From a virus (Duplodnaviria > Heunggongvirae > Uroviricota > Caudoviricetes), in the IMG/VR virus record IMGVR_UViG_2671180268_000014: a stretch of 43,810 bases of DNA; one strand, given 5' to 3'. A model generated the notes under the pieces. The model was not told the origin of the DNA, made no database searches, and worked only from the letters and a program-made list of their open reading frames with translations. Numbering within the stretch: position 1 is the first letter of the stretch; each line of letters opens with the position of its first letter. Of the stretch, positions 1-43,810 are shown piece after piece. Both the position numbers and the translations under genes were made by a program.

Positions 1-1236
1 CTACGATAACCGCGCATTCAACATGGCTACCTGTTCGTCGTTCATGTCATCAATCCACATACCGTAAATTTCATACACCATCTGCGCAGTTTCATGCCCC
101 ATCTGGCTGGCTATAAACGCCGGGTTCGCTCCTGCCGTCAACAGCCAGCAGGCAAAAGTATGCCGCGTATGGTACGGATTACGGCGGCGAATACCAGCAC
201 GTTTTACTGCTGCATTCCATCTCGCACCCAAACTGCTTACCGAGTAATAAGGTTTCTGTTTTCCGTTACACACTCTGGGCATGAAAACAAAATGCAGTTT
301 TTGCTTTTCGGTTCTGCCGTACTCCCGATGATAAAAAGTGATTTCGCTTTTGCGATGATGCCCGGTCAGTTTGTATTGCTCCTTCAGTGCTTCAAGAGCA
401 GGCTGCAGTAGTGTTACCGTCCGGATCCCCGCATTTGTTTTTGGGGGACCGAACATATCCAGTATCGTCAGGTTTCTTCTGACATTCACAACTCCCTTCT
501 CGAAATCCACATCCTCCCACGCCAGAGCAGCCAGTTCCCCGTGACGAAGCCCGGAGTATACGGCAAATTTCCACAAGTTCTGGCTCTGTCCTTTTTCACT
601 TTCCATTAATGCATTGAATTCTGTTTTAGATAACGGGTCAGGCTTTATTCTGTTTCTCTGTAATTTCTTTACTCCTTCAAATGGTTTGGTTGATATAAAT
701 CCCGACTGATACGCAAAACGTAACAACGAACAGAGCAGGGCGATATAGTTATCAACTGTGCGCACGGTTCTTCCTTTTTTGTTGGATCTTGGATTATCCA
801 GGTAAAGCGTTTCTCCATGCAGCAGTTCATTCCGGTAGTTTAAGATATCGCTATAACGAATATGCGATATCGGAGTACTCTCACAAATTATTATCCTGAG
901 TGTTTTTAATTGTGATTTCGTTTTCTTCATTGTGTTTGTTGTTAACTCTGTTTCTTTAATTTTTGTCCAGATATCACAAAGCTCCCCGAACGTTTTTATG
1001 ACCCTCGTTGTCACCATTTTTGCCCCAGTGCTGGACTGGGGAAAACGTCTTAAATACTCAAACTCACCGGAATTGATTTCATGAACTATCAACGCTCTTA
1101 AATTCCCGGCTTTTTTAATGTTACTGTTAGTAACCTCCCAGCCTTTCAATGTTTCCCGACATCGTTTTCCTCGAAACATGAACCAGATGCGAATGTATTT
1201 ACCTCGAATCTCGACACCTGTTGGTAATTTAGACAT
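1..1236 (-). CDS. int: Tyrosine site-specific integrase (Rac IntR-like, 411 aa)
   Basis: Full ORF with TAG stop at 1-3. C-terminal catalytic region shows the tyrosine recombinase pattern (R in GLRHGELAAL, H-x-x-R in HTRHTFACW, downstream Y). Sits at the prophage left end next to an xis-like gene. Confidence 0.9.
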   Translation of the reverse strand: MSKLPTGVEIRGKYIRIWFMFRGKRCRETLKGWEVTNSNIKKAGNLRALIVHEINSGEFEYLRRFPQSSTGAKMVTTRVIKTFGELCDIWTKIKETELTTNTMKKTKSQLKTLRIIICESTPISHIRYSDILNYRNELLHGETLYLDNPRSNKKGRTVRTVDNYIALLCSLLRFAYQSGFISTKPFEGVKKLQRNRIKPDPLSKTEFNALMESEKGQSQNLWKFAVYSGLRHGELAALAWEDVDFEKGVVNVRRNLTILDMFGPPKTNAGIRTVTLLQPALEALKEQYKLTGHHRKSEITFYHREYGRTEKQKLHFVFMPRVCNGKQKPYYSVSSLGARWNAAVKRAGIRRRNPYHTRHTFACWLLTAGANPAFIASQMGHETAQMVYEIYGMWIDDMNDEQVAMLNARLS

Positions 1237-1237
1237 A

Positions 1238-1453
1238 TCATGAGTCTTTGATAAACTGATTTATCTTTGGATAGTTATACCAGATAATCCCTCGCTTACT
1301 GTCTGGCTTCCCTAAAGGAGATACTCGTTTGAAGTGGAAGCCTTCCACCCAACAGTTCTGGCGGTATGCTTCAATTTGTCTGGCCCCCAGACCAGTGCGA
1401 AGCATCAGGCCGTATTCAACCATCCACTCTTCATTAAAGATTACTTGTGCCAT
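1238..1453 (-). CDS. Excisionase-like small DNA-binding protein (YdaQ/Xis family)
   Basis: 71-aa ORF immediately upstream of int on the same strand, from the internal Met [10 protein letters not shown]; position and size fit lambdoid xis. Start chosen by length match to recalled Rac YdaQ. Confidence 0.6.
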
Positions 1454-1552
1454 CGCATCACCTCTGGCAGGCGCCAATGTTAGACTTAAATTGACGCCCG
1501 ATGTTGATTATTAATAATCAGCTATGAAGTTTTAATTTGAATACAATGCAAT

Positions 1553-1741
1553 TCACGAGGACTGAAGTTTCTCGCAATTAAAATTTATCAGTTTTACTTT
1601 CTGCTCTCTGGAAACGCCTGCTTCTTTTTTACCTGAGAGCATTTTTTCGCATTCTGATTTCGTTAGTTTAGATTTTGAATATCTTGTCCAGTTAGTAGGA
1701 GTGCCACCTTCCTTTTCAATAGTGGCGGTAATTTTATACAT
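1553..1741 (-). CDS. Hypothetical small protein (YdaC-like)
   Basis: ORF on the minus strand; start placed at MYKIT because it has a GGAGG Shine-Dalgarno 5 nt upstream. The longer ORF extends to 1813. Confidence 0.4.
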   Translation of the reverse strand: MYKITATIEKEGGTPTNWTRYSKSKLTKSECEKMLSGKKEAGVSREQKVKLINFNCEKLQSS

Positions 1742-1778
1742 GAACACCTCCATTATTATTTCCAGTGGTTCGTTTATT

Positions 1779-1928
1779 TCATCGTTCGAGTGCTTCTTTT
1801 TCACTTCCACCATAACCGGTTCGGGATTCGCATCCGTTACACTTCGCTCGGTAATATCCTGAAATGGCTTTCACCGTTACTGATGGACAACCACAAAATG
1901 GACATGGTTTAACATTGTCATATCTCAT
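1779..1928 (-). CDS. ralR: Restriction alleviation protein Lar/RalR-like (zinc ribbon, 49 aa)
   Basis: Translated by hand from the minus strand: MRYDNVKPCPFCGCPSVTVKAISGYYRAKCNGCESRTGYGGSEKEALER. Two CxxC pairs; position between xis and recT as in Rac. Below the 60-aa cutoff of the ORF track. Confidence 0.5.
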   Translation of the reverse strand: MRYDNVKPCPFCGCPSVTVKAISGYYRAKCNGCESRTGYGGSEKEALER

Positions 1929-1983
1929 AATTTTTCTCATAAAAATATTTCAAGTTGGCGGTGCATTACACCGCCAGGCTGAA

Positions 1984-2793
1984 TTATTCCTCTGAATTAT
2001 CGATTACACTGTATTCCCCGGTTAATACAGAGGAATCTGCAGGATCGATTGTCAGTGGTTCCTTTTCATCCATTGATACTGCACGCTGGATCTCAATTGA
2101 TACGGGCAGATATTTGAACAGGCGACGAATAGCCGTTTTCTTTGCCATTTCTTCCCAGTGAGTTACCCACGGCCCGTTATTACCAGCTTTACTCTGGCTG
2201 CGCACCAGCTCAATCTGTTTGCGCGTCATAACTTCAAACTGAGTACCTCCGTCTTTCAGTCTTGCGACAGCATAGACGTGGGTAACAGGGGCATCTTCGT
2301 TTTCTCCTGGGCGGTGTATTAACTTTTCATCAAGGCCAAATTCGAAATTAAACTCGTCACCTTCACGGACAACACGGGCTGACAGGCTGGCGATTTGACC
2401 TGAACGGCGAGCCAGATCAATCATGCCGCGATAGCCAATGATTAGCTGAACGTTTTTTTTACCGCTCTTTTCGTTTTTATTACCAAAAGGCAGTAAATAT
2501 GCATGACCGAGGGCGCTACCGGGCTCAAGTCCGAGCTGTGAACACTGTACGATTGCACTGACAAAACTCATAGTGTCACAGTTTCCTAACGCCGGAACTT
2601 TACGAATTTCTGTGGTGGCGATACGGATCATACGTTCAGCCGTCATATGGCGTGGAAGAGCTGCTGCCAGTTGCTCTTTCATTGATGGCTGGTTAATAAA
2701 ACTAATCACGTCGTTATTTTTAATTGCTGCTGGTGCACGGTTTCCCTGAGTTTTTTGCAGATCGGCTTTTGCGATTGGTGGTTGCTTAGTCAT
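1984..2793 (-). CDS. recT: RecT single-strand annealing recombinase
   Basis: Protein from [29 protein letters not shown] matches recalled E. coli RecT (269 aa). AAGGA SD 9 nt upstream of ATG at 2793. Overlaps the recE stop by 8 nt. Confidence 0.9.
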
Positions 2794-5386
2794 TTGCATA
2801 TTCCTTAGCCCAGCGGGGCAGTGATAACGTCTTAATAGCTGGCCATTCATCGGTATTGAGGCAGTCAGCCAGGGTTCGCAGATTGCGGTGATATTCCAGC
2901 TGACCTGCCAGTTTTGCTTCTTCGCCCATCATGAAAATTTCAACCGGATAACGTCCGCATTCAATAGTTGTGCTGGCAACCAGAAAAACGAAAGTTGGCT
3001 GCACTCCAAACTGTGCTTCATAACCGTCACTGTAGAATGCATCCTGAACGTGATAGCGGTAGTCGTAATAAGCGGTTTTGAATCGTTGAATATCCGCCGT
3101 AGTTTTCACGTCCATGATCCAGTGAAATTCAGGGATAATTTTGTCCGGACGGCACCGACACAAAATTGCTGTTTCAGGATCTTCCCAGTAAATTGATGAT
3201 TCAGCGTGTCCGGCGCTTTCAACAAGCCATTGCCCCAGCGGCAAAGCCATAACGCTCTGATACATGAGTTCAATTTTCCGGCCTTCTTCGGCAGTGATAA
3301 CCGTTTTTCCTGTGCTTGCGCATTCCCTCAGAAACGCTTTCTCTTCTTCTTTTCCGGAGTTTGTCCGGCGGTTAAATTCAGGTGCTACGATAAAGCGGTT
3401 ACTGAATTCTTCCGGCTCAAGTACCCGGCAGTGGAAAGCGGTTCCTAAATCGAGCGTTTTTGTCTTTGTGGTGTCCACGGGGGCATTTTTACGCCACAAA
3501 TACAGTGCCGGAGTATCAGCAATGTCATCGAGCTGAGACTTACTGACACCGGGACCCGCGTGGTAATTCTCATTCGAAATTCCGTAATAAATACCTGGCT
3601 CTATGTCTTCTACGATTACGGGATCTGCGACTTCGCCAGTTTCATCACTGCAATCGCGATGCGGATCGCTGCCAGCATTCTCATTGTGCGGATGTTCAGC
3701 GCCTTCCATTTCCTCCGGATCATTTTCCTTAGCTTCAACCTGACTCTCTTCATCGAATGTTTCCTGGTATGTTGCGTCGCCCATCACCGCACCACAGTCA
3801 GGGCAGTTATCCCCGCCAGTCTGGCCGCAGGCATTGCAGGCTATTTCCGGTTCCTGTTGCACTACTGGCTCAGGTTGATTCATATCCGGGCTGGTTTTTT
3901 CCGTTTCTGGCTGGTTCTGGTACACACAATCGCGAGTCTGGATCCCCTTTACCCATTTCGGATCGTTCGGGTCGCTAATTCCGTCAACAAATTCACCACG
4001 TGATGCAGCAAGCAATTTATCGGCATCGACAGGATTTTTTGATGGAATGTTTTTCCGGGCTTCATGGAGTTCTGCCCGCAGTTCCTGATATTTCGCATCA
4101 ACAGAATTTACCTGTGACTGAGCATCCAGCGGCTGCGTGTCCTGATGATGTTCAGTTGCGTCCGGTTCCATTGTTTCAGCCTCTCCCTGTTCAACTGCCG
4201 TTGTTCCAGATGGTTGCGGTTTTTCTTCATCATCCTGTTTTCCTTCTTCTGTTACTCGCTGCGGCATCGGGGCAGAGGAGCGACCGCAGGCAATATCCAC
4301 GATTTCCGGATCAGGGTTGGCATGATCGGTTTCAGTCAGTACTTTGTTCAGATATTCAGTGACGTGCGCGGGGATGACCTCGATCCCAATTGGTGCTTCT
4401 TTTACGGACGCAACCACGATGGCGCGGGAATAATCCAGCCCGCCAGGCATGGTGATGAATTTGTCGCGGAAAACAGAAAAGGGCGGTTTATTTTCAGCGA
4501 TAATTTCCTCAATGCGTTTAGCGTGTGCCGGATGAAGGTTATAGATGTCCAGATCCATTGAACGGGCCAGTACGCCAGTGGCTACGTCCCGCGCCAGTGA
4601 CGTCAGATCGTGTACGAAACCTTCGCCGCGATCGGTGAGGTTTCCGCCGCCAGCATTAGCACCGGAAGCCGTGCGAGTGATGTGTGAAACACGATTACCC
4701 TTCATCCACTCTTTTGTCAGCAGTCCTCGATCGGTGTAGTCAGCGTTCAGGTATGCTTCGAAAAAAGCAGTTATCAGTCCCAGGTTTGAATTACCAGGAT
4801 TAGGGAAAACTTTGTCAGTGTCACGAACCAGTTTGTGGAGTTCGCGAATTTCCAGCGGGTCGAGCAGGCTGGTTTTGTGGGAAACAGCCAGGGCAGTAAC
4901 AGCCGGTAGTTCTTCAGCCCGAGCAATGTGTAATGCCTGGAGTCCGTCGCGTGAAACGTGCGTTACCGGTTTTTCGCTGCCGTGTTGAGCAAGCCAACGA
5001 ATGGGCAGTTCCTGGCCAGAAATTGGGAGTAGCATATTCTCCTCAATCTCAGTCATGTCTTCGCCGTTGACGTTGGTATTGCCTTGATAGTGAGCGTTGT
5101 CTGGTGCTGCTCCCGGTTTTAGTTCCCATGTCATGGAGTCTTTGCTGAGTTGATAGCGTTCACTCCAGGTAAAATCGATCTCACCTTCAGCGGGCAGGTC
5201 ATTAACGACAGGAAAATTCGTGGCAACAGCTTTAAAATAGCTGCTCAGTTTTTTACCTGACTTAACGATCAGGTAGTCCAGAGTGGCACAGGTCGATTCA
5301 AAATCGTTGCTTGCCCACAGGACGACGTCAGGTTCACCGGATGATTTTTTCGCTTTCCGTAACAGGAAGAGTGGTTTTGTGCTCAT
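2786..5386 (-). CDS. recE: Exodeoxyribonuclease VIII (RecE), full length 866 aa
   Basis: 866-aa ORF immediately upstream of recT, same strand; length and C-terminal nuclease region fit Rac RecE. Plus-strand ORFs inside it are antisense artefacts. Confidence 0.9.
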
Positions 5387-5487
5387 TGTTTTTTAACCTC
5401 AACTCAGATTAAAATTCGTTTTGTTCAGTGAATGATCTTGCCGGATACACACTGTTCATAGCCTGCGCCATACGCAGGCTATTTCTT

Positions 5488-5763
5488 TCAGATTTCACCT
5501 TTTAATTTCATTGCAATTAGAGTTGCCAGAAATTCGGCTTTTTTTTCTGCGGGCAGATTCTTTCCGATATGCACCAGGCACATTTTTTTGACACCTTCAT
5601 CAAGTGTTTTTACGTTGCCTGATGGACCATCGATATCAACCACAGTGAATGGGGTTTCTTTATTTTCTGTTTTAATTACGTAGCCAATGCGCTTTCCTTC
5701 CAGATTCACCTCGTGAACAATGTCATCGGTAGTTACAACAGTGGCTTCATAATTGGTAATCAT
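5488..5763 (-). CDS. racC: RacC-like hypothetical protein (91 aa)
   Basis: Internal Met start MITNYEATVVTTDDIVHEVNLEGKR matches recalled Rac RacC; position upstream of recE. Confidence 0.6.
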   Translation of the reverse strand: MITNYEATVVTTDDIVHEVNLEGKRIGYVIKTENKETPFTVVDIDGPSGNVKTLDEGVKKMCLVHIGKNLPAEKKAEFLATLIAMKLKGEI

Positions 5764-5837
5764 GTTTTTCTCCTTAATTAAGGTTGAGCGAATACCTGCC
5801 ATTTCTGGCATAAATTCAGTTTCGAATAGTCAATTAA

Positions 5838-6008
5838 TTAAAGTTCATGTGCCATCTGGTCTTTTTCGGCACAAGCTTCACTGCAATATTTTCTCGGTTC
5901 GTCTTTTGATAAAATCCCGTGCATGAAGTGAAGCATTCTTTCAATAGCTTTGCTTTCTTCAACGTCTTTTTTGCAAAGGTGGTAAGCACATTTTATTTTC
6001 TTAGTCAT
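5838..6008 (-). CDS. Small zinc-binding protein (YdaE-like, 56 aa)
   Basis: Hand-translated: [56 protein letters not shown]. Cys/His-rich; its ATG overlaps the kilR TGA by 1 nt (TGATG). Confidence 0.5.
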   Translation of the reverse strand: MTKKIKCAYHLCKKDVEESKAIERMLHFMHGILSKDEPRKYCSEACAEKDQMAHEL

Positions 6009-6229
6009 CACCATGACTCCGCCTTTACAGGTAAACCATCACGACCGAGGAAGACTTTAATCATGCGGTCAGTAATGCATGTTTTTGTGGTCAGGTTACG
6101 AATATATAGTTTTCGCTTTTTAATATTGTTTGCCGAGGCAATATATGTCCGGCCTTCATGAAGAACATAATCGCCAGGAGTCACACACTGACGTGGTATT
6201 TCATCAGTTCCGAAGTGATGTGCAATCAT
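6008..6229 (-). CDS. kilR: Kil protein (KilR-like, cell division/FtsZ inhibitor)
   Basis: 73-aa protein from [29 protein letters not shown] matches recalled Rac KilR. The ORF-track start at 6241 adds 4 residues. Confidence 0.6.
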
Positions 6230-6670
6230 AATTATCTCCATTTTTACAAATGAACTTTGTTGATGCGGTGCCTGGTGCCTCCAGGTGACTGCAACCAGTT
6301 AACAATTACAGTCGGCTTTCCCACCCAAACCAATAAGGACTAACATGACTTTTAACTGTGCCACGTGCGCTTAGCCGCATTCACCGCATCACAAAATTCA
6401 CTTTAAAAAGGGCGGACATCAGCCGAACTTCAAGAAAAAAACTGATGCCGCCAGGACTACACACAGCAATGTCGTTATTTACAACCGGAGGCGCACTCCC
6501 ACCATTTAAATTTAACAGACAAGACCGACTCTTTATGGATATCGGAAATGCGCCTTCGTGTTGTGCCCGGTTTTATTTCACCACCTCCGGGCTTCGGTGG
6601 TCTCGGCTATACCCCTACAGCGAGAGCTTGTGTTAACATTTCAATACCCTTACAGTTGAGAGTTATTGAT

Positions 6671-7159
6671 ATGTTGGATGTATTTACTCCATTGTTGAAA
6701 CTTTTTGCTAACGAGCCACTCGAAATACTTATGTATACGATTATCATTTTTGGTCTCACTCTCTGGCTGATACCGAAAGAGTTTACTGTCGCATTCAATG
6801 CTTATACTGAAATACCTTGGCTCTTTCAGATTATCGTTTTTGCCTTTTCTTTCGTGGTCGCCATTTCCTTCTCAAGATTGCGAGCACATATTCAAAAGCA
6901 TTATTCATTACTACCAGAGCAACGAGTATTGCTTCGTTTATCTGAGAAAGAAATCGCTGTATTTAAAGATTTCCTTAAAACAGGAAATCTTATTATCACT
7001 TCTCCTTGCCGTAACCCGGTTATGAAAAAATTAGAACGGAAGGGCATCATTCAACATCAGAGTGATAGCGCAAACTGTTCTTATTATCTCGTCACCGAAA
7101 AATACTCCCATTTTATGAAGTTATTCTGGAACAGCAGGAGTAGACGTTTTAATCGTTAG
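6671..7159 (+). CDS. sieB: Superinfection exclusion protein B (SieB-like), membrane protein
   Basis: Start at the internal ATG (MLDVFTPLLKLF). Two hydrophobic segments (LEILMYTIIIFGLTLWLIP, IPWLFQIIVFAFSFVVAISF). Position between kil and the repressor as in Rac and lambda. Confidence 0.6.
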   Translation: MLDVFTPLLKLFANEPLEILMYTIIIFGLTLWLIPKEFTVAFNAYTEIPWLFQIIVFAFSFVVAISFSRLRAHIQKHYSLLPEQRVLLRLSEKEIAVFKDFLKTGNLIITSPCRNPVMKKLERKGIIQHQSDSANCSYYLVTEKYSHFMKLFWNSRSRRFNR

Positions 7160-7311
7160 CTTACTGTGTGCTTCTCCAACCATCGGCGCGCACCAGTTTC
7201 GGTTTTAAATGTTTTGCTTTTGGTATACGTCATGGCAGTGAACGTTCCATCCTGGTTGGGGAACACGCCGCACACCAGGGATTCGTTGTTGCCGAGGTCG
7301 ATTTTTTGCAT
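7156..7311 (-). CDS. Hypothetical small protein (YdaF-like, 51 aa)
   Basis: Hand-translated minus-strand ORF MQKIDLGNNESLVCGVFPNQDGTFTAMTYTKSKTFKTETGARRWLEKHTVS; below the ORF-track size cutoff. Confidence 0.35.
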   Translation of the reverse strand: MQKIDLGNNESLVCGVFPNQDGTFTAMTYTKSKTFKTETGARRWLEKHTVS

Positions 7312-7321
7312 TTTGCGAATC

Positions 7322-7456
7322 TCACATCTTGTTGCTGTGTATAGCGACTTCTGCCTGCCAGAGATCCCAGTCGTTGCTGCGTAAAGCCTGCACAGCCTGG
7401 TTGTAAGTGATACCGCAACAATCCATCAAATACTGAACTACTTCGTAATGCACCAT
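7322..7456 (-). CDS. Hypothetical small protein (YdaG-like, 44 aa)
   Basis: Internal Met of the 7322-7504 ORF: MVHYEVVQYLMDCCGITYNQAVQALRSNDWDLWQAEVAIHSNKM. Confidence 0.35.
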   Translation of the reverse strand: MVHYEVVQYLMDCCGITYNQAVQALRSNDWDLWQAEVAIHSNKM

Positions 7457-7746
7457 CTTATCTCTCCCCTTAACGCCGGGTGGCGGAACTGAAACCTGCT
7501 GCACTGCAAAATCTGAACCCTGCCGTCATGTTCATACGCCTCGGGCTGGCTACTTAACCCCTGACCACTGCCTGGTAACTCGAAGTATTGCCCTGCGTTC
7601 TGTGGGGCGGGGTGGGTTGGTAGGTATATAATGTACTTTGTGTTCATTGATGTAAAGTACTATAAGTACATTTTGTGTGTAAAAAAATGAGATGGGATAA
7701 AGTGAAGCACAAACCCGGAGGGGGACGCTACCGGATTTATGCTGGT

Positions 7747-8184
7747 TTAAGAGGCTTTTTGTTTTTTCTTTCGTGCTAGCTCTTCGTAAATTGCATTGTA
7801 CTTCTGTTTTTTCTCCTCAAGAGTTTTTAAAAGTTCATCTGTCTCACTGTCAGGGAGCTCGTCCAGAAGGTCAATGATGATTTTTTGTCTTGGATTTAAC
7901 TCCTGATAGAAACGTACCTGTCCACTTTCTTCTGTATCCTCTCCCAAAAGATAGGTTGGTGTTGTTCCAATGAGTGTTGCTAATTCCCTTAATTTCTCTC
8001 GGCGAGGAATTGTTTCGCCATTAAACCATTTGCTAACCGCTTTTGGTGTTAATTTCATTCGACGGGCAATTTCTGCCTGCCTTCCATGTTGTTCATAACC
8101 AGCGTTTTCACAGGCTAGCGCAAGCCTACTGGCGAACTCTTTACGCGCTTTATCTTCATGAACCATAAGTTCAATGATATTCAC
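7747..8184 (-). CDS. Prophage repressor, HTH XRE-family (CI/RacR-like)
   Basis: Helix-turn-helix segment GRQAEIARRMKLTPKAVSKWFNG near the N-terminus; transcribed divergently from a cro-like gene. GTG start at 8184; alternative ATG at 8166. Confidence 0.7.
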   Translation of the reverse strand: MNIIELMVHEDKARKEFASRLALACENAGYEQHGRQAEIARRMKLTPKAVSKWFNGETIPRREKLRELATLIGTTPTYLLGEDTEESGQVRFYQELNPRQKIIIDLLDELPDSETDELLKTLEEKKQKYNAIYEELARKKKQKAS

Positions 8185-8245
8185 TCTTGAATGTACTGTC
8201 AGTTCTGTTATAGCATGTACTCAAAGTTCACATTGTGAGGGTGAT
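8185..8245. promoter_or_regulatory. Divergent promoter/operator region of the immunity switch
   Basis: 61-bp gap between the divergent repressor and cro-like genes. Direct repeats ATGTACT at 8191-8197 and 8215-8221; inverted TTCAA...TTGAA at about 8170-8190. Confidence 0.4.
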
Positions 8246-8500
8246 ATGAACCAGAAAACACTTGAAGATGTAATCAAAACTGTTCGCGTTTCTGTTGTGG
8301 CCGACGTTTGTGGTGTCAGCCAAAGAGCAATCTACAAATGGATGGATAACGGAAAATTGCCTCGCACAGAATATACCGGCGAAACAAATTACGCTGAAAA
8401 AATCGCTCATGCATCAAACGGATTATTTTCTGCTGATGTAATTTTAACTATTGGCAGAAATAAAACTACTACGAAAAAGCTGATGGGAGTTGATTCATGA
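8246..8500 (+). CDS. Cro-like HTH regulator
   Basis: Start at the internal ATG with a GAGGG SD (gtgagggtgatATG). HTH-like VADVCGVSQRAIYKWMDNG. Its TGA overlaps the next gene's ATG (ATGA). Confidence 0.6.
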   Translation: MNQKTLEDVIKTVRVSVVADVCGVSQRAIYKWMDNGKLPRTEYTGETNYAEKIAHASNGLFSADVILTIGRNKTTTKKLMGVDS

Positions 8501-8919
8501 AAATCAAGCATGAGCACATCGAGTCAGTGTTGTTAGCCCTGGCAGCCGAAAAAGGGCAGGCATGGGTAGCCAATGCCATTACTGAAGAATATCTGCGCCA
8601 GGGGGGCGGCGAATTGCCCCTGGTACCAGGCAAGGACTGGAATAATCAGCAGAATATCTATCACCGTTGGTTGAAAGGTGAAACGAAAACGCAAAGAGAA
8701 AAAATTCAGAAGCTGATCCCAGCAATTCTGGCAATCCTTCCGCGCGAGCTGCGTCACCGACTCTGCATCTTCGATACCCTGGAACGCCGTGCATTACTGG
8801 CGGCGCAGGAAGCGTTAAGTACGGCAATTGATGCGCATGATGATGCAGTCCAAGCCGTTTACCGGAAAGCGCATTTCAGCGGCGGCGGGTCTTCCGACGA
8901 TTCTGTCATTGTTCATTAA
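8497..8919 (+). CDS. YdaT-like protein (CII-analogue position)
   Basis: 140-aa ORF translationally coupled to cro, in the position of lambdoid cII; length equals recalled Rac YdaT. Confidence 0.5.
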   Translation: MKIKHEHIESVLLALAAEKGQAWVANAITEEYLRQGGGELPLVPGKDWNNQQNIYHRWLKGETKTQREKIQKLIPAILAILPRELRHRLCIFDTLERRALLAAQEALSTAIDAHDDAVQAVYRKAHFSGGGSSDDSVIVH

Positions 8920-8931
8920 GCAAAAGTTTCC

Positions 8932-9789
8932 ATGCTGTTTGTGCTTATTCTAAGCCACCGGGCAGCATCATACGGGGCAATTATGGCCGCATTACCATAC
9001 ATGCAACTGTACATAGCTGATTACCTGGCTGACACCATGCATTTGTCAGCAGAGGAGCATGGTGCGTATTTGTTGCTGATGTTCAATTACTGGCAAACAG
9101 GAAAGCCAATACCTAAAAACAGGCTGGCAAAAATTGCCCGTCTGACTAACGAGCGATGGGCTGATGTTGAACCATCCTTGCAGGAGTTTTTTTGCGATAA
9201 CGGCGAGGAATGGGTGCATCTTCGGATTGAGGAAGATCTGGCATCAGTCAGGGAAAAATTAACCAAAAAATCAGCCGCAGGAAAAGCATCTGTTCAGGCC
9301 AGAAGAAGCAGAAAGGAAGCAGATGTTCAAACAAAACAAGAGAGAAATTTAACAGGTGTTCAAACAGATGTTGAAGTGGTGTTTGAACATGATGTCAACA
9401 CAAAGGCAACTAATAAAGATACAGATAAAGATCTAAAAACAGATCCCCCCCTAAATCCCCCCCGGGGGAATCGAGGTGTCAAAAAGTTTGACCCTCTGGA
9501 TATTGCTTTGCCGAACTGGATTTCTGTCTCGCTTTGGCGTGAGTGGGTTGAATTTCGCCAGGCATTGCGAAAACCGATTCGAACGGAGCAGGGCGCTAAC
9601 GGGGCGATACGGGAGCTGGAAAAATTCCGCCAGCAGGGTTTTTCACCTGAGCAGGTGATTCGACACAGCATCGCCAATGAATACCAGGGCTTGTTCGCGC
9701 CGAAAGGTGTTCGACCTGAGACGTTACTCCGACAGGTTAACACCGTCTCGTTACCGGATAGTGCGATCCCGCCAGGCTTCAGGGGGTAA
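8932..9789 (+). CDS. Replication initiation-like protein (YdaU/DUF1376-like)
   Basis: 285-aa ORF upstream of a DnaC-like gene. Alternative start at 8983 (MAALPYMQLY) has a better GGGG SD. Confidence 0.5.
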   Translation: MLFVLILSHRAASYGAIMAALPYMQLYIADYLADTMHLSAEEHGAYLLLMFNYWQTGKPIPKNRLAKIARLTNERWADVEPSLQEFFCDNGEEWVHLRIEEDLASVREKLTKKSAAGKASVQARRSRKEADVQTKQERNLTGVQTDVEVVFEHDVNTKATNKDTDKDLKTDPPLNPPRGNRGVKKFDPLDIALPNWISVSLWREWVEFRQALRKPIRTEQGANGAIRELEKFRQQGFSPEQVIRHSIANEYQGLFAPKGVRPETLLRQVNTVSLPDSAIPPGFRG

Positions 9790-9795
9790 CTGACC

Positions 9796-10226
9796 ATGAA
9801 AAATATTGCGACAGGCGACGTTCTTGAACGTATCCGCAGACTGGCCCCGTCACATGTAACCGCGCCATTCAAGACGGTAGCGGAGTGGCGCGAGTGGCAA
9901 CTTTCCGAAGGCCAGAAACGTTGTGAGGAGATCAACCGTCAGAATCGTCAGTTGCGGGTGGAAAAAATTCTGAATCGCTCTGGCATCCAGCCATTGCACC
10001 GCAAATGCTCGTTTTCGAATTACCAGGTGCAGAACGAAGCGCAGCGATACGCGTTGAGTCAGGCGAAATCCATCGCTGATGAACTGATGACCGGGTGTAC
10101 AAATTTTGCGTTCAGCGGAAAACCTGGTACCGGGAAGAACCACTTAGCGGCAGCTATCGGGAATCGCCTGCTGAAAGACGGTCAGACAGTGATTGTGGTT
10201 ACCGTGGCTGATGTTATGAGTGCCCT
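9796..10226 (+). CDS. DnaC-like AAA+ helicase loader (YdaV-like), 3' end lost in assembly gap
   Basis: Walker A GKPGTGKNHLAAAIG. The ORF runs into the N-run at 10227; the true stop is not observable. Confidence 0.7.
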
Positions 10227-10556
10227 NNNNNNNNNNNNNNNNNNNNNNNNNNNNNNNNNNNNNNNNNNNNNNNNNNNNNNNNNNNNNNNNNNNNNNNNNN
10301 NNNNNNNNNNNNNNNNNNNNNNNNNNNNNNNNNNNNNNNNNNNNNNNNNNNNNNNNNNNNNNNNNNNNNNNNNNNNNNNNNNNNNNNNNNNNNNNNNNNN
10401 NNNNNNNNNNNNNNNNNNNNNNNNNNNNNNNNNNNNNNNNNNNNNNNNNNNNNNNNNNNNNNNNNNNNNNNNNNNNNNNNNNNNNNNNNNNNNNNNNNNN
10501 NNNNNNNNNNNNNNNNNNNNNNNNNNNNNNNNNNNNNNNNNNNNNNNNNNNNNNNN
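10227..10556. other. Assembly gap (run of N)
   Basis: 330 consecutive N. The X-runs in ORF-track proteins are artefacts of translating it. Confidence 0.99.
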
Positions 10557-10580
10557 AATTTTTACCGGGAGGAAATTTTT

Positions 10581-11342
10581 ATGGAGACTGTTTTTGACGC
10601 ACTGAAAGCAATGGGAAAAGCCACATCCATAGAACTTGCTGCGCGACTTGATATCAGTCGTGAAGAAGTGCTGAACGAACTATGGGAACTGAAAAAAGCT
10701 GGTTTCGTTGATAAAAGCGCGTACACCTGGCGTGTGGCTGATAACAACGTTCAGCAGGAACAGCCAATGCAGGCAGAACTGCCGGAAGAAACCACCACGG
10801 CAACTGTAGTGAAAATCTCAGAGTGCGATTTAACCGCGACGATTGAACAACGCGGACCACAAACGGCGGATGAACTGGCTACGCTGTTCGGTACAACATC
10901 CCGCAAAGTTGCTTCAACGCTGGCAATGGCAATCAGCAAAGGACGCCTGATTCGCGTAAACCAGAACAGTAAATTTCGTTACTGCATGCCGGGCGATAAT
11001 TTACCAGCAGAGCCGAAAGCTGCATCGGTAGCGGAAACTGATGGTAAAGCCTTTCCTCAGCCAGCCGGTGTTGCGTTACCAGTACAGGAAGCGGCAACAC
11101 AGGAAGATATTAAAACAGAAACTGTGGCGGACATTGTGCAGTCGCTGCCATCGTTTACTGAAACGCAAGCGGATGACCTAGTTTTACCATCGCTGCATAT
11201 GGCAAACCGCGAACTGCGTCGGGCGAAAAATCATGTCCAGAAGTGGGAGCGAGTCTGCGCCGCGCTGCGGGAGCTGAACAAGCACCGGGATATTGTCCGA
11301 CAGATTGTCGATTCCTCCAGTCGTATTGTGTCGGAAAAGTGA
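10581..11342 (+). CDS. Hypothetical early protein, probably winged-helix (YdaW/DUF1627-like)
   Basis: ATG at 10581 with GGGAGG SD. N-terminal segment [30 protein letters not shown] is wHTH-like. Confidence 0.4.
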
Positions 11343-11774
11343 TTGCCGGAGGCGCTTATGGCAAAAGTTTTTACACAGGAAGAGCGTGAAAAAATTAAGG
11401 AGCAGGTTGTTGAGTTGGTACGCCAGAGTGGGCGCGAGACGTTAAGGCAACTGGAGGCCAAGACAGGTGCGACAAGATATCTGATGAGCATTCTTGCCAG
11501 AGAGTTGGTTGCCAGTGGCGATGTATACAACTCTGGCTATGGGTTATTCCCGTCTGAACAGGCTCGTAAGGATTGGAAAAACGCCCGCAAAAAACTATCC
11601 AGGGCAAAGGTGAAAAAAACGGTTGTGGTTGATCCTGACCTTATCTGGTCATTACCAGACGGAGAAATACGCCGCTATGACAGGCGTCAGAACATAATCT
11701 GTCGCGAGTGCCGGAAGAGTGAAGTTATGAAACGTGTACTGGCATTTTATCAAGGAAATCTTCGGTATTTATAG
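11343..11774 (+). CDS. Hypothetical protein
   Basis: 143-aa ORF abutting the previous gene; basic, with a C-terminal ICRECRK. Alternative start MAKVF at 11358. Confidence 0.35.
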   Translation: MPEALMAKVFTQEEREKIKEQVVELVRQSGRETLRQLEAKTGATRYLMSILARELVASGDVYNSGYGLFPSEQARKDWKNARKKLSRAKVKKTVVVDPDLIWSLPDGEIRRYDRRQNIICRECRKSEVMKRVLAFYQGNLRYL

Positions 11775-11930
11775 ACGTTACTAGATCAAAGAGCATTAGT
11801 TCATATGTAAATTGACATTTTTCTGGCACAGGGGAGAGCTAGCGTGGTTGTCCGCTTTGTGCCAATAGCGGACATTGCTGGCTCATGGTATGTTAGTTTA
11901 AGGAGGCAGGTTATGCCCTGTATTTCGCTG

Positions 11931-11939
11931 TGGTATAAT
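11931..11939 (+). promoter_or_regulatory. Extended -10 promoter element (TGgTATAAT) for the AT-rich cassette
   Basis: TGGTATAAT read directly at 11931-11939, about 34 nt upstream of the GTG at 11973, which has an AGGGAG SD at 11958-11963. No strong -35. Confidence 0.4.
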
Positions 11940-11972
11940 AGTTGCGCAATTGATACAAGGGAGCGTTACATC

Positions 11973-12935
11973 GTGAAAATTGTTTTCGAGGTTAATGGAA
12001 AGAAAGTTCCACTAAAATCTTTAAAATACATAAGCAAAAAAGATCAACTCGAAGTAATGAAAAACTGGTTCTTTGAAAACTTTGAAGATCCGGCAAATGC
12101 TTGTCCGTATGAAAGTAGAGAAGGTGGCTATGCTTACATATATGGCGGGCCGTATGATGCGAGCGAAGAACTACAATCCATCTTCGGTCAATATGTTAAA
12201 TCTGAGTATATTGAGGAATTAGTAGATGAATTACAAACACAATGTTTTGACTGGTCTGGAAACTCAAATAATATAGATGATTGGTACGATGATGATATCT
12301 ACGACGCTGTAACGTCTTCCGGTAATCCGTATTTAAAATTCATTGATAATATCGATAAAATAAAAAAACTTGCAAAAGATAAAACTGAACAACAGCAAAA
12401 AAACCACTTGCTTAGTTTGCTCTACACGAATGTTATTACAGCTTTGGAAACGCTTTATGTTGAGCTATTCATTAATTCTATAGAGAAAGATGATGTCTAC
12501 ATAGCCAATTGTATAGAAAAAGGTAAGACTGAATTTAAAGTAAGCAAAGATATTGCTGCGTTGCCTTTCAAGGGTGAACCCATCGAGAAAATTAGGGGAG
12601 AGCTAATCAGGTCAATCAAGGAACACTTGATCAGTGCAAGCTGGCATAGCACTAAAAAGGTAATCGACCGCTATGAAGCTACATTCGATATAAAAGTACA
12701 AAAAGACTGTCCGATAGAAGCTATTGAATTGGCAACCCTCAATCGAAATCACTTAGTGCATCGTGGTGGAAAGGATAAAGAAGGGAACCTCGTAGTGATT
12801 ACAGACCAGGATCTTGAAACGCTGATTGAAAATGCATCGAACCTGGCAATTATGCTCTACAACAGTTTAAATGTAGCAACGAATAAAACCACCATTTTGC
12901 AACCAGATGACAAACCGTTCATTCATGAATTTTAA
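11973..12935 (+). CDS. Cassette gene A: hypothetical protein with C-terminal Rx4H (HEPN-like) motif
   Basis: AT-rich ORF. GTG start with AGGGAG SD preferred; the six-frame ORF extends upstream to 11844. RNHLVH at 12744-12761 in a helical C-terminal region. No family recognised. Confidence 0.5.
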   Translation: MKIVFEVNGKKVPLKSLKYISKKDQLEVMKNWFFENFEDPANACPYESREGGYAYIYGGPYDASEELQSIFGQYVKSEYIEELVDELQTQCFDWSGNSNNIDDWYDDDIYDAVTSSGNPYLKFIDNIDKIKKLAKDKTEQQQKNHLLSLLYTNVITALETLYVELFINSIEKDDVYIANCIEKGKTEFKVSKDIAALPFKGEPIEKIRGELIRSIKEHLISASWHSTKKVIDRYEATFDIKVQKDCPIEAIELATLNRNHLVHRGGKDKEGNLVVITDQDLETLIENASNLAIMLYNSLNVATNKTTILQPDDKPFIHEF

Positions 12936-12950
12936 TAGCGCAGGTCATAC

Positions 12951-13952
12951 ATGGATATTCGCACACGAAAGACAAAATTTTTAGAGTCGTTAGATTCAAC
13001 TGAAGTGATACGCAAAGCAGTAAGTCTCGCTATAGATTGCATTATTGATAATCATAATAGTAATGAAGATACCCCCTTAGTTATTACCAGCTATGATGAT
13101 CTCTGTAGAATCCAGGTGCTAAATTATGTACAGGAGTTTTGCGAAGCTGCATTCCCTGATATGGATGAATATTACTTTAGTCCTAACATACTTCGCATCA
13201 ACGGCAAGACTAGTGAAGAAGCTTGTATTAACTTAATTAAACTCTTAAGAAGTACAAAAGGCATGCTATTCTGGTCCGATGCCCCATCGTGGTTCGCTAG
13301 CCTCCCCGACGGATTATTCCATGTTGTTAACATTGATCAAAAAATCGTTACTCGCGGCCTTAATAAGAAAAACTCTAAGCCGACAATAATCAATAAAGAT
13401 TACAGTGTAGATACACTACTATCAGAGCTATTTTTGAATGGCGCACACATGGAGCAACCCAACGTACACAACGTTTCTGAGGGAAACATGAAGTTCTATG
13501 ATGAATGCCATGCTGGATTAATCAGACCAATACCCGCTCCAATAGGCGCGTCATACGATGAAGAGATCACAATTAATTCTCCAGATTGGCAAAAGCTCGC
13601 GTGTGTAGCTTTACGCCGCTATCAGTCGAAGGAATGTCATGACGGAATGCAATGGGATACAACCGATCATGGTTGGACTGATGTAATCGCGTATCCATTC
13701 GTCGAAGAAATACAATCAATGGATAATAGTGGTTATCGACAATGTTTAGTTGGGCTGGTCACAATAAACAATTCAAATGCAAATTCTCCGTACCTATCTA
13801 CCGTTTGGATACATCCATTTTATCGCAGGAGAGGGTTATTAAGTAAGTTATGGCCAAAATTACAAGAGTTATATGGAAGTAACTTCGAAATTGAGCGACC
13901 TAATGAAAATATGAAAGCATTTCTGAAAAGTGCGAAACACGCAGATTACTAA
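12951..13952 (+). CDS. Cassette gene B: hypothetical protein with GNAT-like C-terminal motif
   Basis: AT-rich 333-aa ORF 15 nt downstream of gene A. C-terminus VWIHPFYRRRGLLSKLW resembles the GNAT motif A strand-turn-helix. Fold assignment is inference only. Confidence 0.5.
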   Translation: MDIRTRKTKFLESLDSTEVIRKAVSLAIDCIIDNHNSNEDTPLVITSYDDLCRIQVLNYVQEFCEAAFPDMDEYYFSPNILRINGKTSEEACINLIKLLRSTKGMLFWSDAPSWFASLPDGLFHVVNIDQKIVTRGLNKKNSKPTIINKDYSVDTLLSELFLNGAHMEQPNVHNVSEGNMKFYDECHAGLIRPIPAPIGASYDEEITINSPDWQKLACVALRRYQSKECHDGMQWDTTDHGWTDVIAYPFVEEIQSMDNSGYRQCLVGLVTINNSNANSPYLSTVWIHPFYRRRGLLSKLWPKLQELYGSNFEIERPNENMKAFLKSAKHADY

Positions 13953-14572
13953 TTTATGAATCAGTCTGTGGAGTTAGGGTTGGTGTGAACAAGTAGGGTA
14001 AGAGCCTCAACGTGATGCTATGCCGACCTGCTCCCTGAGAATTCACACAGAAGGCTGCTAGCAATGTCTGCAGATCGCTCAAAGCGGACTAAAATGTTGG
14101 CTTGTTTCTGACTTAGAGCATTTAAGGAAGTGCTGGTGGTGACTGGTTGTTGTGTTCCATTTCTACAGAATAAAATCACAGAAACTATACCCAATAGTTG
14201 TATTGAATCACTGACGAGACAGCCTCATATTTATCAGGACTGGTGTGCGTCTAATACAGGGGGTTGTCGTGCTGGTTCTCAAATGTGCGCTGGCTATTGC
14301 GGCTGTAATGGCAATTTATTGTCTTGCTGTTGTTCTTATGGAGCGGCTTTCTGATTGATTACATACTGGCTAGAAAAAAGGTGTTACCTTGGTTTATCTT
14401 TGTCCGGCAAGGTGCGCTCATTAATCTTAAGTAAATTTATTGCTCAAGTATTCAGATTACTTCTTATGGTTGAAGTCTCCTGTCAATGTAGAACCAATAT
14501 ATTTACAAAAATGAGACCCGTCGGGGATAGCCCTGCCGGGTCTGACTGTTAAAGCATTTTTAATATGATCAT

Positions 14573-14911
14573 CTATTTTTTGGTGCTATAGACTTTTTCG
14601 CCCGAAAAGTCTGGAGCGACCCAAAAGTTAATATTAAACTGAGCATCATCGCTTAGTTCAACACGGTGCCAGTATTGTGGTGGGCTTGTTGCAAAAGCGC
14701 CAGCATTAATGACTACTTTTATCTCCGGTTCAGTAGCATTCTCATCAGTAAAACCATAATATGTTACAGTGCCTTCCATTACGCACAACTGCCCAAAAAC
14801 ACCTGCTGCTGTATTATGATGTGTTAATAACGCTGAAGGTACGTTCTCTTTTGTGAAGAACGGAGTTGAGCGTTTGATTACCCAATCTTTAGGAATTCTC
14901 TTGTGTGTCAT
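14573..14911 (-). CDS. YeaR-like DUF1971 protein
   Basis: Start at internal ATG 14911 with GGAGG SD. Segments RSTPFF and FNINFWVAPDF resemble recalled E. coli YeaR (RSTPFW, FNIDFFVAPE). Confidence 0.55.
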   Translation of the reverse strand: MTHKRIPKDWVIKRSTPFFTKENVPSALLTHHNTAAGVFGQLCVMEGTVTYYGFTDENATEPEIKVVINAGAFATSPPQYWHRVELSDDAQFNINFWVAPDFSGEKVYSTKK

Positions 14912-15724
14912 AACCACCTCCTCCAAAACATGCATTAAAAATGCATCTTTTGGAGGGTTATGTCAAGCTGTTATGAAACACATAATTGATATGTTGATTA
15001 GAGGAGAAGATAGAATAAATATGGTTGTTTTTCGTATAACTATTTGTTTTACTTTTAGTTTATGCATTCTGTGTGTTAGGAATAAGTTATTAAAGTTTAA
15101 TCAAAAAATCTCGATGTAGTCCACATAGATTACTGTTACTGAACCTTATTGTGTGTATTAGTTGTGTTCTGAAATTTCAGCTTAATTATTTATGATGTAT
15201 TTTTTAACGATAAATATTTTCCCAGGATACCTTTACTGTGTATATAAATAAATTATATACGCATAAATAATGTAAAGGCGTCCTTTTAGATATATCTTAT
15301 CAAATGTTAATGACTTGAGTGGGAAATATGATTCCAGCAACTTATCATGTGGCTACTTTATAAAAATAATGCCCATATAAAACAACAAGCGAAAAGGATT
15401 ACGGATAAAAAAGGAGCGAGATGTGCGAACTTGTTATTTTCCATGTTTAACCACCTTAAATAATTGATGATGACGGGATGATTGCATCTGTAATGCTTTT
15501 ATTGAAATGTTATGATAAAAAAGAACTTTTGCATAACATTAAAATGTAATTTATCTAATCGTTTTTAATAATAAGTGTCGTATTTCTATCCTTGTACCAG
15601 CTATTTGATATGTAGTGTTTGTTCATGCTATGTGGGGCTTTACACCATAGCCAGTTTATTTATACTTTATTCGTCAGCCTGAACAACTGGCATCTGCTGC
15701 GCTGCGCCATCGAGAGATTGAGAA

Positions 15725-16324
15725 ATGGCGCATATACAACTGGTCAAACAAACCTCTTCTGGTTTACTTCTCCCGGCGACGCCGGAGAGTTGCGATTTTC
15801 TGCATCAAATCAAAATAGGTGAGTGGATACACGCAGACTTTAAGCGTGTGCGTAACTACGCATTCCACAAGCGTTTTTTCAAACTCCTGCAACTGGGATT
15901 CGATTACTGGACTCCGGTCGGTGGGGCGATCACGCCTCGCGAACGAGAACTGCTGTCTGGTTTCGTTGATTACCTGTGCGAATCAGTTGGTCGGGAACAC
16001 ACGCCAGCCCTGAGTGATGCCGCAGAGCAATACCTTAACACCGTTGCGACTCGTAGAACCCGGGATACGGCGTTGCTAAAGTCGTTTGAGGCTTTCCGCG
16101 AGTGGGTAACCATTCAGGCCGGATTTTACACCGAGCATATTTATCCGGACGGTAGCCGTGGGCGTCGGGCAAAATCCATCGCTTTTGCGAATATGGACGA
16201 AGTCGAGTTTCAGCAGGTTTATAAATCTGTACTGAATGTGCTGTGGAACTGGATTCTGTTCCGTAAATTCTCCTCTCAGGAGGAAGTTGAAAATGTGGCC
16301 GCACAACTACTGGAGTTTGCGTAA
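15725..16324 (+). CDS. DUF1367-like nin-region protein
   Basis: 199-aa ORF immediately upstream of a YbcO-like gene, in the usual nin-region order. Family call from recalled similarity. Confidence 0.45.
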   Translation: MAHIQLVKQTSSGLLLPATPESCDFLHQIKIGEWIHADFKRVRNYAFHKRFFKLLQLGFDYWTPVGGAITPRERELLSGFVDYLCESVGREHTPALSDAAEQYLNTVATRRTRDTALLKSFEAFREWVTIQAGFYTEHIYPDGSRGRRAKSIAFANMDEVEFQQVYKSVLNVLWNWILFRKFSSQEEVENVAAQLLEFA

Positions 16325-16614
16325 TGGTGAATTTACGTAAAGCGGCTAAAGGCCAGATGTGCCAGATCAGAATCCCTGGCTACTGCAATCACAATCCCGA
16401 AACCTCTGTGCTGGCGCATTACAGGCTGGCGGGGACGTGCGGAACAGCGACAAAACCACATGATATGCAGGCGGCGATAGCCTGTAGCTCATGCCACGAT
16501 CTAATCGACGGGCGGGTAAAAACCAGCGATTACACCAAAGAAGAATTGCGCCTGATGCATGCTGAAGGGGTTTTTCGCACACAAGAAATCTGGAGAAAGA
16601 AAGGTCATTTATGA
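16324..16614 (+). CDS. YbcO-like DUF1364 protein (putative nuclease)
   Basis: RKAAKGQMCQIRIPGYCNHNPETSVLAHYRLAGTCGTATKPHD and CSSCHDLIDGR align with recalled DLP12 YbcO including the conserved cysteines. Confidence 0.6.
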   Translation: MVNLRKAAKGQMCQIRIPGYCNHNPETSVLAHYRLAGTCGTATKPHDMQAAIACSSCHDLIDGRVKTSDYTKEELRLMHAEGVFRTQEIWRKKGHL

Positions 16615-17153
16615 TTTACCCAACGAATACAGGAAAAAGCGGAGAACACCTTCGCCTCACCACGCTGGAAAGTGTCTGGATTCAGGGAAAACTACGTATG
16701 TGGGGGCGCTGGTCGTATATTGGCGGTGGCAGGTCAGGGAATATGTTCAATCAGTTGTTGGCATCCAAAAAACTGACGAAAACAGCCATTAATGAAGCCC
16801 TGCGCAGAATGAAAAAAGCGGGAATAGAGAAAGCTGAGCTGGAAGCGTTTTTGCGAGAGATGATCAACGGCAAGCAAAAGAGCTGGCTGGCGCATTGTAC
16901 TGATGCAGAGGCGTTATGTATTGATCGAGTCATAAGTGAGGTGCTGGCAGAGCATCCAGGATTGATTTGCATTCTCCGGCAACGCTATGAAGGGCGGGGG
17001 ATGACTAAGCGCAAAATGGCTGAATTGCTAAATGATGCACACCCAGAGTGGTGTTTTAGCACATGCGAAAAACGGATTGCTAATTGGTTAGCTGTTGCTG
17101 AGTATGCCCTATATATTCCCATGCGTGAATCATTTGCTGAGAAAATGGCTTGA
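16611..17153 (+). CDS. Late-gene antiterminator Q-like protein
   Basis: Last ORF before a strong terminator and the lysis genes. N-terminal W-rich segment LRMWGRWSYIGGG resembles Q-family proteins. Overlaps the ybcO-like stop. Confidence 0.5.
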   Translation: MIYPTNTGKSGEHLRLTTLESVWIQGKLRMWGRWSYIGGGRSGNMFNQLLASKKLTKTAINEALRRMKKAGIEKAELEAFLREMINGKQKSWLAHCTDAEALCIDRVISEVLAEHPGLICILRQRYEGRGMTKRKMAELLNDAHPEWCFSTCEKRIANWLAVAEYALYIPMRESFAEKMA

Positions 17154-17233
17154 TTTCTTACGTATAAACTGCTTCAATTTTGCTATGCTTCGCAAAGCTG
17201 TATCGCGAGGCGGATTGCAGACATGGACATCGT

Positions 17234-17260
17234 AAAAAAACCGCTTAATGCGGTTTTTTT
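17234..17260. terminator. Rho-independent terminator, bidirectional (tR'-like)
   Basis: Perfect hairpin aaaaaaaccgc-TTAA-tgcggttttttt, A-run on one side and T-run on the other, about 80 nt downstream of the Q-like stop. Confidence 0.7.
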
Positions 17261-17580
17261 ACGTCAGGAAAGCAGGGGAGAATGCTGCTAGTTGGGCAAC
17301 TGGTCTTTCTGCTCCAAATTATAACAGAGACCAGTTATAGTTTCGGTGCTGTGTTTTTTTTACAATATTGTGATAACACATTGCTGGCGGGAGTTTTGAT
17401 ATTTCTTGGCAGGGGCTGATGATGCGTTATCCTGATGTCGTCAACTCATATAAAATGAGATGAGAGATCATTGCAGGGTGGTTTGTAATTCGCTGTTTAG
17501 CGGGACAATATGTTGTCTGATACAAGACACCCGACGCCTCAGATTACTATAATAAAGACGAAGCATCCTTTGTATTGACC

Positions 17581-17606
17581 AACCGCCTGTTTAGGCGGTT
17601 CTTTTT
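17581..17606 (+). terminator. Rho-independent terminator-like hairpin
   Basis: aaccgcc-tgttta-ggcggtt followed by cttttt, in the non-coding stretch between Q and the lipoprotein genes. Confidence 0.45.
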
Positions 17607-18197
17607 GGGCTGGTTTATTGTATGCCAAATGATTATTAAAAAGGTTGTGTTAATAACAAGATCCGAAATAATATGCCTGCATATTTTTATCTTGCTTATA
17701 TTCTGCATATTGTGCATAGCAGGCTCATCCCTGCAATCAAAACTGTATGATGAGTATTTTTTGTTTTCCTTTTTTCCAGTCATCTGATGATGACCTGCTT
17801 CTTTTTAATCCGGATCGACATCAGTTTTTTAAGATAATTCCTGCGAGTTATATGCATAAATGCCACAAACTCCGCATTTTATGTGGTTGGGAGTTGCCGG
17901 GCGCGCAGTGAGTTTGCTAAGAAAACTCCTGCATGGTGAATCCCCCTGTGCGGTGGGGTGATACCATTAACCTTTTCTGTCGCCGACAGGTATCACGAAC
18001 ATTTTGTTCACCGGGAGGCACCCGGCACCATGCACTTCAATAGATTCTCTCCACATTATGGATATTCTTTCAGAATATCCCACGCAGACTTTGTGTAAAT
18101 GTTAACAAATGTGCGTTTTATTTGATCTGATTCGCTGTTTGAGCGTCCAAAACAACGGTATATATAATCCTTTACTATATGACATATGTGAGGAAAA

Positions 18198-18626
18198 ATG
18201 GGTTTTCGTAGCGCATCAATTCTTACGTTGATTATTAGTGGGATTATTATCGGGTGCACTGATGCTGTATCGACAAATTATCATGACCGTACATCATATT
18301 ACTCCGATAAAGCAATAGAGACACAGTATGTGAGTTCATCTGAACGTACTTCTGATGTTAGTGAGGATATCCGTCTGTATGCCCATCAAATCAAGAGCGC
18401 CATCGAAAAACAGTTCGGGGATGCGAGTAAGTATTCAGGAAAAGAGTGTACACTGAGAATGCATATGGCCCCGAATGGCCTTCTACTGGAGGTTAAAAGA
18501 GAAAGTGGAGACCTCGATTTATGTCGTGAAGCGATGAATGCGATAAAGAATGCTGATATACCTGCCCCCCCTTCGCCGGAAGTATATAAAGTATTTCAAA
18601 ATGGGGTGCTGGATTTTAAACCCTGA
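18198..18626 (+). CDS. Lipoprotein with TolA C-terminal (domain III)-like domain
   Basis: Signal peptide plus lipobox (IIIGC, Thr at +2). C-terminus YAHQIKSAIEKQFGDASKYSGKECTLRMHMAPNGLLLEVK...PEVYKVFQNGVLDFKP closely parallels recalled TolA domain III. GAGGA SD. Confidence 0.6.
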   Translation: MGFRSASILTLIISGIIIGCTDAVSTNYHDRTSYYSDKAIETQYVSSSERTSDVSEDIRLYAHQIKSAIEKQFGDASKYSGKECTLRMHMAPNGLLLEVKRESGDLDLCREAMNAIKNADIPAPPSPEVYKVFQNGVLDFKP

Positions 18627-18776
18627 TATTTATTGTTTTGTAATAAACGGTTTCGGCTTAGGTTTGTTCTGACACAGCTACGGCACTGAGCTAAATTTAG
18701 CGGATAGTCAGCTCTGAGCCAGTGGCGGACGTAACAACTACTATTGCTGAGATTTTAATGGATTGAGGAGCAAGAA

Positions 18777-19172
18777 GTGGGATTAAAGAAAATCGTTATG
18801 TTGACTTTTTGGGTCGGTTTTGTTGCGGGATGCACACCTTTACACCCTTCAGATTGCCACAAAACTACTGCTACAGGTAGTTGCAGTTCAGGACGCTGGG
18901 ATGATCAGGATGAATGGGGGGCGCAAGCGCGGGGAATCAGAGCTGCAATTAATGCCAAACTTGATGAGCCGCATAACTGGAAAGGGAAAAAATGCAGGTT
19001 GCATATGGAATTCTCTCAGGATGGCACGGCGTTAAAAATATCTACCAGTAACGGTGATAAAGCCTATTGCGAAGCGATAAAGTCCGCAGCTCATAAAGCC
19101 AAATTTCCGGCCTTCAACAATCCGGAAGTCTACAGAGATTTTCAGAAATCTGGCTTTGACATGCGAGGTTAG
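18777..19172 (+). CDS. Second lipoprotein with TolA domain III-like C-terminus (paralogue)
   Basis: GTG start with GAGGAG SD; lipobox VAGC, Thr at +2. C-terminus KKCRLHMEFSQDGTALKIS...YCEAIKSAAHKAKFPAFNNPEVYRDFQ is collinear with the upstream paralogue. Confidence 0.55.
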   Translation: MGLKKIVMLTFWVGFVAGCTPLHPSDCHKTTATGSCSSGRWDDQDEWGAQARGIRAAINAKLDEPHNWKGKKCRLHMEFSQDGTALKISTSNGDKAYCEAIKSAAHKAKFPAFNNPEVYRDFQKSGFDMRG

Positions 19173-19423
19173 CTCTTCAATTACTATATCTCATTCATAG
19201 CAAACTGACAGATTTGATGATGTTCTATATACGAAACCTGTGATGTCAAGTCTGAGCTAATACAAATAAACATAATATCAGAGAAATACATTTTATTAGC
19301 TCGCTACGGCGAGCTTTTTATATTGCATCGTCTCCAGCATATATATCAATTAAGGCTCTGATTGATGTGTCTGAAAGCCTACACATAATAACTATGCCAT
19401 CCGTTCCGTGCGGAGGTGAGGCT

Positions 19424-19639
19424 ATGAAATCCATGGACAAAATTTCAACAGGCATTGCCTACGGCACCTCCGCAGGCAGTGCTGGCTACTGGTTTTTACA
19501 GTTGCTCGATAGAGTAACTCCGTCACAGTGGGCTGCAATCGGTGTGCTGGGTAGTCTGGTATTTGGCCTGCTGACGTACCTGACAAACCTTTATTTCAAG
19601 ATTAAAGAAGATAAGCGCAAGGCTGCGAGAGGTGAATAA
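19424..19639 (+). CDS. S: Pinholin, phage 21 S-type (dual-start MKSM)
   Basis: [71 protein letters not shown] matches recalled S21. The ORF-track start at 19367 is probably too long. Confidence 0.8.
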
Positions 19640-20136
19640 TGCCTCCATCATTACGAAAAGTCGTTGCTGCTGCTATTGGTGGCGGAGCAATTGCTATAGC
19701 ATCAGTGTTAATCACTGGCCCAAGTGGTAACGATGGTCTGGAAGGTGTCAGCTACATACCATACAAAGATATTGTTGGTGTATGGACTGTATGTCACGGG
19801 CATACAGGAAAAGACATCATGCTCGGTAAAACGTATACCAAAGCAGAATGCAAAACACTCTTGAATAAAGACCTTGCCACTGTCGCCAGACAAATTAACC
19901 CGTACATCAAAGTCGATATACCGGAAACAACGCGCGGCGCTCTTTACTCATTCGTTTACAACGTGGGTGCTGGCAATTTCAGAACATCGACGCTTCTTCG
20001 CAAAATAAACCAGGGCGATATCAAAGGCGCATGTGATCAGCTACGTCGCTGGACATATGCTGGCGGTAAGCAATGGAAAGGTCTCATGACTCGTCGTGAG
20101 ATTGAGCGTGAAATCTGTTTGTGGGGTCAGCAATGA
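19639..20136 (+). CDS. R: SAR endolysin (phage 21 R-type lysozyme)
   Basis: N-terminal weakly hydrophobic Gly/Ala-rich segment [20 protein letters not shown], then a lysozyme-like domain. Start overlaps the holin stop (TAATG). Confidence 0.85.
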
Positions 20137-20597
20137 ACAGAGTAACCGCGATTATCTCCGCTCTGGTTATCTGCATCATCGTCTGCCTGTCATGGGCTGT
20201 TAATCATTACCGTGATAACGCCATTACCTACAAAGCCCAGCGCGACAAAAATGCCAGAGAACTGAAGCTGGCGAACGCGGCAATTACTGACATGCAGATG
20301 CGTCAGCGTGATGTTGCTGCGCTCGATGCAAAATACACGAAGGAGTTAGCTGATGCGAAAGCTGAAAATGATGCTCTGCGTGATGATGTTGCCGCTGGTC
20401 GTCGTCGGTTGCACATCAAAGCAGTCTGTCAGTCAGTGCGTGAAGCCACCACCGCCTCCGGCGTGGATAATGCAGCCTCCCCCCGACTGGCAGACACCGC
20501 TGAACGGGATTATTTCACCCTCCGGGAACGACTGGTAATGATGCAGGCCCAACTTGAAGGTGCTCAGCAATACATAACCGAGCAGTGTTTAAAGTAA
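20133..20597 (+). CDS. Rz: Rz i-spanin
   Basis: [36 protein letters not shown] matches recalled lambda Rz. ATG overlaps the endolysin TGA (ATGA). Confidence 0.85.
20353..20538 (+). CDS. Rz1: Rz1 o-spanin lipoprotein, nested in Rz in the +1 frame
   Basis: Lipobox LVVVGC, proline-rich mature region ([16 protein letters not shown]); lies wholly inside Rz in another frame. Confidence 0.8.
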
Positions 20598-20734
20598 AAT
20601 CTTAACTACAATATGATTCATTTTGATGATTGTTTCATAAGGAACAGTGAAGTAAGATCTAAGAGGAGTTAAATTTTATACAGTATAATCATAATATTGC
20701 AGCAAGGTGGTTATAATTGAAAGAATATTTAGAT

Positions 20735-22192
20735 ATGAATACATCTCATGTAAGAGTTGTTACTCATATGTGTGGGTTCCTGGTTTGGCTCTATAGTCTT
20801 TCAATGTTGCCACCAATGGTTGTAGCATTGTTTTATAAAGAAAAAAGCCTGTTCGTTTTCTTTATAACTTTCGTTATATTTTTTTGCATTGGTGGCGGAG
20901 CGTGGTATACAACTAAGAAATCTGGCATTCAATTACGTACCCGTGATGGGTTTATTATAATTGTAATGTTTTGGATTTTGTTTTCTGTTATTAGTGCATT
21001 CCCTTTATGGATTGACTCAGAACTTAATTTAACGTTCATTGATGCTCTGTTTGAAGGGGTTTCTGGAATAACAACAACAGGAGCAACTGTAATTGATGAT
21101 GTTAGTTCATTACCTCGGGCATATTTGTACTATCGGTCACAGTTAAATTTTATAGGTGGTTTAGGAGTTATTGTTCTGGCGGTTGCAGTATTGCCATTAT
21201 TGGGTATTGGTGGTGCAAAGCTTTATCAGTCAGAAATGCCGGGGCCATTTAAGGATGACAAACTCACTCCCCGCCTGGCCGATACGTCACGGACACTGTG
21301 GATAACTTATTCTTTATTAGGTATTGCTTGTATTGTCTGTTATAGACTTGCAGGAATGCCTTTGTTTGATGCTATTTGTCACGGGATTTCCACAGTTTCG
21401 CTTGGTGGTTTCTCAACTCATAGCGAGAGTATCGGATATTTTAATAACTATTTGGTTGAGCTGGTGGCTGGTTCTTTTTCCCTGCTATCGGCTTTCAACT
21501 TCACTCTTTGGTATATTGTTATTAGCAGAAAAACGATAAAACCTTTAATCAGAGATATTGAACTTCGTTTCTTTCTGTTAATAGCCTTAGGGGTGATCAT
21601 TGTTACCTCTTTCCAGGTCTGGCATATAGGTATGTATGACTTGCATGGAAGTTTTATTCATTCGTTTTTTCTTGCCAGCTCCATGCTCACTGATAATGGT
21701 TTAGCTACGCAGGATTATGCAAACTGGCCCACGCACACGATAGTGTTTTTGCTGTTGTCAAGTTTCTTTGGGGGATGTATAGGTTCAACCTGTGGTGGAA
21801 TTAAGTCACTTCGATTTCTTATACTTTTCAAACAAAGCAAACACGAGATAAATCAGCTTTCTCATCCCAGAGCGTTGTTGAGTGTAAATGTAGGAGGGAA
21901 GATAGTTACAGATCGTGTAATGAGGTCTGTATGGAGTTTCTTTTTTCTTTATACTCTCTTCACGGTGTTTTTTATACTGGTGTTAAATGGTATGGGATAT
22001 GATTTTCTTACATCATTTGCAACAGTGGCTGCATGTATTAATAATATGGGATTAGGTTTTGGGGCTACTGCATCGTCATTCGGAGTGCTTAATGACATTG
22101 CAAAATATTTAATGTGCATAGCTATGATTCTTGGTCGCCTTGAAATTTATCCTGTTATTATATTGTTTTCAGGTTTTTTTTGGCGCTCCTAA
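20735..22192 (+). CDS. trkG: TrkH/TrkG-family potassium uptake protein
   Basis: 485-aa polytopic membrane protein from MNTSHVRVVTHMCGFLVWLYSL, matching recalled Rac TrkG. AT-rich relative to neighbours. ORF-track start at 20717 adds 6 residues. Confidence 0.85.
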   Translation: MNTSHVRVVTHMCGFLVWLYSLSMLPPMVVALFYKEKSLFVFFITFVIFFCIGGGAWYTTKKSGIQLRTRDGFIIIVMFWILFSVISAFPLWIDSELNLTFIDALFEGVSGITTTGATVIDDVSSLPRAYLYYRSQLNFIGGLGVIVLAVAVLPLLGIGGAKLYQSEMPGPFKDDKLTPRLADTSRTLWITYSLLGIACIVCYRLAGMPLFDAICHGISTVSLGGFSTHSESIGYFNNYLVELVAGSFSLLSAFNFTLWYIVISRKTIKPLIRDIELRFFLLIALGVIIVTSFQVWHIGMYDLHGSFIHSFFLASSMLTDNGLATQDYANWPTHTIVFLLLSSFFGGCIGSTCGGIKSLRFLILFKQSKHEINQLSHPRALLSVNVGGKIVTDRVMRSVWSFFFLYTLFTVFFILVLNGMGYDFLTSFATVAACINNMGLGFGATASSFGVLNDIAKYLMCIAMILGRLEIYPVIILFSGFFWRS

Positions 22193-22329
22193 TATATGGC
22201 TGATTTATAATTGTGAGTTTAATATTATGTTGACTCACTCATTGATCCAATACCTAACTTTACCAGCAACACCTCCGCCCCCAGTAGCACTGGCTGCTGG
22301 GGTGCGTTTTATTCATAAAGCAAGGCTGT

Positions 22330-23118
22330 ATGAGCGAGAAATTAAAGATAGTCTATCGCCCATTACAAGAATTGTCACCGTATGCGCACAACGCCAGGAC
22401 GCACAGTACTGAGCAGGTGGCACAACTGGTAGAAAGTATTAAGCAATTCGGCTGGACTAATCCGGTGCTGATTGACGAAAAGGGCGAAATTATTGCGGGT
22501 CACGGTCGTGTTATGGCGGCTGAAATGCTCAAAATGGATTCTGTTCCGGTCATTGTTCTGTCTGGCCTGACGGATGAGCAGAAAAAGGCGTACCGCCTGG
22601 CAGATAATCGCCTGCCGATGAATGCTGGCTGGGATGAAGATCTGTTGCGGATGGAGCTGTCGGACCTAATCAATGCTGATTTTGATGTCTCCCTGACAGG
22701 CTTCATCCCGGCAGAAATTGATGAACTGTTGACGGATGTTTTGCCCGGTACAGGAAATGAGGAGGAGCCGTATACGACGAAAATTGATACGCCTGTTTAT
22801 GAGCCGTCAGGCGGTAAACCGGATATCAGTGAACTGTACGACGATACGAAAACTCAGGAGCTGATCAGCCGGATACGTTCGGCGTCCCTTGATCCTGATA
22901 TTGAGAAATTCCTCCTGTGTGCAGCAGAACGTCACACGGTGTTTAATTTCAGCAGAATTGCGGACTATTACGCTCATGCCCCCGCTGAAATTCAGTGCCT
23001 TTTCGAGGAGTCGGCGCTGGTGATCATTGATTATCAGCAGGCTATTGAAAATGGATTTGTCCGAATGACGCAGCGCATGGTGGAGATCATGCATGGCGGG
23101 GAGGAGGAATATGCGTGA
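22330..23118 (+). CDS. ParB-like nuclease domain protein (YnaK-like, full length)
   Basis: N-terminal ParB/Srx-like region (LSPYAHNARTHS...GHGRVMAA...YRLADNRL). Immediately upstream of the packaging genes. Confidence 0.6.
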   Translation: MSEKLKIVYRPLQELSPYAHNARTHSTEQVAQLVESIKQFGWTNPVLIDEKGEIIAGHGRVMAAEMLKMDSVPVIVLSGLTDEQKKAYRLADNRLPMNAGWDEDLLRMELSDLINADFDVSLTGFIPAEIDELLTDVLPGTGNEEEPYTTKIDTPVYEPSGGKPDISELYDDTKTQELISRIRSASLDPDIEKFLLCAAERHTVFNFSRIADYYAHAPAEIQCLFEESALVIIDYQQAIENGFVRMTQRMVEIMHGGEEEYA

Positions 23119-24043
23119 TGATTTTTGCGCCTTTATTCTGACTCACGGGCGACCGGACAAAGTTCTGACTTACCGGACGTTGCGTCGTGCTGGCTATACC
23201 GGGAAAATTTTTATCGTTGTTGATGATGAAGATAAGACACGGCATCAGTACATGGCTGAATTTGGTGAACAGGTGCTGGTATTTTCCAAAGCCGATATTG
23301 CTAGTCGTTTTGACGAAGCCGATAATTTTAGTGACCGCCGCTCAATTTTTTACGCCCGTAATGCCTGTTTCGACCAGGCAAAACTGGTCGGGTGTAAATA
23401 CTTCATTCAGCTCGATGATGATTATCACGAGTTCCAGTTTCGGGTGGATCGCAACTATGACCAGGCCTATTTCCCGATAAGGAAACTGGATGAGATCCTT
23501 TCTGAAATGCTTGCGTACTACGAATCAATACCTGCTCTTTCCATCGCTATGTCGCAGGGCGGGGATTTTCTTGGTGACAATGGCGGCCATGCTTCGTGGG
23601 TGAAACGCAAGGCAATGAACAGCTTTATCTGTTCGGTTGATCGACCGTTCTCATTCATGGGGCGCATTAACGAGGATGTGAATACGTACACGAATCTCGG
23701 TCGCTGTGGTGAATTGTTTATGACGATCGGTGCTGTCCAGTTAGGGCAGAAACAGACGCAGAAAAACAGCGGCGGAATGACCGAGCTGTATCTGGATTCC
23801 GGAACCTACGTTAAAAGTTTTTACTCCGTCATGTATGCGCCGTCGTGCGTAAAAATCTCACTTATGGGTGCCAGTCATAAACGCATTCACCATCAGGTCA
23901 CCTGGAACAACGCTGCAGTAAAAATCCTTCACGAAAAATACAGGAAGAAGACACCCTGCATATCAATGGGGGTGACAAATGATTCCGTATTCGAAAGTCG
24001 AGTCTCTGGCAGCGTGCCGGATGACTGCACAACAAATCGCTGA
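23093..24043 (+). CDS. Hypothetical protein (YdaY-like), possible GT-A-like nucleotide-sugar transferase fold
   Basis: Segments AFILTHGRPDK...IFIVVDDED and a later QLDDDY resemble a GT-A Rossmann core with a DxD motif. Weak, motif-level only. Probable start at MRDDF (23111). Confidence 0.35.
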   Translation: MAGRRNMRDDFCAFILTHGRPDKVLTYRTLRRAGYTGKIFIVVDDEDKTRHQYMAEFGEQVLVFSKADIASRFDEADNFSDRRSIFYARNACFDQAKLVGCKYFIQLDDDYHEFQFRVDRNYDQAYFPIRKLDEILSEMLAYYESIPALSIAMSQGGDFLGDNGGHASWVKRKAMNSFICSVDRPFSFMGRINEDVNTYTNLGRCGELFMTIGAVQLGQKQTQKNSGGMTELYLDSGTYVKSFYSVMYAPSCVKISLMGASHKRIHHQVTWNNAAVKILHEKYRKKTPCISMGVTNDSVFESRVSGSVPDDCTTNR

Positions 24044-24230
24044 CGTTCTGGATGTTGATCTGAACCGACTGAAAGAAAATCGGGAAGCAATGACAGATTT
24101 TTATGCGGCCATCCGTAAGGGCAGAGCGAAAGGTGAAGCCGAGTTACGAGCGGCATTGTTTAAGCTTGCCAGAAAAGGGGATGCCTTTGCTCTGCGCGAA
24201 CTACTCAGGGTGGATAAAAATCAGGACTAA
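23979..24230 (+). CDS. Small HTH-like protein upstream of terS
   Basis: 83-aa ORF overlapping the 3' end of the previous gene; TAQQIADVLDVDLNRLKENREAM is HTH-like. Start uncertain (possibly the Met at 24021). Confidence 0.3.
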   Translation: MIPYSKVESLAACRMTAQQIADVLDVDLNRLKENREAMTDFYAAIRKGRAKGEAELRAALFKLARKGDAFALRELLRVDKNQD

Positions 24231-24233
24231 CTG

Positions 24234-25328
24234 ATGAGCAGACCGGACTGGGGGGCGTTGCAGCAGGAGTATATTGCTGAATACACCCGCTCCGGTATAT
24301 CTCCGGTGGCATGGTGTGAAGCAAGGGGACTGAATTACGCAACAGCCCGTCGTTACATCAAAAAAACTCCGAAAAATGCGCAGACAGAAATGTGCAAAAC
24401 TGCGCAAAAAAGTGCGCAGAAAAAATCTGCGCAGACTGCACAAAAGCGGAACGAAAAATCTCAGGAAAAAAAGCCAGTATTCGATGCGGGCCTGAATGAG
24501 GGCGACGCGGAGGAATTTTCGTTCTGTCCCGATGAATTCGGCATTTCTGACCAGCAGGCTAAGTTTGCGATGCTTGTTGCTCAGGGTAAAAAGCCGACAG
24601 AGGCGTACCGACTAGCCGGTTATGAGGGGCAAGGTGCGACAGCTAACAGCAACGCCAGTCGTATGCTTAGAAATGCCAGGGTTTTTCGCGCTATCAGCTA
24701 CTTCCGCAATCAGTACCAGAAACGCTATACCGCAGACCTGGATTTACTAGTGAGTCAGTTGATGGCTATTGTCCTGGCCGACCCCAATCAGCTTGCACAA
24801 TTTCGCCGTGTTAACTGCCGTTATTGCTGGGGCGAGAATCATCTCTACCAGTGGCGCGATATAGCAGAATTCGACAAGGCAGCGGCGCAGGCTTCCAGAG
24901 ATGGCAAACCCGAACCGGAATATGGAGGCCTCGGCTTTGTTGATAACGCCATACCCAATCCGGACTGCCCGAAGTGCTGCGGTGAGGGAACGGGACAGCT
25001 TTATATGGCTGATACCACTCTGCTTGATGGGGATGCGCGGCAATTATATGCAGGGGCAAAATTCGGAAAATTCGGCGTTGAGATCCTGCTGGAGGATAAG
25101 GCTGCCGCCCGGCGTGAATTGTTGCGTTTGTTTTCTGCTGGCGGGGCTTTATGTGCAGATAAGCGGCTACGGGAACTGGAAATTGAACGGCGCAGAATGG
25201 AAAACCAGAAGCTGCGCAAAGAGATCGAAACGGTGGAAGATAATGAACATCCCCAGCCTGTGGCGATCAATATTAATGTGGTTGATGCCAGAGTAAGGAG
25301 TGATGAAGATGATCTCTCCGACGCTTAA
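24234..25328 (+). CDS. Terminase small subunit (putative), with zinc-ribbon and AQK-rich linker
   Basis: Immediately upstream of and overlapping terL. Contains CRYCWGENH...CPKCCGEG (two CxxC) and a low-complexity AQK-rich N-terminal stretch that coincides with a DNA repeat array. Confidence 0.55.
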   Translation: MSRPDWGALQQEYIAEYTRSGISPVAWCEARGLNYATARRYIKKTPKNAQTEMCKTAQKSAQKKSAQTAQKRNEKSQEKKPVFDAGLNEGDAEEFSFCPDEFGISDQQAKFAMLVAQGKKPTEAYRLAGYEGQGATANSNASRMLRNARVFRAISYFRNQYQKRYTADLDLLVSQLMAIVLADPNQLAQFRRVNCRYCWGENHLYQWRDIAEFDKAAAQASRDGKPEPEYGGLGFVDNAIPNPDCPKCCGEGTGQLYMADTTLLDGDARQLYAGAKFGKFGVEILLEDKAAARRELLRLFSAGGALCADKRLRELEIERRRMENQKLRKEIETVEDNEHPQPVAININVVDARVRSDEDDLSDA

Positions 25329-26610
25329 TGTGCCTCAGGCGCGATTTCTTTCAATGCCCCATAAATTTAAAGCCTATATTGCTGGTTTTGGCTCGGGCAA
25401 AACATGGGTTGGGTGTGGCGGCATATGCAAGGGGATTTGGGAGCATCCAGGTATAAATCAGGGATATTTTGCGCCAACGTATCCCCAAATTCGCGATATT
25501 TTTTACCCTACAGTGGAAGAAGTTGCTGCTGACTGGGGATTGAACGTAAAAATTAATGAGGGAAATAAAGAGGTTCACTTTTATTACGGACGCCAGTATC
25601 GGGGAACCACTATCTGCAGATCGATGGAGAAGCCACAAACGATCGTCGGTTTCAAAATTGGTAATGCGTTGGTGGATGAACTGGACATTTTGCCGAAGGA
25701 AAAAGCCAGAACGGCGTGGCGCAAGATAATTGCACGTATGCGTTATAAGATTGATGGACTTCGCAACGGTATTGACGTTACAACCACGCCGGAAGGATTC
25801 AAATTTGTCTACGAGCAGTTTGTTAAAGCCGTGCGTGAAAAAACAGAGCTGGCCTCACTGTATGGTCTGGTGCAGGCATCTACTTTCGATAATGAAAAGA
25901 ACCTGCCAGCAGATTACATTCCTTCGCTTCTTGAATCATACCCTCCAGAGCTGATTAAAGCCTATCTTCGAGGACAGTTTACTAACCTGACAAGTGGTAC
26001 TGTTTACCATCAGTTTGACCGGAAACTGAATAATTGCGAAGAAGTGGAGCAGCCAGGGGAGCCGATTTATATTGGGATGGATTTTAACGTTGGAAAGATG
26101 GCGGGAATCGTCCATGTGCTGCGTTTGGGGCTTCCATGTGCGGTAACTGAAATCATCAATGCCTACGATACGCCGGATATGATCCGCATCATTAAAGAAC
26201 GCTTCTGGCTGTATGATGGGAATGATTACCGGAAAGTGAGGGAAATTTATATTTATCCAGATGCTTCCGGGGATTCCAGAAAATCAAGTAACGCAAGTAC
26301 GACGGATATAGCCCAGCTTAAGCAGGCTGGTTTTAACGTTGTGGTGAACAGCTCGAACCCGCCAGTAAAAGATCGCGTTAACTCAATGAATGCAATGTTC
26401 TGCAATGCCAATGGTGAGCGTCGCTATAAAGTTAATGTGAAGCGTTGCCCGTTATATGCCGAATCTCTGGAGCAACAGGTCTGGGATGAGAAGGGGGAGC
26501 CTGATAAAAAATCTGGCAATGATCACCCGAATGATGCCGGAGGTTATTTCATCGTTAAGCAATTCCCTATTGTCAAACCGACCGGAAGAGTCACATCACT
26601 TCGGATTTAA
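25300..26610 (+). CDS. Terminase large subunit
   Basis: Walker A-like GFGSGKTW near the N-terminus; 436 aa; followed directly by the portal gene. Start may be a few codons downstream. Confidence 0.8.
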   Translation: MMKMISPTLNVPQARFLSMPHKFKAYIAGFGSGKTWVGCGGICKGIWEHPGINQGYFAPTYPQIRDIFYPTVEEVAADWGLNVKINEGNKEVHFYYGRQYRGTTICRSMEKPQTIVGFKIGNALVDELDILPKEKARTAWRKIIARMRYKIDGLRNGIDVTTTPEGFKFVYEQFVKAVREKTELASLYGLVQASTFDNEKNLPADYIPSLLESYPPELIKAYLRGQFTNLTSGTVYHQFDRKLNNCEEVEQPGEPIYIGMDFNVGKMAGIVHVLRLGLPCAVTEIINAYDTPDMIRIIKERFWLYDGNDYRKVREIYIYPDASGDSRKSSNASTTDIAQLKQAGFNVVVNSSNPPVKDRVNSMNAMFCNANGERRYKVNVKRCPLYAESLEQQVWDEKGEPDKKSGNDHPNDAGGYFIVKQFPIVKPTGRVTSLRI

Positions 26611-26612
26611 TT

Positions 26613-28019
26613 ATGGCTGATATATCAACACCCAACCTCGACTATAACGATATGCTGGAGGCGTGGGATATTAACGACGCACTGATGGGCGGTACGCTTG
26701 AAATGCGCAGGCAGGGGGAAAATTATCTCCCAAAATGGCCTAACGAAGATGAAGACGCTTATAAAAAACGCCTGTCTGTGGCTACGCTACTTCCTGTGTA
26801 TGAAGAAAGCATCAAGCAAAATATTGGGCGCATATTTGCAGAGCCGACAGTATTGAGTGAGGAAACGCCGGCAAAAATCAGGGAATATGCAGAAAATATC
26901 GACATGGAGGGGAGCCGACTGGATGTGTGGGCGCAGCAATTTTTCAGCCTCGCATTTCAGTATGGTGTGGCACATGCGCTGGTGGACTATCCACGAACGG
27001 ATATGAAAGAGATTCGGACAAAAGCCGATGAAAACGCGACCGGTGGTCGTCCGTACGTTACGATGCTGAATCCACGCCAGGTTATTGGATGGAAATCGAA
27101 AGTTGAAAAAGGGAAAGTTGTTCTCACTGATTTGCGTATAAAAGAGGTCATCATTATTGATGGTGATGATTTCGGGCAGAAGAAGGTGGAGCAGATCCGC
27201 CATATTATGCCCCGTCGAGTTGAAATTTATCGACGTAGCGAAGGCACTAATGGCGAATCTGTCTGGACGCTTCATGAGTCATGGAATACCAGCCGTGATG
27301 ATATTCCTCTGGTAACACTGTACACGAAGAAAACAGGATTTATGCGTGGTACACCGCCATTGCTTAATCTTGGCTTGCTGAATATCAAGCACTGGCAAAG
27401 CCAGAGCGAGCAGGACAATATTCTTCATGTTGCCCGCGTTCCATTGCTGGTGGCCTACGGGCTGGACAGGAATGAAGAACTGACGGTTGGTGCATCCACC
27501 GCTACGATTTTTGAGGACAGAACAAAAAATGGCCTCGAATATGTTGAACATAGTGGCGCAGCGATAGAATCTGGCGAAACATCACTTGAGAAGCTGGAAA
27601 ATCAGATGCGTCATGCCGGCGCTAAACTTCTGCGTGCTGAAAATACATCCACCAAATCTGTTGATCAGACTAATGAAGAGCGAATGCAGGAAAACTCGCC
27701 GCTTTATACAATGGCGAACTCCCTCGAAGATGCCCTCGATAATATTCTCCAGATAATGGCGGAATGGATCGGAGAGAGTTGCGGTGGCAATGTGGATGTG
27801 CGCACTGAACTGGATGTATCTGCCCAGGTGTTTGACTCATCCTCCGCGCTGGCTGTTCAGTCATTGCGTCAGGGCGGTGATATACGTCAGATTGATGCGG
27901 TTCGGGTGTTGCAGGCGTTGAAATTTATCGATCAGGATTCCCGTCCAGAGGAAGTGATCGATGAATTAAAAAATCAGAGTGTAATGCTGATGGAAATCAA
28001 TGATGCAAACCGTGAATGA
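26613..28019 (+). CDS. Portal protein
   Basis: 468-aa ORF starting 2 nt after the terL stop; size and position typical of a portal. Confidence 0.65.
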   Translation: MADISTPNLDYNDMLEAWDINDALMGGTLEMRRQGENYLPKWPNEDEDAYKKRLSVATLLPVYEESIKQNIGRIFAEPTVLSEETPAKIREYAENIDMEGSRLDVWAQQFFSLAFQYGVAHALVDYPRTDMKEIRTKADENATGGRPYVTMLNPRQVIGWKSKVEKGKVVLTDLRIKEVIIIDGDDFGQKKVEQIRHIMPRRVEIYRRSEGTNGESVWTLHESWNTSRDDIPLVTLYTKKTGFMRGTPPLLNLGLLNIKHWQSQSEQDNILHVARVPLLVAYGLDRNEELTVGASTATIFEDRTKNGLEYVEHSGAAIESGETSLEKLENQMRHAGAKLLRAENTSTKSVDQTNEERMQENSPLYTMANSLEDALDNILQIMAEWIGESCGGNVDVRTELDVSAQVFDSSSALAVQSLRQGGDIRQIDAVRVLQALKFIDQDSRPEEVIDELKNQSVMLMEINDANRE

Positions 28020-29115
28020 ACGGCTGCGTGATGAATCAATTGCTCATGCAGTCTGGATATCCCGCTATAGCACTGGCGTGGCTGCCAGAATGGTGAAAAT
28101 ACTGAATGACAGCGATGCGGAACTTACTGCTCGCCTGCTGATAGCACTGGACAGCCTCGATCCAGGTAGTTTTACCGTTAAGCGCCTGGAGTCACTTCTG
28201 GCGAGCGTCAGAGAGGTTAACCGCACTGCTATTAACAGCATGTTTACCAGTCTCTCCGGAGAGCTGAACGAGCTGGCAATTTATGAGGCTGGTTATCAGT
28301 TAAGTCTGTTTGATTCTATGCTACCTGATTTTGTTGCTGATGTTCACCCTCTGGTTGGTATCTCTCCTGATGCACTTTATGCCGCTGCAATGGCGCGACC
28401 ATTCCAGGGACGACTGCTCAGTGAGTGGGCCTCAGATCTTGAGGCGGATCGGCTCAGACGCATAACAAATACAGTGCGTCAGGGTTTTTTGCTGGGGGAT
28501 ACCAATGAGCAGATCGCAAGAAAAATTCGGGGACATGTCAGTAAGGGATTTCAGGATGGTGCATTGCAGATGAGCCGGGCTAATGCGGCCAGCATTGCAA
28601 AAACAGCGGTTGGACATCTTGCTGCTACTGCCCGTGAGAGTTTTGCCAGCGCGAATAATGATTTGATTAAGGGTAAGCAATGGTTATCAACGCTTGATAA
28701 TCGTACTACGCCACAATGTCGAATCAGGGATCGCCTCAAATATACGCTGAATAATAAACCTGTAGGTCACAGCGTGCCTTATTTGCAGGGGCCGGGAAAA
28801 ATTCATTTCTGCTGCCGCTCAACGGAAACGTTCATTCTGAAATCAGCGAAGGAACTGGGTATTGATGTTCGCGATATTTCCCCGGCTGAGCGGGCCAGCA
28901 TGGATGGCGTGGTGGCCGGAGATACAACCTACAGGGAATGGTTTTTGCGTCAGCCTTACACCAGACAAAAACAGATTGTGGGGGAAAGCCGAGCAAAGCT
29001 GATTCGGGATGGTGGTATGTCGCCAGATGAATTTTACACCGATAAAGGCGAATGGCTGACGCTGAAGCAGCTCCGTGAGCGTGATGCACAGGTATTCAGA
29101 AAAGCAGGGATTTAA
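28000..29115 (+). CDS. Head morphogenesis / minor head protein (Mu F-like, SPP1 gp7-like)
   Basis: 371-aa ORF overlapping the portal 3' end and followed by a strong terminator; assignment is by position and size. Confidence 0.45.
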   Translation: MMQTVNERLRDESIAHAVWISRYSTGVAARMVKILNDSDAELTARLLIALDSLDPGSFTVKRLESLLASVREVNRTAINSMFTSLSGELNELAIYEAGYQLSLFDSMLPDFVADVHPLVGISPDALYAAAMARPFQGRLLSEWASDLEADRLRRITNTVRQGFLLGDTNEQIARKIRGHVSKGFQDGALQMSRANAASIAKTAVGHLAATARESFASANNDLIKGKQWLSTLDNRTTPQCRIRDRLKYTLNNKPVGHSVPYLQGPGKIHFCCRSTETFILKSAKELGIDVRDISPAERASMDGVVAGDTTYREWFLRQPYTRQKQIVGESRAKLIRDGGMSPDEFYTDKGEWLTLKQLRERDAQVFRKAGI

Positions 29116-29134
29116 ATAAATCATTTATTACAAC

Positions 29135-29159
29135 AGGCTACCTTCGGGTGGCCTTTTTT
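29135..29159 (+). terminator. Rho-independent terminator with UUCG tetraloop
   Basis: aggctacc-ttcg-ggtggcct followed by ttttt; 8-bp stem with one G-U pair. Confidence 0.6.
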
Positions 29160-29219
29160 ATTGCTGCGATCCGGATGGTGAGCAGCGTAACTGTCGGAAG
29201 ACTTAAACCAGGTACTAAT

Positions 29220-29984
29220 ATGAAACTGAAAACGGTCGAGATTAACGGAAAACAATACGCAGAAATTGATACTGCTGGCCTGCCAGTTTATGTGCACGAC
29301 GATGGTAAAGAAATTGGCTTCGATGCACCGCTGGCGACAAAAAAAATTACAGAGCTTAATGGCGAGGCAAAAAATCATCGCCTGGCTAAAGAAGCTGCAG
29401 AGGAAAAACTGGCTAAGTTTGCCGCTATCGAAGACCCGAAGAAGGCGATCGAGGCACTGGAAATGCTGTCAAAAATCGACCAGAAAAAGCTGCTCGATGC
29501 GGGACAGGTTGACCAGGTTAAGGCAGAAATTACGAAAAATTTTCAGCAGCAATTAGATGAAGAAAAGCAACGCTCTCAGATGCTGGAGAAGCAGCTTTAC
29601 GATTCTATGATTGGCGGTAGTTTTGCGGGTTCAAAATATATTGCCGATAAAATTGCGATTCCGGCAGATTTATTACAAGCCCGCTTCGGGCAGGCATTCA
29701 AAGTGGAAGAAGGGAGGATCGTTGCTTATGACGCTTCCGGCAACAAAATTTATTCCCGCGCGAAGCCTGGCGAACTGGCGCAGTTTGATGAGGCGCTGGA
29801 GTTCCTTGTCGAAAATTACCCTCAGAAAGACTACATCCTGAAAGCCAGTGGCAACAATGGCGGCGGCTCCCGTCCGACACAGCATGATATTGGTCAGAAA
29901 ACGATGAAACGCTCTGCTTTTGATGCACTGGATGTTGCAGGTAAGCAAAACGCATTGAAAGACGGTATCACAATCGTTGATTAA
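29220..29984 (+). CDS. Scaffolding-like protein
   Basis: Helical, charged protein with coiled-coil-like regions, directly upstream of the major capsid gene. Start at MKLKTVEING; the ORF-track start at 29148 overlaps the terminator. Confidence 0.45.
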   Translation: MKLKTVEINGKQYAEIDTAGLPVYVHDDGKEIGFDAPLATKKITELNGEAKNHRLAKEAAEEKLAKFAAIEDPKKAIEALEMLSKIDQKKLLDAGQVDQVKAEITKNFQQQLDEEKQRSQMLEKQLYDSMIGGSFAGSKYIADKIAIPADLLQARFGQAFKVEEGRIVAYDASGNKIYSRAKPGELAQFDEALEFLVENYPQKDYILKASGNNGGGSRPTQHDIGQKTMKRSAFDALDVAGKQNALKDGITIVD

Positions 29985-30082
29985 CACATTTGTCAGCTTC
30001 CGGATGGGAGCTGGTGTCAGGGCTGGATAGCTCATTACTCCATCTATTCACAATTACGCAAATTTTTAAGGAATATTTAATT

Positions 30083-31222
30083 ATGGCTGGAAATACCCTG
30101 ACCGGGTTGATCCCGACTATTTATACCGCCCTGGATGTTGTATCCCGTGAGCAGGTAGGTTTTATCCCTGCGGTAGCAAAAAACGCAAAAGCTGACGCCG
30201 CAGCAAAAGATCAGACGGTAACCGCGCCAGTTGCGCCTGAGGCGAAAACCGAAGATATCGTACCGGGGCCGTCAGCTCCGAATACCGGTGATCAAAATAT
30301 TGGCACTGTTGATGTAAAAATTACTAAATCCAAAATGGCACCGGTTAAATGGAATGGTGAAGAACAACTGGCTCTTGGCCCTTCAGGGACTTACAACACC
30401 ATTCTGGCTGATCAGTTCAAGCAGGCTTTTCGCGCCCTTGCAAACGAGGTTGAGGCTGATCTTGGTGCGTTGTATTTCGGTGCTTCCCGCGCCGTGGGAA
30501 CCGCAGGGACAACGCCGTTTGGTGTTAAAGATGATCTTTCTGATGCTGCTCTGGCTCGTCAGGTTCTGGAGGATAACGGCGCACCGACAACCGATCTGCA
30601 GATGGTGCTTGGCTCCACTGCCATTGCTAATTTGCGCGGAAAACAGTCTGTATTGTTTAAAGTGAATGAATCCGGCACTGAACAGCTACTGCGTGAGGGC
30701 GTGTTGGGGCGTCTGGAGGGATTCAATATTCACAGTTCGGCAGGTGTGAAACGAGCGCCAAAGGTTGCTGCAACTGGTTATCTCGTGAATGGAGAGAAAA
30801 AAGAAGGCGATGTTCTTATTTCCATTGATACTGGTTCGGGGAGTATTTCTGCAGGTCAGATTGTTACGTTCGCTGGTGATCCGAATCAGTATGTTGTGGC
30901 AGCAGCGACCAGCAATCTGATTACTCTTGCAGCGCCCGGACTGCGTCAGGATCTGGCCGATGATACTGCCATCACAGTTGTTGGGGCCTTTACTGCAAAT
31001 ATGGCGTTTGATCGCAACGCGTTTCTGCTGGCATCCCGTACTCCGGCAATGCCGGAAGGTGGCGATAATGCTGATGATGTAATGAATGTTACGGACCCGA
31101 TTTCAGGGATTACGTTCCAGATTGCACTGTATCGTCAGTATCGCCAGGTGCGCTATGAAGTTGGACTGGCATGGGGTGTTTCATCAGTGAAGCCGGCACA
31201 TGGTTGTCTGATTCTTGGTTAA
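30083..31222 (+). CDS. Major capsid protein
   Basis: About 380 aa, AAGGA SD, followed by a strong terminator hairpin. Start at MAGNTLTGL. Confidence 0.6.
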   Translation: MAGNTLTGLIPTIYTALDVVSREQVGFIPAVAKNAKADAAAKDQTVTAPVAPEAKTEDIVPGPSAPNTGDQNIGTVDVKITKSKMAPVKWNGEEQLALGPSGTYNTILADQFKQAFRALANEVEADLGALYFGASRAVGTAGTTPFGVKDDLSDAALARQVLEDNGAPTTDLQMVLGSTAIANLRGKQSVLFKVNESGTEQLLREGVLGRLEGFNIHSSAGVKRAPKVAATGYLVNGEKKEGDVLISIDTGSGSISAGQIVTFAGDPNQYVVAAATSNLITLAAPGLRQDLADDTAITVVGAFTANMAFDRNAFLLASRTPAMPEGGDNADDVMNVTDPISGITFQIALYRQYRQVRYEVGLAWGVSSVKPAHGCLILG

Positions 31223-31232
31223 ACATTCAAAC

Positions 31233-31253
31233 GGGGCTTCGGCCCCATTTTTA
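31233..31253 (+). terminator. Rho-independent terminator with UUCG tetraloop after the capsid gene
   Basis: ggggc-ttcg-gcccc followed by atttttaat. Confidence 0.55.
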
Positions 31254-31264
31254 ATGGGGGGCAT

Positions 31265-31441
31265 ATGGCCGGATTAACTAAAGAGCAAAGAGCACAGCGT
31301 GAAGCCGCACAAAAAACGCAAATTGAGTTAGTGGTTATGGTGACCGATTATCAGATGTTTCCCGGCGCACCAACTATCGCTAATGTTCATCCTGATGAAG
31401 TTGACAACTGGAAGGCTATGGGCTGGAAAACTCAGGAGTAA
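31265..31441 (+). CDS. Hypothetical small protein (58 aa)
   Basis: Hand-translated: MAGLTKEQRAQREAAQKTQIELVVMVTDYQMFPGAPTIANVHPDEVDNWKAMGWKTQE. Fills the gap between capsid and head-tail genes. Confidence 0.3.
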   Translation: MAGLTKEQRAQREAAQKTQIELVVMVTDYQMFPGAPTIANVHPDEVDNWKAMGWKTQE

Positions 31442-31444
31442 CAC

Positions 31445-31840
31445 ATGATCACTTACGTGACCTGTGATGACGTTGATAATGCGTTTGGGAACGCCTGGAC
31501 GAGTGAGAACGCTAAAAATAAAGCTGTTTTAATGGCTAATGCCTGGCTTAATGGCTTCAACCTGAAAATTAACCCATCCCGTATTCCGGAAGAGGTAAAA
31601 CTTGCGGGAGCATATGCAGCCAGAATTGCCTCATTCGGTAAGTTGTTTCAGCAGAAAAATGATTCTGGCGTTGTTATCAGTAAAGCCGTGTCGGCTGACG
31701 GGGTCAGTGTATCGAAATCATTTTCTGAGTTGCCAGCAAACAGCACTGCATTGCTTGAACCCGATTTACAGCTTGCGATAGCACTGCTGAAACCGTACGG
31801 ACTTAGTCGCTCACAAGTCAGGGTTGTGAGGGGGGGATAA
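31445..31840 (+). CDS. Head-tail connector / head completion protein (putative)
   Basis: 131-aa ORF with AGGAG SD, first of four tightly packed small genes between capsid and tail tube. Position-based. Confidence 0.35.
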   Translation: MITYVTCDDVDNAFGNAWTSENAKNKAVLMANAWLNGFNLKINPSRIPEEVKLAGAYAARIASFGKLFQQKNDSGVVISKAVSADGVSVSKSFSELPANSTALLEPDLQLAIALLKPYGLSRSQVRVVRGG

Positions 31841-32223
31841 TGGGGCTTCGTGAAGAGATTCAGTCAGAGGTTGCCGCTGCTTTTGATGAGGATTTAGCGG
31901 ACGCCGTGAGTGATTTTTCTGGTTCTTACGTTACGCACCGGCACTGGGATCCTGTGACGGAAACTGGCGGCGAATCAACCGCAATCTATACCGGGCGAGG
32001 CGTGTTGACACGTTATAAGCTGGGCAGAATTGATGGGATTAATATTTTGCATGGTGACCTTAAATTAACCGCTCTGGTATGCGAGGTTACGGATAAACCA
32101 GCTGTCGACCATATTATTGAGATTTATGATCCTGTATCAAGGCAGTTACAACGATACGAGGTAATTACAGCAAGTGTAGATCCTTCCGCATCAGTTTACT
32201 CTATCCAGTTAAGGAGAGCGTAA
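31840..32223 (+). CDS. Head-tail joining protein (putative)
   Basis: 127-aa ORF with overlapping start/stop. Position-based. Confidence 0.3.
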   Translation: MGLREEIQSEVAAAFDEDLADAVSDFSGSYVTHRHWDPVTETGGESTAIYTGRGVLTRYKLGRIDGINILHGDLKLTALVCEVTDKPAVDHIIEIYDPVSRQLQRYEVITASVDPSASVYSIQLRRA

Positions 32224-32604
32224 ATGGCAAAGGCATGGGATATAGAACCGTCAATATTTGCCGGGATGATTGAGGAAGATGTAGGGCTGAAGATTCGCTA
32301 CATCGCTATGCAGATTCTTACTGCTATTGATATTGCTGCTCCGGTTGATACCGGACGTTTCAGAAATAACAACCTGGTGTCGTTACAGCATCCCGATTTT
32401 GGTATATCTGATAACGTGGATCCGAACGGTACGATTGCTGTTCAGCGTGGGATCGGGGTTATTTCGAAAGCTGCAAATTACGGGGTTATTTATATCCAGA
32501 ATAACCTTCCTTATGCAGAGGCTCTTGAAAACGGTCATTCACAACAAGCGCCAACTGGCGTGTATGCCAACGCTTTTCATGGTGTTTTACAGGCTTACAA
32601 ATGA
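32224..32604 (+). CDS. Head-tail joining protein (HK97 gp10-like, putative)
   Basis: 126-aa ORF abutting neighbours. Position-based. Confidence 0.3.
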   Translation: MAKAWDIEPSIFAGMIEEDVGLKIRYIAMQILTAIDIAAPVDTGRFRNNNLVSLQHPDFGISDNVDPNGTIAVQRGIGVISKAANYGVIYIQNNLPYAEALENGHSQQAPTGVYANAFHGVLQAYK

Positions 32605-32993
32605 AGTTTACTGAAATCAGAAATACGGTTATTTCCAGAATGACGGCACAGACGATTATTGATGGAAAAGACGTATTGTATCCGAACGGGCCAACGTTCG
32701 ATCCTTCCGGTAAGTTAATCTGGGCGCGGTTAAGTAATATTCCCGGGCAGGCTGGAGTTAATGAAATTGGCGCGGGGCCGGTTGTTTATCGCACGGGGAT
32801 AATCATTATTCAGTTATTTGTCCCCGCAGGTTCTGGTTCAAAACTCATTACTGAGACAGCCGATAAATTGCGGGAACTGTTTGAGTTTCAGGATGACGAT
32901 CGTCTCAGTTACCAGGCTGTTTCCTCAATAGCCGTTGGCGAAAAGAATGGCTGGTTCCAGCTTAATCTTCAAATTCCATATCGCGCGCTCTAG
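32601..32993 (+). CDS. Tail completion protein (putative)
   Basis: 130-aa ORF directly upstream of the major tail gene. Position-based. Confidence 0.3.
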   Translation: MKFTEIRNTVISRMTAQTIIDGKDVLYPNGPTFDPSGKLIWARLSNIPGQAGVNEIGAGPVVYRTGIIIIQLFVPAGSGSKLITETADKLRELFEFQDDDRLSYQAVSSIAVGEKNGWFQLNLQIPYRAL

Positions 32994-33019
32994 CGCAATT
33001 AATGACATAGGAGGCTCCT

Positions 33020-33982
33020 GTGAGTTCAGGTGCAAAGGTTATCTCGGCATTTATCCGGGAGACGGTTGCAGGCACTACGCCAGCAAGTGGTGACTGGAGT
33101 TTATTAAAACGCACAAGCTGGGGAGTAAAACCCACCCAGAATAAAGGCGAAAATAATGAGATTGGTGGCTCCCGGATGGCTCAGGGGGCGACGCCTGGCA
33201 CTGTGGATGTCGGCGGTGATGTTGGTACCAAATTTCGCTGGGGTCAACATGATGATTTTCTTGCATCCTGTTTCGGCGCGGAATGGTCAGGCGATTCTCT
33301 GACAATGGGGAATGAGCGAATAACATTTTCTCTGGCGACCTATGCGTCCGATGTCGGAATTGCCTCTGTCGTCAGAGGAGCGCAGGTTGGCTCATGGAAA
33401 ATGCAGATCCCTAACGACGGCGATATTACAGCGACCGTAACCTTTGCCGGACTGGACTGGGAATCAAAGGCCGATGATACGAATTTTATCAAAGGCGAAC
33501 CTGTGGATAGTGCAGGAAAGCTACGTTATTCGTTTAAGGAGGTTTCAGCAGTAAGCCTGAATGGTGTTGCCGGAGGTAACGGTTTTTGTATCGACAGTTT
33601 TGATATTCAGTTCGATAACAAACTCCAGACACAGCGTTGTATCGGGACTGGCTCGCCTTATGCAGGAGCAAATATTCCGACTACTTTTACACCGTCCGGT
33701 ACGGTGACGCTTTCATGGTCTAAAGCCGCGTGGGAAATCTGGAGTAAAACACTGACTGGAGAAACAGTTCCGTTCAGCTTCACGCTTTCGAATGGAGAGG
33801 GGGCATACACTTTCAGTTTCCCGAAGGTTCAGGTGTCAGGTGAATGGCCTGATGGGGGTAATAGCGACATTATCCAGGTTCAATTGAGCATTACCGCAGC
33901 AGATGAAGCACCTACGATAACCAGAAAAAAAAATTCCCCGGCTGCCGTGATCGCAAAAGCCAGTGCTGAGGCGATTAGTTGA
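33020..33982 (+). CDS. Major tail tube protein
   Basis: 320-aa protein upstream of the G/GT chaperone pair and tape measure; Thr/Ser/Gly-rich. Not lambda V-like. Confidence 0.5.
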   Translation: MSSGAKVISAFIRETVAGTTPASGDWSLLKRTSWGVKPTQNKGENNEIGGSRMAQGATPGTVDVGGDVGTKFRWGQHDDFLASCFGAEWSGDSLTMGNERITFSLATYASDVGIASVVRGAQVGSWKMQIPNDGDITATVTFAGLDWESKADDTNFIKGEPVDSAGKLRYSFKEVSAVSLNGVAGGNGFCIDSFDIQFDNKLQTQRCIGTGSPYAGANIPTTFTPSGTVTLSWSKAAWEIWSKTLTGETVPFSFTLSNGEGAYTFSFPKVQVSGEWPDGGNSDIIQVQLSITAADEAPTITRKKNSPAAVIAKASAEAIS

Positions 33983-34030
33983 TTTTCCGTTATTCCTCCT
34001 GTGGTACTGCCCTACAGGGGGACGCATTGA

Positions 34031-34492
34031 ATGAGGTTATGGATGTTTATTCTTAATCAGAAAATTATCATTGGTGGAGAACGCTGGTTTACGCCAATGA
34101 AGGACTTAAAACCTGTAGACGGGTTAAAACTGTTGGTGGCAAGCAGCGATAACGATCAGTATCGCTCCCGTAATGCATTAATCCGTCGCCACATTGAGAA
34201 AATGGATGCCAGTTTGCACGTCGGAACGAAGGAGTTTGATATTTCAAAGGTTTCCGAGGTGGATTCTGTTGATGATTTACTCATTGATAATGCCGCTCGT
34301 TATCTGCTGAAAGACTGGAAAGGGGTTGGTGAACTGGTTAATGGTGTTGAGGTTGCACTGGAATATACGGCAGAACGAGGGATCGCGCTGCTTAAGCAGA
34401 ATCCAGAGTTGTACTGGCAGATCCTTGCAGAAGCAGCCAGCATCGCCCAGGGTAAAGAGCAGCAGAAGCAGGATACGATAAAAAAGCCATAG
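34031..34492 (+). CDS. Tail assembly chaperone G
   Basis: 153-aa ORF ending ...QDTIKKP with an in-frame A_AAA_AAG slippery heptamer at 34480-34486, immediately upstream of the tape measure gene. Confidence 0.6.
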   Translation: MRLWMFILNQKIIIGGERWFTPMKDLKPVDGLKLLVASSDNDQYRSRNALIRRHIEKMDASLHVGTKEFDISKVSEVDSVDDLLIDNAARYLLKDWKGVGELVNGVEVALEYTAERGIALLKQNPELYWQILAEAASIAQGKEQQKQDTIKKP

Positions 34493-34800
34493 CTGCCCAG
34501 CGGTGGTTATCGGAGTTCGGGGGAGAAAGGGGGGAAAAGGCAAGATGGAAGCGAGAAAAACTCAGGTTGCCACCGATACCGGAACCAGAAATAGACCCGG
34601 TGCTTAAGGAGTTGTTGTACGCCTATTCGGTAATATCCCGTGCCCGACGTTATGCTGGAATGGCTGGGGTGCCTTTGCCTTTATCTCTGACAGAGATAAA
34701 TGAATATTTAGCCACTCATCCGGTATTGATTGAGCGCGATGAATTTGAAGCAGTGATCTTTGCACTGGATGACCAGTATTTTCAGGAGCAGTGTGTGTAG
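34031..34800 (+). CDS. Tail assembly chaperone GT, product of a -1 programmed frameshift
   Basis: The -1 frame stays open from the slippery site to 34800 (verified codon by codon: ...KK-AIAAQRWLSEFGGERGEKARWKREKLRLPPIPEPEIDPV...). Confidence 0.5.
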
Positions 34801-34920
34801 TTGTTAATTACGTACACTCTGTTACAGAGATGTGATGGTGTCTTTAATTAAATCGATGATGCTCCTGGAGAAAAGCATTGCGTGGCCTCGTAATCGCTAT
34901 ATCTACTATTATGTCGCCTG

Positions 34921-34945
34921 AAACCCACTTCGCGGTGGGTTTTTT
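34921..34945 (+). terminator. Terminator-like hairpin between GT and the tape measure gene
   Basis: aaacccac-ttcgc-ggtgggttttttg; stem followed by a T-run. Probably an attenuator. Confidence 0.45.
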
Positions 34946-34965
34946 GTTGTCAGGAGTTTTAATAA

Positions 34966-37900
34966 ATGGCAGAGCAAACCTCGCGTCTCGCAATAATTAT
35001 TGATAGCACTGGAGCGAAAAATAATGCTGACAATCTGACCTCCTCATTAGTCAAAATGACGCAGGCTGGGGAAACTGCTGCAAATAGCGCAGGGAAAGTG
35101 ACTAAGGCAACAGAAGATGAGAAGAACGCGCTCGCAAAATTAAAAGCAGCTATTGATCCAGTTGGTGCCGCAATTGATACTGTCGGTCGACGCTATTCTG
35201 AATTAAAGAAATTTTTCGATAAAGGGCTTATTGATAAAGAAGAATATGAATTTCTTGTCCGTAAACTTAATGAAACCACAGAGGAATTGAGCGGGGTTGC
35301 GCAAGCGCAGAGAGAAGCCGAGAAGGCCGGAAAACTTGCTGCCGCCCAGCAGGAAGCGCAGGCTCAGGCCTTTCAAAGAATGCTGGACAAGATCGACCCT
35401 CTGGCTGCGGCGCTAAGAAATCTTGAACAACAGCATGATGAACTTAATGCTGCGTTTGCATCCGGGAAAATAAATGGTTCTCAGTTTGAGAATTATAGCC
35501 GAAAAATACAGGAAACACGGCGAGAGCTTACCGGAGAGGCTCAGGCAGAGCGAGAAGCAGCAAAAGCGCATGATGAACAGGTTGTTGCTTTGCAACGTCT
35601 GATTGCTCAACTTGATCCTGTCGGAACTGCTTTTAATCGTCTGGTAGAACAACAGAAACAGCTCAATGAAGCAAAAGCTAAGGGGATGCTTTCTCCTGAA
35701 ATGTATGAGGAGCTTTCTGGAAAACTTCGTGCTATGCGGAGTGAGCTTGAGGTTACTCAATCACAATTAAGCAAAACCGGAATGTCGGCAAAACAAACGG
35801 CTTTTGCTATGCGCATGTTGCCTGTACAAATGACGGATATTGTTGTTGGGTTGTCCACTGGTCAGTCGCCATTTATGGTGTTAATGCAGCAGGGCGGCCA
35901 GCTAAAAGATATGTTCGGTGGGATTGGCCCGGCGATCAAAGGTGTAGGTTCTTATGTGCTGGGATTAATTAATCCTTTTACCCTGGCCGCAGCAGCCGTT
36001 GGGGTCTTAGGACTGGCTTACTATAAAGGCTCTCAGGAGCAGGACGAATTTAATAAATCTCTTATTCTTACCGGAAATCAGTTGGGGACAACCAGCGGGC
36101 AATTGGGCGATATAGCTCAACGTGCCGGGAATGCGGCTGATTCGACAACTGGTGCTGCGGCGGCAGTATTAAATCAGCTTGTGCGTTCGGGAAAGGTAGC
36201 GAGCAGTTCGCTGGAGCAAGTGACGACAGCGATAGTAAAAACGAGCGAAGTAACAGGAATATCAACCGAACAACTGGTTAATGACTTCAATGAAATTGCA
36301 AAGGATCCTGTCAGTGCCATATCAAAACTTAATGATCAGTACCATTTTCTGACACTTGCGACTTATAACCAGATTAAGGCGCTACAGGATGAAGGGAACC
36401 AGCAGGAGGCCGCCCGCATTGCGACAGAAGAATACTCATCCTCAATGATCCAGCGCACCAACCAGATTAAAGAAAATCTTGGTTATCTTGAGACTGCATG
36501 GAAAGCTGTCGCAGACTCCGCAAAATGGGCATGGGATTCCATGCTGGATATTGGCCGTGAGGCCTCCCTTGATCAAAAAATCTCAGATGTTCTCCGTCAA
36601 ATTGATGAAATAGAAAAAAATACCCGACCCGGAGTTTTCGGGTTAGGTGGCATTGGAGATGGCGGAGCTCAAAATAAAAGGCTGGCACGATTAAAGCAGC
36701 AATTGGGCGTACTTCAAGCAGAAAAAATTGCTCAGGACGTACTAAATTCATCAATAAACGATTACAACAAGCGACAACAGGAAGGAATTGAACTCAGACA
36801 GAGAGCAGATGCCTTTTCAAAACAATATCAGACCCGGGAGCAGCAGAGAGCTAGTGAACTTGCAAAACTGGAAAAGCTAAAGAATCAGTATTCAAAGGAA
36901 GAATATAATAATCTTATCGCTCAAATAAATGAGCGTTATAAAGATCCAAAGCAACCAAAGGCGAAAGGTTATTCTGATGATGCAGCCCAACGAATGATTG
37001 ATCATCTGAATCAACAGAATGCGTTACTAAGTTCACAAGCTGAGTTGACCGTTAAATTAAGTTCCTCTGAACAGGAACTGGTTAAGTGGCGTCAGCGGAT
37101 TGCCGACCTAGAGTCACGACCATCATCGAAATTAACCCAGGATCAGAAATCGCTTCTCTTACACCGGGAAGAAATAACCACGTTGATGGAGAAAAATGTT
37201 GCGATTGAAAAAAATAACAGGCTAATCAAGGAATCCGCCGAAATAACAGCATGGCGTGATTCATTGCAGGCTTCGATTGATAATCGTCAGCAGGGGTATG
37301 ATATTCAGATTGCTGGTTATGGGGTTGGCGATAAAAATCAGCAACGCCAGCAGGAATTACTGCGGATTGAACATGGATATAACAATCAGCGTCTGCAACT
37401 TGAACGTGACTATGCAGATAAATCCCGTGGAATGTCAGATCATGTTTTTCAAGAGAAAATGCAGGCTCTGAATGATGCTCTGGAACGGGAAAAAGAAATT
37501 GTCAGACAGAAAAACGAGCAGCTCGATATTCAGGCAGGAGACTGGGTTAGTGGTGCCTCCCAGGGATTCAATAACTGGCTGGATGACACTAAGGATATCA
37601 GTGAGCAGATAAAATCAACCACGACTCAGATGTTTGATGGGATGACCGATGCGCTGGGTGATTTTGTCACGACAGGCAAGGCAAATTTTCGTTCTTTCGC
37701 TACTTCCGTGATTTCGGATCTTAGTCGAATAGCATTAAAGGCTTCAATTACTGGGATTTTCGACAGCATTAGTAACAGTTCTTCTGGGGGGATTTTAGGA
37801 ACTATCGGGAGTGCTATTAGTAAATTTATTCCGAATGCAAAGGGCGGTGTTTATGAGTCTCCGTCATTGAGCACGTATTCGAACGGTATTTATGATTCCC

Positions 37901-38199
37901 CGCAATTTTTTGCTTTTGCAAAAGGGGCTGGTGTTTTTGGTGAGGCTGGACCGGAAGCCATTATGCCATTAACACGAACTTCCGATGGTTCTCTTGGTGT
38001 CAGAGCTATTAATAGTAAAAGTGGTAATGGAGGCGGAGATATTACCTATGCCCCTGTATACCAAATCACTATTCAAAATGACGGCCAGAATGGAGAGATT
38101 GGCCCTCAGGCAATAAAAGCACTTATGGGGATGGTTGATCAGCGGGTGCAGGGCAATCTGTTAAATATGCGACGTGATGGGGGAATGTTAAGTGGCTAA
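34966..38199 (+). CDS. Tail tape measure protein (1077 aa)
   Basis: Long helical, coiled-coil-rich ORF. C-terminal region [55 protein letters not shown] resembles recalled lambda H. Confidence 0.8.
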
Positions 38200-38530
38200 T
38201 ACGGAAGAATTTCACTGGTTACCAGAGGATGGAATGAAAACAGAAAATAAACCATCGATAAAAACTGTAAGATTTGGTGATGGTTATGAGCAACGAAGTC
38301 CAAATGGACTTAATCATTCTCTGCGCGTTTTCACCTGTGATTTCAAAGTTGAGGCGAATGAACGTGATTCATTTGAAAAATTTTTAGCCCGGCATGAAGG
38401 CTATAAATCTTTTTTTTGGCGCCCGCCGGGTATTAACAGAAAAATCAGAGTGGTGTGTCGAACGTGGTCAGCGACAGAACATATCACCTATACCGATTTT
38501 TCGTGTCAGTTTGACGAAGTGGTGATCTGA
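38192..38530 (+). CDS. M: Minor tail protein M (lambda M-like)
   Basis: [16 protein letters not shown]...[19 protein letters not shown]...FDEVVI aligns with recalled lambda gpM. GTG start. Confidence 0.85.
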
Positions 38531-39228
38531 TGCAGGACATACAACAGGAAACGCTGAATGAATGCATTCGTGCGGAGCAGTCGGCCAGCGTGGTGCTCTG
38601 GGAAATCGACCTGACCGAGGTAGGCGGGGATCGCTACTTTTTCTGCAATGAGCAGAACGAGAAAGGAGAGTCTGTCACCTGGCAGAGTCGGCAGTATCAG
38701 GCCTATCCCATTCAGGGGAGTGGATTTGAGATGAACGGCAAAGGTGCCAGTGCAAGGCCAACGCTGAAAGTCTCTAATCTGCACGGCATGGTCACCGGGA
38801 TGGCGGAAGACCTGCAGAGTCTGGTCGGCGGAACGGTGGTCAGGCGTAAGGTTTACGCCCGTTTTCTGGATGCGGTGAACTTCGTCAACGGAAACAGTGA
38901 CGCCGATCCGGAGCAGGAGGTGATCAGCCGCTGGCGTATTGAGCAGTGCAGCGAACTGAGCGCGGTCAGTGCCTCCTTTGTACTGTCCACGCCGACGGAA
39001 ACGGACGGCGCTGTTTTTCCGGGGCGCATCATGCTTGCTAATACCTGCACCTGGACCTATCGCGGTGATGAGTGCGGTTATCACGGTCCGGCTGTCGCGG
39101 ATGAATATGACCAGCCAACGTCCGATATCACGAAGGATAAATGCAGCAAATGCCTGAGCGGTTGTAAGTTCCGCAATAACGTCGGCAACTTTGGCGGCTT
39201 CCTTTCCATTAACAAACTTTCGCAGTAA
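38530..39228 (+). CDS. L: Minor tail protein L (lambda L-like)
   Basis: Near-identical to recalled lambda gpL ([33 protein letters not shown]...). ATG overlaps the M stop. Confidence 0.9.
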   Translation: MQDIQQETLNECIRAEQSASVVLWEIDLTEVGGDRYFFCNEQNEKGESVTWQSRQYQAYPIQGSGFEMNGKGASARPTLKVSNLHGMVTGMAEDLQSLVGGTVVRRKVYARFLDAVNFVNGNSDADPEQEVISRWRIEQCSELSAVSASFVLSTPTETDGAVFPGRIMLANTCTWTYRGDECGYHGPAVADEYDQPTSDITKDKCSKCLSGCKFRNNVGNFGGFLSINKLSQ

Positions 39229-39233
39229 ATCCC

Positions 39234-40058
39234 ATGACACAGACAGAATCAGCGATTCTGGCGCACGCCCGGCGATGTGCGCCAGCGGAGTCGTGCGGCT
39301 TCGTGGTGAGAACACCGGAGGGGGAAAGATATTTTCCCTGCGTGAATATTTCCGGTGAGCCGGAGGAGTATTTCCGNNNNNNNNNNNNNNNNNNNNNNNN
39401 NNNNNNNNNNNNNNNNNNNNNNNNNNNNNNNNNNNNNNNNNNNNNNNNNNNNNNNNNNNNNNNNNNNNNNNNNNNNNNNNNNNNNNNNNNNNNNNNNNNN
39501 NNNNNNNNNNNNNNNNNNNNNNNNNNNNNNNNNNNNNNNNNNNNNNNNNNNNNNNNNNNNNNNNNNNNNNNNNNNNNNNNNNNNNNNNNNNNNNNNNNNN
39601 NNNNNNNNNNNNNNNNNNNNNNNNNNNNNNNNNNNNNNNNNNNNNNNNNNNNNNNNNNNNNNNNNNNNNNNNNNNNNNNNNNNNNNNNNNNNNNNNNNNN
39701 NNNNCTGGCGGGAATTGAGATGCCAGATTTTCATCGTGAGGACGACTGGTGGCGTAATGGTCAGAATCTCTATCTGGATAATCTGGAGGCTACAGGGCTG
39801 TATCAGGTGCCGTTGTCAACGGCGCAGCCGGGCGATGTGCTGCTGTGCTGTTTTGGTTCATCGGTGCCGAATCATGCCGCCATTTACTGTGGTGACGGCG
39901 AGCTGCTGCACCATATTCCTGAACAACTGAGTAAACGAGAGAGGTACACCGACAAATGGCAGCGACGCACACACTCCCTCTGGCGTCACCGGGCATGGCA
40001 CGCATCTGCCTTTACGGGGATTTGCAGCGATTTGGCCGCCGCATCGACCTTCGTGTGA
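39234..40058 (+). CDS. K: Tail assembly protein K (lambda K-like), interrupted by assembly gap
   Basis: Both ends match recalled lambda K (N-terminus MTQTESAILAHARRCAPAESCGFVV; C-terminus ...VLLCCFGSSVPNHAAIYCGDGELLHHIPEQLSKRERY...). The N-run at 39377-39704 is longer than the roughly 100 nt expected to be missing, so the internal frame is not reliable. Confidence 0.8.
   Translation: MTQTESAILAHARRCAPAESCGFVVRTPEGERYFPCVNISGEPEEYFXXXXXXXXXXXXXXXXXXXXXXXXXXXXXXXXXXXXXXXXXXXXXXXXXXXXXXXXXXXXXXXXXXXXXXXXXXXXXXXXXXXXXXXXXXXXXXXXXXXXXXXXXXXXXXLAGIEMPDFHREDDWWRNGQNLYLDNLEATGLYQVPLSTAQPGDVLLCCFGSSVPNHAAIYCGDGELLHHIPEQLSKRERYTDKWQRRTHSLWRHRAWHASAFTGICSDLAAASTFV
39377..39704. other. Assembly gap (run of N) inside gene K
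   Basis: 328 consecutive N. Confidence 0.99.
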
Positions 40059-40603
40059 AAACGGGGGCCGAAGCCATCCGGGCACTGGCCACACAGCTCC
40101 CGGCATTTCGTCAGAAACTGAGCGACGGCTGGTATCAGGTGCGCATTGCCGGGCGTGATGCAGGCGAAAATGAATTATCTGCCCGTCTTAATGAACCGCT
40201 GGCAAATGGTGCCGTGATCCACATCGTTCCGCGTCTGGCGGGTGCCAAAAGTGGCGGTGTGTTTCAGGCGGTGCTGGGTGCGGCGCTGATTGCGGTGGCA
40301 TGGTGGAACCCTGTGGGCTGGCTGGGGGCCGCGGCTGTATCGGGTATGTATGCAGCAGGGGCCAGTATGATCCTGGGTGGTGTGGCGCAGATGCTGGCAC
40401 CGAAAGCCAGGACGCCCACGGCAGCCAGTACAGATAACGGCAAACAGAACACGTATTTCTCGTCACTGGATAACATGGTTGCCCAGGGTAATGTTCTGCC
40501 TGTTCTGTACGGGGAAATGCGCGTGGGGTCACGTGTGGTTTCTCAGGAGATCAGCACGGCAGACGAAGGGGATGGTGGTCAGGTTGTGGTGATTGGTCGC
40601 TGA
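39956..40603 (+). CDS. I: Tail assembly protein I (lambda I-like)
   Basis: MAATHTLPLASPGMARICLYGDLQRFGRRIDLRVKTGAEAIRALATQLPAFRQKLSDGWYQVRIAGRD matches recalled lambda gpI. Overlaps the 3' end of K. Confidence 0.85.
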   Translation: MAATHTLPLASPGMARICLYGDLQRFGRRIDLRVKTGAEAIRALATQLPAFRQKLSDGWYQVRIAGRDAGENELSARLNEPLANGAVIHIVPRLAGAKSGGVFQAVLGAALIAVAWWNPVGWLGAAAVSGMYAAGASMILGGVAQMLAPKARTPTAASTDNGKQNTYFSSLDNMVAQGNVLPVLYGEMRVGSRVVSQEISTADEGDGGQVVVIGR

Positions 40604-40621
40604 TGCAAAATGTTTTATGAG

Positions 40622-40641
40622 AAACCGCCTGCGGGCGGTTT
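40622..40641 (+). terminator. Hairpin between I and J (weak terminator/attenuator)
   Basis: aaaccgcc-tgcg-ggcggttt followed by tgtcgttt; just upstream of the J SD (GAGGA). Confidence 0.35.
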
Positions 40642-40663
40642 TGTCGTTTATGGAGCGTGAGGA

Positions 40664-43600
40664 ATGGGTAAAGGCAGCAGTAAGGGGCATACCCCGCGCG
40701 AAGCGAAGGACAACCTGAAGTCCACGCAGCTGCTGAGTGTGATCGATGCCATCAGCGAAGGGCCGGTTGAAGGTCCGGTGGATGGATTAAAAAGCGTGCT
40801 GCTGAACAGTACGCCGGTGCTGGACAGTGAGGGGAATACCAACATCTCCGGCGTCACGGTGGTGTTCCGGGCAGGTGAGCAGGAGCAGTCACCGCCGGAG
40901 GGATTTGAATCCTCCGGCTCCGAGACGGTGCTGGGTACGGAAGTGAAATATGACACGCCGATCACCCGGACCATCACGTCGGCAAACATCGACCGTCTGC
41001 GCTTTACCTTCGGTGTACAGGCACTGGTGGAAACCACCTCAAAGGGAGACAGGAATCCGTCGGAAGTCCGCCTGCTGGTTCAGATACAGCGTAACGGTGG
41101 CTGGGTGACGGAAAAAGACATCACCATTAAGGGCAAAACCACCTCGCAGTATCTGGTCTCGGTGGTGGTGGATAACCTGCCGCCGCGCCCGTTTAATATC
41201 CGGATGCGCAGAATGACGCCGGACAGCACCACAGACCAGCTGCAGAACAAAACGCTCTGGTCGTCATACACCGAAATCATCGATGTGAAACAGTGCTACC
41301 CGAACACGGCACTGGTCGGCGTACAGGTGGATTCGGAGCAGTTCGGCAGCCAGCAGGTGAGCCGTAATTATCATCTTCGCGGGCGCATTCTGCAGGTGCC
41401 GTCGAACTATAACCCGCAGACGCGACAATACAGCGGTATCTGGGACGGAACGTTAAAACCAGCATACAGCAACAACATGGCCTGGTGTCTGTGGGATATG
41501 CTGACCCACCCGCGCTACGGCATGGGGAAACGTCTTGGTGCGGCGGATGTGGACAAATGGGCGCTGTATGTCATCGGCCAGTACTGCGACCAGTCAGTGC
41601 CGGACGGCTTTGGCGGCACGGAGCCGCGCATCACCTGTAATGCGTACCTGACCACACAGCGCAAGGCGTGGGATGTGCTCAGTGATTTCTGCTCGGCGAT
41701 GCGCTGTATGCCGGTATGGAACGGGCAGACGCTGACGTTCGTGCAGGACCGACCGTCGGATAAGGTGTGGACCTATAACCGCAGTAATGTGGTGATGCCG
41801 GATGATGGCGCGCCGTTCCGCTACAGCTTCAGCGCCCTGAAAGACCGCCATAATGCCGTTGAGGTGAACTGGATTGACCCGGATAACGGCTGGGAGACGG
41901 CGACAGAGCTTGTGGAGGATACGCAGGCCATTGCCCGTTACGGTCGTAACGTCACGAAGATGGATGCTTTTGGCTGTACCAGCCGGGGGCAGGCACACCG
42001 CGCCGGGCTGTGGCTGATTAAAACAGAACTGCTGGAAACGCAGACCGTGGACTTCAGCGTGGGCGCAGAAGGGCTTCGCCATGTGCCGGGCGATGTCATT
42101 GAAATCTGTGATGATGACTATGCGGGTATCAGCATCGGCGGGCGCGTGCTGGCGGTAAACAGCCAGACCCGGACGCTGACGCTCGACCGTGAAATCACGC
42201 TGCCATCCTCCGGTACCATGCTGATAAGCCTGGTTGACGGAAGTGGCAATCCGGTCAGCGTGGAGGTTCAGTCCGTCACCGACGGCGTGAAGGTGAAAGT
42301 GAGCCGTGTTCCTGACGGCGTTGCTGAATACAGCGTGTGGGGGCTGAAGCTGCCGACGTTGCGCCAGCGCCTGTTCCGCTGTGTGAGTATCCGTGAGAAC
42401 GATGACGGCACGTATGCCATCACTGCCGTGCAGCATGTACCGGAAAAAGAAGCCATCGTGGATAACGGGGCGCACTTTGACGGCGACCAGAGCGGCACGG
42501 TGAATGGTGTCACGCCGCCAGCGGTGCAGCACCTGACTGCCGAAGTCACCGCAGACAGCGGGGAATATCAGGTGCTGGCGCGCTGGGACACGCCGAAGGT
42601 GGTGAAGGGGGTGAGCTTTATGCTTCGCCTGACCGTGGCAGCGGATGACGGCAGTGAGCGGCTGGTCAGCACGGCCCGGACGACGGAAACCACATACCGC
42701 TTCACGCAACTGGCGCTGGGACGGTACACGCTGACAGTCCGGGCGGTAAATGCCTGGGGACAGCAGGGCGATCCGGCGTCGGTATCGTTCAGGATTGCCG
42801 CACCGGTAGCACCGTCGCGGATTGAGCTGACGCCGGGCTATTTTCAGATAACTGCCACGCCGCATCTTGCGGTTTATGATCCGACGGTACAGTTTGAGTT
42901 CTGGTTCTCGGAAACGCGGATTACCGATATCAGGCAGGTTGAAACCACAGCCCGCTACCTTGGCGCGGGGCTGTACTGGATAGCCGCCAGTATCAATATC
43001 AAACCGGGCCATGATTATTACTTTTATATCCGCAGTGTGAACACCGTTGGCAAATCGGCATTCGTGGAGGCCGTCGGTCGGGCGAGCGATGATGCGGAAG
43101 GTTACCTGGATTTTTTCAAAGGCAAGATAACCGAATCCCATCTCGGTAAAGAGCTGCTGGAAAAAGTTGATCTGACGGAGGATAACGCCAGCAGACTGGA
43201 TGAGTTTTCGAAAGAGTGGAAGGACGCTAACGATAAATGGAATGCGATGTGGGGCGTCAAAATTGAGCAGACCAAAGACGGCAAACATTATGTCGCGGGT
43301 ATTGGCCTCAGCATGGAGGACACGGAGGAAGGCAAGCTGAGCCAGTTTCTGGTTGCCGCCAATCGTATCGCGTTTATTGACCCGGCAAACGGGAATGAAA
43401 CGCCGATGTTTGTGGCGCAGGGCAACCAGATATTCATGAACGACGTGTTCCTGAAGCGCCTGACAGCCCCCGCCATTACCAGCGGTGGCAGTCCTCCGGT
43501 ATTTTCCCTGACATCAGACGGAAAGCTGACCGCTAAAAATGCGGATATCAGTGGTAGTGTGAATGCGAACTCAGGAACGCTCAACAATGTCACGATTAAC

Positions 43601-43810
43601 CAGAACTGTACGATTAAGGGCATGCTGGAGGCGACCCAGGTCAGAGGGGATTTCGTTAAAGCTGTATCAAAAGCCTTCCCGAAAAAAGTCGGTACGTGGG
43701 GTAACACGGAAACACCAGACGGTACGGTTACAGTCACCATCAGCGATGATCATAACTTTGACCGCCAGATTATTATTCCGCCCATTATTTTTAACGGTAT
43801 AGCGTATGAC
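40664..43810 (+). CDS. J: Host specificity / central tail fibre protein J (lambda J-like), 3' end beyond window
   Basis: ATG at 40664 with GAGGA SD. Frame read open to the window end (1049 codons); matches recalled lambda gpJ from [34 protein letters not shown] onward. Minus-strand ORFs here are antisense artefacts. Confidence 0.9.

Follow-up and report, generated by a model that had tools for sequence, protein, structure and literature searches.

The 5' part of the terS gene in the 43,810-bp stretch of DNA analyzed here (the window) contains a tight cluster of the hexamer TGCGCA, embedded in codons for a low-complexity peptide. Is this cluster a DNA signal and, if so, which protein reads it? 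An earlier interpretation made from the nucleotide letters alone (the sequence-only reading) proposed that the repeats are a candidate TerS recognition or pac site. The analysis described below lends this proposal strong but indirect support: the array is linked to the TerS N-terminal domain and co-varies with it, this domain has a homologue in PacA of phage P1, and the hexamers of P1 pac are placed equivalently.

Organization of terS

The terS gene (positions 24234 to 25328, plus strand) is an open reading frame for a small terminase subunit of 364 amino acids. It was assigned by a Pfam Terminase_2 match at residues 122 to 321 (E = 3.8e-8), a match to PHROG 51, "terminase small subunit" (7e-75), and homologues in RefSeq genomes of E. 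coli that are annotated as the small terminase subunit. The element that carries it is a full-length Rac-type lambdoid prophage of E. coli; among 5,426 complete genomes of this species, 906 contain terS-related sequences.

TerS begins with an extra N-terminal domain (residues 1 to 44; 24234 to 24365, plus strand). The Lys/Ala/Gln-rich linker that follows (residues 45 to 95; 24366 to 24518, plus strand; pLDDT, 24 to 46) is predicted to be disordered, AlphaFold confidence being below 50 at residues 44 to 94. This agrees with the low-complexity, AQK-rich linker of the sequence-only reading. The coding DNA of the linker holds the hexamer array, and the region from 24360 to 24480 is composed of 49% A and 11% T. 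The core contains the canonical Terminase_2 helix-turn-helix (HTH) region (residues 105 to 160; 24546 to 24713, plus strand; pLDDT, 75 to 88), which aligns with the N terminus of short TerS homologues, LFVxEYL...NATQAAIRAGYS, and weakly matches the Pam5 small terminase. It also carries a CxxC...CxxC insertion. The alignment behind the AlphaFold model was shallow (23 close homologues), and the mean pLDDT is 49, the usable parts of the model being the N-terminal domain and the core HTH region. When the whole model was compared with the PDB by Foldseek, nothing matched at E <= 0.001, and sequence searches of the PDB yielded nothing useful for TerS or TerL beyond the weak Pam5 match.

Sequence and statistics of the hexamer array

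The array, a candidate TerS recognition (pac) element judging by its sequence and conservation, spans 66 bp from 24377 to 24442 (nucleotides 144 to 209 of terS, codons 48 to 70) and consists of four TGCGCA hexamers and two copies with one mismatch. The perfect copies are located at 24377 to 24382 (hexamer 1; AAT GCG CAG, coding for N A Q), 24401 to 24406 (hexamer 3; ACT GCG CAA), 24413 to 24418 (hexamer 4; AGT GCG CAG), and 24428 to 24433 (hexamer 5; TCT GCG CAG). The degenerate copies, as read on the plus strand, are TGTGCA at 24391 to 24396 (hexamer 2; ATG TGC AAA, coding for M C K) and its reverse complement TGCACA at 24437 to 24442 (hexamer 6; ACT GCA CAA). All six repeats start where the sequence-only reading had placed them, and the intervals of 14, 10, 12, 15, and 9 bp agree with its range of 9 to 15 bp. 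Its description of the spacing as roughly helical did not hold. The mean interval is 12 bp here, and spacings of 7, 9, 10, 12, 14, 15, 16, and 21 bp were found over 81 unique related arrays, with no single period. Helical phasing and A-tract bending were considered as explanations and rejected, given the aperiodic spacings of 9 to 15 bp here and 7 to 21 bp in relatives. Since the spacings show no period, we make no claim of curvature.

Throughout the window, TGCGCA occurs 19 times, compared to an expected 18.3 +/- 4.2, and four of these 19 copies are packed into 57 bp. When the window was simulated 300 times under a first-order Markov model, the maximum number of TGCGCA per 60 bp was one in 207 simulations, two in 92, three in a single simulation, and four in none. 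No further hexamer with one mismatch or less was present from 24443 to 24577, and no second cluster was present within approximately 350 bp downstream. Some relatives possess a second small hexamer cluster 50 to 70 nucleotides downstream.

Constraint on the array at the DNA level

Loss of the array from close relatives had been named beforehand as an observation that would count against a packaging role. This was checked, and all 82 close relatives carry the array, with 4 to 7 hexamer copies each. Copies in related arrays number 2 to 8, most often 4 to 5. In most close relatives, hexamer 2 reads TGCGCA (ATG CGC AAA, coding for M R K), as does hexamer 6 in many of them; the TGTGCA and TGCACA of the window are, therefore, recent point mutations. 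Because single hexamers mutate among close relatives, no one copy is essential.

The simplest alternative is that the repeats merely mirror, at the DNA level, a slippage-derived peptide of low complexity (AQK/SAQ), with no selection on the DNA. The linker is indeed of low complexity and predicted to be disordered, copies are gained or lost as whole units among close relatives (e.g., ACTGCGCAG), and 295 of the 380 TGCGCA copies in the 81 unique arrays lie in a single frame, xxT GCG CAx, coding for [TSNP]AQ. The remaining 85 copies do not follow this pattern: 71 are in frame xTG CGC Axx and 14 in frame TGC GCA, coding for M/V/L-R-x or C-A-x. Accordingly, the peptide at the hexamer differs by frame in relatives (TAQ or SAQ, MRK or VRT, and CAE). 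Even in the major frame, Ala is preceded by a codon with T in its third position, whether that codon specifies Asn, Thr, Ser, Pro, or Ile. Synonymous recoding of the peptide in the window gave at least four TGCGCA copies with a probability of 2.2e-4, and synonymous resampling of 96 related arrays gave a mean of 0.54 copies against 5.0 observed, an approximately ninefold excess. Homologues from Serratia, Buttiauxella, and Superficieibacter (52 to 55% protein identity) have kept 4 to 5 TGCGCA copies, and their linker peptides cannot be aligned. A peptide-driven origin also fails to account for the switch of the hexamer with a single residue in another domain (see below), and we consider it extremely improbable. 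The array is constrained at the DNA level and is neither a chance occurrence nor a by-product of the AQK peptide. The earlier suggestion that the DNA repeats rather than the peptide are selected is thus borne out by the use of three frames with different residues and by the ninefold excess over synonymous recoding.

The N-terminal domain of TerS and its relationship to PacA

In related terS genes, the array is always found downstream of the 44-residue N-terminal domain. In the window, this domain ends at nucleotide 132 of terS and the array begins at nucleotide 144. AlphaFold, hhalign, and PHROG 1711 mark the domain as a candidate PacA-like HTH domain, with helices predicted at residues 6 to 20, 24 to 30, and 35 to 43 (pLDDT, 68 to 80, from a shallow alignment); YATARRYIKK is the sequence of the third helix. 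Searching Pfam with the isolated domain returned only noise at E <= 10. The domain is lacking in short Terminase_2 TerS proteins (L009, L010, and L014). The TerS of ES18 is also short and has no PacA-like N-terminal domain.

A pattern scan of IMG/VR located the domain immediately 5' of 73 of 120 sampled triple-TGCGCA arrays. The other 47 matches were coding tandem repeats, intergenic sites, chance matches in GC-rich DNA, or arrays cut off by contig ends. A triple-TGCGCA array is not exclusive to the TerS N-terminal domain.

By sequence comparison, the domain is homologous to the N terminus of P1 PacA. The hhalign comparison of the domain with PacA residues 1 to 60 gave a probability of 91% and an E value of 1.1e-6 over 39 columns, covering PacA residues 3 to 41. 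BLASTP yielded an E value of 0.004. TerS of the window matched PHROG 1711, the PacA family (4.5e-6), and, reciprocally, PacA matched PHROG 370 (4.5e-5). The homologous stretch of PacA has subthreshold HTH_23 and HTH_28 matches. A narrow hidden Markov model built from close relatives missed the PacA, Erwinia, and pPE4 types of the domain, for which profile-profile comparison was needed; the link to the Erwinia type established in this way is weak (probability, 57%).

Hexamer sequence and the third helix

A third helix with ARRYIK was paired with at least three TGCGCA copies in 77 of 78 unique cases, and one with AKRYIK was paired with at least three TGCGAA/TTCGCA copies in all 59 unique cases; since these counts cover related sequences, they do not represent independent events. 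Some N-terminal domains differ only by R39K and one other residue out of 43, with TGCGCA and TGCGAA-type counts of 5 and 0 in one and 0 and 5 in the other. For 9 of 24 K-type domains, the nearest neighbor over residues 1 to 35 is of the R type. In the Stx-phage lineage, ARTRIKM occurs with four to five copies of CGATCAT, and its sister group combines ARRYIKL with five to eight copies of TGCGCA. CGATCAT contains GATC, unlike TGCGCA. The Erwinia-type domain is accompanied by GGGGCA/TGCCCC and the pPE4-type domain by GTGGAAAC. In Rac-SA53, the domain has been deleted, and only two of the five remaining hexamers are intact.

The array is thus linked to the TerS N-terminal domain and co-varies with it. 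R39K accompanies the change from TGCGCA to TGCGAA, which makes base pair 5 of the hexamer the probable contact of Arg39 in the third helix. The third helix of P1 PacA has ARRYL, yet its hexamer is TGATCA; therefore, the third helix alone does not fix the hexamer.

Distribution of the domain and array over terminase cores

Another protein might bind the hexamers, namely, the 83-residue PHROG-309-like protein encoded at 23979 to 24230 (ORF83), a ParB-like protein, or a host factor. ORF83 resembles part of a small-terminase family, ParB-N proteins bind DNA, and in Rac-type prophages, both genes lie shortly before terS. Nonetheless, ORF83, TAGT, and ParB were missing from 160 loci that bear the domain and the array, and the three were rejected as array binders for this reason; the sole constant neighbor of the array is the TerS N-terminal domain. 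Host factors offer no explanation for a hexamer that shifts along with R39K of TerS in one and the same host group. We regard binding by any of these proteins as highly improbable.

The domain was seen only at the N terminus of small terminases. Together with the array, it is joined to Terminase_2, Sf6_terminase, and unclassified cores, and a homologous combination is present in 933W-type Shiga-toxin phages. TerL proteins encoded next to it belonged to the Terminase_6 or Terminase_3 families, and none of those scanned matched another Pfam terminase family. As approximately 210 bp (nucleotides 1 to 209 of terS) encompass both the reader domain and its sites, the two would be inherited and exchanged as one cassette, and such exchange would explain their presence on unrelated TerS cores.

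This mobility could also mean that the array serves mainly as a recombination junction, offering microhomology for swaps of N-terminal modules between terminase genes. The similarity to Rac-SA53 begins within the array and that to pPE4 directly after the linker, and several different cores carry the cassette. However, mosaic joints are expected at linkers anyway, and a junction leaves both the conservation of the exact hexamer in any frame and its co-variation with the third helix unexplained. It is, in our judgment, very unlikely that recombination is the main role of the array. Returning to recognition by TerS, we see evenly balanced chances for a broader reading, in which the cassette is a widespread and portable "reader plus label" that is swapped between unrelated cores and can be retargeted by a single third-helix substitution (R39K, matched by a change of C to A in the fifth position of the hexamer). 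It would comprise at least five specificity classes (TGCGCA, TGCGAA/TTCGCA, CGATCAT, GGGGCA/TGCCCC, and GTGGAAAC), with TGATCA of P1 as a sixth.

Probable role of the array in packaging

The presumed partner nuclease/ATPase of TerS is encoded by terL (25300 to 26610, plus strand), the large terminase subunit gene, identified by matches to Pfam Terminase_6N (3.7e-33) and Terminase_6C (3.4e-10). By TerL, the isolated phages closest to the prophage are siphoviruses of the Jersey-like, Dhillonvirus, and Kagunavirus groups (40 to 44% identity), which are headful packagers. P1, the only experimentally characterized phage with a homologous TerS N-terminal domain, is a headful packager as well. From TerL family membership and these relatives, the Rac-type prophage would be expected to package by the headful mechanism. 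The end of the phi345 GenBank record, located inside terS, was considered as a mapped genome end and rejected, as the record merely opens near terL.

Binding of the hexamers by the N-terminal domain might instead serve regulation, either as autoregulation of terS and terL or as a roadblock in the late operon. Sites inside the gene of their presumed reader are a classic autoregulatory layout, and the computations presented here fit binding for regulation and for packaging alike. On the other hand, the domain is confined to the N terminus of small terminases with several different cores, 4 to 7 sites over approximately 65 bp inside a coding region would be unusual for an operator, and experiments have defined the homologous element of P1 as a site of packaging and cleavage (PMC10028697). 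We therefore consider a regulatory function unlikely. Because the array is selected as DNA and changes together with the TerS N-terminal domain, it is most likely a packaging mark, and we judge it probable that it represents the DNA element recognized by the prophage's own terminase, either the whole of pac or its recognition part.

The following mechanism can be proposed. TerS would consist of a Terminase_2 core and an extra three-helix N-terminal domain tethered by a flexible, basic linker of approximately 50 residues, the coding DNA of which holds the 4 to 7 hexamer copies that the domain reads. On concatemeric phage DNA, several N-terminal domains of one TerS oligomer would each bind one TGCGCA, so that contacts weak on their own would together yield a specific, multivalent complex, while the basic linker and the core HTH ring might grip the A-rich flanking DNA nonspecifically. 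TerL would then be recruited to this complex and make its first cut nearby, from which headful packaging would run on. We infer the binding, its multivalency, the position of cleavage, and the Arg39 contact from the patterns described above. In the searchable literature, TGCGCA was linked with terminase or pac in no paper, and no packaging data (virion ends, electrophoretic mobility shift assays, or mutants) were found for cassette-bearing phages of the Rac, 933W, Yersinia, or Providencia type.

How small terminases choose viral DNA is still called unclear and controversial, since in vitro evidence of sequence-specific pac binding has been difficult to obtain for P22, Sf6, SPP1, and SF6 (reviewed in PMC9611059). 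The cassette combines a defined short hexamer with a reader domain that is small and separable, and its natural variants, one to two residues apart, use other hexamers; recognition is, therefore, directly testable. If the proposal is correct, the portable cassette amounts to a natural recognition code for packaging specificity, and the pac sites of Rac-type prophages and 933W-type Shiga-toxin phages become predictable, along with the positions at which lateral transduction of adjacent chromosomal genes would begin. The array would, in addition, provide a short DNA label with which plasmids might be loaded into these particles.

Comparison with known packaging systems

Lambda packages DNA by cohesive ends (cos) with a GpA-type TerL. 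Its cosB site, upstream of Nu1, comprises three 16-bp R elements plus IHF and is read by the N-terminal winged HTH of gpNu1. The proposed system resembles cosB in that several copies of a short site would be read by an N-terminal HTH of the small terminase, which places the large subunit for the initial cut. It differs from cosB in that the sites lie inside terS and TerL belongs to Terminase_6N/6C.

With G1P of SPP1 and SF6, the TerS described here shares the Pfam family of its core, Terminase_2. The pac site of these phages overlaps the 5' end of terS and involves multiple contacts (PMC9611059, PMC4737164), and DNA binding by the ring of core HTHs has been described as largely sequence nonspecific (PMC4737164). 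In the prophage, by contrast, specificity appears to come from an extra tethered domain that has a repeated hexamer of its own. The pac site of P22 is also located within terS (gene 3), and its wobble positions can be altered with the protein unchanged (PMC11260489). It is a single asymmetric 22-bp sequence used by another TerS family, whereas the prophage has an array of repeats.

The closest likeness is to P1. The TGATCA hexamers of pacA, at nucleotides 194 to 233 and 324 to 380, occur in two reading frames with 7-, 12-, and 15-bp spacing, and the two clusters flank the annotated cleavage site. Synonymous mutation of these hexamers lowered the phage titer about ninefold, and they are needed for efficient packaging (PMC10028697). 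In both systems, the hexamers are found within the small terminase gene, shortly after the part coding for the candidate N-terminal HTH domain, and both use a clustered palindromic TGNNCA hexamer in more than one reading frame at a spacing of 7 to 15 bp. As in a P1-type element, which has at least four copies a few base pairs apart, the array comprises four perfect and two one-mismatch copies in 66 bp. The differences concern both DNA and protein. The P1 hexamer TGATCA/G contains GATC, and the TGCGCA array does not; therefore, the control by Dam methylation described for P1 cannot apply here. In P1, four plus three copies flank an IHF site and the cut site, whereas the prophage has a single cluster of four to six copies, with no IHF consensus from 24300 to 24700. 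The remainder of TerS is a Terminase_2 core with the CxxC...CxxC insertion and is not PacA-like, and TerL matches Terminase_6N/6C, in contrast to PacB of P1, which has no such Pfam match. P1 is a plasmid prophage, and the element studied here is a lambdoid, siphovirus-type prophage. Taken together, the array is best read as a putative variant of the P1-type pac site that uses a new hexamer, lacks GATC, and has one cluster only.

Setting of the terminase genes

The whole window corresponds to one E. coli prophage, a full-length lambdoid element of the Rac type. Strain EC2 holds an identical stretch, flanked by recE, racC, kilR, sieB, ydaS-V, lysis genes, trkG, and ynaK, after which come terminase and portal genes and then those for a P22-type capsid and a lambda-like tail. 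Ten induced-phage records and 906 of 5,426 complete genomes of E. coli contain DNA that matches the terS region at 80% identity or more. The small terminase gene terS (24234-25328; PHROG 51; Pfam Terminase_2 at residues 122 to 321) is followed by terL (25300-26610; Terminase_6N/6C).

As in K-12 Rac, the potassium transporter gene trkG (20717-22192, plus strand) is cargo between lysis and packaging genes. Immediately upstream of the terminase genes lie a ParB_N-domain protein (22330-23118, plus strand), the intact form of K-12 ynaK, and then a TET-associated glycosyltransferase (TAGT) family protein (23093-24043, plus strand; Pfam TAGT, 4e-34; PHROG 842; "GREB1-related protein" in RefSeq). This pair is kept in relatives close to Rac and in two of the three diverged enterobacterial ones; it is missing at other loci bearing the cassette described below. 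Just 5' of terS, an 83-residue open reading frame (ORF83; 23979-24230, plus strand) aligns with the central part of PHROG 309, "terminase small subunit" (8e-23), with no match in a Pfam search. It may be a remnant, or it may specify an additional small packaging protein that binds DNA.

A hexamer array under selection at the DNA level

Direct reading of the sequence located perfect TGCGCA copies at 24377, 24401, 24413, and 24428, a TGTGCA variant at 24391, and a TGCACA variant at 24437, at spacings of 14, 10, 12, 15, and 9 bp. All hexamer coordinates of the sequence-only reading were correct, whereas its "roughly helical" spacing did not hold: 81 unique related arrays show no period, their spacings being 7, 9, 10, 12, 14, 15, 16, and 21 bp. 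Because close relatives have perfect TGCGCA at the second and sixth sites, the two mismatched copies in the window are recent point mutations. The array is retained, with 4 to 7 copies, in relatives whose protein identity is at least 84%. Over the whole window, TGCGCA is as frequent as expected (19 observed versus 18.3 expected); four of its copies lie within 57 bp, and none of 300 Markov simulations of the window reached four per 60 bp.

A repeat of this type could be driven by the encoded peptide alone, without selection on the DNA. In the window, the hexamer is read as xxT GCG CAR, giving [N/T/S]-A-Q. When codons for the same 28-residue peptide were drawn anew according to their usage in the late genes of the window, the probability of at least four TGCGCA was 2.2e-4, and 96 related arrays contain a mean of 5.0 copies versus 0.54 expected. 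The hexamer is also kept while the frame shifts in Serratia, Buttiauxella, and Superficieibacter homologues (52 to 55% protein identity) and across 160 viral contigs. Among 380 hexamer sites, 295 are in frame xxT GCG CAx, 71 in xTG CGC Axx (Met/Val/Leu-Arg-x), and 14 in TGC GCA (Cys-Ala). Since the hexamer is retained across reading frames and the linker peptides of these homologues and contigs defy alignment, conservation lies in the DNA motif. Frame changes and codon resampling thus agree in contradicting a purely peptide-driven repeat, and the proposal that the DNA repeats are selected was borne out. The flanks are A-rich, with a consensus near AAAA(C)TGCGCA(A/G)AA.

The array is linked to an N-terminal domain of TerS

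Short members of the TerS family begin at the canonical Terminase_2 helix-turn-helix (LFVxEYL...NATQAAIRAGYS), whereas Rac TerS has about 100 additional N-terminal residues. AlphaFold models a 44-residue N-domain as three helices (6-20, 24-30, and 35-43; pLDDT 68 to 80), followed by a disordered linker of Lys, Ala, and Gln (pLDDT below 50). The array sits in the linker-coding DNA, beginning 12 nt past the N-domain. In the Terminase_2 core, a CxxC...CxxC pair (C195/C198 and C245/C248; 24816-24827 and 24966-24977; NCRYCWGE ... CPKCxGEG) is invariant in 10 of 10 aligned homologues, down to 30% identity. These cysteines probably form a zinc ribbon, an insertion into the oligomerisation region, where AlphaFold confidence is low.

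Domain and array occur together on differing TerS cores (Terminase_2, Sf6_terminase, and unclassified), partnered with differing TerL families (Terminase_6 and Terminase_3). In the reverse direction, IMG/VR was scanned for three closely spaced TGCGCA. Among the matches listed, the N-domain lies immediately upstream in 73 of 120 loci; three of the others end at a contig edge and the remainder are heterogeneous.

Hexamer identity shifts together with the third helix of the N-domain. Domains with ARRYIK (R-type) are accompanied by at least three TGCGCA in 77 of 78 unique cases and by at least three TGCGAA/TTCGCA in none of the 78. For AKRYIK (K-type), found in Yersinia, Providencia, and other prophages (retrieved loci L176, L177, and L179-L258), all 59 cases contain at least three TGCGAA/TTCGCA, often arranged as the palindrome TGCGAATTCGCA; TGCGAAT half-sites and this palindrome take the place of TGCGCA. 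In a few AKRHIK variants, the repeats are TGCGAATGCGCA composites that overlap. The two types are not two deep clades: over residues 1 to 35, the nearest neighbour of 9 of the 24 K-type domains is R-type, and some pairs differ at only 2 of 43 residues (R39K with H11D or T37S). Such pairs hold five and zero versus zero and five of the two hexamers.

A binder other than the N-domain could in principle recognize the hexamers. The candidate genes upstream of terS in Rac (ORF83, TAGT, and ParB_N) are missing at all 160 non-Rac cassette loci and the hexamer co-varies with the TerS third helix, both of which contradict another binder.

Related cassettes in other lineages

In the Stx-phage (933W) lineage, ARTRIKM pairs with four to five CGATCAT (933W, NC_000924, 28775-28960; phage phi345, locus L175, 1201-1500; loci L379-L417); in a sister group with the same core, ARRYIKL is accompanied by five to eight TGCGCA distributed over three frames. 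The 933W-type TerS has a homologous N-domain with third helix NTARTRIKM. Its repeats encode IDH/TDH, each with a Dam GATC site, and two TGCGCA lie about 70 nt beyond them, making this array a candidate for a bipartite pac site that resembles that of P1 and is sensitive to Dam.

Erwinia, Izhakiella, and relatives (L007, L008, L440-L456) have a more distant domain type, with two to four copies of GGGGCA(AAAAA) and, after these, one to three of the inverted TGCCCC(AAAAA), in several reading frames; here a non-palindromic motif is arranged convergently. Phage vB_Apl-pPE4 (PP818812; L438, 907-1200) has a different N-domain on a Rac-type core, with GTTTCCAC/GTGGAAAC repeats; the record is labelled Actinobacillus phage, and its TerS core has 93% DNA identity to the window. 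In Rac-SA53 (KU052037; L437, 1112-2140), where terS is annotated as a two-gene fusion by deletion, the N-domain is deleted and the junction falls within the array; of the five hexamers left, two are intact and three substituted. Heat-labile enterotoxin IIa genes lie directly upstream of this terS. These four lineages are independent cases of co-variation. If the array also serves as a recombination joint, that may be incidental.

Proposed mechanism

The computed results establish a real array, constrained at the DNA level and both linked to and co-varying with a PacA-like N-domain. Each N-domain would bind one hexamer, and one TerS oligomer would engage several at once, gaining specificity through avidity. 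Contacts with the A-rich flanks, made by the basic linker and by the ring of core helix-turn-helix motifs, would lack sequence specificity; TerL would then cut nearby, with headful packaging following. We infer the headful mode from the TerL families, the nearest isolated phages, and the P1 precedent. As R39K associates with a C-to-A change at hexamer position 5, the comparison suggests that residue 39 reads this position, with arginine contacting the G in a C:G pair. P1, in which ARRYL reads TGATCA, shows that further residues contribute too. The same binding could instead serve regulation, which is less parsimonious, since the domain is confined to small terminases and the homologous P1 element functions in packaging. 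Overall, comparative evidence favours the array as a putative TerS recognition or pac site, as the sequence-only reading had proposed.

Our literature search returned no paper on the array or on TGCGCA in packaging, nor packaging data for cassette-bearing phages, absence there not being proof. A portable reader-plus-label cassette with several specificities appears to be undescribed so far, and its near-single-residue switches make terminase-pac recognition directly testable.

Comparison with phage P1 PacA and pac

The N-terminal 100 residues of TerS match PHROG 1711, the P1 PacA family (E 4.5e-6), and PacA matches PHROG 370, the Stx-type TerS family. A profile of 16 N-domains aligned with PacA residues 3 to 41 (probability 91%, E 1.1e-6). 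P1 pac is described as 161 bp inside pacA, with seven TGATCA/G repeats bearing Dam sites, and synonymous mutation of the repeats lowered P1 titre about ninefold (PMC10028697). We located P1 hexamers at pacA nt 194, 201, 213, and 228 and a second set at 324, 336, 347, and 375, in two reading frames and with 7/12/15-bp spacing, flanking the annotated IHF site and cleavage positions (nt 276-285).

Unlike P1 pac, the Rac array has a different hexamer without GATC, so Dam control is impossible, and it forms a single cluster, with neither a second cluster nor an IHF consensus within about 350 bp. The TerS core also differs from that of PacA, and TerL is not of the PacB type. On the sequence comparison, the Rac array nevertheless belongs to one kind of element with P1 pac: it is predicted to be a hexamer pac site of the P1 type in a new form.

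What the first reader, a model, noticed from the sequence alone, without database searches (positions are those of the whole stretch)
34480..34486. In-frame A_AAA_AAG slippery heptamer for -1 programmed frameshifting between tail chaperones G and T
The heptamer sits in the X_XXY_YYZ phase of the G frame, 4 nt before its stop. The -1 frame stays open for another 104 codons to 34800. This is the conserved G/GT frameshift of long-tailed phages, here using the dnaX-type heptamer rather than lambda's G_GGA_AAG.
Basis: partly seen in the sequence, partly recalled or inferred. Interest (0 to 1): 0.4.

Follow-up and report, generated by a model that had tools for sequence, protein, structure and literature searches.

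The report
Tail chaperone G/GT frameshift site
This is the usual "slippery" spot where a few ribosomes slip back one base to make a longer version of a phage tail-assembly helper protein; it is an ordinary, well-known device, here in a common E. coli Rac-type prophage whose database annotation misses it.

Summary
AAAAAAG (34480-34486) lies in X_XXY_YYZ phase of a 149-codon ORF (34043-34492) between the tail tube gene and the tape measure gene. It sits one codon before the TAG, and the -1 frame runs 104 more codons to 34800.

The motif alone is common: 22 copies in the window, about 14 expected. Comparison makes the case. In 32 distinct relatives the heptamer is invariant and in phase, while the G stop lies 3 to 105 nt downstream. 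Mixta and Acinetobacter relatives carry G_GGA_AAG in the same alignment column. Third-codon-position variation switches from frame 0 to frame -1 exactly at the heptamer. The 27 codons after it, which precede any start codon, evolve as coding sequence only in the -1 frame. The in-silico fusion matches PHROG 313 (tail assembly chaperone) end to end.

I found no conserved downstream RNA structure.

The best reading is a G/GT -1 programmed ribosomal frameshift that works like lambda's, although the proteins show no sequence similarity to lambda G/T. A_AAA_AAG is already documented at other G/GT sites, so the heptamer is not new. RefSeq annotates the locus as "protein YdaY" plus a separate hypothetical protein. 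This is a new member of a known kind, of low interest.

The parts
33020..33982 (+). Tail tube (major tail) protein gene, directly upstream of G.
   Evidence: Pfam PF18906 Phage_tube_2, E 9e-32. RefSeq calls it 'phage tail tube protein'.
34043..34492 (+). G: tail assembly chaperone, 149 aa, the zero-frame product ending ...DTIKKP-TAG. The likely start is ATG 34043, 6 nt behind GAGG. An in-frame ATG at 34031 is possible. PGAP's start at 34133 ('YdaY', 119 aa) is too far downstream.
34470..34473 (+). AGGA, an SD-like tetramer 6 nt upstream of the heptamer. It is only a candidate upstream stimulator.
   Evidence: Invariant in all 32 distinct A_AAA_AAG relatives and present in Acinetobacter phage TRS1. 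It also encodes the conserved Gln-Asp/Glu, so protein constraint cannot be separated from RNA constraint. Sharma et al. 2014 search 6-17 nt upstream for such SDs.
34480..34486 (+). Slippery heptamer A_AAA_AAG, the -1 shift site. tRNA-Lys in the P and A sites re-pairs from AAA-AAG to AAA-AAA. It is followed by CC.
   Evidence: Phase and sequence. Invariant in 32 distinct relatives and replaced by G_GGA_AAG at the same column in Mixta and Acinetobacter. The measured motif efficiencies of the two heptamers are nearly equal in E. coli.
34486..34800 (+). T segment: 104 codons in the -1 frame, read only after the shift. The GT fusion is 34043-34486 joined to 34486-34800 and is 252 aa with junction ...QDTIKK/AIAAQRW...
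   Evidence: No start codon occurs in this frame before TTG 34567. Over 34486-34566, synonymous:nonsynonymous codon changes are 12:6 in the -1 frame against 3:17 and 1:18 in the other frames. Hits phrog_1189 at E 1e-36 and, weakly, PF23812 Phage_TAC_18. The fusion hits phrog_313 in one stretch.
34920..34950 (+). Terminator-like hairpin plus T run between the T stop and the tape measure start. It is context and not part of the shift signal.
   Evidence: Scan. Hairpin-plus-T-run elements of unrelated sequence recur at this place in relatives.
34966..38199 (+). Tape measure protein gene, directly downstream.
   Evidence: Pfam TMP_2 at E 4e-81, Tape_meas_lam_C and TMP_4.

Best explanation
The site is a -1 programmed ribosomal frameshift in the tail-assembly-chaperone gene pair of a Rac-type siphovirus prophage.

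Most ribosomes read G (34043-34492) to its TAG and make a 149-aa chaperone. A small fraction, while decoding AAA-AAG with tRNA-Lys in the P and A sites, slip back one base on A_AAA_AAG. They re-pair with AAA-AAA and continue in the -1 frame to 34800, making a 252-aa GT fusion (...DTIKK-AIAAQRW...).

By analogy with lambda, the shared G part would bind the tape measure protein and the T part would recruit the tube protein. The fixed low shift rate would set the G:GT ratio that correct tail assembly needs.

Shown here: the anatomy, the conservation, and purifying selection on the -1 frame starting at the heptamer. Inferred: that slippage occurs on the ribosome, its rate, and the roles of the G and T parts. 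Published values for this heptamer range from about 0.3% for the bare motif to a few percent in native or stimulated contexts.
For: 1. Anatomy. The heptamer is in phase, and the productive overlap is only 37 nt and holds a single slippery site.
2. Gene order. The order is tube - G - T - tape measure - lambda-like minor tail genes (Phage_min_tail, Phage_tail_L).
3. Conservation. 32 distinct enterobacterial sequences (65-100% protein identity) all keep A_AAA_AAG in phase, although the G stop lies 3, 21, 75 or 105 nt downstream.
4. Heptamer exchange. At the same alignment column Mixta and Acinetobacter have G_GGA_AAG, Pseudomonas has G_GAA_AAG and Erwinia has C_GCA_AAG. The A-site Lys (K148) is invariant.
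5. Substitution pattern. Upstream of the heptamer, variation falls on frame-0 third positions. The three wobble positions inside the heptamer never vary. From +9 onward, variation falls on third positions of the -1 frame.
6. Coding signal before any start codon. Over the 81 nt after the heptamer, synonymous:nonsynonymous changes are 12:6 in the -1 frame against 3:17 and 1:18 in the other frames.
7. Family match. The in-silico fusion matches phrog_313 'tail assembly chaperone' in one stretch, residues 5-249 to profile positions 20-246 of 258, at E 8e-51.
8. Existing annotation in a relative. A family member, Acinetobacter phage TRS1, is already annotated with a joined CDS.
9. Motif efficiency. 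[quoted passage not shown] A 3' CC, as here, was the most shift-prone 3' dinucleotide (PMC5009743).
Confidence: 0.9

Rival explanations
1. G and T are two separate genes. T would be translated on its own from an internal start (GTG 34600 or TTG 34567), as RefSeq and GenBank annotate it, and the heptamer would be incidental.
For: PGAP and the phage records call a separate 61-66 aa 'hypothetical protein'. The most conserved T core (phrog_1189) starts near residue 29 of the -1 segment.
Against: The 27 codons upstream of the first possible start evolve under purifying selection only in the -1 frame, and third-position variation switches frame exactly at the heptamer. No SD precedes GTG 34600 or TTG 34567. 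The heptamer and its phase are conserved, or exchanged for another slippery heptamer, across genera. The fusion aligns with phrog_313 in a single stretch.
Confidence: 0.04
2. The fusion arises from transcriptional slippage. RNA polymerase would drop or add an A in the A6 run, so a fraction of mRNAs would carry G and T in one frame.
For: The site includes a run of six A. Poly-A runs can cause polymerase slippage (PMC3711429).
Against: Programmed transcriptional realignment is reported for runs of more than 7 A (PMC3711429), and this run has 6. Relatives with G_GGA_AAG, G_GAA_AAG or C_GCA_AAG at the same column have no long homopolymer yet keep the same two-frame layout. What is conserved is the phase-specific A_AAG in the A site, which is a ribosomal property.
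Confidence: 0.04
3. The layout is a decayed gene: an originally single ORF broken by a frameshift mutation in a defective prophage, or an assembly error in a homopolymer.
For: Rac in K-12 is a cryptic, partly deleted prophage. Some database entries do carry in-frame fusions or broken copies (P0001, L016).
Against: The same two-frame layout is present across 1093 E. coli genomes with a match to the region. It is also present in isolated phages of Klebsiella, Erwinia, Pseudomonas and Acinetobacter. Both frames are under selection. The one natural fusion seen, P0001, is a 35-nt deletion between direct repeats and not the ancestral state.
Confidence: 0.02

Closest known systems
Phage lambda G/GT -1 frameshift (Levin, Hendrix & Casjens 1993; Xu, Hendrix & Duda 2004, 2013, 2014)
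   Same: Same position between the major tail and tape measure genes. The -1 shift lies near the 3' end of G, the T frame has no start of its own, there is no conserved RNA stimulator, and the downstream minor tail genes are lambda-like.
   Different: Lambda uses G_GGA_AAG 15 nt before the G stop, against A_AAA_AAG 3 nt before it here. G and T show no detectable sequence similarity to lambda's: no BLASTP hit, and hhalign probability 0.15%. The tube protein here is the Phage_tube_2 type.
E. coli O157:H7 Sakai prophage Sp9 ECs1801/ECs1802 (cluster A_AAA_AAG_25 of Sharma et al. 2014), and VT1-Sakai as listed in Xu et al. 2004
   Same: E. coli prophage tail chaperone pair using A_AAA_AAG at the very end of G (PMC3483164).
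   Different: It is an unrelated protein sequence, with no BLASTP similarity. The stop follows the heptamer directly, and the products are 124 and 226 aa against 149 and 252 aa here.
Acinetobacter phage vB_AbaS_TRS1 gp18/gp19 (phrog_313 member, annotated as a joined CDS)
   Same: Same protein family, at 25% identity to the fusion. The shift lies at the same alignment column and the layout is the same.
   Different: TRS1 uses G_GGA_AAG about 78 nt before the G stop, and its frameshift is already annotated.
E. coli dnaX gamma/tau frameshift
   Same: Identical heptamer, A_AAA_AAG, decoded by the single tRNA-Lys (PMC5009743).
   Different: dnaX has an SD-like element and a strong downstream hairpin that give about 50% shifting and a shorter product. 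Here there is no conserved hairpin, only an AGGA at 6 nt, and the shifted product is longer.

Membership tests
Conserved G/GT tail-assembly-chaperone frameshift of long-tailed phages (Xu et al. 2004) | Two ORFs lying between the major tail/tube gene and the tape measure gene | tested here: met
   Tube gene 33020-33982, G 34043-34492, T to 34800, tape measure gene 34966-38199.
Conserved G/GT tail-assembly-chaperone frameshift of long-tailed phages (Xu et al. 2004) | The second ORF overlaps the end of the first in the -1 frame and has no initiation signal of its own | tested here: met
   The -1 frame is open over 34456-34800. The first possible start is TTG 34567, with no SD. The coding signature starts at the heptamer.
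Conserved G/GT tail-assembly-chaperone frameshift of long-tailed phages (Xu et al. 2004) | A slippery sequence in phase within the overlap, conserved among relatives | tested here: met
   A_AAA_AAG is invariant in 32 distinct sequences. G_GGA_AAG occupies the same column in Mixta and Acinetobacter.
Conserved G/GT tail-assembly-chaperone frameshift of long-tailed phages (Xu et al. 2004) | G and GT are both made, at a high G:GT ratio, and both are needed for tail assembly | not testable with these tools
   This needs protein detection and genetics.
Conserved G/GT tail-assembly-chaperone frameshift of long-tailed phages (Xu et al. 2004) | G has the fold of solved tail assembly chaperones | tested here: inconclusive
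Lambda gpG / gpT protein families (sequence homology) | Detectable sequence similarity to lambda G or GT | tested here: not met
   BLASTP gives no meaningful hit. hhalign of the family alignment against lambda GT gives probability 0.15%. No Pfam lambda-G hit.
PHROG 313 (tail assembly chaperone) | Significant match to the family profile | tested here: met
   G alone scores E 5e-46. The fusion scores E 8e-51 over profile positions 20-246 of 258, and all 6 aligned relatives match.
dnaX-type frameshift cassette | A_AAA_AAG heptamer | tested here: met
dnaX-type frameshift cassette | Upstream SD-like stimulator at a suitable distance | tested here: inconclusive
   AGGA lies 6 nt upstream and is invariant among relatives, but it is confounded with the conserved Gln-Asp/Glu codons.
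dnaX-type frameshift cassette | Stable downstream hairpin 5-8 nt after the heptamer | tested here: not met
   The only local hairpin starts 0 nt after the heptamer, and its energy is no better than shuffles (z = -0.18). Across 10 relatives there is no conserved structure and no covariation.

The most novel reading that the evidence does not exclude
The Rac/YdaY-type cassette may be a minimal, stimulator-free -1 frameshift signal tuned only by short local context: the invariant 3' CC and an AGGA 6 nt upstream. An intact copy (heptamer plus the complete, unannotated T frame) also survives next to ydaY in E. coli K-12. That would add one more chromosomal -1 frameshift site to K-12, one that could be assayed directly in existing ribosome-profiling and proteomic data.
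Probability: 0.2. Interest if true: 0.3.

Novelty: new member of a known kind. Interest (0 to 1): 0.15.

Why it matters
The main value is to annotation. This tail module matches DNA in 1093 of 5426 complete E. coli genomes. Every record I inspected annotates it as 'protein YdaY', with a start copied from the truncated K-12 remnant, plus an unrelated 'hypothetical protein'. It should be a tail assembly chaperone G and a joined GT product. The result also gives the K-12 y-gene ydaY a function label: the remnant of a tail assembly chaperone gene.

The family gives a clean natural example of one efficient heptamer exchanged for another (A_AAA_AAG and G_GGA_AAG) at a fixed protein position. This fits reporter measurements showing that the two are equally shift-prone. 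It adds no new mechanism.

Tried and rejected
- Downstream stimulatory RNA. I folded 34487-34580 and 34440-34640 and made a consensus fold of 10 relatives. Nothing exceeded shuffles and there was no covariation. An Rfam scan of 33900-35100 gave only a sub-threshold terminator-like match.
- Stop-codon proximity as a required stimulator. Rejected, because relatives keep the heptamer while the stop lies 3 to 105 nt away.
- Homology to lambda G/GT or to Sakai ECs1801. None was found.
- Solved-structure sequence search with the family profile. No hit.
- Pfam on G. No family in the local copy. The precomputed tag PF27119 on the hits is not in that copy, so I could not name it.
- Pseudomonas relatives. 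At first they seemed to lack a site. The homologous column carries the imperfect G_GAA_AAG, and a nearby GGGAAAG is out of phase.
The viral-contig scan supplied the comparative set.
- The 28-aa ORF at 34835-34921 as a possible small gene. Probably not coding, given start loss in 4 loci (5 if L058's duplicate is counted) and a nonsense change in one.
- Literature searches for ydaY as a tail gene or frameshift site. Nothing found.

Full report
**Observation.** Positions 34480-34486 read AAAAAAG. The ORF that contains them runs from ATG 34031, or more likely ATG 34043, to TAG 34490-34492. ATG 34043 lies 6 nt behind GAGG and is where the conserved N-terminus of relatives begins. The local codons are ATA AAA AAG CCA TAG, so the heptamer is in A_AAA_AAG phase, one sense codon (3 nt) before the stop. 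The -1 frame is open from 34456 to 34800. Starting at the last heptamer base it encodes 104 residues.

**Is it more than chance?**
- The heptamer alone is not. It occurs 22 times in the window against 14.4 +/- 3.7 expected.
- Only this copy combines a long upstream reading frame, an adjacent stop and a long -1 extension.
- A productive -1 shift can occur only within 34456-34492, which holds 11 in-phase positions. From the window's own genes, the expected number there is 0.057 for any X_XXY_YYZ heptamer and 0.004 for the three most efficient E. coli motifs.

**Context.** The gene upstream is a tail tube protein (PF18906). Downstream lie a 1077-aa tape measure protein and lambda-like minor tail genes (Phage_min_tail, Phage_tail_L). 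G hits phrog_313 'tail assembly chaperone' at E 5e-46. The -1 segment hits phrog_1189 and, below threshold, Pfam Phage_TAC_18.

The window is a Rac-type E. coli prophage:
- The 1981-bp query 33020-35000 is 100% identical to many E. coli chromosomes, has a match in 1093 of 5426 complete genomes, and is 100% identical to Salmonella phage SPF_0923.
- RefSeq annotates G as 'protein YdaY' with a start at window 34133, plus a separate 66-aa hypothetical protein. No inspected record for this DNA joins the two.
- K-12 ydaY is a 5'-truncated copy of this G. The heptamer and the whole T frame are intact and 100% identical there, and T is not annotated.

**Comparative test.** tblastn with the in-silico fusion found two-frame homologues in Klebsiella, Erwinia, Pseudomonas and Acinetobacter phages. 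Scans of public collections gave 87 further loci.
- *Heptamer conservation.* In 32 distinct junction sequences from enterobacterial relatives (65-100% protein identity) the heptamer is invariant and in phase, although the G stop lies 3, 21, 75 or 105 nt downstream. Stop proximity is therefore not the conserved feature; the heptamer is.
- *Heptamer exchange.* In a protein alignment of fusions from five genera, the junction falls in one column and the A-site Lys (K148) is invariant. At that column Mixta and Acinetobacter carry lambda's G_GGA_AAG, Pseudomonas carries G_GAA_AAG, and Erwinia phage Gungnir39 carries C_GCA_AAG followed by TAA. Exchanging AAA for GGG keeps slipperiness while changing the protein from K-K to G-K. 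Reporter data show near-equal efficiencies for the two heptamers in E. coli: 0.29 vs 0.28% bare, 4.3 vs 3.8% with IS911 stimulators, and 39 vs 43% with the IS3 pseudoknot (PMC4066793 supplement).

**Frame switch.** Column-by-column variation among the 32 sequences shows substitutions on frame-0 third positions upstream of the heptamer. There are none at the three wobble positions inside it. From +9 onward they fall on the third positions of the -1 frame.

Over the 81 nt after the heptamer, all upstream of the first possible start codon in that frame (TTG 34567), codon differences from a 78%-identical relative are 12 synonymous to 6 non-synonymous in the -1 frame. The other frames give 3:17 and 1:18, and seven further comparisons show the same pattern. 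The -1 frame is therefore translated from the heptamer onward, which an independent start cannot explain. The fused sequence aligns with phrog_313 in one uninterrupted stretch, residues 5-249 to profile positions 20-246 of 258, at E 8e-51. One family member, Acinetobacter phage TRS1, is already deposited with a joined CDS.

**Stimulators.**
- *Downstream structure.* The only local hairpin begins 0 nt after the heptamer, so most of it would already be unwound. Its energy is no better than shuffles (z = -0.18). A consensus fold of ten relatives gives -2.9 kcal/mol with no covariation. Rfam finds nothing.
- *3' context.* The two bases after the heptamer are CC in all A_AAA_AAG relatives. CC is reported as the most shift-prone 3' dinucleotide for this motif (PMC5009743).
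- *Upstream SD-like element.* An AGGA 6 nt upstream is invariant, but it coincides with conserved Gln-Asp/Glu codons.

Both contexts are candidate modulators only. The cassette therefore resembles lambda's (low level, no strong stimulator) rather than dnaX's.

**Mechanism and rivals.** The best explanation is tandem -1 slippage of tRNA-Lys on A_AAA_AAG, giving G (149 aa) and a minor GT (252 aa). By analogy with lambda, G would bind the tape measure protein, T would recruit the tube protein, and the shift rate would fix the ratio (PMC5009743). This functional part is inferred.
- *Independent initiation of T* is contradicted by the coding signature upstream of any start.
- *Transcriptional slippage* is unlikely. 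The run has only six A, and programmed realignment is reported for more than seven (PMC3711429). Relatives without a homopolymer keep the same layout.
- *A pseudogene or assembly error* is excluded by the breadth of conservation.

**Comparison with known systems.** The site works like lambda G/GT, but the proteins show no detectable similarity to lambda G/T: no BLASTP hit, and hhalign probability 0.15%. They are also unrelated to the Sakai ECs1801/1802 pair, which also uses A_AAA_AAG.

A_AAA_AAG at G/GT sites is already on record for VT1-Sakai, psiM2, PVL, PV83, ul36 and a Borrelia prophage (PMC3483164, citing Xu et al. 2004) and for ECs1801 (PMC4066793). The YdaY-type pair is not among the prophage clusters of that systematic enterobacterial screen. 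I found no paper describing it.

**Verdict.** This is a real and correctly interpreted feature, and an ordinary one: a new, so far unannotated member of a very well known kind. Its value lies in correcting a widespread annotation and in the clean heptamer exchange within one family. Interest is low.

Noticed in passing
window 34140-35100; L098 (NC_000913.3 1425329-1426288): E. coli K-12 ydaY (b1366, cryptic prophage Rac) is a 5'-truncated copy of this G gene. The heptamer and the complete 104-codon T frame are 100% identical and intact in K-12, but T is not annotated there.
   Followed up: partly
window 34043-34133: RefSeq/PGAP starts 'protein YdaY' at 34133 even in intact prophages, apparently copying the truncated K-12 protein. 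The conserved N-terminus (invariant R14, W15) begins at ATG 34043.
   Followed up: yes
window 34801-34965 (hairpin 34920-34943 plus T run): A terminator-like hairpin sits inside the tail operon between T and the tape measure gene. In relatives this gap is a variable insertion slot, with lipoprotein-like ORFs in Klebsiella and Citrobacter. A GC hairpin plus T run of unrelated sequence recurs right after T, which might attenuate transcription into the tape measure gene.
   Followed up: partly
window 34835-34921: A 28-aa ORF (MVSLIKSMMLLEKSIAWPRNRYIYYYVA) ends at the terminator. It is probably not coding, because its ATG is ATA in four loci (five if L058's duplicate is counted) and one locus has a TGG to TGA change.
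   Followed up: partly
window 34427-34471; protein P0001: One E. coli record (NB16F79_39920, 240 aa) carries a permanent in-frame G-T fusion made by a 35-nt deletion between the direct repeats GCAGAAGCAG at 34427 and 34462. By analogy with lambda, such a prophage should make only GT and be defective for tails.
   Followed up: partly
window 10227-10556 and 39377-39704: Two runs of N (masked sequence) lie inside ORFs 9796-10605 and 39234-40058. ORF calls there are unreliable.
   Followed up: no
window 36189-36195 and 24467-24473: Two other efficient heptamers are in phase: G_GGA_AAG inside the tape measure gene (28-codon -1 tail) and A_AAA_AAG in ORF 24234-25328 (8-codon -1 tail). They are likely incidental low-level shift sites. 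Their conservation was not checked.
   Followed up: no
L005/L006 (Pseudomonas phages PSA-2T, Aurca01) 1887-1893; L004 (Erwinia phage Gungnir39) 1986-1992: At the homologous column these relatives have imperfect heptamers: G_GAA_AAG, and C_GCA_AAG followed directly by TAA. They may rely on single-tRNA A_AAG slippage. Neither is annotated as a frameshift.
   Followed up: partly
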